In this document: positions 1-28,219 of the stretch, piece after piece | Numbering within the stretch: position 1 is the stretch's first letter | How the letters are laid out: each line of letters begins with the position of its first letter | Notes under the pieces: model-generated | What the model was told of the DNA's origin: nothing | The model's input: the letters and a program-made list of their open reading frames with translations, nothing else | Databases searched by the model: none | Program-made: the position numbers and the translations under genes | DNA from: an uncultured Oscillospiraceae bacterium | GTDB lineage: Bacteria > Bacillota > Clostridia > Oscillospirales > Oscillospiraceae | Reading direction: 5' to 3' | DNA length: 28,219 nt | Assembly (NCBI GenBank): GCA_964415275.1 | Contig: CAYPZF010000002.1 | Span: 1 to 28,219 of the forward strand

Positions 1-345
1 GCCCAGGGCGGCGGAGAGGGAGATGAGGCCCAGCATCCCGGCCTCCACCTTCTCCAGCCCCGCCTCTGCCGGTACGGGACGGCGCAGGGCGTCCAAAAGA
101 AACCACAGGCCCATGCCCGCCAGCACCACCCGGCCCAGCGCCCCGGCGGTGGCCGGGGCCAGAAGCGGCGCGGCGCCCGCGCCCAGAAACAACGCCAGTA
201 TGGTAATCACCGTGGTGGCGGCGGCAATGACAGGTACGCCCCGGCCCGGAAGCGGACAGCCGCTGAGGCTGTATCCGGCGGCCAGCAGAACTGTATCCAG
301 GTTGCAGGCCAGGGCAAACAGCAGCGTGGGACCTAACGTGTCCAC
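1..345 (-). CDS. YtaF/MntP-like membrane protein (5' part only; runs off the window start)
   Basis: Missing from the ORF track because it has no stop in the window. Manual translation from GTG at 345, with a purine-rich RBS-like AAAGGGGGG upstream: MDTLGPTLLFALACNLDTVLLAAGYSLSG...GMLGLISLSAALG. It is hydrophobic, and 'FALACNLD' resembles the A-x-(S/N)-x-D repeat motif of the MntP/YtaF family. Confidence 0.6.
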   Translation of the reverse strand, partial: MDTLGPTLLFALACNLDTVLLAAGYSLSGCPLPGRGVPVIAAATTVITILALFLGAGAAPLLAPATAGALGRVVLAGMGLWFLLDALRRPVPAEAGLEKVEAGMLGLISLSAALG

Positions 346-393
346 AGGCAGCCCCCCTTTCTCCCCTCATCTTACGGGAAAAAGCGGAAAAGG

Positions 394-422
394 GTGCATT
401 CCCCCGGTCGGTGTGCTATAAT
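394..422 (+). promoter_or_regulatory. Putative sigma-A promoter for the HD hydrolase-aroK-helicase genes
   Basis: GTGCAT (394-399), 17 nt spacer, TATAAT (417-422), with an extended -10 TG at 414-415. Confidence 0.6.
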
Positions 423-486
423 GGTATTATCTGTACCGTCGCCGCGCGGGAGGCGGCGGGGGCCATATAGACAAGGAGGGGTGCTT

Positions 487-1068
487 GTGTCCAGCCGCGA
501 GGAGTTTATTGAGGTCTACAACGCCAACATCACCAGACCGGGGGCCAAAGAGCTGCTCCAGTTCCTGGAGGAGAAGAGCGACTTCTTCACCTCCCCCGCC
601 AGCGTCCGCTTTCACAGCGCCTACGCCGGCGGTCTGTGCGACCACAGCCTCAACGTCTACCACTGCCTGGCCGACTATCTGGCCAGGGAGCGGGTGTCCG
701 AGCTCTATGGGCTCTCCTACAGCGACGAGTCCATCGCCATTGTCTCCCTGCTCCACGACCTGTGCAAGGCGGGGTGCTACAAGACGGGCTCCCGCAATGT
801 CAAGGGAGAGGACGGCAAGTGGAAGGCGGTGCCCACCTTCCTCTTTGACGACCCCCTCCCCTACGGCCATGGGGAGAAGTCGGTCTATATCATCAGCGGG
901 TTCATGCGGCTCTCCCGGGACGAGGCCATGGCCATCCGCTGGCACATGGGCTTTTCCGGCACCGAGGACAACCGCATGGTGGGTAGGGCCTTCCAGCGCT
1001 ATCCCCTGTCGTTTGCCCTGTCGGTGGCCGATATGGAGGCCGCCTACCTCATGGAGGAAGAGGGGTAG
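487..1068 (+). CDS. HD-domain metal-dependent phosphohydrolase (YhaM-like HD signature)
   Basis: Motifs FFTSPAS..FHSAYAGGLCDHSLNV, LLHDLCK, HGEKS, AIRWHMG and AD. Start placed at GTG 487, 7 nt after AGGAGG (474-479), rather than at the track start 394. Confidence 0.8.
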   Translation: MSSREEFIEVYNANITRPGAKELLQFLEEKSDFFTSPASVRFHSAYAGGLCDHSLNVYHCLADYLARERVSELYGLSYSDESIAIVSLLHDLCKAGCYKTGSRNVKGEDGKWKAVPTFLFDDPLPYGHGEKSVYIISGFMRLSRDEAMAIRWHMGFSGTEDNRMVGRAFQRYPLSFALSVADMEAAYLMEEEG

Positions 1069-1070
1069 GC

Positions 1071-1601
1071 ATGGACAATCTGGTGCTGATCGGAATGCCG
1101 GGCTCGGGCAAGAGCTCGGTGGGGGTGCTTTTGGCCAAAACCCTGGGGTACGGTTTTCTGGACGTTGACCTGCTCATCCAGCAGCGGGAGGGGGCCCTGC
1201 TGCAGCATCTGGTGGACCGCCTGGGCTCTGAGGGCTTTTTGGACGCGGAGGCCCGGGTCATCCGCACTGTGACGTGCCGGAGCACCGTGGTGGCGCCGGG
1301 GGGCAGCGCCGTGTGCCGGCCGGACGCCATGGACCACCTGAAGGCGCTGGGTACGGTGGTCTACCTGCGCCTGCCCTGTGAAGCGCTGGAAAAGCGCATC
1401 CGGAACATGGGGACCCGGGGCATTGTCATGGCCCCCGGCCAGACCTTCCGGGACCTCTACAACGAACGGGTGCCCCTCTATGACCGCTACGCCGACCTGA
1501 CGGTGGACGCGGAGGGCCAGACCCTGGAGGAGACGGTAGACGCCGTGCGCCAGGCTCTGGCCGCCCATGGCATCCACTCATCCCGCACATTTTTAACATA
1601 A
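1071..1601 (+). CDS. aroK: Shikimate kinase
   Basis: NLVLIGMPGSGKSSVG Walker A, DVD, F...E, GGSAV, and R..LY near the C-terminus. Starts 2 nt after the HD gene stop. Confidence 0.88.
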   Translation: MDNLVLIGMPGSGKSSVGVLLAKTLGYGFLDVDLLIQQREGALLQHLVDRLGSEGFLDAEARVIRTVTCRSTVVAPGGSAVCRPDAMDHLKALGTVVYLRLPCEALEKRIRNMGTRGIVMAPGQTFRDLYNERVPLYDRYADLTVDAEGQTLEETVDAVRQALAAHGIHSSRTFLT

Positions 1602-1617
1602 AAAAGGATTTTTTAGA

Positions 1618-3324
1618 ATGAACTTTAATGCTCTGGGGCTTATGCCCCAAATTTTAAAGGCCTTGGCTCGCCAGGGCTACACCGCGCCCTCTCCCATTCA
1701 AACGAGGGCCATCCCCCCTGCCCTGGCGGGCAGGGACGTGCTGGGCTGCGCCCAGACAGGCACGGGCAAGACATGCGCCTTTGCCACGCCCATCCTCCAG
1801 CGCCTGGCGTGTACGCCGGCGGAGGGGCGCCCCATCCGGGCCCTGGTGGTCACCCCCACCCGGGAGCTGGCCCTCCAGATTTATGAGAGCTTTCTGGCCT
1901 ACGGCAGGCATTTGCCCCTGCGGTCCACCGTGGTATACGGCGGCGTAGGGCAGGGGCCCCAGGTGGACCAGCTGCGCCGGGGCGTTGACATCCTGGTGGC
2001 GACGCCGGGTCGGCTGCTGGACCTGCAGGGGCAGGGGCTGCTGGATTTGTCCCACATCCGCATCTTTGTCCTGGACGAGGCCGACCGGATGCTGGACATG
2101 GGCTTCATCCAAGACGTGCATCGGATTATAAAGCTGCTGCCCGCGGAGAAGCAGACCCTCTTTTTCTCCGCCACGATGCCCCCCGAGGTCACCGACCTGG
2201 TGAACACCCTCTTAAAAGACCCCGTCCGAGTGGCGGTGGACCCCATCTCGTCCCCGGTGGAGGTCATCGCCCAGAGCGTCTATCTGGTGGACAAAGGGAA
2301 CAAGACCAAACTCCTGGCCCAGCTGATCGGAGAGCCGGAGGTGAAAAACGCCCTGGTGTTCACCCGCACCAAGCATGGGGCCAACAAGGTGGCCCAGGAC
2401 CTGGCCAAGACCGGGCTGCGGGCGGCCGCCATCCACGGAAACAAGAGCCAGACCGCCCGCCAGCAGGCCTTAGCCGACTTTAAGGCCGGGCAGGTGAAGG
2501 TGCTGGTGGCCACCGACATCGCCGCCCGGGGCATCGACATCGAAGAGCTCTCCCATGTGTTTAACTACAATCTGCCCGAGGTGCCTGAGACCTACGTCCA
2601 CCGCATCGGCCGCACGGGCCGGGCGGGGCATGGCGGCACCGCCATCTCCTTCTGCGACTTTGGGGAGAAGCCCTATTTAAAGGGCATTGAAAAGCTGCTG
2701 GACCGCCGGATTCCCGTGGTGGAGGACCACCCCTGGCCCATGGCGGTTTTTGAGGTGGCGGTAAAGGACGCCAAAGGCCGGGCGGTGAACGCCGACGACG
2801 CCGAGGCCAGAGCGGCCGCCAAGGAGCGGCGGCGGGCCAGGGACGCGGAGCACAAGGCCAAGGCCCCGCAGGCCGGGCGCAAGGAGCCCCCGGTCAAAAG
2901 CGCTGCCGCCGCGCCGGAGGCCAAGGCCGCGCCCGCGCGGCGCGGCAGGCGGGGGCATCGGCTGGACCGGCTGGAGGACACCCTCCCCACCGTACCGCAG
3001 ATGCCCAAATCCGATTATGTCCGCCCCGACCCGCTGGCGGGAGAAGTGATTATGGACGCCACCGCGCGGATGCTGGCCCCCCGGTCCGGCGCGGCCAAGC
3101 GGGGCCGCACGGCCCAGGCCGAGGCGCAGAAAAAAAGAGCGCCCTCTAAAAAGAAGGCGCTCCCGCCGGAGCAGGCGGCCCCGGCCCCAAGCCCACGGAG
3201 CAAGGGCCGGCGGACACGGGACCGAAGGGGGCCGCCGCCGGTGCAGCTGCGGACCAGCAGGCAGAAGGACTCCACCGAGCAGCCCAGCCTGATGAAACCA
3301 TATTACCTCGGTCACGAAGAATAG
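1618..3324 (+). CDS. DEAD-box RNA helicase (RhlE-like core) with a long basic C-terminal extension
   Basis: Q motif (GYTAPSPIQ), AQTGTGKT, PTRELA, TPGRL, DEAD, SAT, ARGID and HRIGRTGRAG are all present. Confidence 0.95.
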   Translation: MNFNALGLMPQILKALARQGYTAPSPIQTRAIPPALAGRDVLGCAQTGTGKTCAFATPILQRLACTPAEGRPIRALVVTPTRELALQIYESFLAYGRHLPLRSTVVYGGVGQGPQVDQLRRGVDILVATPGRLLDLQGQGLLDLSHIRIFVLDEADRMLDMGFIQDVHRIIKLLPAEKQTLFFSATMPPEVTDLVNTLLKDPVRVAVDPISSPVEVIAQSVYLVDKGNKTKLLAQLIGEPEVKNALVFTRTKHGANKVAQDLAKTGLRAAAIHGNKSQTARQQALADFKAGQVKVLVATDIAARGIDIEELSHVFNYNLPEVPETYVHRIGRTGRAGHGGTAISFCDFGEKPYLKGIEKLLDRRIPVVEDHPWPMAVFEVAVKDAKGRAVNADDAEARAAAKERRRARDAEHKAKAPQAGRKEPPVKSAAAAPEAKAAPARRGRRGHRLDRLEDTLPTVPQMPKSDYVRPDPLAGEVIMDATARMLAPRSGAAKRGRTAQAEAQKKRAPSKKKALPPEQAAPAPSPRSKGRRTRDRRGPPPVQLRTSRQKDSTEQPSLMKPYYLGHEE

Positions 3325-3340
3325 AAGAGCACGAGACAAA

Positions 3341-3372
3341 GGCGCGGGCCGGGCTAAAGCCCCGTCCGCGCC
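3341..3372. terminator. Probable bidirectional intrinsic terminator between the convergent helicase and LysE genes
   Basis: GGCGCGGGCCGGGC-TAAA-GCCCCGTCCGCGCC: a 14-bp stem with one wobble and one mismatch, lying between two stop codons. The U-tracts are weak. Confidence 0.65.
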
Positions 3373-3381
3373 CTATGTTTG

Positions 3382-3960
3382 CTATAAAAACAGGGAGACG
3401 GCACAGTAGACCAGCAGCAGTGCCATCACGGTGTTGATTGCCCGGCCGTGGTTGGCGAACAGCCGGTAGAGCGCCGTGCCGAAGAGGGACCAGCACACCG
3501 TGGCCGACGCGCTGGCCGTCGCCAACAGGAGGGCAAAGCCCAGCAAGGCGGCGGGGGCCTGGTAGTAGGGCAGGATGTACGAGGTCATGGCAGTGAGGCC
3601 GAAAATCAGGTTTTTAGGGTTGACCAACTGGAGGAGCACGCCGGAGAGAAAGGACGCCTCGCCCGTCCGGTCCGTGCTGCCGGGGGTGCTGCGGAAAATC
3701 CGCCAGGCCAAGTAGAGCATATAGGCCGCGCCCAGGGTCATCAGCACCGGTTTGACTTTGGGGACCCAGGTGTACAGCATCTTGCCAAACAGGGCGCAGG
3801 ACGACATCGTGAAGGTGCCCCCCACGAACACGCCCAGGTTAAAGGGATAGCTGCGCCGGAAGCCCAGTCTGCCCCCAAAACTCATGGAGAGCAGGTTGTT
3901 GGGCCCCGGTGTGTAAGCCATGATAAACGCGTAAGTAAGAAGTGTCGGCCACTGGAACAT
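3382..3960 (-). CDS. LysE/RhtB-family amino-acid exporter (EamB-like)
   Basis: 192 aa and hydrophobic, with YTPGPNN, GAAYMLYLAW and QLVNPK family motifs. Confidence 0.88.
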   Translation of the reverse strand: MFQWPTLLTYAFIMAYTPGPNNLLSMSFGGRLGFRRSYPFNLGVFVGGTFTMSSCALFGKMLYTWVPKVKPVLMTLGAAYMLYLAWRIFRSTPGSTDRTGEASFLSGVLLQLVNPKNLIFGLTAMTSYILPYYQAPAALLGFALLLATASASATVCWSLFGTALYRLFANHGRAINTVMALLLVYCAVSLFL

Positions 3961-4030
3961 GGCGGCCCCTCCCTTTTTGGCAGTATTCCTATACCATATC
4001 TTATGTACGACTTGTCGTCAAGGGGTATTT

Positions 4031-4909
4031 ATGAACCATATCACAAGCCCTGCCGCCGGAGCGGACGGACGGCGCCGGATCAGGCGGCTGCTGCTGTTGC
4101 CGCTGGCCCTGGCCGCCGCGGGCGTGCTGTTTTTCTGGTGCCAGCAAAACGTAATCCAGACTGAGGTCATCGAGGTAACGGACGCCCGGCTGCCCGCGGC
4201 CTTTGACGGGCTGCGCGTCGCCATTGTCTCCGACGTCCACGGCAAGGAATTTGGGGCGGACAGCGCCGTCCTGCTGGCCAAAACCGCCCGCCTGACCCCC
4301 GACCTCATCGCAATCACCGGGGACCTGGTGCACCGGCGGGATCAGCTGGAGATGGTGCCCGCCCTGGCCGCGGGGCTCTCCGCCATCGCGCCCACCTATT
4401 ACGTCACGGGCAACCACGAGTGGGCGGCCAAGCTGGCCCCGGAGGTGAAGGACCTGCTGGAGCAGGAGGGCGTCACCGTGCTCTCCAACTCCTTTCTCCC
4501 CCTGGAGCGGGAGGGGCAGCGCATTGTCCTGGCCGGAGTGGACGACCCCAACGGCCCCTACGACCAAAAGACCCCCGTCCAGGTGTCCGGTGAAATTAAG
4601 GCCGCCTGGGGGGACGTGTTTACTCTCCTGCTGGCCCACCGGAACGACCATTGCGAGGCCTACGACCAGGCGGGGTTTCACCTCATCCTCTCGGGCCACG
4701 CCCACGGAGGCGTCGTCCGCCTGCCCTTCACCGACGGGCTGATCGGACCCAACATGCGCCTGTTCCCCTCCCGCACCGCCGGGTACTACGCTCTGGAGCA
4801 GGGCCAACTGGTGGTCTCCCGGGGGCTGGGCATCAGCGCCGAGCCCTTCCGGCTTTTTAACCGGCCCCACCTGCCCGTGGTGATCCTGCGGGCGGCGGAC
4901 AGTATATGA
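4031..4909 (+). CDS. Calcineurin-like metallophosphoesterase (YkuE-like) with an N-terminal membrane anchor
   Basis: SDVH, TGDL, GNHE, LLAH and GHAHGG motifs. Start at ATG 4031 after AAGGGG; the track start at 3959 overlaps the divergent LysE start. Confidence 0.88.
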   Translation: MNHITSPAAGADGRRRIRRLLLLPLALAAAGVLFFWCQQNVIQTEVIEVTDARLPAAFDGLRVAIVSDVHGKEFGADSAVLLAKTARLTPDLIAITGDLVHRRDQLEMVPALAAGLSAIAPTYYVTGNHEWAAKLAPEVKDLLEQEGVTVLSNSFLPLEREGQRIVLAGVDDPNGPYDQKTPVQVSGEIKAAWGDVFTLLLAHRNDHCEAYDQAGFHLILSGHAHGGVVRLPFTDGLIGPNMRLFPSRTAGYYALEQGQLVVSRGLGISAEPFRLFNRPHLPVVILRAADSI

Positions 4910-4956
4910 CCAAAAGGGGGCGCGCGGACCGCCCTCTTTCCTGAGGAGTTTTTTCT

Positions 4957-6825
4957 ATGGATTATTGCGCGGGACAGTTTGACATTGCCGTCATCGGCGC
5001 CGGACACGCGGGCATCGAGGCCGCCCTGGCGGCCGCCCGTCTGGGGTGCAAAACCCTCTGCTTTACCCTCAATATGGACGCGGTGGGCAACATGCCCTGC
5101 AACCCCTCCATCGGGGGCTCCGGCAAGGGGCACCTGGTGCGGGAGCTGGACGCCCTGGGGGGCGAGATGGCCCGGGCCGCCGACAAGGCCTGCATTCAGT
5201 ACCGGGTGCTGGGCCGGGGCAAGGGGCCCGCCGTCCACTCCCTGCGGGCCCAGGCCGACCGGCGGGCCTATCAGCAGATTATGAAGCACACCCTGGAGCG
5301 GCAGGAAAACCTGTGGGTGAAGCAGGTGGAGGTCACCGATGTCCTGACCAGCGACGGGGCTGTCTCCGGCGTGAGGACCGCCACCGGCGCCATCTACGGG
5401 GTGCGGGCCGCTGTGGTGTGCTCGGGCACCCACCTGGGGGGGCGCACCATTGTGGGGGAGGTCATCCGTCCGTCAGGGCCAGACGGGCTGGCCGCCGCCC
5501 TCCCCCTCACCGAGAGCCTCCGGTCCCTGGGCCTCTCCCTGCGCCGCTTCAAATCGGGTACGCCGCCCCGGCTGAACGCCCGCAGCGTGGATTTCTCCAA
5601 AATGGAGGTCCAGCCGGGGGAGGAGGGGGCGCCCCCCTTCTCCTTCGAGACCCGGCAGCCCCCGGAAAACCGGGCGGTGTGCTACCTCACCTACACCAAC
5701 GAGGCCACCCACGCGCTGATCCGGGCCAACCTGGACCGCTCCCCCCTCTATTCCGGGGTCATCGAGGGCGTAGGCCCCCGGTATTGCCCCTCCATCGAGG
5801 ATAAGGTGGTGCGCTTTTCCGATAAATCCCGGCACCAGCTCTTCCTCGAGCCCATGGGGCTGGACACCGAGGAGCTCTACCTCCAGGGCTTCTCCTCCTC
5901 CCTGCCCGAGGAGGTGCAGGTGGCCATGCTCCACACCGTCCCAGGGCTGGAGCACGCCGAGATGACCCGCTGCGGCTACGCCATTGAATACGACTGCGTG
6001 GACCCCACCCAGTTGCTGCCCACCCTGGAGTGCAAGCAACTCCCCGGCCTCTACGGCGCGGGGCAGTTTAACGGCTCCTCCGGCTATGAGGAGGCCGCGG
6101 TCCAGGGGCTGGTGGCCGGGGTGAACGCCGCGCTGAAGCTGCTGGGCAGGCCGCCCATGGTCATCGGGCGGGACCAGGGATACATCGGCGTACTCATCGA
6201 CGACCTGGTGACCAAGGGGACGGAGGAGCCCTACCGCATGATGACCTCACGCACCGAGTACCGCCTGCTCCACCGGCAGGACAATGCCGACCAGCGCCTC
6301 TGCCCCATCGGCCACGCCGTAGGGCTGGTGAGTGACGCCCGATACGAGCGGGTGGTGGAAAAATACGCGGCGGTGGACCGGGAAATCGCCCGGCTGGAGC
6401 GGACCGGTCTGCCGTCCAGCGCCCCGCTGGACCAGCTGCTTGCCCGGCGGGGGGAGCGGGCGGCGAAAAACGGGGTCCGGCTGGCAGACCTGCTGCGGCG
6501 CCCCCGAATCTCCTACGGCGACCTGGCCCCCTTTGACCCGGACAGGCCGGCGCTGCCCCCGGATGTGGCCGAGCAGGTGGAGCTCAACATCAAATACGCG
6601 GGATATATCCAGCGGCAGATTCGGCAGGTGGAGGAGATGCGCAAGCTGGAGGACAGGCCCCTGCCCCCCGGCCTGGACTACGCCGGTCTGGAGGGCCTGC
6701 GGCTGGAGGCGCGGCAGAAGCTGAACGCCATTCGCCCCCTGAACCTGGGCCAGGCCAGCCGCATCTCCGGAATCTCCCCCGCGGACCTGGCGGTGCTGAT
6801 GATCCGTTTGGAGCGGAAGCCATGA
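4957..6825 (+). CDS. mnmG: tRNA uridine-5-carboxymethylaminomethyl(34) synthesis enzyme MnmG/GidA
   Basis: VIGAGHAG.EAA FAD motif, CNPSIGG.GKG, GPRYCPSIEDK and GQFNGSSGYEEAA.QG; 622 aa. Confidence 0.97.
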   Translation: MDYCAGQFDIAVIGAGHAGIEAALAAARLGCKTLCFTLNMDAVGNMPCNPSIGGSGKGHLVRELDALGGEMARAADKACIQYRVLGRGKGPAVHSLRAQADRRAYQQIMKHTLERQENLWVKQVEVTDVLTSDGAVSGVRTATGAIYGVRAAVVCSGTHLGGRTIVGEVIRPSGPDGLAAALPLTESLRSLGLSLRRFKSGTPPRLNARSVDFSKMEVQPGEEGAPPFSFETRQPPENRAVCYLTYTNEATHALIRANLDRSPLYSGVIEGVGPRYCPSIEDKVVRFSDKSRHQLFLEPMGLDTEELYLQGFSSSLPEEVQVAMLHTVPGLEHAEMTRCGYAIEYDCVDPTQLLPTLECKQLPGLYGAGQFNGSSGYEEAAVQGLVAGVNAALKLLGRPPMVIGRDQGYIGVLIDDLVTKGTEEPYRMMTSRTEYRLLHRQDNADQRLCPIGHAVGLVSDARYERVVEKYAAVDREIARLERTGLPSSAPLDQLLARRGERAAKNGVRLADLLRRPRISYGDLAPFDPDRPALPPDVAEQVELNIKYAGYIQRQIRQVEEMRKLEDRPLPPGLDYAGLEGLRLEARQKLNAIRPLNLGQASRISGISPADLAVLMIRLERKP

Positions 6826-7850
6826 GGGAGCATGTGGTATTGGGCCTCTCAGGCGGCGTGGACTCCGCCGTGGCCGCCCGGCTGCTGCTGGAGCGGGGCT
6901 TTGCCGTCCACCCCCTCTGGCTGGACATCGGCCTGGGGGGCGGCGAGGATGCCGCCCGGGTGGCGGGGGCCCTGGGCCTCCCCCTTTACACCGCGGACAT
7001 CCGGGCGGCGCTGGAGCGGGAGGTTTGCGCGCCCTTCGCCGCCGACTATCTGGCGGGGCGAACACCCCTGCCCTGCGCCCGGTGCAACGCCCTGGTGAAG
7101 TTCCCCGCGCTGCTGGATCTGGCCGACAGGCTGGGGGCGGCCTGGGTGGCCACAGGACACTACGCCCGGAGGGGGGAGGACGGCAGCCCCAGCCCCCTGC
7201 TGCGGGGCAGGGCAGCCAACGACCAGTCCTATATGCTGGCTCGACTTCCCCGGGATACACTACAGAGGGTTATATTCCCCCTCGGTGATTACGAAAAGCG
7301 GGGGGTACGGGCCCTGGCGGAGGGGTTTGACCTCCCGGTGGCCCACAAGCCGGACTCCATGGAGCTCTGCTTTATCCCGGACAACGACTACGCCTCCTGG
7401 CTGGACAGGCGGGGCGGGACGCCGCCGCCGGGCAACTTTGTGGACCCCGAAGGCGCCGTCCTGGGCCGGCACAAGGGCATTCACCACTACACCCTGGGCC
7501 AGCGGCGCGGGCTGGGGATTTCCGCCGCCGGACGGCTTTTTGTCTCGGCCATCTCTCCGGAGCGCAACGAGGTGACGCTCTCCGCCGGAGAGGACCTCCG
7601 CGCCAGCCAGGTCCTCTGCACCGCGCCCAACTGGCTGCTGGACGGCGCCGCGCCCACGGCGCCCGTGGAGGTGACGGTGCGCCTGCGCCACGCCAGGCAG
7701 GAGACCCCCGCCACCCTTGTGCCCCGGGGAGATGAGGTGCACCTCTGCCTCCACACACCGGCCCGGGCCCCCACGCCGGGGCAGCTGGCGGTCTTTTACC
7801 TCGGAGACGCCGTGGCGGGCAGCGGGTGGATTGCGGCGGCGAAGCCGTAG
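6822..7850 (+). CDS. mnmA: tRNA 2-thiouridine(34) synthase MnmA
   Basis: SGGVDS PP-loop, PCARCN, ATGHYA, DQSY.L, ELCF, HKG...YT.GQRRG and TPGQ. Overlaps the mnmG stop by 4 bp (ATGA). Confidence 0.93.
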   Translation: MREHVVLGLSGGVDSAVAARLLLERGFAVHPLWLDIGLGGGEDAARVAGALGLPLYTADIRAALEREVCAPFAADYLAGRTPLPCARCNALVKFPALLDLADRLGAAWVATGHYARRGEDGSPSPLLRGRAANDQSYMLARLPRDTLQRVIFPLGDYEKRGVRALAEGFDLPVAHKPDSMELCFIPDNDYASWLDRRGGTPPPGNFVDPEGAVLGRHKGIHHYTLGQRRGLGISAAGRLFVSAISPERNEVTLSAGEDLRASQVLCTAPNWLLDGAAPTAPVEVTVRLRHARQETPATLVPRGDEVHLCLHTPARAPTPGQLAVFYLGDAVAGSGWIAAAKP

Positions 7851-7856
7851 AGAAAG

Positions 7857-7896
7857 AACAAGAGAGAGACGGGAGGCCTCCCGTCTCTCTCTTGTT
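7857..7896. terminator. Bidirectional terminator: perfect 40-bp palindrome between convergent mnmA and rpiB
   Basis: AACAAGAGAGAGACGGGAGG|CCTCCCGTCTCTCTCTTGTT. The second 20 nt are the exact reverse complement of the first 20, and T-rich tails follow on both strands. Confidence 0.8.
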
Positions 7897-7906
7897 GTTT
7901 ATGGGG

Positions 7907-8356
7907 TCAGGGGGATTGCCGCGCCGCCTCCAGCGCGGAGATCTGGTCGACACGGCGGGCGTGGCGGCCGCCGTCAAATGGAGTGTTGAGGAAGATCTCT
8001 GTGATTTGCTCGGCCAGCAGAGGGCCCGTAAACCCGGCCCCAAGGGCCAAAACGTTGGCGTTGTTGTGCCGGCGGGTGAGCTCCGCGGAGAGGGTATCCC
8101 GGCAGAGGGCGCAGCGGATGCCCTTTTTCTTGTTGGCGGTGATGGAGATGCCGATGCCGGTGAGGCAGATGACGATGCCCCGGTCACAGGAGCCGTCGGC
8201 CACCGCCTCGGCCACGGCGTCGCCGTAGATGGGGTAGTCGCAGGAGTCGGTGCTGTCACAGCCAAAGTCCCGGTATTCCAGCCCATGGGCGGTCAGATGC
8301 CGCTTGATGCGCTCTTTTAACTCATAGCCGCCGTGGTCAGAGCCGATTGCAATCAT
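7907..8356 (-). CDS. rpiB: Ribose-5-phosphate isomerase B
   Basis: IAIGSDHGG, DYP, C.TGIG, ANK..GIRCA, HNNAN and FDGGRH.RRV. Confidence 0.93.
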   Translation of the reverse strand: MIAIGSDHGGYELKERIKRHLTAHGLEYRDFGCDSTDSCDYPIYGDAVAEAVADGSCDRGIVICLTGIGISITANKKKGIRCALCRDTLSAELTRRHNNANVLALGAGFTGPLLAEQITEIFLNTPFDGGRHARRVDQISALEAARQSP

Positions 8357-8376
8357 AACAAGTCCTCCTCTTTCGA

Positions 8377-9180
8377 TTACAGCTTATAAAATTCTGGCGT
8401 CCGGTCGTGGTAGACCGCCACATACCGGAAGCCAAGATCCTCCAGCAGCGCGTAGGCCTCGGCCACGCCGCCGCCCACGCTCTCGGGGCGGTGGGCATCG
8501 GACCCCACCGTGATGATTTCGCCGCCCACCTCTTTGTAGAGCGCCAGCAGCGCCCGCCAGGGCGCCACGCCCTTGCCCCGGAAGGTGTTCAGCTCTATGC
8601 CCCGGCCGTGCTCCGCCACGGTGCGCAGGATGGCCCGGATGCGGGCGTGGTAGGGGGCCAGGGATATCGTCTGCCCGTCCCGCTCCATGTACCGCAGGGG
8701 GTAGTTGATGTGGCCCAGCACATCGTACACGTCCAGGGGCGCCAAGGCCTCCATGGAGGTAAAGTAGTCGTCCAGGGTGGCGTGACAGAGGGCCGGGTCG
8801 TGATACGTCCCGTAGTAGAACTCCCCGCCGCCCGCCGCCTCGCTGCGGTTGTGGATGGAGCCGATGACAAAGTCCAGGCCGGGCTGGGCCAGGATGCGCC
8901 GGGCGGCGGGCGGGTCGATCTGAGCCATGCCCAGCTCCACCCCGAGGGGCAGGTCGAGCCGCGTGCCGTACCGGGCGAGCATCGCCTCCCGGTCGGCCAG
9001 GACGGGGGTCCAGTCGTACTGGAGGGTGCGGGCGCTCCCGTCCGTGGCGAGGAGGTCACAGTGGTCGGTGAGGGTAAGGGCGGCCATGCCGGCGGCAAGG
9101 GCGGCCCGGGCCATTTCGGTCATGGGGACGAACCCATCCGGCGAGACGCGGGAGTGGGCGTGGGAGTCGGTCAGATACAT
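8377..9180 (-). CDS. PHP-domain phosphatase, histidinol-phosphatase HisJ/HisK family
   Basis: DSHAHS, TDH.D, GVE.G, DFVIGSIH, LGHINY, IELNT and GSDAH. Confidence 0.85.
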   Translation of the reverse strand: MYLTDSHAHSRVSPDGFVPMTEMARAALAAGMAALTLTDHCDLLATDGSARTLQYDWTPVLADREAMLARYGTRLDLPLGVELGMAQIDPPAARRILAQPGLDFVIGSIHNRSEAAGGGEFYYGTYHDPALCHATLDDYFTSMEALAPLDVYDVLGHINYPLRYMERDGQTISLAPYHARIRAILRTVAEHGRGIELNTFRGKGVAPWRALLALYKEVGGEIITVGSDAHRPESVGGGVAEAYALLEDLGFRYVAVYHDRTPEFYKL

Positions 9181-9198
9181 ATAGGCGCTCCTTGTGTG

Positions 9199-11106
9199 TT
9201 AAAGTGGCCAGGAAGGCAGCCATCGGAGAATACAGGTCGAAAACCCCGCCGGGATGGGGATGCCGATGAGCACCGGGTAGAACAGGCCGTAGAGCCCCGC
9301 GTTGAGACCCGTGACGCCGTAAACCGGCAGACGCCAGCGGCCTTGGGGCCGCTCCATCAGATCGTTCATCAGGCTGGCGATGCCCAGCGCCAGAAAGAGC
9401 GTGGCGGGAAAGTAGTGGTAGGCGAAGGTGGGGCGGCTGATGGGCAGCCAGGGCAGCAGCTGGGCCAGATAGCCCACCAGAAGGAACAGCGCGGTGCCGG
9501 AGCGAAACCGCACGGCCTTGATGGCCATGGCCCCCATGCACAGCAGGCCCAGCCAGCTCACCACCGGGTTGTTGAAGGCGGCGAAGGCGGACTTGAGACC
9601 GGCGGCGGTGTGCTCACGGTAGTACAGAATGGGGCGGAGGTCCAGCATCCACTGCCACCACTTGGAGGCGTACGGGTGGGTGGCGTCCACCCCCCTGTGG
9701 TAGGTGAACATGAACTTCTGGTTCTCCCACACGATAGTGAGCAGGTTGGACAGGCTGGTGTCCCCCCTGGCCTGGGCGTAGGGGAGGTAGGCGACCACAT
9801 AGACGCACAGGGGGAGGACCACGAAGGCCAGGACGGAGAACAGGACGGTCTTTCCCGCCCAGGAGGCGAAGGTGGGGCCCGTCAGCTCCCCGGGCCAGTC
9901 ACGGCGCTTCTGCCACAGGTTGACAGCGTAGAGGACGGCCATGCCCGCGCCGCCGTAGAGCACCGTCCACTTACAGGCCGCGCCGAGACCGAACATCAGC
10001 CCCGAGAGCAGAAGGGAGGGCGCGCACCGGCGAAACGGCGTGCCGGCGGGCAGGGACAAAAACCGCCACAGGAAAAAATACATGGCCAGCGTAAAAAAGA
10101 CCGCGTAGGTGTCAATGGTGGCGATGCGGGTCTGGGTCAGGTGCATGAAGTCGAAGGCGAACAGGCTGGTCCCGCACAGGGCCAGGGGGGTCTTTCCAAA
10201 GAGGTTCTTGAGAAAGAGGTAGAGCAGTGGCAGCATCAGCACCCCAAAGAGGGTCCCCACAAAGCGCCAGCCAAAGGGAGTCATGCCAAACGCCCGGATG
10301 CCCAGGCCGATGAGCAGCTTCCCCAGGGGCGGGTGGGAGACCTCGTAGGGGTAGACCCCCCGGATATGCTCATAGGCGGTGCGGGCGTGGTAGATCTCGT
10401 CAAAATAGGAGGAGGTGAGATAGGAGCGCTCCGCCGGGATGACCTCCTGCTCGTCGAACAGGGCGTCCGCCCCGGCAACCCCGATGCCGCCCGGCGAGAG
10501 GTCCAAAAGGGCGGGCTGTGTCCCGCCGTCCGCCGTTCCGTACAGGGCCAGCTCGCCCAGCTCCAGACTGTCCTTTAGCGCGGTGAGACGGAGGTACCGC
10601 GCCCGCATGGGGGTGAGGGGGGTCTTGTCCTCCCCCTCCAGGGTCTGCCACTTAAAGAGGGTGGCGTAGGTCTGCCGGATTCTGGGCAGGGCCTGCCAGG
10701 TTTGTCCGTCGGCGGAGGCCTCCAGCGTGTATTCGCCGGTCCCCAGGCCGGTGTAGTAGGTCACGCCGGTGAGGGTGACCTCCCGGTCCAGGGAGACGGT
10801 CACCTCAGACACATCGGCAAAGCTCTGGAAGGACTGGGGCGCGGCGCGCGCCCCCAGGCCCCAGAACGCGGAGAAGGCATACACCGCGGTGAGGAGGAGC
10901 AGGGGCAGCGCATCCCTCCGCTCCATGGGGTGGCGGGCGGCGGCAAAGCTCATCCGGGGGCTGATTACCCACTGCCGCACCCGCTCCAGCGCGGTAGGAC
11001 GGCACATGAGCTCGGACCACCAGTGGCTGAAAAATAAAAGCGCCACCGTAGCGGCCGCCAGGGGAAAGAGCAGGGTAGGGGTAATGTAAGCCGCGATTGC
11101 CTGCAT
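9199..11106 (-). CDS. GT-C (PMT/GT39-like) lipid-carrier-dependent glycosyltransferase with an inserted discoidin/F5-8-like domain
   Basis: YFDEIYH, HPPLGK, FGWR, RIATIDT, KW, HPYAS.WWQW and YHYFP motifs with many TM segments. A soluble beta-rich segment (YTLEASADGQTW...ARYLRL...LELGELALY) precedes the DE motif. Start at ATG 11106 after GAGGTG. Confidence 0.8.
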   Translation of the reverse strand: MQAIAAYITPTLLFPLAAATVALLFFSHWWSELMCRPTALERVRQWVISPRMSFAAARHPMERRDALPLLLLTAVYAFSAFWGLGARAAPQSFQSFADVSEVTVSLDREVTLTGVTYYTGLGTGEYTLEASADGQTWQALPRIRQTYATLFKWQTLEGEDKTPLTPMRARYLRLTALKDSLELGELALYGTADGGTQPALLDLSPGGIGVAGADALFDEQEVIPAERSYLTSSYFDEIYHARTAYEHIRGVYPYEVSHPPLGKLLIGLGIRAFGMTPFGWRFVGTLFGVLMLPLLYLFLKNLFGKTPLALCGTSLFAFDFMHLTQTRIATIDTYAVFFTLAMYFFLWRFLSLPAGTPFRRCAPSLLLSGLMFGLGAACKWTVLYGGAGMAVLYAVNLWQKRRDWPGELTGPTFASWAGKTVLFSVLAFVVLPLCVYVVAYLPYAQARGDTSLSNLLTIVWENQKFMFTYHRGVDATHPYASKWWQWMLDLRPILYYREHTAAGLKSAFAAFNNPVVSWLGLLCMGAMAIKAVRFRSGTALFLLVGYLAQLLPWLPISRPTFAYHYFPATLFLALGIASLMNDLMERPQGRWRLPVYGVTGLNAGLYGLFYPVLIGIPIPAGFSTCILRWLPSWPL

Positions 11107-11132
11107 GACACACCTCACAGCAAATAGTAAAA

Positions 11133-11159
11133 GGGACGTACCGGATTATAGTACGTCCC
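11133..11159 (-). terminator. Hairpin followed by TTTT on the - strand; probable terminator of ssb
   Basis: GGGACGTAC-N9-GTACGTCCC is a perfect 9-bp stem. On the - strand it is followed by TTTTACTATTT. Confidence 0.55.
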
Positions 11160-11161
11160 CT

Positions 11162-11190
11162 ATTCTATGTCTTTTTTTCCCGTTTGTCAA
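11162..11190 (-). promoter_or_regulatory. Sigma-A promoter for the PMT-like gene
   Basis: TTGACA (11190-11185), 17 nt spacer, TAGAAT (11167-11162). The -35 box overlaps the ssb stop codon. Confidence 0.7.
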
Positions 11191-11789
11191 AGGGCGAATC
11201 GCATCACCGAAACCTCAAAGGCGGTGCGGGTTTCACTGCGCCCGTCCACCAGCTTGCGGTACTCCCGGCTCTGAAGGCGGCCCTCCAGGCGGATCAGCTC
11301 TCCCACCTCCAGCGCGCCGCAGGCGGAGGCCACGCTCCCCCAGGCGATACAGGGGAGATAGTCGGTTCGTCCGTACCGCCGGTTGACGGCCAGCAGGAGG
11401 TCGCAGATGTCCCGGCCCAGGGGCGTACGCCGGAGAATGGGTGCCTTGCACAGGGCGCCGGCCAGCAGCACCTGGTTGAGCGGCTCCCCCATTCCGGGCT
11501 CCAGGCTGCGGGTAAAAAAGGTGATCACCAGACGGTTGCCGGAGCCGCCCTTATTGTTAAACGAGCGCACCTCTCCCTCCGCCTGGACCCAGTCGCCGGG
11601 GGAGAGCGGACACATCGCCATCAGCTGGGCGGGGGCCACAACGTTAAGTATGTCCTCCGTCCCTGAGAGCCGGGGCACCGCCAGGGGGAAGACAAGGTAA
11701 TCCTCCCCATGGTTTTGATGGGAAAAGACAGGTGCCTCCGCCACCCGCCCCCGCAGCATCGCCCGGTTTTCATGCTCCTCGCTCCGCAT
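11187..11789 (-). CDS. Single-stranded DNA-binding protein paralog with two tandem OB folds
   Basis: The second half has SSB motifs (RRTPLGR.ICDLLLAVNR.YG.TDY.PCIAWG, GRLQSREY, TAFEVSV). The first half is a divergent repeat (RLSGTED, GEVRSFN). Confidence 0.8.
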   Translation of the reverse strand: MRSEEHENRAMLRGRVAEAPVFSHQNHGEDYLVFPLAVPRLSGTEDILNVVAPAQLMAMCPLSPGDWVQAEGEVRSFNNKGGSGNRLVITFFTRSLEPGMGEPLNQVLLAGALCKAPILRRTPLGRDICDLLLAVNRRYGRTDYLPCIAWGSVASACGALEVGELIRLEGRLQSREYRKLVDGRSETRTAFEVSVMRFAL

Positions 11790-11883
11790 CTTCTCACGCT
11801 CCTATCCTTCTCGTATGGAGCACTATATGCGGGCGTGTCCCAAAAAAGAACCGGCGCGGCGGGGGCAGGGCTTCTGTCCGGCG

Positions 11884-13131
11884 CTACTGCAGCAGGGCGC
11901 GGTATCCGTCCTCCCCGCCCACACGGCCCACCGCCGACAGAGACGCCTGGGAGAGCTCGAACATCTGGCGGGCCAGGGTCAGGACCTCGTCCCGGGTCAC
12001 GGCGTCATAGGCGTGAATGATCTCGTCCGGCGAGAGCACCTGCCCGGTGAGGATGGTGGAGCGGCCCAGGTAGCTCATGCGGGCCTGGGTGGACTCCAGC
12101 CCCATGAGGACGTTGGCCTTGGACTGCTCCCGGGCACGGTCCAGCTCCTCCTGGGTGGGGCCGTGGGCGGCAAACTCCCGCACCACCCGGGCGATGGTGC
12201 CCAGGGCCTCTCCCTCGGTCTCCTTCCCCAGGGCGGTGTAGATGGAGAAGAGACCGGTCTCGGCATGGCCCGCGCCGTAGGCGTAGATGCTGTAACAGAG
12301 GCCGCGGCGCTCCCGCACCTCCTGGAACAGCCGGGAGGACATCCCGCCGCCCAGAATGGTCGTGAGGAGCTGGAGGGCAAACCGGCGGCCATCCCCGTAG
12401 GGCAGGCCGGGAAAGGCCAGCGCCAGATGGTTTTGCTCCGTGGCCTTCTTTTTGAGGGTAAAGGCGGGCTTGTAAACCGCGGGCCTGGGGGCGGGGACGG
12501 CACCGCCGTCCAAGGTGAGCAGCCGCGCCTTCAGCGCCTCCACCACCGCGCTGTCAAAGCTGCCCGCCAGGGTTACGATGAGGTCGTCGCCGCCGTAATG
12601 GGCCCTTTGATAGGCCCGCAGGCACGCCCCCGTCATGGCGGACAGGGTGGCAGGCCTGCCTAAGATGGGGCGGGCCAGGGCGCTGCCCCGGTAGACGGCG
12701 GCGAAGAGCCGCTCCGCGCACAGGTCCTCCGGACTGTCCCGGTACATGCCGATCTCCTCTAATATGACCCCCCGCTCGGTGGCCACGTCGGCCTCGTCGA
12801 ACTTAGAGGCGAACACCATATCCCACAAGATGTCCATGGCCTGCTCCAGGTGGATATCCAGAGCGCGGGCGTAGAAGCAGGTGTGCTCCTTGGTGGTATA
12901 GGCGTTAATCTGACCGCCGATGGCGTCGGTCTCCTGGGCGATCTGGGCGGCGGTGCGCCGGTGGGTGCCCTTAAAGACCATGTGCTCGATAAAATGGGCG
13001 GCGCCGCTCTCCGACGCCTTTTCATGGCGGGAGCCGGTGGCAACCCAAAACCCCAGGGCGGCGGAGCGCACGCCGGGGATGTGTTCGGTGAGCAGGCGCA
13101 CACCGTTTGGGAGGGTGGTCTCTTCGTACAT
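11884..13131 (-). CDS. M16 (pitrilysin/insulinase) family zinc peptidase
   Basis: HFIEHMVFKGT (HxxEH), NAYT.KEHTCF, ERGVILEE and GGGMSSRLFQEVRE.RGL. Start at ATG 13131 after AGAGGT. Confidence 0.92.
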   Translation of the reverse strand: MYEETTLPNGVRLLTEHIPGVRSAALGFWVATGSRHEKASESGAAHFIEHMVFKGTHRRTAAQIAQETDAIGGQINAYTTKEHTCFYARALDIHLEQAMDILWDMVFASKFDEADVATERGVILEEIGMYRDSPEDLCAERLFAAVYRGSALARPILGRPATLSAMTGACLRAYQRAHYGGDDLIVTLAGSFDSAVVEALKARLLTLDGGAVPAPRPAVYKPAFTLKKKATEQNHLALAFPGLPYGDGRRFALQLLTTILGGGMSSRLFQEVRERRGLCYSIYAYGAGHAETGLFSIYTALGKETEGEALGTIARVVREFAAHGPTQEELDRAREQSKANVLMGLESTQARMSYLGRSTILTGQVLSPDEIIHAYDAVTRDEVLTLARQMFELSQASLSAVGRVGGEDGYRALLQ

Positions 13132-13180
13132 AGCTACCTCTTGCGTTTCTGATTTAATGATGGGGCGGTACATCCGGGGG

Positions 13181-15526
13181 CTAGGGCGTGACGGTGGTGC
13201 CCAGGGCCTTTTGGGCGATGGCCTCCAGCAGCAGGGCGTGCTCCACCCGGCCGTCCAGCACCACCACGGTGCCCACCCCATGGGCCACGGCATGGACACA
13301 CCCCTTCACCTTGGGCACCATGCCCCCCGCGATGAGCCCGGCGTCCAGCAGCTCCCTGGCCCGGGCCTGGTCCATGTGGGGAATGCGGGTGGCCTGATTG
13401 TGGTGGTCCACCAGAATGCCGTTGGTGTCGGTGAGAAAGACCAGCTTGTGGGCGGCCATTGCCTCGGCCACGGCCCGGGCCGCGTCGTCGGCGTTGCAGT
13501 TGAGGCCGCCCTCCGGCCCCAGGGCGATGGGGGAAACTACGGGCAAGAAGCCGTTGTCCAGCAGGGTGTGGAGCACCTTGGTGTCCACCCCGGTGATCTC
13601 TCCCACCCGGCCCAAGGCCGGGTCCTTGCAGCGGGCGGTGAGCCCCACGGCGGAGACCCCCAGGGTGCCCAGGGCGGCCACGATGCCCTTGTTCACCTGG
13701 GCGGAGAGAACCATCTCAGCGCAGTCCAGGACGGTCTCGTCGGTGACCCGATAGCCGTCCACAAAGGCGGTTTCCACCCCCAGCCTGTCCAGCAGGGCGG
13801 AGATGTCCTTGCCGCCGCCGTGGACCAGCACCACCCGGGCGCCCACCTGGTGCAGGGCGGCCACGTCCCGCAAGATGCTGTCCGCCGCGCCGGAGGGCCC
13901 CAGGGCGCTGCCGCCGTACTTGAGGACAAGGGTCTTGCCGGTGTACCCCCGCAGGACGGGCAGCACATCCAGAAACCCCCGCACCTTCTCCATGCCGTCC
14001 AGCCCGTGGGCGACGTCGTACGCGTGGAGAAAGGTCTTTGTATATTCTACATCGGAAGGACACTCGATATACACAAGGCCCCGCTTTTGTCGGGTCTCGG
14101 CCCCCTTGCCGGTGATGAGGACAACGGTGGGAGTCTCACAGCCCAGGATGGCCTGGCGGATGGCCTGGCCCCGGTGGGGCTGAATGGAGTAGTCGCAGCC
14201 CTCGGCCTCCACCCAGGCGGCAATCTCCCGGCAGATGGCCTCGGTGTCCTCCTCCCCCGAGTCCTCCTCGGTGAGGATGACCAGGTCGGAGTATCGGCCC
14301 GAAATCTCCCCCAGGTCCCGCCGGCGGTCCAGGGCCTTTTTGCCGGGGCAGCCAAAGACGGTGACGATGCGGCGGCCAGGGTACTCCTCTAGCGTGGACT
14401 GAAACAGCTTCTCAAAGGAGAGCCGGTTGTGGGCGTAGTCTACAATGGCGATGACCCGGTCGTCGGCGTTGGTGTAAATCTCCATTCGGCCGGGCACCCG
14501 TGCCTTCATGAGCCCCACGTAGATGGCCTGCTCCGGGATGCCCAGCCCCTCGCACACGGCGATGGCGGCCAGGGCGTTCTGCACATTGAAGAGGCCGGGC
14601 ATGGTGAGCCGGAATTCCCGGCTGTACCGCAGGGTCTTGACCCGGAAGAGGATGTCGTTGCCGCTCTTGCGCACGTTGGAGCCGTACACCGTGGCGCCCG
14701 GGTCGGTCTGGGAGAAGGTAATCACCCGGGGGCAGCGGCGGGCGGCCGCCAGCACCCGGTCGGCGTGGTCGCTGTCCAGGTTGACGCAGGCCAGGCCGGT
14801 CTGCTGGAAAATTCGCAGCTTGGAGGCAAAATAGTCCTCAAAATCCGGGTGCTCAATGGGGGAGACGTGGTCGTACCCGATGTTCAAAAAGACGGCGGCG
14901 GCGAACTCCACGCCCAGGACCCGGCCGTACTTGAGGCCCTGACTGGAGACCTCCATGGTGAGGTATTCCATCCCCGCGGAGACGCCGTTGGCAAAATGAC
15001 GCGCCAGATCCAGGGGCTCCGGCGTGGTGAGGTGGCTCTCAAAGCGCTCCACCCCGTCGTAGGTGTCAATAGAGCCGATGACGCCGCTCTCGGCCTTCCC
15101 CGCGCCCGCGGCGTATTCGTCAAAGATATACTTGAGATAGTAGGAGGTGGAGGATTTGCCCTTGGTGCCGGTGACCCCCACCACATTAAGCCGGCCGCTG
15201 GGGTGGTTGTAGTAGAAGCCGGCCAGCAGGGCCATGGCCCTGCGCACGTCGTTGACCAGCAGACAGGGGGCCCCCCCGGCCTCGGGATACGGGTGGTCGG
15301 CCAGGTAGAAAAACGCGCCCTTGCGGAGAGCGTCGGCCAGATAGGCCCCCTTGAAGTGGGCCCCCTTGCAGATGAACAGGGTGCCGGGGACCACCTGCCG
15401 GGAGTCGCAGGAGACCAGCGTAACCGGGCGGGCCAGGTCGGCGGCCGGAGGGGCCCCGCCTGTGAGCAGGCCCTCCCGCAGCAGCAGCTGGTAGTAATCG
15501 CCCAGGGTATGATAGTTCTGGTCCAT
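13181..15526 (-). CDS. MurE-type UDP-MurNAc-tripeptide synthetase fused in frame to a C-terminal acetylglutamate kinase (ArgB) domain, 781 aa
   Basis: MurE part: DSRQV.PGTLF, VTGTKGKSS, TTPE, MEVSS, FLN...DH, PGRME, VDYAHN and LITGKG. ArgB part from about 13993: LKYGGS, VHGGG, GYRVTD, NADDAA, LTD, GGMVPKV and HALLLE. No stop lies between them. Start at ATG 15526 after AGAGGT. Confidence 0.9.
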   Translation of the reverse strand: MDQNYHTLGDYYQLLLREGLLTGGAPPAADLARPVTLVSCDSRQVVPGTLFICKGAHFKGAYLADALRKGAFFYLADHPYPEAGGAPCLLVNDVRRAMALLAGFYYNHPSGRLNVVGVTGTKGKSSTSYYLKYIFDEYAAGAGKAESGVIGSIDTYDGVERFESHLTTPEPLDLARHFANGVSAGMEYLTMEVSSQGLKYGRVLGVEFAAAVFLNIGYDHVSPIEHPDFEDYFASKLRIFQQTGLACVNLDSDHADRVLAAARRCPRVITFSQTDPGATVYGSNVRKSGNDILFRVKTLRYSREFRLTMPGLFNVQNALAAIAVCEGLGIPEQAIYVGLMKARVPGRMEIYTNADDRVIAIVDYAHNRLSFEKLFQSTLEEYPGRRIVTVFGCPGKKALDRRRDLGEISGRYSDLVILTEEDSGEEDTEAICREIAAWVEAEGCDYSIQPHRGQAIRQAILGCETPTVVLITGKGAETRQKRGLVYIECPSDVEYTKTFLHAYDVAHGLDGMEKVRGFLDVLPVLRGYTGKTLVLKYGGSALGPSGAADSILRDVAALHQVGARVVLVHGGGKDISALLDRLGVETAFVDGYRVTDETVLDCAEMVLSAQVNKGIVAALGTLGVSAVGLTARCKDPALGRVGEITGVDTKVLHTLLDNGFLPVVSPIALGPEGGLNCNADDAARAVAEAMAAHKLVFLTDTNGILVDHHNQATRIPHMDQARARELLDAGLIAGGMVPKVKGCVHAVAHGVGTVVVLDGRVEHALLLEAIAQKALGTTVTP

Positions 15527-15594
15527 AACTGCACCTCTCTTCCCGTGACAGACGGGGCGCTTGGCCGCCGGCCCCGCACCCCCTTGCCTGTGGC

Positions 15595-16305
15595 TCACAC
15601 TGTCCGCAGGCGTTTGCCGCAGAAGGTGATGGCCTTCTCCACCAGCACCTCCATGGCGTCGATGTAAAAATCGGGCAGACCGTGGTACACCCGGTAGACC
15701 GACAGCTCCGTGCAGCCCAGAATGGCGCTGTCACAGCCCTGGCTCCGCAGGCTGCGGTCGATGGCGGTGAACTTCTCCCGGCTGCCCTTTTCCCCTTTTT
15801 TAATCTCGTCATAGATGACGGCCATAATAAGGCGCTGGGTCTCCGGGTCGGGGGCCACGGGGGTGAGGCCCTGGGCCTGGCAGGCCCGCTGGTACACCCC
15901 GGTCTGGATGGTGCCGTCGGTGGCCAAAATGCCCACCCGGCGGCGGCCGCGGGCGGCCAGGGCCGCGGTGGCCTCCCGCACCATATTGAGAATCGGCACG
16001 TCCACCGCCGCCTGGAGCCTGTCCACAAAATAGTGGGAGGTGTTGCAGGGGATGGCGATGGCGGTGCAGCCGCAGCCGGCCAGAAGGTTAGCGTTGTCCA
16101 GCAGACGGCTGTAGACCACTTCGCCCCGGCCGCTCAAAATGTACTCCGTGCGGTCCGGCATCTCGGTGTCGCTCAAAATCAAGACGGGCAGGTGTTCCTG
16201 GTCGCGGGCGGCCTCGGTCCGGTCTAAAATCCGCTGGTAGAAGATCTGGGTGGCCTGGGGGCCCATGCCGCCGATGACGCCCAGCCGGGCGGTTGGCTCT
16301 GTCAT
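15595..16305 (-). CDS. Aspartate/glutamate racemase family protein, probably aspartate racemase (RacD-like)
   Basis: LGVIGGMGP.AT, DQEH, PDRT, and two catalytic Cys motifs (IPCNTSHYF, LGCTELS). Confidence 0.9.
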   Translation of the reverse strand: MTEPTARLGVIGGMGPQATQIFYQRILDRTEAARDQEHLPVLILSDTEMPDRTEYILSGRGEVVYSRLLDNANLLAGCGCTAIAIPCNTSHYFVDRLQAAVDVPILNMVREATAALAARGRRRVGILATDGTIQTGVYQRACQAQGLTPVAPDPETQRLIMAVIYDEIKKGEKGSREKFTAIDRSLRSQGCDSAILGCTELSVYRVYHGLPDFYIDAMEVLVEKAITFCGKRLRTV

Positions 16306-16314
16306 AACTGCTCC

Positions 16315-17526
16315 TTACTCGGGCCGGTGGTAGTGCTTTTTAAACTTGTAATAGTGACCCAGTTGATTTTTAAGAAGGCGCAGCTTGCTCCGCGCCCCCT
16401 GGTTGGCGGGCCCGTACTTCAGGGCGTTGTGATAGGCCCCGGCCTTGACCAGGGCGCGCATCTCCTGGTGATAGCGGCTGGGGGTGTACCGGTAGGCCAC
16501 CCCCAGGGGCACCATGGTCCAGAGGGAGCGGCCGCAGGCCATCACCGGCTCCAGGTCCCGGCCCAGGACCCGGTCCTCCACCAAAAGCCGGGCGATGTTG
16601 TGTCCGGCGCCGGTGACGTAGTAATTGCTGCGCCCTTGGCGGCAGTTGATTTCAAACACCTTATAGGTTCCGTCGCGCTGGTCGAATTTAAGGTCGAAAT
16701 TGGAGAAGCCGGTGAACTGTACCGCCTCCAGAAATCCGCGCAGCCGGCCGCACAGCGCGTCGTTGGTCTCGGTGAGGATGACCGCGTGGTTGCCGATGCC
16801 GTGGGGAGTGTGCTCCTCCAGCAGGACGTGGCCCAGACACATGAGCTTCACCTGGCTGTTCCGGTCGGAATAGCAGGTGAGCACCCGCATGTAGCTGTCG
16901 TCCCCGGGGATGAAGTCCTGGATGACCATGGAGTCGTCGTACCCCGAGGCGTAGACTTTGTCCAGCACCTCCTCCAGCTCCGCCCGGTCCCGGCAGATAA
17001 AGACCTTTTTGTTCCCCTCAAAGGGGTGGTCCCAGTAGGCCACGCCGTTAGAGGGCTTGCAGACGAAGGGGGGCGGGAAGGGGAGGGTGAAGCCGCGCCC
17101 CATCTCGGCCCGGTGGATGAAGGTGTCGGGGTAGTCGATGCCCATCTGGTCGCACAGGGCGTAAAACCGCTCCTTGTGGATCAGGGTGTTGATGAGGGCG
17201 CCGGGCGCGTAGGGCGCCACGCAGTTGGCGGGGAAGTCCTCCTTGTGCTCGGCGCAGAGCTTTACATAGCTGTCCCCGCAGCCGATGACCAGAATGGTCT
17301 TGTCCGGGTGGGCGGCGGCCACATCGGCCACATTCCCGCAGAATACGGCGGCCTCCTCGTTCTCCGGACAGACGCGGTAGTCAATGATGGCGTTGTCATA
17401 GGCGGGGCCGGAGGGGAACTTGCCGTAACAGATGGAGCGCATGCCGTAGGCCTCGTGAAAGGCGCGGGCCACGCTGTAGACATTGATATCCCCTCCAAAC
17501 AGGAGGGGCAGGAAGTTCAGGTCCAT
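16315..17526 (-). CDS. ATP-grasp carboxylate-amine ligase, D-aspartate ligase (Asl/YxbA) type
   Basis: N-terminal PLLFGGDINVYSVARAFHEAYG, GCGD.YV, KPSN, QDFIPGDD, LLEEH.P..IGN, DLKFD.RDG.YK.FEINCRQGRS.YY. These are ATP-grasp metal/ATP motifs plus the N-terminus I recognise from D-Asp ligases, and the gene sits next to an Asp racemase. Confidence 0.8.
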   Translation of the reverse strand: MDLNFLPLLFGGDINVYSVARAFHEAYGMRSICYGKFPSGPAYDNAIIDYRVCPENEEAAVFCGNVADVAAAHPDKTILVIGCGDSYVKLCAEHKEDFPANCVAPYAPGALINTLIHKERFYALCDQMGIDYPDTFIHRAEMGRGFTLPFPPPFVCKPSNGVAYWDHPFEGNKKVFICRDRAELEEVLDKVYASGYDDSMVIQDFIPGDDSYMRVLTCYSDRNSQVKLMCLGHVLLEEHTPHGIGNHAVILTETNDALCGRLRGFLEAVQFTGFSNFDLKFDQRDGTYKVFEINCRQGRSNYYVTGAGHNIARLLVEDRVLGRDLEPVMACGRSLWTMVPLGVAYRYTPSRYHQEMRALVKAGAYHNALKYGPANQGARSKLRLLKNQLGHYYKFKKHYHRPE

Positions 17527-17714
17527 GAAAACGACACCTCAAACCAGGTTTTTTGACCCCGGACCGGAACGCCGGCCAGAGGGGCCAGGCGGGCGGCGGG
17601 GTGAGCGGCGCGGAGATAATCGGCCTCCTCCCGGGAGAGCCGCAGCTCCCGGCGGACGCGCTCCCCACCCCGGAAGGCGGCGGAAAGCATGGCCTCGAAG
17701 GACAAAACATCCAT
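17517..17714 (-). CDS. Small hypothetical protein, 65 aa
   Basis: ATG 17714 follows GGGGAGA. It fills the gap between rel and the ligase in the same orientation and overlaps the ligase start by 10 nt. Sequence: MDVLSFEAMLSAAFRGGERVRRELRLSREEADYLRAAHP...KTWFEVSFSWT. Confidence 0.65.
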   Translation of the reverse strand: MDVLSFEAMLSAAFRGGERVRRELRLSREEADYLRAAHPAARLAPLAGVPVRGQKTWFEVSFSWT

Positions 17715-17761
17715 ATAAATTCTCCCCAACTTTTTGTTCTTTCAATACACGGCCGCGCAAA

Positions 17762-19984
17762 TCAGCCCGTGGCCCGTTTGATCTGATAGACGCCCTGAAT
17801 CTGATTCAGCTTGTTCATGACGCCCGTCAGCTCCTCCCGGTCCCTGACCTCCAGCACCAGGACCACCGCCGCGTGCCCGTCGGGCAGAGAGCGGGCGGAC
17901 AGGGAGGTCACCTTGACCTTCTGGGTGGAGAGGGCCATGGCCACGTCCAGGGTGAGGCCGTTGCGGTCCTTGGCGGAGAGCTCCAGCGAGGTGCGGTAGA
18001 CGCCGTCGTGCTCCGCCCAGTCCACGGTGACCCAGCGCCCCTCTTCCTCCGGCTTGCGGCGCTCGGGGGCGACGTTGGGACAGTCGGCCCGGTGGACGGA
18101 GACCCCGTACCCCCGGGTGATGAATCCCACCACCGGGTCCCCGGGCACGGGGGTGCAGCATTTGGAGAACTTCACCAGGCAGCCCGCCATCCCCTCCACA
18201 ATGATGCCGGCGGAGGCCTTTTTGGAGGCACTCTTGGGCAGGTCGGGCCGGGTGACGGCGGGGGTGATGATGGGGTCGGCGCCGGCGCGATCCGCCGCCT
18301 GGCGCTCCGCCTGGACACGGCCCTGGCGGACCATCTCGTCCTTGATCCGGTTGACCGATTTCAGGGCGCTCATGCCGCCGTAGCCGATGGCGGCGTACAG
18401 CTCGTCCAGGGTGCCGAAGCGGAGCTTTTTGAGGATCTGGGGTAAAACCTCCCCCCCGGTGATGACGGCCATGGTGAGGCCGGCCCGCTTCAGCTCGGAT
18501 TCAAACATGGCGCGGCCGGTGGCGATGTTCTCCTCCCGCCGCTCCTTTTTAAACCACTGGCGGATTTTGGTCCTGGCCTCGTTGCTCTTGGCAATCTTAG
18601 TCCAGTCCCGGCTGGGGCCGTGGGCGTTTTTCGCGGTGAGAATCTCCACGATGTCGCCGCTCTCCAGCTCGTAGTCAAAGGTGACAAGCCGGCCGTTTAC
18701 CTTGGCGCCCGTCATGTGGTTGCCGACGGCGGAGTGGATGTTATAGGCAAAATCAATGGGGGTGGCGCCGGCGGGCAGGCTCTTTACATCCCCCTTGGGA
18801 GTAAAGACGAACACCTCGTCGGCAAACATATCCACCTTCAGGGTCCGGACGAACTCCTCCGCGTCGGTGTCCTGCTGGTTTTCCAGCAGGCGGCGCACCC
18901 AGGCAAAGGCATCCTCCGTGCCCACCTTGACGTTGGCCATCCCCTGCTTGTATTTCCAGTGGGCGGCCACGCCGTATTCCGCTGTGTGGTGCATCTCCCA
19001 GGTGCGGATCTGCACCTCGAAGGGGATGCCCTCCCGGCCGATAACGGTGGCGTGGAGGGATTGGTACATGTTGGGCTTGGGGGTGCCGATATAGTCCTTG
19101 AACCGGCCTAGGACAGGCTTGAACAGATCGTGGATGCAGCCCAGGACGTTGTAGCACTCCGGGATATCGTCCACAATCACCCGGAAGGCGTAAAGGTCGA
19201 AAATCTCGTCCAGGGTCTTGTTCTGGGCGTACATCTTCCGGTAGATGGAGTAGATATGCTTGACCCGGCCGTAGACCTCGCCCCGGACGCCCTCCTCCGC
19301 CAGACGGTGCTCGATGCGGCGGCGCACGGACATCAAAAACTCCTCATGGGCGGAGGAGCGGCGGACCAGCTCCTCTGATATCTCCTGATAGCCCACCGGG
19401 TCCAGGTATTTGAGGGAGAGGTCCTCCAGCTCCCACTTGATCCGCTGCATGCCGAGCCGGTGGGCGATGGGAGCGTAAATCTCCATGGTCTCCAGGGCCT
19501 TTTCCTTCTGCTTGCGCTGGCTCTGGTAGTTGATGGTGCGCATGTTGTGGAGGCGGTCGCAGATTTTGATGAGGATGACCCGGATGTCCTTGGCCATGGC
19601 CATGAGCATCTTGCGCAGATTCTCCATCTGCTCCTCTTCCTTGGAGGTATACTGCACCCGGGTGAGCTTGGTGACCCCCTCCACCAGCTCCGCCACTGTG
19701 CCGCCGAACCGCTTGGCCACCTCCTCATGGGTGGCGCCGGTGTCCTCAATGCAGTCATGGAGCAGCGCGGCGATGACGGAGTCGGTGTCCAGCCCCAGGT
19801 CGGCCACAAGCTCACCCACGGCCAGGGGGTGGGTGATAAAGGGGGACCCGTCCTTGCGCAGCTGCTGATGGTGGGCGTCGTCGGCGTAAGTGAACGCGGC
19901 AAACAGACGCTCGGTGTCCAGCGTCGGGTTATAGGTCTTTATTTTCTTTTCCAGCGCGTAATAGCGCTCTAAAATCGGGTCCAT
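17762..19984 (-). CDS. rel: Bifunctional (p)ppGpp synthetase/hydrolase Rel
   Basis: HD hydrolase (HP..V, LHDCIEDT), synthetase (GRVKHIYSIY, DLYAFRV, RFKDYI, YQSLH, EVQIRT), TGS (FVFTPKG, DFAY.IH), Cys-rich ZFD and ACT domains. Start at ATG 19984 after GAGGAG. Confidence 0.97.
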   Translation of the reverse strand: MDPILERYYALEKKIKTYNPTLDTERLFAAFTYADDAHHQQLRKDGSPFITHPLAVGELVADLGLDTDSVIAALLHDCIEDTGATHEEVAKRFGGTVAELVEGVTKLTRVQYTSKEEEQMENLRKMLMAMAKDIRVILIKICDRLHNMRTINYQSQRKQKEKALETMEIYAPIAHRLGMQRIKWELEDLSLKYLDPVGYQEISEELVRRSSAHEEFLMSVRRRIEHRLAEEGVRGEVYGRVKHIYSIYRKMYAQNKTLDEIFDLYAFRVIVDDIPECYNVLGCIHDLFKPVLGRFKDYIGTPKPNMYQSLHATVIGREGIPFEVQIRTWEMHHTAEYGVAAHWKYKQGMANVKVGTEDAFAWVRRLLENQQDTDAEEFVRTLKVDMFADEVFVFTPKGDVKSLPAGATPIDFAYNIHSAVGNHMTGAKVNGRLVTFDYELESGDIVEILTAKNAHGPSRDWTKIAKSNEARTKIRQWFKKERREENIATGRAMFESELKRAGLTMAVITGGEVLPQILKKLRFGTLDELYAAIGYGGMSALKSVNRIKDEMVRQGRVQAERQAADRAGADPIITPAVTRPDLPKSASKKASAGIIVEGMAGCLVKFSKCCTPVPGDPVVGFITRGYGVSVHRADCPNVAPERRKPEEEGRWVTVDWAEHDGVYRTSLELSAKDRNGLTLDVAMALSTQKVKVTSLSARSLPDGHAAVVLVLEVRDREELTGVMNKLNQIQGVYQIKRATG

Positions 19985-19995
19985 AGGGGCTCCTC

Positions 19996-22089
19996 TCAGG
20001 CTTCGGCCATGCTGCGCTCCGCGTGCCGGAGCACGCCGCGCAGCTGCCGCATGAGCGTCGACGCCTCCAGGTCCACCTGCCGGTTCTCCCCCGTGAGGGT
20101 GACCCGCAGATGGTCGGCGGTCTCCTCCAGCCGGATGAGGCCGCACTCGTGGAAGACATCCAGACACACCAGGGTGCGCATCAGCACGGGGCGCTGACCG
20201 CACTCCCGCGCCACGCACTTGGTGAGGTGGCAGCAGGTCCCCTCAAGGGGCTGCTTGGCCGCGTGGACCTGGAGGTAGCGCCAGAGGTTGATAAACTCCT
20301 CTCGGCAGGGCAGCAGAGCGCGGGCCTCCTTGGCGGTGAGCTCCTCGCCGGCGCACAGCTTGTCGTACAGGGCCTTTTCCCGCTGGACCCGCGTGAGGGC
20401 GGGCCGGGTGTCCACCACACGGAGCTGGACGGTGCGCATACCGCGGTACCCGTTGATTTGGGGATAAAACGCCACGTCCACCCGATCCCCTATCCGCAGA
20501 CCGCAGGACTCTGAGTTCATAAAAAAGAAAATCGCGTCGAAGGAGGTGTTCCGCCGGCTGAGTTTCAGCTTCAGATGGCGGCCGCCCCCCACGTCGGACA
20601 TGGCGCACACCGTGGCGGCGGACAGCATCAGCACCGGCCTGGGGTTGCCCGCGCCGTAAGGCTCCAGCTGGGCCAGAGCCTCCACCCCCTCCAGGGTCAA
20701 CAGAGCGGGGTCCTCCACCTCCGCGTCCACCTCCAGGGTGGAGCACAGGACATCGCCCCCCACATGGAGGCCGACCTGGTGGTCCATACAGGCGGTAAAG
20801 GCGGGAATGTTCTCCTCCCGGATGGTGAAGCCGGCGGCCAGGGCGTGACCGCCAAAGCCCTCCAGCAGGTGCGCGCAGCCCTCCAGCGCGGCGAAGAGGT
20901 TGAACCCCGCGTAGGACCGGCAGGAGCCTTTGCCCACGCCGTCCTGGAGGCAGATCATAAAGGTGGGGCTGGCGTACTTCTCCGCCAGGCGGGAGGCCAC
21001 GATGCCCACCACGCCCTGGTGCCACTGGGTGCTGGAGAGCACAATGACGTGCCGGTGGAAGGCGGGGTCCCGCTCCACCAGAGACACACAATTTTCAAAA
21101 ATTTCCCGCTCGATGCACTGCCGCTCCCGGTTGAGGCCGCACAGCGCCTGGGCCAGTTCCCCCGCCCGGACGGGGTCCTTGGTGAGCAGCAGCTTGGCGG
21201 CCACCGAGGCCCGGCATATCCGGCCCGCGGCGTTGAGCCGGGGCGCCAGCATATAGCCGATGGTGGAGGCGCTGATGGCCTTGTTCTCCATACCGGCCTC
21301 CCGGAGCAGCGCCCGCAGACCGGGGCGCTTGCTGTTTTGCATGGATTCCAGCCCCATGCGGACAATGGCCCTGTTCTCCCCCAGCAGGCACATAACGTCG
21401 GCCACCGTGCCGATGGCGGTGAGGTCGGCGTATTTGTCCAGCACCTCCCCGTGCCGCGCCGGGCCGGCCAGCGCCAGCGCCAGCTTGAGGGCCACTCCCA
21501 CACCGGCCAGGGCCTTGAAGGGGTAGCCGCAGTCGCTCCGCCGGGGGTCCACCACCGCGCAGGCGGCGGGCAGCGCGTCCTTGCACTCGTGGTGGTCGGT
21601 GATAATGACATCCATGCCCAGGCTGCCGGCGTAAAGGGTCTCTTCCACGGCGGTGATGCCGCAGTCCACGGTGATGATGAGAGAGACCCCCTTCTCCCGC
21701 AGAAAGGCCACCGCCTCCCGGTTGAGGCCGTACCCCTCCTCCATCCGGTCGGGGATATAGGGGACGACGTCCCCCCCTTCCTCCCGCAGGAACTGGGCGA
21801 GCAGGCAGGTGGCGGTGATGCCGTCCACGTCATAGTCGCCATAGACGGCCATCTTCTCCCCCCGGGCCAGGGCGGCCCTAATGCGGGCCGCCGCTTTATC
21901 CATGTCCTTCAGCAGCTCAGGCGCGCACAGAAGGGAGGCGTCGGAGGCCAAAAAGTCGCTGGCCTTCTCCAGCGTGTCCAGCCCGCGGGCACAGAGGACA
22001 GAGGCCACTAGGGGGTGCACCCCCTGGCCCTCCATGACCCGGGCGGCCGCCGCCGCGGAGGGGGCCTGATTCCAAATCTTATATTTCAT
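19996..22089 (-). CDS. recJ: ssDNA-specific exonuclease RecJ with a Firmicute-type C-terminal extension
   Basis: YGDYDVDG, PDRMEEGYG, ITVDCG, TDHH, GT.ADV, PRLNAAGR, GKGS.RS, FGGH..AAG and LEPYG.GNP. Confidence 0.96.
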   Translation of the reverse strand: MKYKIWNQAPSAAAAARVMEGQGVHPLVASVLCARGLDTLEKASDFLASDASLLCAPELLKDMDKAAARIRAALARGEKMAVYGDYDVDGITATCLLAQFLREEGGDVVPYIPDRMEEGYGLNREAVAFLREKGVSLIITVDCGITAVEETLYAGSLGMDVIITDHHECKDALPAACAVVDPRRSDCGYPFKALAGVGVALKLALALAGPARHGEVLDKYADLTAIGTVADVMCLLGENRAIVRMGLESMQNSKRPGLRALLREAGMENKAISASTIGYMLAPRLNAAGRICRASVAAKLLLTKDPVRAGELAQALCGLNRERQCIEREIFENCVSLVERDPAFHRHVIVLSSTQWHQGVVGIVASRLAEKYASPTFMICLQDGVGKGSCRSYAGFNLFAALEGCAHLLEGFGGHALAAGFTIREENIPAFTACMDHQVGLHVGGDVLCSTLEVDAEVEDPALLTLEGVEALAQLEPYGAGNPRPVLMLSAATVCAMSDVGGGRHLKLKLSRRNTSFDAIFFFMNSESCGLRIGDRVDVAFYPQINGYRGMRTVQLRVVDTRPALTRVQREKALYDKLCAGEELTAKEARALLPCREEFINLWRYLQVHAAKQPLEGTCCHLTKCVARECGQRPVLMRTLVCLDVFHECGLIRLEETADHLRVTLTGENRQVDLEASTLMRQLRGVLRHAERSMAEA

Positions 22090-22142
22090 TGGTCGCCCTC
22101 CTCTCTCAGCCGGCGCGGATATGCGGACAAATTTAGTATTTT

Positions 22143-22171
22143 ATTATAACAAATTTCTGCCCTTGTGACAA
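22143..22171 (-). promoter_or_regulatory. Sigma-A promoter for recJ-rel
   Basis: TTGTCA (22171-22166), 17 nt spacer, TATAAT (22148-22143), with an extended -10 (TGTTATAAT). Confidence 0.7.
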
Positions 22172-22201
22172 GGGTTTGCGGAGAATTTGTCAAATCCCTC
22201 C

Positions 22202-24046
22202 CTATTTTGACCCGCTTGAGGAGGCGTAATAATCCGAGAGCAGTATTTTCCGGGAAATCTCAAATGTTTCGGCCATTTTGGCGGCCTGCCGGGAGGCGTA
22301 GTCCTGATCGGGGCAGTCCCCGTTTTTGCTGTACCATGCGCCGTCATACCAGGTGCCGTCGGAGAAAAAGACGCAGCGCGCCTCCGGGGAGAACAGGTCT
22401 ATGCCCGCATACCACGCCTCCGCGGCATCCAGCCCGAACAGGTTGACCAGGGTGGGCAGCAGGTCGGCGCTGGAGCTCACCTCCTCCACCTTCCGGGGCG
22501 TCAGGTCCGCGGCGTAGAGGAAAAGCGGCGTGCGCTGGAGCAGGTTCATGTCGTAGACGTCCTTATACTGCATGACCAGAGCGTCGTTCATGACGTAGTA
22601 GTTGTAGTGGTCCGCGTAGAAGACCACCACCGTGTTCTCCAGCAGGCCGTCGGCCTCCAGCCGGTCAAAGAGGGCCCCCACGAACAGGTCGGTCTCCCGG
22701 GCGTGGGCCATGGCGTGGAGAAACACGTCGTCGGTGCCGGGGTAGAGGGCCTTCATTTCCTCATAGTGGACCGAGGAGGACGCCGCGTCGGTATAGGGCC
22801 CATGGCCGGAATAGGTGATGACAAAGCTGAAAAAGGGCGACGCGCCGGTCATGAGGTCATATCCCTCCATCAGCTGGCTGTCCGCGGTAAAGTCGGCCAT
22901 GCCCAGGTCGGCGCCGCTGTGGTATGTATAGCCCCAGTTGGCGTGTATGTCGCCCCGGTTGTACACCGAGCCCGGGCTGCCGTGGAAGGAGCGCGCCGTA
23001 TACCCCGCCGCCTGAAACAGGTGGGCCAGAGAATAGGGCATCTCGGCCTGGGCGTACGCGTCCACCGGCACGCCGGAGCGGGGCGGAATGAGGCCGGTGT
23101 TCACGATGAACTCGGTGTTAAAGGTGCCCGCCGTGATGTACGCCGGTGTGTAGTGCGCGGTAAAATCCAGGGCGTTCTCCCGGATGTTGTAGAGACTGGG
23201 CATGGTCTGCTCGTTGAGCATCCAGGTGTCGATGGCCTCCAGCTGAATGAGCAGGAGGTTGCGGCCGGCGAGGGCGCCGGTCATCTCGTTGCCCCCGGCG
23301 GCGGGCAGGGCGCCAAACACCGTGGCGGCCAGCTCCTCCCGCAGGCCGTCGGGCTGCTCCCCAAAGGGGTTCACCGTCCGCCACAGGTCCCGGAAGGTGT
23401 ACTGGTACAGGCCCGCCTTACAGAGGCTCTTCTTGGTGTCCATAAAATTGGCGTAGGCGCTGCCGCCCCCGTCCCAGACCACCACGTCGTAGTCCTTCAT
23501 CAGGGTCTGGTGGAGGGGGAGGACGCAGAGAATCCCCACAACCGCGCCCGCCCCGGCGGCCACGAGCCGCTGGGGGAGGGGCCTGGCCTGTCCCCCTTTA
23601 GGGGACAGAAGCGCGGCCGCCGCCATGGTGAGCAGGGCCAGCAGCACCAGGAGGAGGGTCCGCTTGGGGATCTGAATATAGGACAGGTCGGCAAACGCCG
23701 CCCCGTCCCCGGCAAAGCCCAGATCGGAGAAGGCGAAAAACCGGTTGAAAAGGTTGAGCAGCGTGCCGTGGGCCAGGGTGAGCACGCCGAACAACAGGAT
23801 GGTGGCAATCAGGTAGACCTTGCGGGCCCGTCCGGGCAGGAGGACGGCCACCGCGGTCAGAATCAGGCTCCAGCCCACGCCGAACAGCACGGGGGCGGGG
23901 TCCCGCAGGGGGACGCCGCCATACGCGTGGTAGATGAGCTGGAACCCCAGGGCAAGTCCCACATAAGACGCAAGGCACAGGAGAAGCCAGGCCTGCCGCA
24001 GCCCGGTCCCCTGTGCCGCGCGGGGACGCTGTTTGAATCGGCTCAA
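22202..24046 (-). CDS. LTA synthase / alkaline-phosphatase-superfamily membrane sulfatase-like protein
   Basis: N-terminal TM bundle, then an extracellular domain with QLEA (metal Glu), AGTFNTEF (catalytic Thr position), [12 protein letters not shown] and PT..NLFG. The TTG start overlaps the glyQS TGA. Confidence 0.8.
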
Positions 24047-25467
24047 TACGCGATCCGCTCCGCGATATAGTCTTTGAGTTGTTCGATGGGGATACGCACC
24101 TGCTCCATGGTATCCCGCACCCGCACCGTGACACGGTGGTCGGCCTCGGTCTTGTCGTCGCCCACGGTCTGAAAGTCCACGGTGACACAGAAGGGGGTGC
24201 CAATCTCGTCCTGCCGGCGGTAGCGCTTTCCGATGGAGCCGGCGTCGTCATAATCCGCCATAAAATGCCCGGAGAGCGCCGTCTGAATCTCCCGGGCCTT
24301 GTCGCCCAGCTTTTTAGACAGGGGCAGAACGGCGCACTTGAAGGGGGCCAGGGCCGGGTGGAGGCGGAGCACGGTGCGCACATCGTTTTTCTCCGGGTCC
24401 ACCACCTCCTCGTCATAGGCGTCCACCAGGAAGGCCAGGGTGACCCGGTCGGCGCCCAGAGAGGGCTCTATCACATAGGGAATGTAGTGCTCGTTCTTTT
24501 CCTGGTCGTAGTAGGTCATGTCCTTGCCGCTGGCGGTCTGGTGGGCGGTAAGGTCAAAGTTGGTGCGGCTGGCCACGCCCCACAGCTCGCCCCAGCCGAA
24601 GGGGAAGACAAACTCGAAGTCTGTGGTGGCGTTGGAGTAGTGGGAGAGCTCCTCGGGGTCGTGGTCCCTCAGGCGCAGGTTCTCCTCCTTGAGGCCCAGG
24701 CCCAGCAGCCACTGGAAGCAGTAGTCCTTCCAGTACTGGAACCACTCCAGCTCGGTGCCCGGCTGACAGAAAAACTCCAGCTCCATCTGCTCGAACTCCC
24801 GGGTGCGGAAGATAAAGTTGCCCGGGGTGATCTCATTGCGGAAGGACTTTCCAATCTGACAGACGCCGAAGGGCAGCTTCCTTCTCGTGGTGCGCTGGAC
24901 GGCGGGGAAATTCACAAAAATACCCTGGGCGGTCTCGGGGCGCAGGTATACGGTGTTTCTGGCGTCCTCGGTGACCCCCTGGAAGGTCTTGAACATCAGG
25001 TTGAACTGGCGGATGTCGGTCCAGTTGTGCTTGCCGCAGGTGGGGCAGGCAATCTGGTGCTCCTCCACAAAGGCCTTCATCTCCTCCTGGGAGAAGGCGT
25101 CCACCGGCTTGGGCAGGACAACGCCGCTGGCCTGGGCCCATTCTTCAATGGTTTTATCAGCCCGAAAGCGCTCTTTGCACTCCTTGCAGTCCATCAGGGG
25201 GTCGGAGAACCCGCCCACGTGGCCGGAGGCCACCCAGGTCTGCGGGTTCATCAGAATGGCCGCGTCCAGGCCGACGTTGTAGGGGCTTTCCTGGACAAAC
25301 TTCTTCCACCAGGCCCGCTTGATGTTGTTCTTGAGCTCCACGCCCAGGGGGCCGTAATCCCAGCTGTTGGCCAGGCCGCCGTAAATCTCACTGCCGGGAA
25401 ACACGAAGCCGCGGCCCTTGCACAGGGCGACAATCTTTTCCATGGTCTTCTCTCTGTTGGTAAGCAT
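24043..25467 (-). CDS. glyQS: Glycine--tRNA ligase (single-chain alpha2 type)
   Basis: [58 protein letters not shown] and [13 protein letters not shown]. Confidence 0.97.
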
Positions 25468-25528
25468 AGGGGGTTCCGTCCTTTCGCGCCATATGGCTTA
25501 TGGCGTCAGATTTTGAGGTAATAATACC

Positions 25529-25556
25529 ATTATATGCGGAAACCCCGTGATGTCAA
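25529..25556 (-). promoter_or_regulatory. Consensus sigma-A promoter for glyQS
   Basis: TTGACA (25556-25551), 16 nt spacer, TATAAT (25534-25529). Confidence 0.75.
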
Positions 25557-25592
25557 CCTCCCATTGTATCCCTGCCGCCGGAAGCGGCGGAG

Positions 25593-26498
25593 TCAGCTCA
25601 GGAACATATTCACATCCTCCACGGTGAGGCCGGTCTGGAGGGCCAGGTTGATGCCGTAGCCGATGACCTTGGCCAGATCGGCGACCTGGCTGTCGATCTC
25701 CCGGGGGGTGACCATGAGCCCCTCGGTCACGCCGGCCAGGGCCTCAGGCTCCAGCTCGCTCTGGCCGGCCTCCGCCAGGATGTCGGCGCACAGCGTGCCC
25801 GCGTCCACCACGGTGGGCACCCCCACCGCCACCACGGGAACACCCAGCGTCTCCCGGTTGAGCGCGGCCCGGGCGTTGCCCACGCCGGAGCCGGGGACGA
25901 TGCCGGTGTCGGCCAGCTGGATGGTGCGGCAAACCCGGCTCAGGCTTCGGGAGGCCAGGGCGTCCACGGCGATGACGCAGGCGGGCTGAATCCTCCCGCT
26001 CACCGCCCGGACCAGCTCACCGCTCTCCACCCCCGTGGCGCCCAGCACCCCGGCGGCCAGGACGGCCACCGGCCGGAAGAGGCCGAACTGCTCCGGCATC
26101 CGCTCCACCAGGTGCCGGGTGACCATGGTGTGCTCGGCGGCCTTGGGGCCGATGGCGTCGGGCGTGATGGCCCGGTTTCCGAGGCCCACCACCAGCGCGG
26201 GGGCCCCCGCGGGCAGCGCCAGCAGGGTCAGCAGCTCTCCCGCCAGGGCGCTCACCGCCCGGGAAAACGCGCCCTCCTCCCGCCGGGCCAGCCCGTCCAG
26301 CGTGATGGTGATATAGTTGCCCACCGGCTTGCCCAGGGCCTCGGCGCCCGTCTGGTCCAAAATACGCACGGTGGTGACGGGAAACCCCTCCCGCTCACTG
26401 TCCGACGCCTCCACGCCGCTCAGTCTGGTCTGCACCCTGGCGCTCTGCTCCCAAATCTCTTTGGCCTCCGCCGCCAGGTCTGTTCTGCGTTTTAACAT
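25593..26498 (-). CDS. gpr: Spore germination protease (GPR endopeptidase)
   Basis: RTDLA.E, GLGN..ITPDAIGP, VDALASR, DTGI.PGSGVGN.R, GVPTVVDA and LMVTPREID. Divergent from rpsT as in Bacillus. Start at ATG 26498 after GAGGAG. Confidence 0.95.
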   Translation of the reverse strand: MLKRRTDLAAEAKEIWEQSARVQTRLSGVEASDSEREGFPVTTVRILDQTGAEALGKPVGNYITITLDGLARREEGAFSRAVSALAGELLTLLALPAGAPALVVGLGNRAITPDAIGPKAAEHTMVTRHLVERMPEQFGLFRPVAVLAAGVLGATGVESGELVRAVSGRIQPACVIAVDALASRSLSRVCRTIQLADTGIVPGSGVGNARAALNRETLGVPVVAVGVPTVVDAGTLCADILAEAGQSELEPEALAGVTEGLMVTPREIDSQVADLAKVIGYGINLALQTGLTVEDVNMFLS

Positions 26499-26565
26499 GG
26501 TGTTCTCCTCTCTTCCCGGCATCGCCGCATCAAAAGATGCAATGCCCGGCGCGATTTCTTCCCCC

Positions 26566-26594
26566 TATTTTTTGCGATGCGCGCTCCAGTATAC
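26566..26594 (-). promoter_or_regulatory. Possible forespore sigma-F/G-type promoter for gpr
   Basis: GTATA (26594-26590), 14 nt spacer, GCAAAAAATA, compared with the B. subtilis sigma-F consensus GYATA-N15-GGnnAnAHTR. There is one mismatch and the spacer is 1 nt short. gpr is sigma-F/G-dependent in B. subtilis. Confidence 0.3.
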
Positions 26595-26622
26595 AAAAAA
26601 ATTGAAAAAGGCGAAAAAACAG

Positions 26623-26651
26623 TTGCATTTTCCCCGCCCAGGTGCTAAAAT
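26623..26651 (+). promoter_or_regulatory. Sigma-A promoter for rpsT
   Basis: TTGCAT (26623-26628), 17 nt spacer, TAAAAT (26646-26651), with an extended -10 TG. Confidence 0.65.
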
Positions 26652-26703
26652 ATAAATCTGCACGAGGGATTGTGCGCATTCATCATCGGGGGAGGTGTTT
26701 GGT

Positions 26704-26970
26704 TTGCCGAACATTAAATCTGCCAAAAAGCGCGTTCTGATCAACAAGGGCAAGGCCATGGAGAACAAGGCCGCCAAGTCCGCGCTTAAAACCCAGTTCA
26801 AAAAGTTTGACGCCGCGGTGGCTGAAGGCAACCGCAGCGAGGCCGATAGTGCGTACAGGGCTGCGGTGAAGTCCGTTGACAGAGCGGCTGCCCGTGGTCT
26901 TCTGCACAGGAATGCTGCCGCCCGCAAAAAAAGCGGCATGACTCTGAAGCTGAACAAGCTGGGGGATTAA
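26704..26970 (+). CDS. rpsT: 30S ribosomal protein S20
   Basis: MPNIKSAKKRV...N.A.KS.LKT..KKF...D.AA..G.LH.N.AARKKS. The TTG start at 26704 lies 7 nt after GGAGGT. Confidence 0.97.
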   Translation: MPNIKSAKKRVLINKGKAMENKAAKSALKTQFKKFDAAVAEGNRSEADSAYRAAVKSVDRAAARGLLHRNAAARKKSGMTLKLNKLGD

Positions 26971-26981
26971 GGTCCTTTCTG

Positions 26982-27013
26982 AAGAAACCGTCTGCTCCGG
27001 CAGGCGGTTTCTT
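26982..27013 (+). terminator. Intrinsic terminator after rpsT
   Basis: AAGAAACCGTCTGC-TCCG-GCAGGCGGTTTCTT: a 14-bp stem with one G-U pair that ends in a U-rich run. Confidence 0.75.
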
Positions 27014-27044
27014 ATACCACGGCTGAAAAAGGAGGGCGTTGCTT

Positions 27045-28219
27045 ATGGGTTTCCGGGAGCTGTCCTGGCGCGACCGCGGCCGCCTCTGGCTGAGGATGCT
27101 CATCCGGACCGCGCTGACTGCGGCTGTGCTGCTGCTGCTCTTTCTGGCCGGTCCCCCCCTGCTCTCCCTGTTTATGCCCTTTGTGCTGGCCCTGCTCTTT
27201 GCCTGGCTTCTGAACCCCATCATCCGTTTTTTGCAGAAGCGGGTGGGGGGCAGCCGCAAGGTGTTCTCCTTTGTGCTGGTCCTGTTCATTTTGGGCGGTG
27301 TGGGCGCCGTGCTCTTCGCCCTGGGGTACAGCATCGTGACCGAGCTGGTCCACCTGGCCAACAACTGGGGGGCCATTTGGGTCGAGCTGGAGCAGGTGGG
27401 CATCCAGTTCATGGGGCTGTTCAACGTGGTGCTGGAGCACATGCCCGGCGCCATCAGCGCCTGGATTCTGAGCCTGGCCGACCGCTTTCTGGACTGGCTC
27501 CAGACCGGACTGCCCGGCCTTCTGAGCCAGATCGCCTCCCAGGCCGGGAACGTGGCCATGGGGGTGCCCTCCTTTACGGTGGCTCTGGTGGTGTTTGTGG
27601 TGGGCGCCTATTTCATCAGCGCCGACTACCCCTACCTGCGGTGCATGACCGCCGAGTGTATGTCCCCCCAGATCCGGAGCTTCTTGAGCCGGGTCCGGCG
27701 GACGGCGGGGAGCGCGTTTGGCGGCTATGTGCGCGCCCAGCTCATCCTGTCGGCGGGGGTCTTTGTAATTCTGCTGGCCGGATTTCTCGTCACCCGGCAG
27801 CCTTACGCCGTGCTGCTGGCCCTGCTGCTTTCGGTGCTGGACTTTATCCCCATCGTGGGCGCGGGCACGGTGATGGTGCCCTGGGCCGCGGTGGCCCTCT
27901 TCACCCGGGACTACCGCTGGGCCGCCGTCCTGCTCATCACCTGGGGCGTCACCGCCCTCTTCCGCCGGGTGGGGGAGCCCAAGGTGCTGGGCAGCCAGAC
28001 CGGACTCTCCCCCATTCTCTCCCTGGTGAGCATCTATGTGGGCATGCGGCTGGCCGGTGTGCTGGGCATGGTGCTGGGCCCCATCCTCTGCCTGGTGGTC
28101 ATCAATGTCTGCAGAAGCGGCGTCTTTGACGGCCTTATGGCCGACCTGCGCCTGGCCGCCCGGGACACCGCCGCCCTCCTCCACAACCGGACCTTGTTCG
28201 ACGACGGGCCGGAAGAGCC
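27045..28219 (+). CDS. ytvI: AI-2E-family membrane protein, sporulation protein YtvI-like (runs off the window end)
   Basis: Missing from the ORF track because it has no stop in the window. ATG 27045 follows AGGAGG. Manual translation: MGFRELSWRDRGRLWLR...PFVLALLFAWLLNP...GGYVRAQL...DFIPIVGAG...EPKVLGSQTGLSPILSL...GMVLGP, which matches AI-2E/YtvI motifs. Confidence 0.85.
   Translation, partial: MGFRELSWRDRGRLWLRMLIRTALTAAVLLLLFLAGPPLLSLFMPFVLALLFAWLLNPIIRFLQKRVGGSRKVFSFVLVLFILGGVGAVLFALGYSIVTELVHLANNWGAIWVELEQVGIQFMGLFNVVLEHMPGAISAWILSLADRFLDWLQTGLPGLLSQIASQAGNVAMGVPSFTVALVVFVVGAYFISADYPYLRCMTAECMSPQIRSFLSRVRRTAGSAFGGYVRAQLILSAGVFVILLAGFLVTRQPYAVLLALLLSVLDFIPIVGAGTVMVPWAAVALFTRDYRWAAVLLITWGVTALFRRVGEPKVLGSQTGLSPILSLVSIYVGMRLAGVLGMVLGPILCLVVINVCRSGVFDGLMADLRLAARDTAALLHNRTLFDDGPEE

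Follow-up and report, generated by a model that had tools for sequence, protein, structure and literature searches.

A MurE-ArgB fusion encoded beside a predicted D-aspartate ligase and an aspartate racemase points to A4-type peptidoglycan precursors in Oscillospiraceae

Results

A conserved ligase-racemase-MurE cassette

We found that a 28,219-nucleotide stretch of DNA from an uncultured Oscillospiraceae bacterium (contig CAYPZF010000002.1; hereafter the window) contains what is probably a cytoplasmic cassette for peptidoglycan precursors, which would set an A4-type wall chemistry by way of a predicted D-aspartate ligase, a predicted aspartate racemase and a MurE domain in which the motif for meso-diaminopimelate (DAP) is replaced. 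As shown in Table 1, the open reading frame list of the window contains four co-oriented minus-strand genes, in the order 65-aa ORF, ATP-grasp ligase, racemase and MurE-ArgB fusion, with intergenic gaps of -10, 9 and 68 nt, just as the original prediction had described. An alternative GTG start at 15598 would extend the fusion to 805 aa and overlap the racemase stop codon by 4 nt. No other arg genes were seen near the cassette in the window. The window also encodes the spore germination protease Gpr (gpr), and the organism is therefore probably a spore former.

Table 1. Positions of the cassette features, counted from the first letter of the window
Feature	Position	Strand	Basis or remark
65-aa small ORF	17517..17714	-	ATG at 17714
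ATP-grasp ligase, 403 aa, predicted D-aspartate ligase (Asl-like)	16315..17526	-	homology, predicted fold
PLP-independent aspartate racemase, 236 aa, predicted D-Asp supplier	15595..16305	-	TIGR00035, 1JFL alignment
MurE-ArgB fusion ORF, 781 aa from ATG	13181..15526	-	
MurE domain, residues 1-500 of fusion	14027..15526	-	TIGR01085, 2WTZ alignment
E421-D422-S423-G424 codons, DNPR-equivalent positions	14255..14266	-	HMMER alignment to 2WTZ
ArgB (N-acetylglutamate kinase) domain, residues 501-781 of fusion	13181..14026	-	TIGR00761

The arrangement is far from chance: we found it again in Intestinimonas butyriciproducens and across most of the 80 GTDB species loci surveyed. Gene order was counted in the 66 loci with at least 3 kb of sequence downstream of the ligase: the racemase lies downstream in 59 of these, MurE likewise in 59, and both are present in the same order and on the same strand in 55. 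Alanine racemase is encoded directly upstream in 22/80 loci. The cassette is also found, with unrelated flanks, in Clostridium aminobutyricum, Sinanaerobacter and metagenome-assembled genomes (MAGs) labelled Family XIII and Peptostreptococcaceae; in a Syntrophomonadaceae MAG (L086), MurE is on the opposite strand, and in a few Intestinimonas species the ligase has neither racemase nor MurE nearby. Between genera, MurE is 61-76% identical, much like RelA (63-79%), and thus behaves as expected of a core gene. Because the 65-aa ORF family is present in only about nine of the 80 loci, the widely conserved unit consists of three genes; the four-gene module originally proposed thus stands in its ligase-racemase-MurE order and loses its smallest member.

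The 65-aa ORF is preceded by a Shine-Dalgarno sequence (GGGGAG, 7 nt upstream of the start) and overlaps the start of the ligase gene by 10 nt; translation of the two genes is probably coupled. It has no match in Pfam or NCBIfam. Its counterpart in Intestinimonas, likewise 65 aa long and in the same place, is 48% identical (E 7e-16), and the motif AFxGG..RRELRL..EA...W[YF]E is common to the family. The product of the 65-aa ORF is thus a real conserved small protein, and its distribution suggests a lineage-restricted accessory gene of the cassette, to which we assign no role.

The ligase and racemase resemble D-aspartate pairs of lactic acid bacteria

The 403-aa ligase has no match in Pfam, and a sequence search of the PDB was likewise empty. 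Its AlphaFold model (pLDDT 88, pTM 0.87) was matched by Foldseek with probability 1.0 to the ATP-grasp enzymes 3VOT, 1A9X, 4WD3 and 4FFL. Its structural neighbors comprise L-amino-acid ligases, RizA, CPSase and PylC, the last of which acylates a lysine side-chain amine with a D-amino acid. The model thus indicates an ATP-grasp fold. In sequence, the ligase is 37% identical over 98% of its length to a racemase-adjacent ligase of Latilactobacillus curvatus, and the L. curvatus, L. crispatus and L. fermentum genes together give 36-37% identity at 92-100% query coverage. Homologues are named 'D-aspartate ligase' by the automatic JGI annotation, single-chain fusions with Asp_Glu_race occur in the family (P0249 and P0263), as do FemAB fusions, and NCBIfam yields weak matches, among them the Asp-Met ligase LdmS. 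The comparison with the characterized D-aspartate ligases (EC 6.3.1.12) and aspartate racemases of Enterococcus faecium (Aslfm, Racfm) and Lactococcus lactis (AslA, RacD) was made via the L. curvatus pair only, and the ligase is linked to them through uncharacterized lactobacillus orthologues and automatic names. L. curvatus is a Lys-D-Asp (D-Asp-bridge) species. On these grounds, the predicted reaction of the ligase is the attachment of D-Asp to residue 3 of the stem peptide, at its side-chain amine.

The racemase contains an Asp_Glu_race domain and scores 212 bits against TIGR00035 (cut-off 93). Its best solved relative is the aspartate racemase of Pyrococcus horikoshii (1JFL, E 9.5e-45), and the alignment shows that both catalytic cysteine motifs of 1JFL are kept (PCNTsH and GCTElS). 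We note that the protein also exceeds the cut-off of NF052483, a model for the cysteate racemase CuyB (211 bits against 190). With this model, the racemases of L. curvatus and C. aminobutyricum reach 185-189 bits and the aspartate racemase neighbors overall 185-221 bits; because the model scores bona fide aspartate racemases almost equally, it does not discriminate between cysteate and aspartate activities. We predict that the protein is a two-cysteine, PLP-independent aspartate racemase and the source of D-Asp. As in the L. curvatus pair, to whose racemase it is 40% identical over the full length, it is encoded beside an ATP-grasp ligase of about 400 aa, both proteins being cytoplasmic. The reading of the two genes as a D-Asp pair, already put forward in the original prediction, is thus supported by full-length homologues and by the ligase-racemase fusions. 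The L. curvatus pair adjoins aspS and lies about 11 kb from murE, whereas the pair in the window shares an operon with MurE; further, the host is a high-GC member of the Clostridia (Oscillospiraceae), unlike the lactic acid bacteria.

The MurE domain lacks the DNPR motif

The N-terminal part of the fusion contains Mur_ligase_M and Mur_ligase_C domains, scores 296 bits against TIGR01085 murE (cut-off 257), has an intact P-loop (GVTGTKGKSS) and aligns end to end with Mycobacterium tuberculosis MurE (2WTZ), with which it is colinear over residues 20-483. It shares its three domains, the P-loop and the GKGxE loop with the Lys-type MurE of Staphylococcus aureus (4C12; DNPA) and with the DAP-type enzymes of Escherichia coli and M. 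tuberculosis (1E8C and 2WTZ; DNPR). However, the DNPR motif of meso-DAP-adding MurE is absent: the HMMER alignment to 2WTZ places tEEDSGeed opposite tDDNPRded. The Asn and Arg of DNPR bind the distal carboxylate of meso-DAP (PMC3829189), and the replacement by EDSG, within the strongly acidic stretch TEEDSGEED, therefore removes the residues that hold this carboxylate, which is consistent with the non-DAP MurE that had been proposed. The window MurE has Gly for the fourth-position Arg, Asp for the second-position Asn, Glu for the first-position Asp and Ala for the His of GKGHE. Against the Lys-type motif D(D/N)P(N/A/G), found as DDPG in L. curvatus and DDPA in E. faecalis, the first position is Glu rather than Asp and Pro is replaced by Ser, with the acidic character retained; relatives have Pro or Ala where the window has Ser. 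In S. aureus MurE, selection of Lys rests partly on substrate pools and not on the active site (PMC3829189).

All 120 fused homologues and 58 of the 65 asl-linked MurEs share the form TEED[S/A/P]GEE, and DNPR is found in none of these 65. A TEDDPG sub-group occurs in the same synteny (Lawsonibacter hominis L080, L036 and L083). In a simple NJ tree, the window MurE groups with the asl-linked MurEs, apart from the DNPR enzymes, and the MurE of Collinsella aerofaciens is the sister of the asl-linked clade. The latter was also the best match from outside Oscillospiraceae in the plasmid collection, at 42-45% identity, compared with 34-37% for Lys-type Firmicute MurEs. It resembles the window MurE in having Glu at the first DNPR position (EDPA, compared with EDSG) and Glu in the GKGxE loop, but it is unfused, is 520 aa long, has asnB and murI, not asl and racD, as gene neighbors, and belongs to a member of the Coriobacteriia, in a different phylum.

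The fused ArgB domain looks catalytically intact

The same chain continues, without a linker after the MurE C terminus, into an AA_kinase domain that scores 198 bits against TIGR00761 argB (cut-off 151). It aligns over its full length, N-helix included, with the N-acetylglutamate kinases (NAGKs) of Synechococcus (2JJ4) and Thermotoga maritima (2BTY), and its catalytic motifs (KYGG, HGGG, NCNAD and GGMVPK) are intact, as in the hexameric arginine-sensitive NAGKs, which also include Pseudomonas aeruginosa 2BUF. The domain thus appears to belong to the hexameric NAGKs that have an N-terminal helix, and it looks catalytically intact. Unlike those NAGKs, it is fused to MurE, has relatives with dead versions and lacks the N-helix aromatic: the Tyr/Phe of LP[Y/F][I/L] is Val in the window, and the commonest variants at this position among the 120 fused homologues are the non-aromatic Leu, Ile, Ala, Thr or Arg. 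In the TmNAGK/PaNAGK structures, this aromatic (Tyr15 in TmNAGK) is reportedly part of the arginine site.

Across the 120 fused homologues, the ArgB motifs are under selection. Intact ArgB fusions account for 21 of the 65 asl-linked MurEs and are confined to part of Oscillospiraceae; the MurE signature (TEEDxGEE with GKGxETRQ) also occurs in about 33 unfused relatives, and eight species have an in-frame, catalytically dead ArgB remnant. The same signature without the fusion, together with the dead remnants, indicates that kinase activity is not required for the cassette. The original prediction took the ArgB fusion to point to L-ornithine; we retain the pointer and, given the unfused and decayed forms, treat it as a lead towards ornithine and not as the determinant of residue 3.

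Discussion

From the gene order, domains, motif replacements, homology and co-conservation, we infer the following substrates and wall structure. The two-cysteine racemase would convert L-Asp to D-Asp, and the ATP-grasp ligase would activate the β-carboxyl of D-Asp and join it to the side-chain amine of residue 3 in the nucleotide precursor, with the attached D-Asp (or D-Asn) serving as the cross-bridge. The fused ArgB is most likely an active N-acetylglutamate kinase, and through the fusion the second step of ornithine synthesis may be physically coupled to the enzyme for which the diamino acid is a substrate. As residue 3 we lean towards L-ornithine; L-lysine is the less probable choice, and any other residue seems improbable. 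Three pointers make L-ornithine somewhat more likely. MurE is fused to an enzyme of the ornithine pathway whose catalytic motifs are intact; the sister MurE is that of C. aerofaciens, for which an entry in the review PMC11382707, citing Kageyama 1999, lists an A4beta wall; and the amine-binding Asp of the Lys enzymes (DDPA, DDPG and DNPA) is Glu in both the window and Collinsella MurEs, a Glu-for-Asp rule for which Collinsella is the one Orn-type comparator. The motif of Deinococcus, which we take to be Orn-type, differs from the Glu type. In the literature searched, we found no wall chemistry, biochemical or chemotaxonomic data for any carrier species.

It is possible, though we doubt it, that the same cassette builds an A4alpha (L-Lys-D-Asp) wall and that ArgB is a housekeeping argB caught by a neutral fusion, irrelevant to the wall. 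A4alpha is the common type in lactobacilli and enterococci and is far commoner than A4beta among characterized Gram-positives; the DDPG/DDPA of Lys species is one conservative change from EDSG/EDPG, and the TEDDPG sub-group shows that the position varies. The mostly unfused state of the identical signature and the decayed ArgB fit this explanation as well. However, an ornithine-pathway enzyme, of all possible partners, is unlikely to have been fused by chance, the ArgB motifs are under selection, and, going by the review entry, the nearest relative of characterized chemotype is the A4beta Collinsella, not the Lys-type Firmicutes. Compatible with either diamino acid is a second, DNPR-type MurE that makes DAP stems for the spore cortex or for the main vegetative wall, giving a mixed or stage-specific wall instead of one free of DAP, which we judge a real but minority prospect. 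The presence of gpr in the window speaks for it, as does the precedent of Lysinibacillus sphaericus, whose vegetative wall is Lys-D-Asp and whose cortex contains DAP by way of a separate adding enzyme. In other Oscillospiraceae, a DNPR MurE is encoded beside a PBP (L009/P0431), and Faecalibacterium is reported to have a meso-DAP wall (PMC11382707). Against this, 59/66 loci keep the asl-linked MurE, and its conservation is on a par with that of RelA, as would fit an essential enzyme; the carriers showed no second MurE within the roughly 20 kb covered per genome.

That the ligase and racemase act outside peptidoglycan, on a D-Asp dipeptide or another polymer, with the adjacency to murE reflecting operon economy only, is very unlikely. 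The closest solved folds of the ligase are L-amino-acid (dipeptide) ligases, LdmS is among its weak NCBIfam matches and the racemase passes the CuyB model, but that model is non-discriminating, the homology to the lactobacillus racemase-ligase pair is full-length, FemAB fusions occur in the ligase family, and the linkage to MurE, often with alanine racemase, is lasting across families and contexts. The reading that we prefer therefore remains an A4-type precursor cassette. If it is true, this gut Oscillospiraceae bacterium would have an ornithine- or lysine-based, D-Asp-bridged wall, in contrast to the DAP wall usually assumed for clostridia.

Organization of the locus

We called the ORFs of the module and found four co-oriented genes separated by gaps of -10, 9, and 68 nt, an exact match to the figures of the original prediction. 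Good Shine-Dalgarno sequences precede the small ORF and the ligase gene. No terminator-like site was seen between the module genes, the sole hairpin match lying inside murE and not rising above the level of shuffled sequence, and searches for Rfam families, tRNAs, a sigma-70-like promoter, and an internal terminator returned nothing informative at the locus. Because the G+C content of the window is ~65%, we treated the numerous overlapping opposite-strand ORFs as artifacts. The module lies between housekeeping genes, with gpr, a class II aminoacyl-tRNA synthetase gene, a gene for an LTA-synthase-like sulfatase, recJ, and relA upstream and genes for an M16 peptidase, SSB, a PMT-type glycosyltransferase, and a PHP protein, followed by mnmA and mnmG, downstream. 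The glycosyltransferase, which carries an F5/8 type C domain, and the sulfatase-domain protein are further envelope genes of the window, and a LysE-type basic-amino-acid exporter gene is found ~9 kb from the module.

Module genes and other envelope or transport genes of the window
Feature	Length	Position	Strand	Basis
Small ORF	65 aa	17714-17517	-	ORF calling
Ligase	403 aa	17526-16315	-	ORF calling
Racemase	236 aa	16305-15595	-	ORF calling
MurE-ArgB fusion	781 aa	15526-13181	-	ORF calling
PMT-family glycosyltransferase		9199-11118	-	
LTA-synthase-like sulfatase-domain protein		22202-24046	-	
LysE-type exporter		3382-3960	-	

The ligase and the racemase

Sequence searches of Pfam and PDB with the ligase gave no match, and only structure prediction and a tblastn search of a plasmid collection, in which the matching records are chromosome-sized and mislabeled as plasmids, were informative. 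The AlphaFold model (pLDDT 88) is that of an ATP-grasp enzyme, with L-amino-acid ligases, CPSase modules, and PylC as the nearest folds. The tblastn matches of the ligase include, at 36-37% identity along almost the whole protein, genes of Latilactobacillus curvatus, Lactobacillus crispatus, and Limosilactobacillus fermentum. These lactobacilli are classical Lys-D-Asp or Orn-D-Asp species, L. fermentum being of the Orn-D-Asp type. The L. curvatus homologue lies directly 3' of aspS and an amino-acid racemase gene, and the product of the latter shares 40% identity with the window racemase. The kinship of the ligase to D-Asp-bridge enzymes is indirect, running via these lactobacillus homologues and not via the characterized Enterococcus faecium and Lactococcus lactis sequences. 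Many homologues are named D-aspartate ligase by the JGI automatic annotation. An exhaustive representative search placed the family in 2,914 clusters at 50% identity, and the best 150 of these include single-chain ligase-racemase and DegT-ligase-FemAB fusions, which we read as independent Rosetta-stone connections of the ligase with the supply of D-amino acids and with cross-bridge synthesis. Six relatives (P0249, P0263, P0295, P0305, P0319, and P0381) have the ligase fused to an Asp_Glu_race domain, a DegT-type aminotransferase, DegT and FemAB, or a response-regulator receiver domain.

The 236-aa protein belongs to the Asp/Glu racemases (TIGR00035). Among solved structures it is closest to the Pyrococcus aspartate racemase (1JFL), with which both catalytic cysteines align. 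It also passes the NCBIfam equivalog model for the cysteate racemase CuyB (211 bits; cut-off 190), on which the D-Asp-ligase-adjacent racemases of L. curvatus and Clostridium aminobutyricum score 185-189 bits. The CuyB model barely separates aspartate from cysteate racemases, and such genes may be misnamed.

The specificity region of MurE

In the fusion protein, an AA_kinase domain comes after Mur_ligase_M and Mur_ligase_C, and the chain scores above the curated thresholds of TIGR01085 (murE) and TIGR00761 (argB) alike. The Asn and Arg of the DNPR motif bind the distal carboxylate of meso-DAP, whereas the side-chain amine is bound by the first Asp of DNPR and the Glu of a GKGxE loop, and DNPA-like motifs are typical of Lys-type MurE (Ruane et al., PMC3829189). 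In a HMMER alignment, TEEDSGEED of the window stands opposite TDDNPRDED of Mycobacterium tuberculosis MurE, so that DNPR becomes EDSG. The corresponding residues of the reference alignment are DNPR in Bacillus velezensis and Subdoligranulum-type MurEs, DDPA in Enterococcus faecalis, DDPG in L. curvatus, DDPD in Vescimonas, EDPA in Collinsella aerofaciens, and EDPG in Intestinimonas. TEED[S/A/P]GEE and an invariant GKGAETRQ are shared by the 120 fused homologues without exception. Among the 65 ligase-linked MurEs, DNPR does not occur; TEEDxGEE is present in 58 and TEDDPG in a few. Because EDSG replaces DNPR, and because the acidic motif and GKGAETRQ are common to the fused homologues, we judge that the window MurE is not DAP-type and that its pocket is strongly acidic.

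Outside Oscillospiraceae, the nearest MurE in the plasmid collection is that of Collinsella (42-45% identity), compared with 34-37% for Lys-type Firmicutes and about 31% for DNPR enzymes, and a simple neighbor-joining tree places the Collinsella enzyme as sister of the ligase-linked clade. An A4beta wall is listed in PMC11382707, citing the Collinsella aerofaciens transfer paper, and Olsenella uli, a relative of Collinsella, is A4beta L-Orn-D-Asp (PMC3035265). Glu in place of Asp could offset a side chain one methylene shorter, as suggested by a single Orn-type comparator. A search of the plasmid collection for murE of L. fermentum, as a further Orn-type comparator, found none. Deinococcus, an Orn-type genus, has a different MurE motif.

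We considered, and rejected, two further readings. Subdoligranulum variabile appeared to be a counter-example, combining a ligase-racemase-asnB locus with a DNPR MurE. Both loci come from PLSDB "plasmids" labeled S. variabile TSDC17.2-1.1: on L006 (OY725879.1), the ligase, racemase, and asparagine synthase are identical to those of Ruthenibacterium lactatiformans, and L009 (OY725839.1) carries the Subdoligranulum-type DNPR MurE. The assembly is mixed or mislabeled, so the two loci may belong to different genomes. Several other PLSDB "plasmids" in the comparison are chromosome fragments. Likewise, 782-aa relatives of the Subdoligranulum-type MurE that might have been fusions are penicillin-binding proteins listed alongside.

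The ArgB domain

MurE is joined to ArgB without a linker. The ArgB domain aligns over its full length, N-terminal helix included, with hexameric N-acetylglutamate kinases (NAGKs) and retains KYGG, HGGG, NCNAD, and GGMVPK. In the N-terminal helix, an aromatic residue that is presumably part of the arginine feedback site is non-aromatic in every one of the most frequent variants across the 120 fused homologues. Given this replacement, feedback control of the fused ArgB may, speculatively, differ from that of arginine-sensitive NAGK.

An intact ArgB is carried by 21 of the 65 linked MurEs, including those of Evtepia gabavorous, Muriventricola aceti, Flavonifractor sp. An100, and Pseudoflavonifractor sp. 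An85; about 33 lack a fused domain, and eight, each from a different GTDB species (L028, L030, L034, L035, L046, L049, L053, and L055), have an in-frame tail of 180-250 aa. These tails are clearly ArgB-derived (E-values of 2e-27 and 2e-8 for the two tested). They lack KYGG, HGGG, NxNAD, and GGMxPK and have large internal deletions, with the N-terminal helix and the last ~60 residues kept, and we regard them as catalytically dead pseudo-enzyme domains. With about 33 of 65 MurEs unfused and eight more bearing dead tails, we consider the fusion lineage-specific and its kinase activity dispensable. That the dead domain is retained is a hint of some role other than catalysis.

Distribution of the cassette

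Scanning one genome per GTDB species gave 80 loci, in which ORFs were called and compared with the window proteins; co-conservation was counted in the 66 whose sequence extends 3 kb or more downstream of the ligase. A racemase is present in 59 of these, a same-strand MurE likewise in 59, and both in 55. The proposed four-gene module is thus borne out for ligase, racemase, and MurE but not for the 65-aa ORF, which has no family match and relatives detected in only about 9 of the 80 loci. The order in Intestinimonas butyriciproducens is recJ-relA-small ORF-ligase-racemase-(HTH insert)-MurE/ArgB-M16. Across genera, MurE is about as conserved (61-76% identity) as RelA (63-79%). Beyond Oscillospiraceae, and in unrelated surroundings, the trio is present in C. 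aminobutyricum (gaps of 6 and 17 nt), in Sinanaerobacter, in MAGs labeled Family XIII and Peptostreptococcaceae, and in a Syntrophomonadaceae MAG (L086), whose MurE is on the opposite strand.

Local variation was also seen. In 22 of 80 loci (e.g. L040:8516-9967, L045, L038, and L034), the ligase is immediately preceded on its own strand by an alanine-racemase-family gene (Ala_racemase_N and Ala_racemase_C), giving the order alr-asl-racD-murE, whereas the window has relA upstream and no alr. In three Intestinimonas loci (L019, L023, and L024), the ligase and small ORF are still 3' of relA, followed by alpha-amylase and MFS transporter genes, and neither racemase nor MurE is present within 3-9 kb. 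An asnB/asnH-like gene for D-Asp amidation was absent from the window and found in 1 of 80 loci. In R. lactatiformans, an asparagine synthase gene is located 3' of the ligase-racemase pair (L006:12043-13881 and L007:7910-9790); its product, which may amidate D-Asp to D-Asn, shares 69% identity with the murE-adjacent AsnB of C. aerofaciens, from a different phylum, a likeness that hints at wall-type genes having been exchanged among lineages of the gut.

Discussion

The cassette probably serves as the precursor supply for an A4-type wall, in which the non-DAP MurE would add a cationic diamino acid to the precursor, the racemase would provide D-Asp, and the ligase would attach it to the side-chain amine. 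Within this reading, we lean slightly toward L-Orn at residue 3, on three grounds: which enzyme MurE is fused to, how close it stands to the Collinsella enzyme, and the presence of Glu at both amine-binding positions. The original prediction had taken the ArgB fusion as a pointer to ornithine; the choice of partner does favor it, but not every linked MurE has the fusion, and not every fused ArgB is active. This, and the fact that A4alpha walls (L-Lys-D-Asp) are much commoner in nature than A4beta walls, leaves L-Lys a substantial though lesser chance. Gpr is encoded in the window, so the organism probably sporulates, and Lysinibacillus sphaericus combines a Lys-D-Asp vegetative wall with a DAP cortex by means of two adding enzymes. 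A second, DNPR-type MurE is possible by the same arrangement, and a DAP-free wall with absent NOD1 signaling therefore stays conjecture.

It is conceivable, if rather unlikely, that the ArgB domain is a regulatory or oligomerizing module coupling arginine/ornithine status to the committed diamino-acid step of peptidoglycan precursor synthesis in a large clade of gut Oscillospiraceae (Intestinimonas, Flavonifractor, Pseudoflavonifractor, Lawsonibacter, and Evtepia) with NOD1-silent L-Orn-D-Asp walls. Such a role would explain the linker-less weld to MurE, the systematic replacement of the arginine-site aromatic residue, and the in-frame dead domain in at least eight species. MurE-ArgB and its dead-ArgB derivatives present a case of a metabolic enzyme that, joined to a cell-wall enzyme, is either being recruited or decaying.

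Ligase-racemase pairs and A4alpha and A4beta walls are classical. In the literature searched, we found neither the tight operon with MurE and its spread in Oscillospiraceae and other Clostridia, nor the MurE-ArgB architecture with dead-ArgB derivatives, nor a paper dealing with L-Orn-D-Asp in clostridia or with the type of wall in Intestinimonas, Flavonifractor, or Flintibacter. The peptidoglycan chemistry of gut Oscillospiraceae is almost uncharacterized, a 2024 review (PMC11382707) having no entry for Oscillibacter and, for Faecalibacterium, just "meso-DAP." The cassette is partly hidden in databases by its PGAP names: a 790-aa fusion is called "acetylglutamate kinase," so that MurE can be missed in automated reconstructions of such genomes, and the ligase is an "ATP-grasp domain-containing protein" or "carboxylate-amine ligase."

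The value of these findings lies not in a new mechanism but in a concrete, easily testable wall-type prediction for abundant gut commensals. The cassette predicts Orn/Lys-D-Asp walls in a broad set of butyrate-producing commensals, including Intestinimonas, Flavonifractor, Pseudoflavonifractor, Lawsonibacter, Evtepia, and Muriventricola, and in several other clostridial lineages. If this is true, different endolysins and hydrolases would act on the carriers, and their muropeptides would engage other host receptors, namely NOD2 and PGLYRP rather than NOD1.

Follow-up and report, generated by a model that had tools for sequence, protein, structure and literature searches.

Cross-bridges of D-aspartate in peptidoglycan are best known on L-lysine, and the Aslfm-type ligase reportedly attaches D-aspartate to the precursor through the side-chain amine of its third residue. 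The MurE ligases bind ATP with a P-loop motif, GxxGK(T/S), and have a carbamylated lysine in the middle domain; those specific for meso-diaminopimelate (mDAP) are marked by the motif DNPR, whose Asn and Arg hold the distal carboxylate of this substrate (PMC3829189). The Lys-type MurE of Staphylococcus aureus has DNPA, lacking the fourth-position Arg, together with an acidic pocket, and its selectivity has been suggested to rely in part on cytoplasmic pools (PMC3829189). Acetylglutamate kinase (NAGK, ArgB) binds arginine with its N-helix and the helix H-beta16 region (PMC3329491), and K196 and F19 are contacts in the arginine site (PMC3182869). Fusions of NAGK are also known, among them the bifunctional NAGS/NAGK and yeast Arg5,6 (PMC3329491; PMC3236213).

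The window analyzed here is a 28,219-nucleotide stretch of a contig (CAYPZF010000002.1) from an uncultured Oscillospiraceae bacterium. It carries a gene in which the two enzymes are joined in one protein, residues 1 to about 506 being a complete MurE and residues from about 512 to 781 (the C-terminal 270 residues) a complete NAGK.

Gene Structure and Translation Start

The gene and the spacer in front of it are located as follows.

13181..15526, minus strand: MurE-NAGK fusion, complete coding sequence (781 aa; TAG stop at 13183-13181; single frame in homologues)
15527..15594, minus strand: intergenic stretch from the stop of the racemase gene to the start of the fusion (with AGAGG as Shine-Dalgarno sequence, 7 nt ahead of the ATG, from sequence reading)
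13949..14053, minus strand: junction, residues 492-526 (last MurE helix 492-506, turn HGLDG 507-511, NAGK N-terminal helix 512-526)

The open reading frame extends over 13181..15598 on the minus strand and encodes 805 aa from its farthest GTG or 781 aa from the ATG at 15526. The earlier note had claimed one uninterrupted 781-codon frame for MurE and NAGK, which is borne out by the ORF list, the Pfam and TIGR models, and all 80 of the 80 homologous loci. Pfam places Mur_ligase_M at residues 118-325, Mur_ligase_C at 346-475, and AA_kinase at 531-757. The protein exceeds the cut-offs of both NCBIfam models, TIGR01085 (murE; 295.7 against 257.3, spanning residues 34-483) and TIGR00761 (argB; 198.5 against 151.3). 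The length of 781 codons is considered right because the AGAGG Shine-Dalgarno sequence precedes the ATG at 15526 and the N-terminus from this ATG aligns with those of the homologues (e.g., MDRTLHGLGDY of P0122). The GTG at 15598, which overlaps the racemase stop, was ruled out as the true start on the same grounds. A terminator scan found no terminator-like site in the spacer, and scans for Rfam families, tRNAs, promoters, and terminators returned nothing relevant.

An internal translation start at Met512 was likewise ruled out. Inspection of the sequence upstream of this codon found nothing resembling a Shine-Dalgarno sequence, in agreement with the earlier note, which had seen no convincing ribosome-binding site there. 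The position is Met in 57 of the 80 homologues and Leu in the other 23, and this variability leaves no conserved internal start.

The junction is predicted by the AlphaFold2 secondary structure to be a helix-turn-helix, with pLDDT of about 89-90 at residues 491-510. Residues S491, D492, V493, Y495, L500, D504, H507, and D510 are invariant in 35 sequences, and counts over the 80 homologues also give a nearly invariant stretch. The two halves are joined in frame, as first noticed, but what lies between them is a structured, near-invariant five-residue turn between helices and not a loose linker. P0121, a seemingly free NAGK with 65% identity, was rejected as such: its start, MIHGLDG, arises from the GTG Val of the junction YDVIHGLDG being read as a start codon.

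The MurE Half

14552..15175, minus strand: Mur ligase middle (ATP-binding) domain, residues 118-325 (PF08245, E 4.9e-36)
14102..14491, minus strand: Mur ligase C-terminal (amino-acid-binding) domain, residues 346-475 (PF02875, E 4.7e-24; aligned with MurE of E. coli and of M. tuberculosis)
14249..14272, minus strand: specificity motif T-E-E-D-S-G-E-E, residues 419-426 (alignment to E. coli MurE)

The elements that are invariant in the MurE half are the P-loop (GTKGKSS at 119-125, within an invariant G117-T-G-T-K-G-K-S-S), K236, DYAHN, and GKGxE; the counterpart of K236 in the alignment to M. tuberculosis MurE (2wtz) is the carbamylated Lys262. The specificity motif departs from that of the mDAP-adding enzymes, as E421-D-S-G424 takes the place of E. 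coli DNPR (413-416) in the alignment, and E. coli R389 is replaced by K. Residues T419, E420, E421, D422, G424, E425, and E426 are invariant in 35 sequences. The fused MurE also falls far below all species-level equivalog cut-offs, for mDAP and L-Lys alike; the model for L-lysine-adding MurE (NF010628, the PRK14022 equivalog) gives 328 bits against a cut-off of 536, with the fourth-position Arg absent and the stretch acidic. Since EDSG replaces DNPR within an acidic stretch, the predicted pocket appears to be a non-mDAP one that fits a diamino acid whose side chain is cationic, either L-ornithine or L-lysine, between which sequence does not discriminate.

The Kinase Half and Its Arginine Site

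13256..13936, minus strand: amino acid kinase (NAGK/ArgB) domain, residues 531-757 (PF00696, E 1e-43; TIGR00761)
13640..13645, minus strand: site of an in-frame 24-nt deletion (8 aa, ISGKDGGL) between G628 and L629 (81-sequence alignment)

The kinase motifs that were listed from the sequence at the outset are all present, and comprise K536-GG (in KYGGS, 536-540), H569GGG (569-572), R593 (in RVT, 593-595), N676/N678-A-D680 (with NAD at 678-680), LTD (698-700), and GGMxPK (GGMVPK, 734-739). No catalytic or NAG-site residue varies across the 80 fused and 115 stand-alone NAGKs; these residues include K536, G538-G539, H569GGG, R593, N676/N678, D680, and K739. The best solved relatives of the domain are 2jj4, 2bty, and 2rd5. 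Residues 512-526 align with residues 5-20 of T. maritima NAGK, and the modeled helix corresponds to the N-terminal helix of the hexameric class; as judged by this helix, the kinase appears to belong to the hexameric, arginine-sensitive NAGK type.

The residues that make up the arginine site are partly those reportedly identified by Ramon-Maiques (2006) and Fernandez-Murga (2008). Conservation in the fused clade has fallen most at T. maritima positions G272, H253, S269, F268, A12, Y15, I16, and F19, which belong to the N-helix and the helix H-beta16 region. At the Y15 position, 91 of 115 free NAGKs have an aromatic residue, against none of the 80 fused ones; conservation of H253 stands at 88/115 against 0/80 and that of G272 at 92/115 against 0/80, and the positions of F19 and K196 are weakened. 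A conserved arginine-inhibitor site, consisting of the N-helix aromatics, Lys196, and the helix H-beta16 loop, is therefore lacking in the fused NAGKs. This pattern suggests that the site has decayed selectively in the fused clade with kinase chemistry retained, and that arginine inhibition may have been lost.

The ISGKDGGL stretch is present in 80/80 homologues and missing only from the window copy. Comparison of the DNA shows GGG/GGC microhomology at the deletion, around which pLDDT is below 50 (residues 622-629), and the window's own kinase may be impaired by the lack of these eight residues. Pairwise dN/dS is 0.19-0.58 for the kinase half and 0.19-0.25 for the MurE half, which, with dS near saturation, is a weak indication that the kinase half evolves faster. 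Among the matches listed, the closest free NAGK is the Thermaerobacter-like P0126, and its relatives are from Tumebacillus, Effusibacillus, Syntrophomonadaceae, and cyanobacteria; a high G+C content common to both is the probable cause of the likeness between P0126 and the fused domain.

Distribution and Origin of the Fusion

The fusion frame is uninterrupted in all 80 species-level genomes retrieved, so that at least 80 related species of gut Clostridia carry it, a count that is a lower bound. Cultured carriers include members of Pseudoflavonifractor, Intestinimonas, Flintibacter, and Lawsonibacter, and isolates with the frame include P. phocaeensis An901, I. aquisgranensis CLA-AA-H199, Flintibacter faecis BX5, and I. 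butyriciproducens. Among gut Clostridia, one clade has the fusion as a fixed trait, namely the group of Evtepia, Intestinimonas, Pseudoflavonifractor, Lawsonibacter, and Flintibacter. A search by domain architecture, which the earlier note had recommended, found 120 protein clusters that combine Mur_ligase_M, Mur_ligase_C, and AA_kinase (754-835 aa, nearly all 786-796). Among representatives at 50% identity, one full-length fused protein and fragments score 310-353 bits, and the nearest free NAGKs about 215 bits. These sequences point to a single origin of the fusion.

The window comes from a single contig of metagenomic appearance, and no second contig has the identical protein, as would be expected if an assembly or sequencing artefact had fused two neighboring genes. 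This explanation has practically no probability left, as the same frame occurs in independent assemblies of 80 species, cultured isolates included. The earlier concern that close relatives might all have separate genes fails decisively for the same reason. The artefact reading is thus refuted for the fusion itself; the refutation does not extend to the 24-nt deletion at 13640-13645.

The fusion protein is already widespread in databases, where public annotation names it only “acetylglutamate kinase” (NCBI pipeline) or only “MurE.” A literature search found no paper describing a MurE-acetylglutamate kinase fusion, nor one describing a unit of D-aspartate ligase, racemase, and MurE.

Gene Neighborhood

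15595..16305, minus strand: aspartate racemase gene, 236 aa, directly upstream of the fusion (PF01177; TIGR00035, 212 bits)
16315..17526, minus strand: gene for an ATP-grasp protein of 403 aa, a putative D-aspartate ligase (weak match to carbamoyl-phosphate-synthase-like ATP-grasp models)
11884..13131, minus strand: M16 peptidase gene, 49 nt downstream of the fusion (Pfam M16 and M16_C)

The best solved relative of the racemase is the Pyrococcus aspartate racemase 1jfl (E 9.5e-45). A sequence search found no solved relative of the ATP-grasp ligase; JGI, NCBI, and UniRef list its orthologues at 65-70% identity as D-aspartate ligase, these names being source annotation. Among the 62 loci with at least 3 kb of upstream sequence, 54 have the ATP-grasp and aspartate racemase genes directly upstream of the fusion (median gap 51.5 nt), and the order ATP-grasp, racemase, fusion is also found in I. 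butyriciproducens. Six loci with ample upstream sequence are without the racemase and the ligase. By gene order, the ATP-grasp “D-aspartate ligase,” the aspartate racemase, and MurE-NAGK as the last gene constitute a conserved three-gene unit.

The flanking genes beyond this unit, such as RelA and M16, vary between loci. The M16 gene starts at ATG 13131 with an AAGAGG Shine-Dalgarno sequence, follows the fusion in 34 of 80 loci, and is probably co-transcribed with it. In flanks of up to 10 kb at 82 loci, the neighbors were ATP-grasp, aspartate racemase, RelA, RecJ, and M16, and no arg gene was recognized. Clustering of neighbor families over 80 loci was noisy owing to antisense ORFs typical of high G+C. 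Other neighbors noticed by eye are an alanine-racemase-like gene, a MurJ-like gene, LtaS-like genes, and proA.

Proposed Function and Alternative Explanations

From the observed architecture, conservation, synteny, motif states, and pattern of residue conservation, we infer that both halves may be active. Tentatively, and with less than even confidence, the protein is proposed to be a bifunctional enzyme in which a feedback-resistant kinase would supply ornithine for a D-aspartate-bridged wall, coupling ornithine supply to wall synthesis. The N-terminal half would be a MurE that adds L-ornithine or L-lysine as the third stem residue, and the C-terminal half an active N-acetylglutamate kinase catalyzing the committed step towards ornithine, which is normally inhibited by arginine. 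With its inhibitor site decayed, the kinase would escape arginine feedback, and the three-gene unit would build the stem peptide and the D-aspartate cross-bridge on its third residue. The fusion would couple feedback-resistant ornithine supply 1:1 to the ligase that consumes the diamino acid, and wall synthesis would thereby not be stalled when arginine is plentiful in the gut. NAGK is four steps from ornithine, and the fusion would therefore give co-expression, not channeling. The more specific version of the coupling, in which an arginine-insensitive NAGK and a pool-dependent, ornithine-adding MurE yield an L-Orn-D-Asp wall in the arginine-rich gut, is somewhat doubtful. The conserved catalytic residues, the acidic non-DAP motif, the operon, and the decayed arginine site agree with the suggestion in the earlier note that the partner ligase receives ornithine whose production is driven by the kinase. 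Its other suggestion, a domain that senses arginine, ornithine, or NAG, is less supported, as the catalytic machinery is invariant and the arginine-sensing site is the least conserved part. A literature search for peptidoglycan chemotypes of the fusion-bearing genera found no such data, only microbiome surveys or work on unrelated taxa.

The proposed coupling must be weighed against a neutral “Rosetta-stone” fusion, an unlikely but serious alternative, in which the only murE and the only argB were joined once by loss of a stop codon and intergenic sequence and keep uncoupled housekeeping jobs, namely lysine-type wall synthesis and arginine biosynthesis. Both halves look ordinary, catalytically intact by their residues, and above the family cut-offs, the fusion has a single origin and vertical inheritance, and the NCBI pipeline names the protein plainly as acetylglutamate kinase. 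Among the matches listed to P0126, itself Thermaerobacter-like, there is no second argB for these genera, and if the fusion is their sole argB, a neutral fusion of two housekeeping genes would explain the data equally well. However, the junction is a near-invariant structured helix-turn-helix rather than a leftover linker, and it is at the feedback site in particular that conservation has been lost, a pattern that would not be expected of a housekeeping ArgB in control of its pathway. Moreover, the gene is located in a wall-bridge operon and not among arg genes, and all other NAGK fusions seen have partners from the pathway.

Two further explanations concern the role of the kinase fold. The domain could be regulatory or a scaffold, sensing NAG, arginine, or ornithine or hexamerizing MurE through a NAGK ring and so modulating the ligase. 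It is of the hexameric NAGK class with an N-terminal interlacing helix, and because MurE is attached directly to this helix, oligomerization would bring the ligase domains together; the tolerance of an eight-residue kinase deletion in the window copy and the faster evolution of the kinase half would also agree with such a role. The invariance of all catalytic and substrate-binding residues over 80 species, needless for a pure sensor or scaffold, and the position of the sole known effector site, that for arginine, as the least conserved part nevertheless make this role improbable. A shift of the kinase to another N-acyl acidic amino acid, such as an N-acylated Glu or Asp on a wall nucleotide precursor, is very unlikely. 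It would agree with the wall-related operon context and with residues that are invariant in the clade and adjoin NAG-site residues, namely Y592 before R593 (mostly Leu in free NAGKs), C677 in N-C-NAD (Ile/Val in free NAGKs), and K573 after HGGG. However, the domain is above the argB equivalog-domain cut-off, the same Tyr and Lys substitutions occur in some free NAGKs, and the known pathway needs no further kinase step because MurE and the ATP-grasp ligase activate their own carboxylates.

If supply and wall synthesis are coupled as proposed, this would be the first case in which joining the ligase to the enzyme that controls the biosynthesis of its substrate secures which third stem residue is used. 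It would be a new way to fix wall chemistry, by a deregulated substrate source instead of a selective MurE pocket, and a natural experiment on the reliance of MurE on cytoplasmic pools, an idea from S. aureus (PMC3829189). If the NAGK ring forms, six MurE domains would be gathered in one particle. The clade includes abundant butyrate-producing gut commensals (Intestinimonas, Lawsonibacter, Flintibacter, and Evtepia), and because their peptidoglycan fragments reach the host, the ornithine and D-aspartate content of the wall would bear on innate immune recognition. Annotation with one function hides the other in metabolic reconstructions of the genomes that carry the fusion.

Comparison With Known Systems

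The MurE half resembles known MurE enzymes in its three Mur ligase domains, P-loop, carbamyl-Lys position, DYAH, and GKGxE, and passes TIGR01085. It differs from them in the C-terminal kinase of 270 residues and in having EDSG, within TEEDSGEED, where mDAP enzymes have DNPR and S. aureus has DNPA. The MurE-MurF fusions (NCBIfam PRK11929; 8F5D, “multifunctional fusion protein”) likewise join MurE to another enzyme, but they combine consecutive steps of one pathway, whereas MurE-NAGK joins wall synthesis to amino-acid biosynthesis.

The kinase half has about 45-50% identity, estimated by eye, to the hexameric NAGKs of T. maritima (2BTY), P. aeruginosa (2BUF), Synechococcus (2JJ4), and Arabidopsis (2RD5), and shares with them the catalytic and NAG-site residues and the N-terminal helix that defines the class. 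Unlike in these enzymes, a whole MurE stands ahead of the N-helix, the Y15/F19 aromatics and H-beta16 residues are unconserved, the gene is outside any arg operon, and the window copy is without the SGKDG turn. In other NAGK fusions (NAGK-ArgD, ArgJ-NAGK, and NAGK-OTC), NAGK is also covalently joined to a metabolic partner. The partners seen are all arginine-pathway enzymes, MurE not being one of them, which makes MurE an unusual partner.

The operon of D-aspartate ligase (Aslfm) and racemase in E. faecium and Lactococcus has the same adjacent, co-directional genes for an ATP-grasp ligase and an aspartate racemase. In the fusion-bearing loci, on the other hand, this pair is followed directly by a MurE that bears a kinase, and the ligase is by annotation a putative counterpart of Aslfm.

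Gene structure and junction

The MurE–acetylglutamate kinase (NAGK, ArgB) fusion lies in an open reading frame on the minus strand that extends from 15598 to 13181. The farthest start, a GTG that runs into the preceding gene's stop codon, was rejected in favor of the ATG at 15526, because an AGAGG ribosome-binding site sits 7 nt 5' of this ATG and the N-termini of homologs line up with it; the resulting gene agrees with the 781-codon call of the earlier note.

13181-15526, minus strand: MurE-NAGK fusion gene, 781 aa, ATG at 15526
Residues 118-325: Mur ligase middle domain (Pfam)
Residues 346-475: Mur ligase C domain (Pfam)
Residues 531-757: amino acid kinase domain (Pfam)

The protein exceeds the cut-offs of both NCBIfam models, scoring 295.7 bits against murE (TIGR01085, cut-off 257.3) and 198.5 bits against argB (TIGR00761, cut-off 151.3). 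All six kinase motifs named in the earlier note were found, and its remark that no convincing ribosome-binding site precedes the internal methionine holds, as Met512 lacks a Shine-Dalgarno-like sequence. Leu replaces Met here in 23 of 80 homologs (the best 80 of 571 related stretches, from a survey of one genome per GTDB species), and a conserved internal start is therefore unlikely.

The usual MurE C-terminal segment (CPSDVEY...L..YD) ends at approximately residue 506 and is followed by five residues (HGLDG) and then by the N-terminal helix of the kinase. Residues S491, D492, V493, Y495, L500, D504, H507, and D510 of the junction are invariant (80/80 among the best 80 of 571). The AlphaFold2 model (mean pLDDT 81) has a helix at 492-506, a turn, and a helix at 512-526, with confidence of about 89-90 at residues 491-510; because its pTM is low (0.53), the model does not fix how the two halves are placed relative to each other.

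Distribution and origin of the fusion

The distribution of the domain architecture, which the earlier note proposed to survey, proved wide: a search of 5.8 billion proteins with the fusion returned at least 120 protein clusters at 65-82% identity besides the window's own protein, each with all three domains, from NCBI, JGI, ENA, and Logan. Among the matches listed, lengths range from 754 to 835 aa (nearly all 786-796), the named carriers are Pseudoflavonifractor phocaeensis, Intestinimonas butyriciproducens, and Lawsonibacter, and most proteins are named only “acetylglutamate kinase.” The best 80 of the 571 stretches represent 80 different species, including the cultured isolates P. phocaeensis An901, Pseudoflavonifractor sp. 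An85 and AF19-9AC, I. aquisgranensis, Flintibacter faecis BX5, and Lawsonibacter spp. Separate genes in close relatives, which by the earlier note would count against a genuine fusion, did not appear, as all 80 loci have a single uninterrupted frame.

When the kinase half was searched against representatives clustered at 50% identity, the matches included a single fused representative of full length, the 795-aa P0122, along with several fragments, and scores fell from 310-353 bits for fused kinases to about 215 bits for stand-alone (“free”) NAGKs at 40-50% identity. The fused kinase therefore forms one distinct clade of single origin. A candidate free NAGK, P0121, was rejected because its gene call is truncated and begins at the Val codon of the junction. 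The remaining multi-domain NAGKs among these matches have ArgD, ArgJ, or ornithine carbamoyltransferase as partners; these fusions occur naturally among the closest representatives (P0137, P0249, P0261, P0204, and P0257), in the orders NAGK-ArgD, ArgJ-NAGK, and NAGK-ornithine carbamoyltransferase. They show that NAGK fuses readily and, among the matches listed, with arginine-pathway partners only, apart from MurE. No paper mentioning the MurE-NAGK architecture was found in the literature searched; each domain is a known enzyme, and the combination is new to that literature and widespread in databases under a one-sided name.

Kinase half and arginine site

Among solved structures, the best relatives of the kinase half come from the hexameric, arginine-inhibited class of NAGKs (Synechococcus, T. 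maritima, Arabidopsis, and P. aeruginosa). In an alignment of 80 fused domains (the best 80 of 571) with 115 free NAGK representatives, the catalytic and NAG-binding positions (K-x-GG loop, HGGG, R593, N-x-N-A-D, and GGM-x-PK) are invariant in both sets. The positions with the greatest loss of conservation in the fused clade lie in the N-helix and the helix H-beta16 region, where arginine binds (PMC3329491); F19, together with K196, is an inhibitor contact (PMC3182869).

Conservation at arginine-site positions (T. maritima numbering) in free and fused NAGKs
G272: Gly in 92/115 free, 0/80 fused
H253: His in 88/115 free, 0/80 fused
S/T269: Thr in 87/115 free, 3/80 fused
F268: Phe in 81/115 free, 0/80 fused
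Y15: aromatic in 91/115 free, 0/80 fused
A12: Ala in 80/115 free, 0/80 fused
I16: Ile in 75/115 free, 0/80 fused
F19: aromatic in 93/115 free, 27/80 fused

The decay is thus centered on the feedback site, with the catalytic set kept, and from the alignment we infer that arginine inhibition has been lost or strongly weakened in the fused kinase.

The window copy lacks the residues ISGKDGGL between G628 and L629 of the kinase domain (13640-13645, minus strand), which are present in canonical NAGKs and in all of the best 80 homologs, so that the absence is unique among 81 sequences. The in-frame 24-nt gap is bordered by GGG/GGC microhomology, and the AlphaFold2 model is unreliable around it (pLDDT below 50 at 622-629). 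The gap may be a genuine variant, a lesion that inactivates the kinase, or an error of assembly. Outside the window, a 312-aa protein (P0125) carries a DUF362 N-terminus ahead of the C-terminal portion of a NAGK from the fused clade, with its break at the same place (..GCAC|TARQKD..); this protein is probably an assembly chimera formed at a GC-rich site.

MurE half and its specificity motif

The MurE half has an invariant P-loop (G117-TGTKGKSS), D219-H220, D363-YAHN, and G473-KG-x-E477 among homologs, and in alignment, K236 falls at the position of the carbamylated lysine (Lys262) of M. tuberculosis MurE. The specificity motif matches none of the known types: E421-D-S-G424 aligns with D413-N-P-R416 of E. 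coli MurE, the E. coli R389 position is Lys, and only the fifth residue of the T-E-E-D-x-G-E-E motif varies among homologs. In DNPR, Asn and Arg contact the distal carboxylate of meso-DAP, whereas the Lys-type S. aureus MurE has DNPA, without the Arg, and an acidic pocket in which Asp406 and Glu460 hold the side-chain amine; this enzyme takes ornithine weakly, and its selectivity is aided by the cytoplasmic Lys:DAP ratio (PMC3829189). With EDSG in place of DNPR, the fusion MurE is thus not of the DAP type and resembles the cationic-side-chain type of S. aureus, within which Lys and Orn are not separable by sequence. Neither the DAP nor the Lys species-level equivalog models of NCBIfam were reached.

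Genomic neighborhood

The window is an unremarkable chromosomal stretch from a spore-forming Clostridium-class organism with 65% G+C, encoding shikimate kinase, a DEAD helicase, MnmG, MnmA, a PMT-type glycosyltransferase, an SSB-like protein, an M16 peptidase, RelA/SpoT, RecJ, an LtaS-like protein, GlyRS, and the GPR spore protease. Two genes precede the fusion on the same strand:

15595-16305, minus strand: aspartate racemase, directly upstream of the fusion (TIGR00035, 212 bits)
16315-17526, minus strand: ATP-grasp protein, 403 aa, upstream of the racemase

The racemase matches the Pyrococcus aspartate racemase 1jfl (E 9.5e-45). The ATP-grasp protein had no match of its own in the Pfam search, and its orthologs at 65-70% identity are annotated as D-aspartate ligase by JGI, NCBI, and UniRef. 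Sixty-two homologous loci extend at least 3 kb upstream of the fusion; both genes lie directly upstream of it in 54 of these and neither in 6, with a median racemase-to-fusion gap of 51.5 nt. Outer neighbors differ (RelA in 32/80 and M16 in 34/80 of the best 80 of 571). The retention of this pair with the fusion suggests that the clade may have peptidoglycan with a D-Asp cross-bridge. No arginine-biosynthesis genes were recognized in the flanks, of up to 10 kb, of the homologous loci, including that of I. butyriciproducens.

In I. butyriciproducens, the three genes keep their order, with a 70-aa HTH (HTH_3/HTH_31) gene (homologous locus L081, 9254-9466) inserted between racemase and fusion as a candidate local regulator of the latter. 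As judged by eye, 13 loci have a 355-aa alanine-racemase-like gene 5' of the ATP-grasp gene, in the Lawsonibacter/Pseudoflavonifractor group (including locus L025, 6814-7881), and MurJ-like and LtaS-like genes are further wall-related neighbors in some flanks. Elsewhere in the window are a LysE-type translocator of the basic amino-acid exporter family (3382-3960, minus), about 10 kb from the fusion with no sign of a link, and a membrane glycosyltransferase of the PMT (protein O-mannosyltransferase-like) family (639 aa; 9199-11118, minus) that also contains an F5/8 type C (discoidin) domain, a combination unusual for a Clostridium-class bacterium. The 200-aa SSB-like protein (PRK05813; 11187-11789, minus) has an OB fold in its C-terminal half only (residues 104-196), and the region's only convincing terminator-like hairpin (11161-11131) lies 3' of its gene.

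Possible role of the fusion

The fusion is conserved, of single origin, and structurally tight, joining an intact-looking non-DAP MurE to a likewise intact-looking NAGK with a decayed arginine site at the end of a racemase/ligase unit. The ATP-grasp protein, racemase, and fusion may jointly make a stem peptide whose position-3 diamino acid bears D-Asp, with the kinase serving as a feedback-resistant entry to ornithine synthesis, expressed in a 1:1 ratio with the MurE ligase that would use the ornithine. We hold this reading as a tentative but credible one. Its main rival, that the sole murE and the sole argB of the clade fused neutrally, is somewhat less likely. A role of the kinase domain as a sensor or scaffold is improbable, being disfavored by the invariant catalytic set, and a changed kinase substrate is very improbable: the one basis for it is three clade-specific substitutions beside the NAG site (Y592, C677, and K573), which are also present in some free NAGKs.

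The fusion is moderately surprising, and the coupling of a D-Asp stem peptide to a feedback-resistant ornithine supply gives a testable hypothesis on how these bacteria secure the chemistry of their wall. In Enterococcus faecium and Lactococcus, an ATP-grasp D-aspartate ligase and an aspartate racemase add a D-Asp cross-bridge to residue 3; with the ligase identity here taken from ortholog annotation, the likeness to that system lies in the pairing of ligase and racemase.

Follow-up and report, generated by a model that had tools for sequence, protein, structure and literature searches.

Which amino acid is added by a MurE-like ligase whose specificity loop reads TEEDSGEED, when the meso-DAP-adding enzymes carry a DNPR motif in the same place? 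We analyzed this question for a gene in a window of 28,219 nucleotides (the whole stretch of DNA under study) from an uncultured Oscillospiraceae bacterium. The gene (13181..15526; 781 aa plus stop), located on the reverse strand like all other features given below with coordinates, encodes a MurE-like ligase fused in frame to an ArgB-type kinase, as determined with Pfam and TIGR profiles.

Position and composition of the specificity loop

Within the C-terminal domain of MurE, the loop T-E-E-D-S-G-E-E-D was encoded at 14246..14272 and corresponded to residues 443–451 in the 805-codon frame P0001 and to residues 419–427 in the 781-aa protein starting from the ATG at 15526, the N-terminus of which agrees with homologues. 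HMMER aligned the segment LVILTEEDSGEEDTEAICREI with a 21-residue stretch of M. tuberculosis MurE (2wtz, E-value of 1.6e-60), gap-free for more than 30 residues on each side of the loop, and with VILTTDDPRGEDPEQI of T. maritima MurE (4bub), in which the gap-free counterpart of TEEDSGEED is TTDDPRGED. Because of these gap-free alignments, E-D-S-G (14255..14266) is the equivalent of D-N-P-R, as is also seen in the family columns; both the Asn and the Arg of the meso-DAP motif are missing. In the AlphaFold2 model, the loop was flanked by a strand (415–418) and a helix (428–441) with pLDDT values of 94–97, and the MurE part of the model matched solved MurE structures with TM values of 0.86–0.91. 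The preliminary description had placed TEEDSGEED where DNPR stands and had called for a check of this equivalence; translation, both alignments and the strand–loop–helix arrangement bear it out. The loop is well conserved: EED[S/A/P]GEE was present in every one of the 84 parsable close fused homologues, and the loop DNA was identical across contigs from three independent metagenome studies. In Intestinimonas butyriciproducens, a cultured carrier, the loop is EEDPGEED; Pseudoflavonifractor phocaeensis is another carrier.

Another replacement, F-G-C-P-G-K-K (14336..14356) for canonical FGxGGDRD, was evident from the HMMER alignment; its Lys, shared by 106 of the 113 members of the family, presumably corresponds to Arg389 of E. 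coli MurE, as judged by residue count and not by structure overlay. Canonical GKGHE was replaced by G-K-G-A-E (14096..14110, HMMER alignment), with E in 91 of the 113 members. The Glu of this motif aligns with E468 of E. coli and E460 of S. aureus MurE, which bind the side-chain amine of the substrate, while the Asn and Arg of DNPR hold the distal carboxylate of meso-DAP (PMC3829189). The same source agrees with what had been said earlier of the DNPR Arg, the DNPA motif of S. aureus and the acidic pocket of L-Lys enzymes. An acidic residue at the first motif position (Glu) was also retained, and both acidic residues contact the side-chain amine in solved enzymes. With Asn and Arg absent and the two Glu kept, a basic diamino acid lacking a distal carboxylate is therefore the most likely substrate.

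The net charge of the nine loop residues was −6, versus −4 in M. tuberculosis and −3 in T. maritima; it was 0 in the loop of the genome's own canonical MurE (SDNPRSLAP). DAP-type enzymes, too, have an acidic tail (xEDP) behind the motif, so the acidic gain is striking only against the genome's own canonical MurE. The earlier argument for a basic diamino acid accordingly holds for the lost Arg, to which the lost Asn, the family and the neighboring genes can be added, and its second part, the gain of acidic residues, only for the comparison with the canonical copy. Prediction from the motif is imperfect, because it is not the sole determinant in S. aureus, where the A409R variant had no DAP activity (PMC3829189), and because T. 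maritima MurE adds Lys despite its DDPR loop.

The non-DAP MurE family and a second MurE in the genome

By its shared motifs, DYAHN, G-x-x-G-x-K-A..RR, T-x-[DE]-D-[PS]-[GAND] and GKGxE, and by its grouping with sole MurEs of Lys- or Orn-type genera, the protein is a member of a non-DAP MurE family with the loop signature [DE]-D-[PS]-[GA], of which EDSG is a variant. The DNPR-equivalent columns of 113 family representatives were D62/E35, D99, P77/S20 and G62/A19; Arg was present in only 2 of them and absent in 111. The loop by itself is thus unexceptional within a known kind, and the context of two MurE enzymes and an ArgB fusion is more interesting. Loops of other members read DDPA and DNPN in Enterococcus, DDPD in Atopococcus, EDPA in C. 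aerofaciens, DDPW in Olsenella sp. and EDPN in Gleimia. The family supplied the sole MurE in five such genomes, with Enterococcus, Atopococcus, Collinsella (C. aerofaciens) and Gleimia among the genera tested, and full-length identities to these sole-MurE proteins were 35–49%.

Enterococcus and Atopococcus have Lys-type walls, and the wall of Collinsella (C. aerofaciens) was reportedly described by Kageyama in 1999 as A4-beta L-Orn-D-Asp. Our literature search found no text stating the Collinsella chemotype explicitly; a review attributes an A4-beta type to the study in which Eubacterium aerofaciens was transferred to Collinsella and lists Atopobium as A4-alpha (PMC11382707). The peptidoglycan of Olsenella uli is A4-beta L-Orn-D-Asp (PMC3035265), yet the Olsenella member reads DDPW, and Glu at the first motif position was therefore rejected as a rule for ornithine, the shorter of the two amino acids. 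Members from Lys-type and from Orn-type walls do not differ in their kinds of loop, in agreement with the preliminary description, according to which the loop does not separate the two; taken by itself, it allows a family assignment and no decision between Orn and Lys.

The L-lysine ligase equivalog NF010628 scored 327.9 bits against a cut-off of 536, indicating a related protein but not a member, and the NCBIfam sub-models were not discriminating between DAP and Lys ligases (329 versus 328 bits, all far below cut-offs). Scores of Clostridia MurEs with the A1 profile were continuous below about 490 bits, so that it failed as a sorter of two types, and matches of at least 587 bits were taken as members. 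In public databases, such proteins are named 'acetylglutamate kinase' or 'DAP ligase'; loop and family point to non-DAP MurE enzymes instead.

Elsewhere, the same genome, that of a spore-forming anaerobe, encodes a canonical MurE (SDNPR) in the dcw cluster, with a PBP gene and mraY-ftsW as its neighbors; the fused gene is thus a paralogue, an accessory MurE additional to the housekeeping copy. Most of the 31 relatives examined had the dcw-type DAP MurE only. Housekeeping argJ-argB-argD and fragments of lysA were present, so both ornithine and lysine can be made by the organism.

The GPR germination protease was encoded in this genome and the four other genomes with two MurE enzymes (5/5), and was absent from 6/6 genomes with the non-DAP MurE only, a comparison in which kinship is a confounder. 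Across a sample of the whole class, 9/9 carriers were GPR-positive versus a background of 82%, a test without power; a link of dual MurE to sporulation was not retained on these data. Literature searches yielded no paper on a MurE–ArgB fusion and no peptidoglycan chemotype for carriers of the fused gene, nor for Intestinimonas or Flavonifractor; a review gives Faecalibacterium as meso-DAP only and has no entry for Oscillibacter (PMC11382707). Among the public runs listed, none of RNA contained the sequence.

Neighboring genes and the predicted substrate

The module is headed by a conserved 65-aa ORF (17517..17714) with no Pfam match. A role as a LysW-like amino-group carrier, in which the ATP-grasp protein would act as LysX and the kinase would be LysZ, was considered and rejected, as the ORF product has neither a zinc ribbon nor an acidic C-terminus. 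Next to it were encoded a D-aspartate-ligase-like ATP-grasp carboxylate–amine ligase (16315..17526; assigned from orthologues and annotated relatives) and an Asp/Glu-type amino-acid racemase (15595..16305; PF01177 at 2e-44, TIGR00035 at 212 bits). The ATP-grasp gene lay beside the fused murE in five of five carriers, and the racemase also adjoined it in this window and in most contexts read. Among the 31 relatives, close ATP-grasp orthologues were found in exactly the five fused-MurE genomes, always adjoining the fused gene, and the same co-occurrence was seen in four other Clostridia. The C. aerofaciens orthologue (48% identity) was followed by a racemase orthologue (44%), and that of Atopococcus (31%) was located directly 3' of murE; homologues of the latter carry the automatic names D-aspartate ligase or carboxylate–amine ligase. 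The ATP-grasp protein matched no PDB sequence, and its Pfam matches all stayed below threshold; its putative assignment to a D-Asp branch runs through these orthologues and names. D-Asp ligases paired with Asp racemases are known as Aslfm/Racfm of E. faecium and AslA/RacD of L. lactis; the ATP-grasp protein is putatively related to Aslfm, as judged by the automatic annotation of its relatives.

Taken together, these data suggest that the segment selects the amino acid in a second UDP-MurNAc-L-Ala-D-Glu:amino-acid ligase, probably an accessory non-DAP MurE adding L-ornithine or L-lysine for a D-Asp-branched stem peptide. The racemase and the ATP-grasp ligase would then attach a D-amino acid, probably D-Asp, with D-Glu as the other candidate, to the free side-chain amine, so that A4-type stem peptides would be made in addition to the DAP-type ones from the dcw-cluster MurE.

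The fused kinase domain (about 13184–13936; AA_kinase of Pfam) scored 198–202 bits (198.4) with TIGR00761 against a cut-off of 151.3 and matched NAGK structures with TM values of 0.85–0.90. It contains KYGGSA, HGGG, GYRVTD, NCNADD and GGMVPK, and all NAGK catalytic motifs (KYGG, HGGG, GYRVTD, NCNADD, GGMxPK) were kept in most fused members, a sign that the kinase still works in the ornithine pathway. The MurE-fused NAGK has lost the N-helix Tyr found in kinases inhibited by arginine, and the copy in the window had 8 residues fewer than that of a near-identical strain. The fusion tilts the choice slightly to ornithine, and so L-ornithine may well be the added amino acid, at a little under an even chance.

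L-lysine is a less probable but serious candidate; the ArgB domain would then be a scaffold, oligomerisation or regulatory domain and not a supplier of substrate. It is favored by the Lys-type genera Enterococcus and Atopococcus with family members as sole MurE, by the presence of lysA and by the likeness of the AAK domain to hexameric NAGKs, with which it could serve assembly. Moreover, the kinase is dispensable: within the same clade and with the loop unchanged, it was lost (P0272) or reduced to a truncated dead remnant (P0125, P0127, L025), which together with the loop kinds shared by Lys- and Orn-type members speaks against ornithine. Against lysine stand the intact catalytic motifs of most fused kinases and the fact that, among the genomes tested, the closest named orthologues of the ATP-grasp protein and of the racemase were those of Collinsella, reportedly of the L-Orn-D-Asp type.

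A role outside position 3 of peptidoglycan, either as a pseudoenzyme like the plant PAP11 or as a ligase for another acceptor, polymer or a non-diamino acid, is improbable. Two points speak for it: the MurE-like PAP11, a part of the plastid RNA polymerase, carries DNPG in the corresponding loop, and both the fusion to an unusual partner and the conservation of the 65-aa ORF call for an explanation. But the ligase part (about 14009–15526, residues 1–505) has the three-domain fold of Mur ligases (Mur_ligase_M and Mur_ligase_C, with a weak match of the N-domain), and its TIGR01085 score of 295.6 bits (297.3 in the genome search) exceeds the cut-off of 257.3. The 781-aa protein contains GTKGKS, TTPE, EVSSQ, DH and the Lys of SKLRIF; 59 of the 60 family columns with at least 90% conservation are kept, including the P-loop GTKGKS, the Lys of SKLRIF and the motifs for ATP and UDP-MurNAc-dipeptide, and the identities of 35–49% are to sole MurEs of their genomes. 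Least probable is a redundant housekeeping ligase for meso-DAP (or LL-DAP or lanthionine): '2,6-diaminopimelate ligase' does occur among the public names and the DAP models score as high as the Lys model, but no Arg or Asn is available for the distal carboxylate, the loop charge is −6, taxa with non-DAP walls (Enterococcus and Atopococcus, and reportedly Collinsella) have no MurE but that of this family, a DNPR MurE is already present, and the strictly co-occurring predicted ligase would need a free side-chain amine.

Returning to a non-DAP ligase, a bolder and rather unlikely scenario is that a spore-forming clade of Oscillospiraceae builds both an Orn-D-Asp wall (from the module) and a DAP wall (from the dcw MurE, perhaps in the cortex only), with the MurE-fused NAGK as an arginine-blind valve tying ornithine supply to wall synthesis. 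If walls with Orn or Lys and D-Asp do occur in Intestinimonas, Pseudoflavonifractor and Lawsonibacter, their muropeptides would be sensed differently by host NOD1 and NOD2, and hydrolases and phage lysins would cut them differently from the DAP type assumed for Oscillospiraceae.

Comparison with known systems

The L-Lys MurE of Lactobacillales (NF010628/PRK14022 type) shares with the fused protein DYAHN, G-x-x-G-x-K-A..RR, T-x-[DE]-D-P-x-x-E, GKGxE and a loop without Arg, and in Atopococcus the ATP-grasp ligase directly follows murE. In contrast, identity is only 35–36%, the two form separate clades in the tree, and the enzyme studied here occurs in addition to a DAP-type MurE and has a C-terminal ArgB domain. 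Coriobacteriia of the A4-beta type (O. uli and, reportedly, C. aerofaciens) have MurEs of the same family with 42–49% identity and the loops EDPA and DDPW, and the ATP-grasp ligase and racemase of C. aerofaciens (48% and 44% identical) adjoin each other; however, their MurE is sole and unfused, and murE lies apart from the ligase–racemase pair.

In the L-Lys MurE of S. aureus (4C12/4C13, DNPA), the Arg is likewise lost, the pocket is acidic and the fold is similar (TM of 0.88). Its D406 and E460, which hold the epsilon-amine (PMC3829189), correspond to Glu and Glu here, although identity is 23% (114 bits) and its sequence is of the canonical GGxRD/GKGHE type. The meso-DAP MurEs (E. coli 1E8C, M. 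tuberculosis 2WTZ and the own dcw copy) share the three-domain fold and the strand–loop–helix but differ by DNPR to EDSG, GGDRD to PGKKA and GKGHE to GKGAE.

A physiological parallel may be Lysinibacillus sphaericus, which also sporulates and likewise could make two kinds of stem peptide with two MurE activities; its spore cortex reportedly contains DAP according to Tipper's work of the 1970s. Its vegetative wall is of the Lys-Asp type (PMC5794956). It belongs to another phylogenetic class, and in our genome the DAP-type MurE is the dcw-cluster one; if the predicted wall is real, the two co-existing MurE types would be a clostridial counterpart of the vegetative-versus-cortex split of Lysinibacillus.

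The loop in its protein family

The long minus-strand frame P0001 (13181–15598), which contains the loop, starts in reality at an ATG at 15526, where the N-terminus agrees with homologues, and encodes a 781-aa protein. Pfam domains Mur_ligase_M, Mur_ligase_C, and AA_kinase were present, and the protein scored 295.6 bits with the NCBIfam murE model TIGR01085 (cut-off 257.3) and 198.4 bits with the argB model TIGR00761 (cut-off 151.3). Translation of the minus strand confirmed the loop T-E-E-D-S-G-E-E-D at 14246–14272 (residues 419–427); the same bases occurred in contigs of three unrelated metagenome studies. The preliminary description had placed this loop where meso-DAP-adding MurE carries DNPR, and the placement holds. 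In HMMER searches against all PDB chains, LVILTEEDSGEEDTEAICREI of the window protein paired with M. tuberculosis MurE (E 1.6e-60, no gaps nearby), T. maritima MurE (VILTTDDPRGEDPEQI) paired with the same stretch, and LTSDNPGNEDP of plant PAP11 paired with the loop stretch as well; these alignments make EDSG the DNPR equivalent. In the AlphaFold2 model (mean pLDDT 87.8), the loop lies between strand 415–418 and helix 428–441 with pLDDT 94–97. Superposed on MurE of M. tuberculosis, E. coli, S. aureus, and T. maritima, the MurE part gives TM 0.86–0.91.

When the MurE part was used as query in an exhaustive HMMER search, many stand-alone proteins of ~500 aa (38–66% identity, 330–735 bits) were found, far above the best solved MurE at only 208 bits. 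The fusion is kept at 65–82% identity across many Oscillospiraceae, including Intestinimonas butyriciproducens, Pseudoflavonifractor phocaeensis, and Lawsonibacter; public annotation mostly names the fused proteins ‘acetylglutamate kinase’. The consensus of 113 family representatives was DYAHN .. FGCPGxKA..RR..LG .. TEDDPGxE .. GKGxE, with D62/E35, D99/N7, P77/S20, and G62/A19/D7/N7/R2 in the DNPR-equivalent columns. EED[S/A/P]GEE was present in all 84 parsed fused homologues, and the window protein retains 59 of the 60 columns conserved at ≥90%. It is a normal, intact family member, and its variant of the family signature is a common one.

Two MurEs and the surrounding genes

The window's assembly is a MAG of 1.24 Mb, 75% complete. 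A canonical MurE was also found in it, split over two contig ends (L002, L003): the N-part is on C116 behind a PBP gene, and the C-part, reading VVVPSDNPRSLAPE, is on C151, followed by mraY and ftsW. Split in this way, the housekeeping DAP-type murE could easily be overlooked when this assembly is annotated, and the window's gene could pass for the sole MurE. The genome also contained a stand-alone argB (266 bits), flanked by argJ and argD, as well as lysA fragments. All but one of 30 same-order relatives encoded canonical MurE, nearly all at ~500 bits; no match at E 1e-40 was obtained in one 85%-complete MAG. The fused gene was found in only 4 of the 30, plus the window's genome. Given the relatives and the genome's own canonical MurE, the enzyme bearing the loop is a second, accessory copy rather than the housekeeping MurE. 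Two MurEs are also encoded in each of four other Clostridia, and in an Anaerovoracaceae genome the non-DAP MurE, with an adjacent ATP-grasp gene, is the only one. In Bariatricus massiliensis (C11:639019–646900), canonical MurE, non-DAP MurE, and ATP-grasp are all encoded on the same strand, in a stretch of less than 8 kb.

The order small ORF, ATP-grasp, racemase, MurE(-AAK), and M16 peptidase, after recJ–relA, recurs in Intestinimonas and another MAG; an unfused 508-aa version has the same relA context (L016). The conserved small ORF of 62–65 aa (17517–17714, minus strand, in the window; L013:4862–5053; L015:5892–6080) heads the module, overlaps the ATP-grasp start, and shows the pattern AAFRGGE..RRELRLT.EEA.Y ... 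W[FY]E[IV][ST]F. It had no Pfam match and was not LysW-like; no such ORF was called in L016, the unfused context.

The window ATP-grasp gave no Pfam or PDB sequence match. Orthologues were encoded in Collinsella aerofaciens (48% identity, E 1e-120, with the racemase orthologue (44%) directly after it) and Atopococcus tabaci (31%, E 3e-68, immediately after murE). Sporosarcina, Planococcus, and Filibacter encode homologues of the Atopococcus protein that are automatically annotated as ‘carboxylate--amine ligase’ or ‘D-aspartate ligase’. Among 31 relatives, close orthologues (58–70%) occurred in exactly the five fused-MurE genomes, adjoining the fused MurE. ATP-grasp lies within ~1 kb of the non-DAP MurE in three of the four other dual-MurE Clostridia, and ~20 kb from it in a Lachnospiraceae genome (G036). 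Two genomes from the same family as the window's genome (G007, G008), with only canonical DAP-type MurE, encode more distant ATP-grasp homologues (40–41% identity), which may be a different branch-adding ligase.

Substrate of the fused MurE

The Asn and Arg of DNPR form hydrogen bonds to the DAP distal carboxylate, and the first Asp, together with a Glu (E468 in E. coli; E460 in S. aureus), holds the side-chain amine; the Lys-adding S. aureus enzyme combines DNPA with an acidic cavity, accepts Orn poorly, and gained no DAP activity upon A409R substitution (PMC3829189). In the window MurE, Asn and Arg are absent, Glu occupies the first position, and the Glu of GKGAE is retained. Loss of the Arg and gain of acidic residues had both been read as favoring a basic diamino acid. 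The nine residues after Thr indeed have a net charge of −6, the family's most acidic class (median −4); by our count, the corresponding values are −4 (M. tuberculosis), −3 (T. maritima), and 0 (the genome's own canonical MurE). However, since the first two stretches are also acidic, the acidic xEDP tail is common to all MurEs, and the informative change is the missing Asn and Arg. That part of the reading is supported: the family protein is the only MurE in C. aerofaciens, two Enterococcus species, A. tabaci, and Gleimia coleocanis. The window MurE most probably adds a basic diamino acid.

A scan of species-representative genomes found family members in Enterococcus spp. (DDPA, DNPN), A. tabaci (DDPD), C. 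aerofaciens and Enorma (EDPA), Olsenella sp. (DDPW), Atopobium sp. (EDCN), G. coleocanis (EDPN), a Sphaerochaetaceae MAG (DDPG), Clostridium aminobutyricum (EDAG), Bariatricus (EDPG), Arcanobacterium (loop not parsed), and Lachnospiraceae and Anaerovoracaceae. Enterococci have L-Lys in the wall, and C. aerofaciens has L-Orn-D-Asp. The wall of O. uli is A4-beta L-Orn-D-Asp (PMC3035265) and that of Atopobium is A4-alpha; an A4-beta type is attributed to the publication that transferred Eubacterium aerofaciens to Collinsella (PMC11382707). A D-to-E first-position rule for Orn is ruled out by Olsenella; as the preliminary description had held, the loop does not tell Orn from Lys.

The only argument favoring Orn is the kinase domain. 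All NAGK motifs are retained in most fused members; the domain resembles hexameric, arginine-sensitive NAGKs (TM 0.85–0.90, 39–40% identity) and has V, R, or I at the Tyr of ALPY in housekeeping ArgB. It fits an arginine-blind extra NAGK feeding ornithine. L-Orn is tentatively predicted, at a little under an even chance. L-Lys is a lesser but serious candidate; kinase-less and truncated members inside the fused clade count against Orn. In the tree, unfused P0272 and the truncated P. phocaeensis form nest within this clade; KYGG and GGMxPK are gone from truncated P0125 and P0127 with the loop unchanged, and only the kinase N-helix and C-lobe remain in some members (P0125, P0127, and P. phocaeensis L025:4001–5500). 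The kinase part is dispensable or decaying in some lineages, with a constant MurE loop. Another substrate, or no peptidoglycan role, is unlikely, and a DAP-type substrate, with Asn and Arg gone, is highly improbable.

Compared with a >99% identical contig of an independent biogas run, the window kinase domain has an 8-residue gap: the contig has 24 additional bases (8 codons, SGKDGGLL) after 13639, absent at window 13639/13640. GAGC/GAGC flanks the site, and a pig-gut run extends into the same extra letters. The stretch 13619–13645 is bridged by no contig from the probable source run, and the long form occurs in 74 of 75 parsed homologues. The biogas long form and the unbridged site indicate that this ‘modified ArgB’ reflects either strain variation or an assembly error.

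Habitat, sporulation, and comparison with known walls

DNA near-identical to 13181–17714 was found in landfill, biogas-fermenter, bioreactor, and pig-gut metagenomes of several studies, indicative of an organism of anaerobic digesters and guts. Germination protease GPR (Peptidase_A25; 25593–26522, minus strand, 8.7e-76) marks it as an endospore former. In a small, kin-confounded sample (the window genome, four other Clostridia, and six sole-MurE genomes), GPR was present in 5/5 dual-MurE genomes vs. 0/6 with only non-DAP MurE; a class-wide sample had no power (9/9 carriers positive vs. 82% background).

The loop is confirmed, and it is the usual signature of an enzyme type already known, the non-DAP MurE; the unusual part is its context, an ArgB-fused second MurE alongside a DAP-type MurE. 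In one MAG, an asparagine-synthase-like gene (GATase_7 + Asn_synthase; L018:7532–9397) follows a stand-alone family member, reminiscent of how lactic acid bacteria amidate D-Asp bridges or DAP. Lysinibacillus has a Lys-Asp wall (PMC5794956); given the GPR results, a Lysinibacillus-like split, with one chemistry for cells and DAP for the cortex, is put forward here only as a hypothesis.
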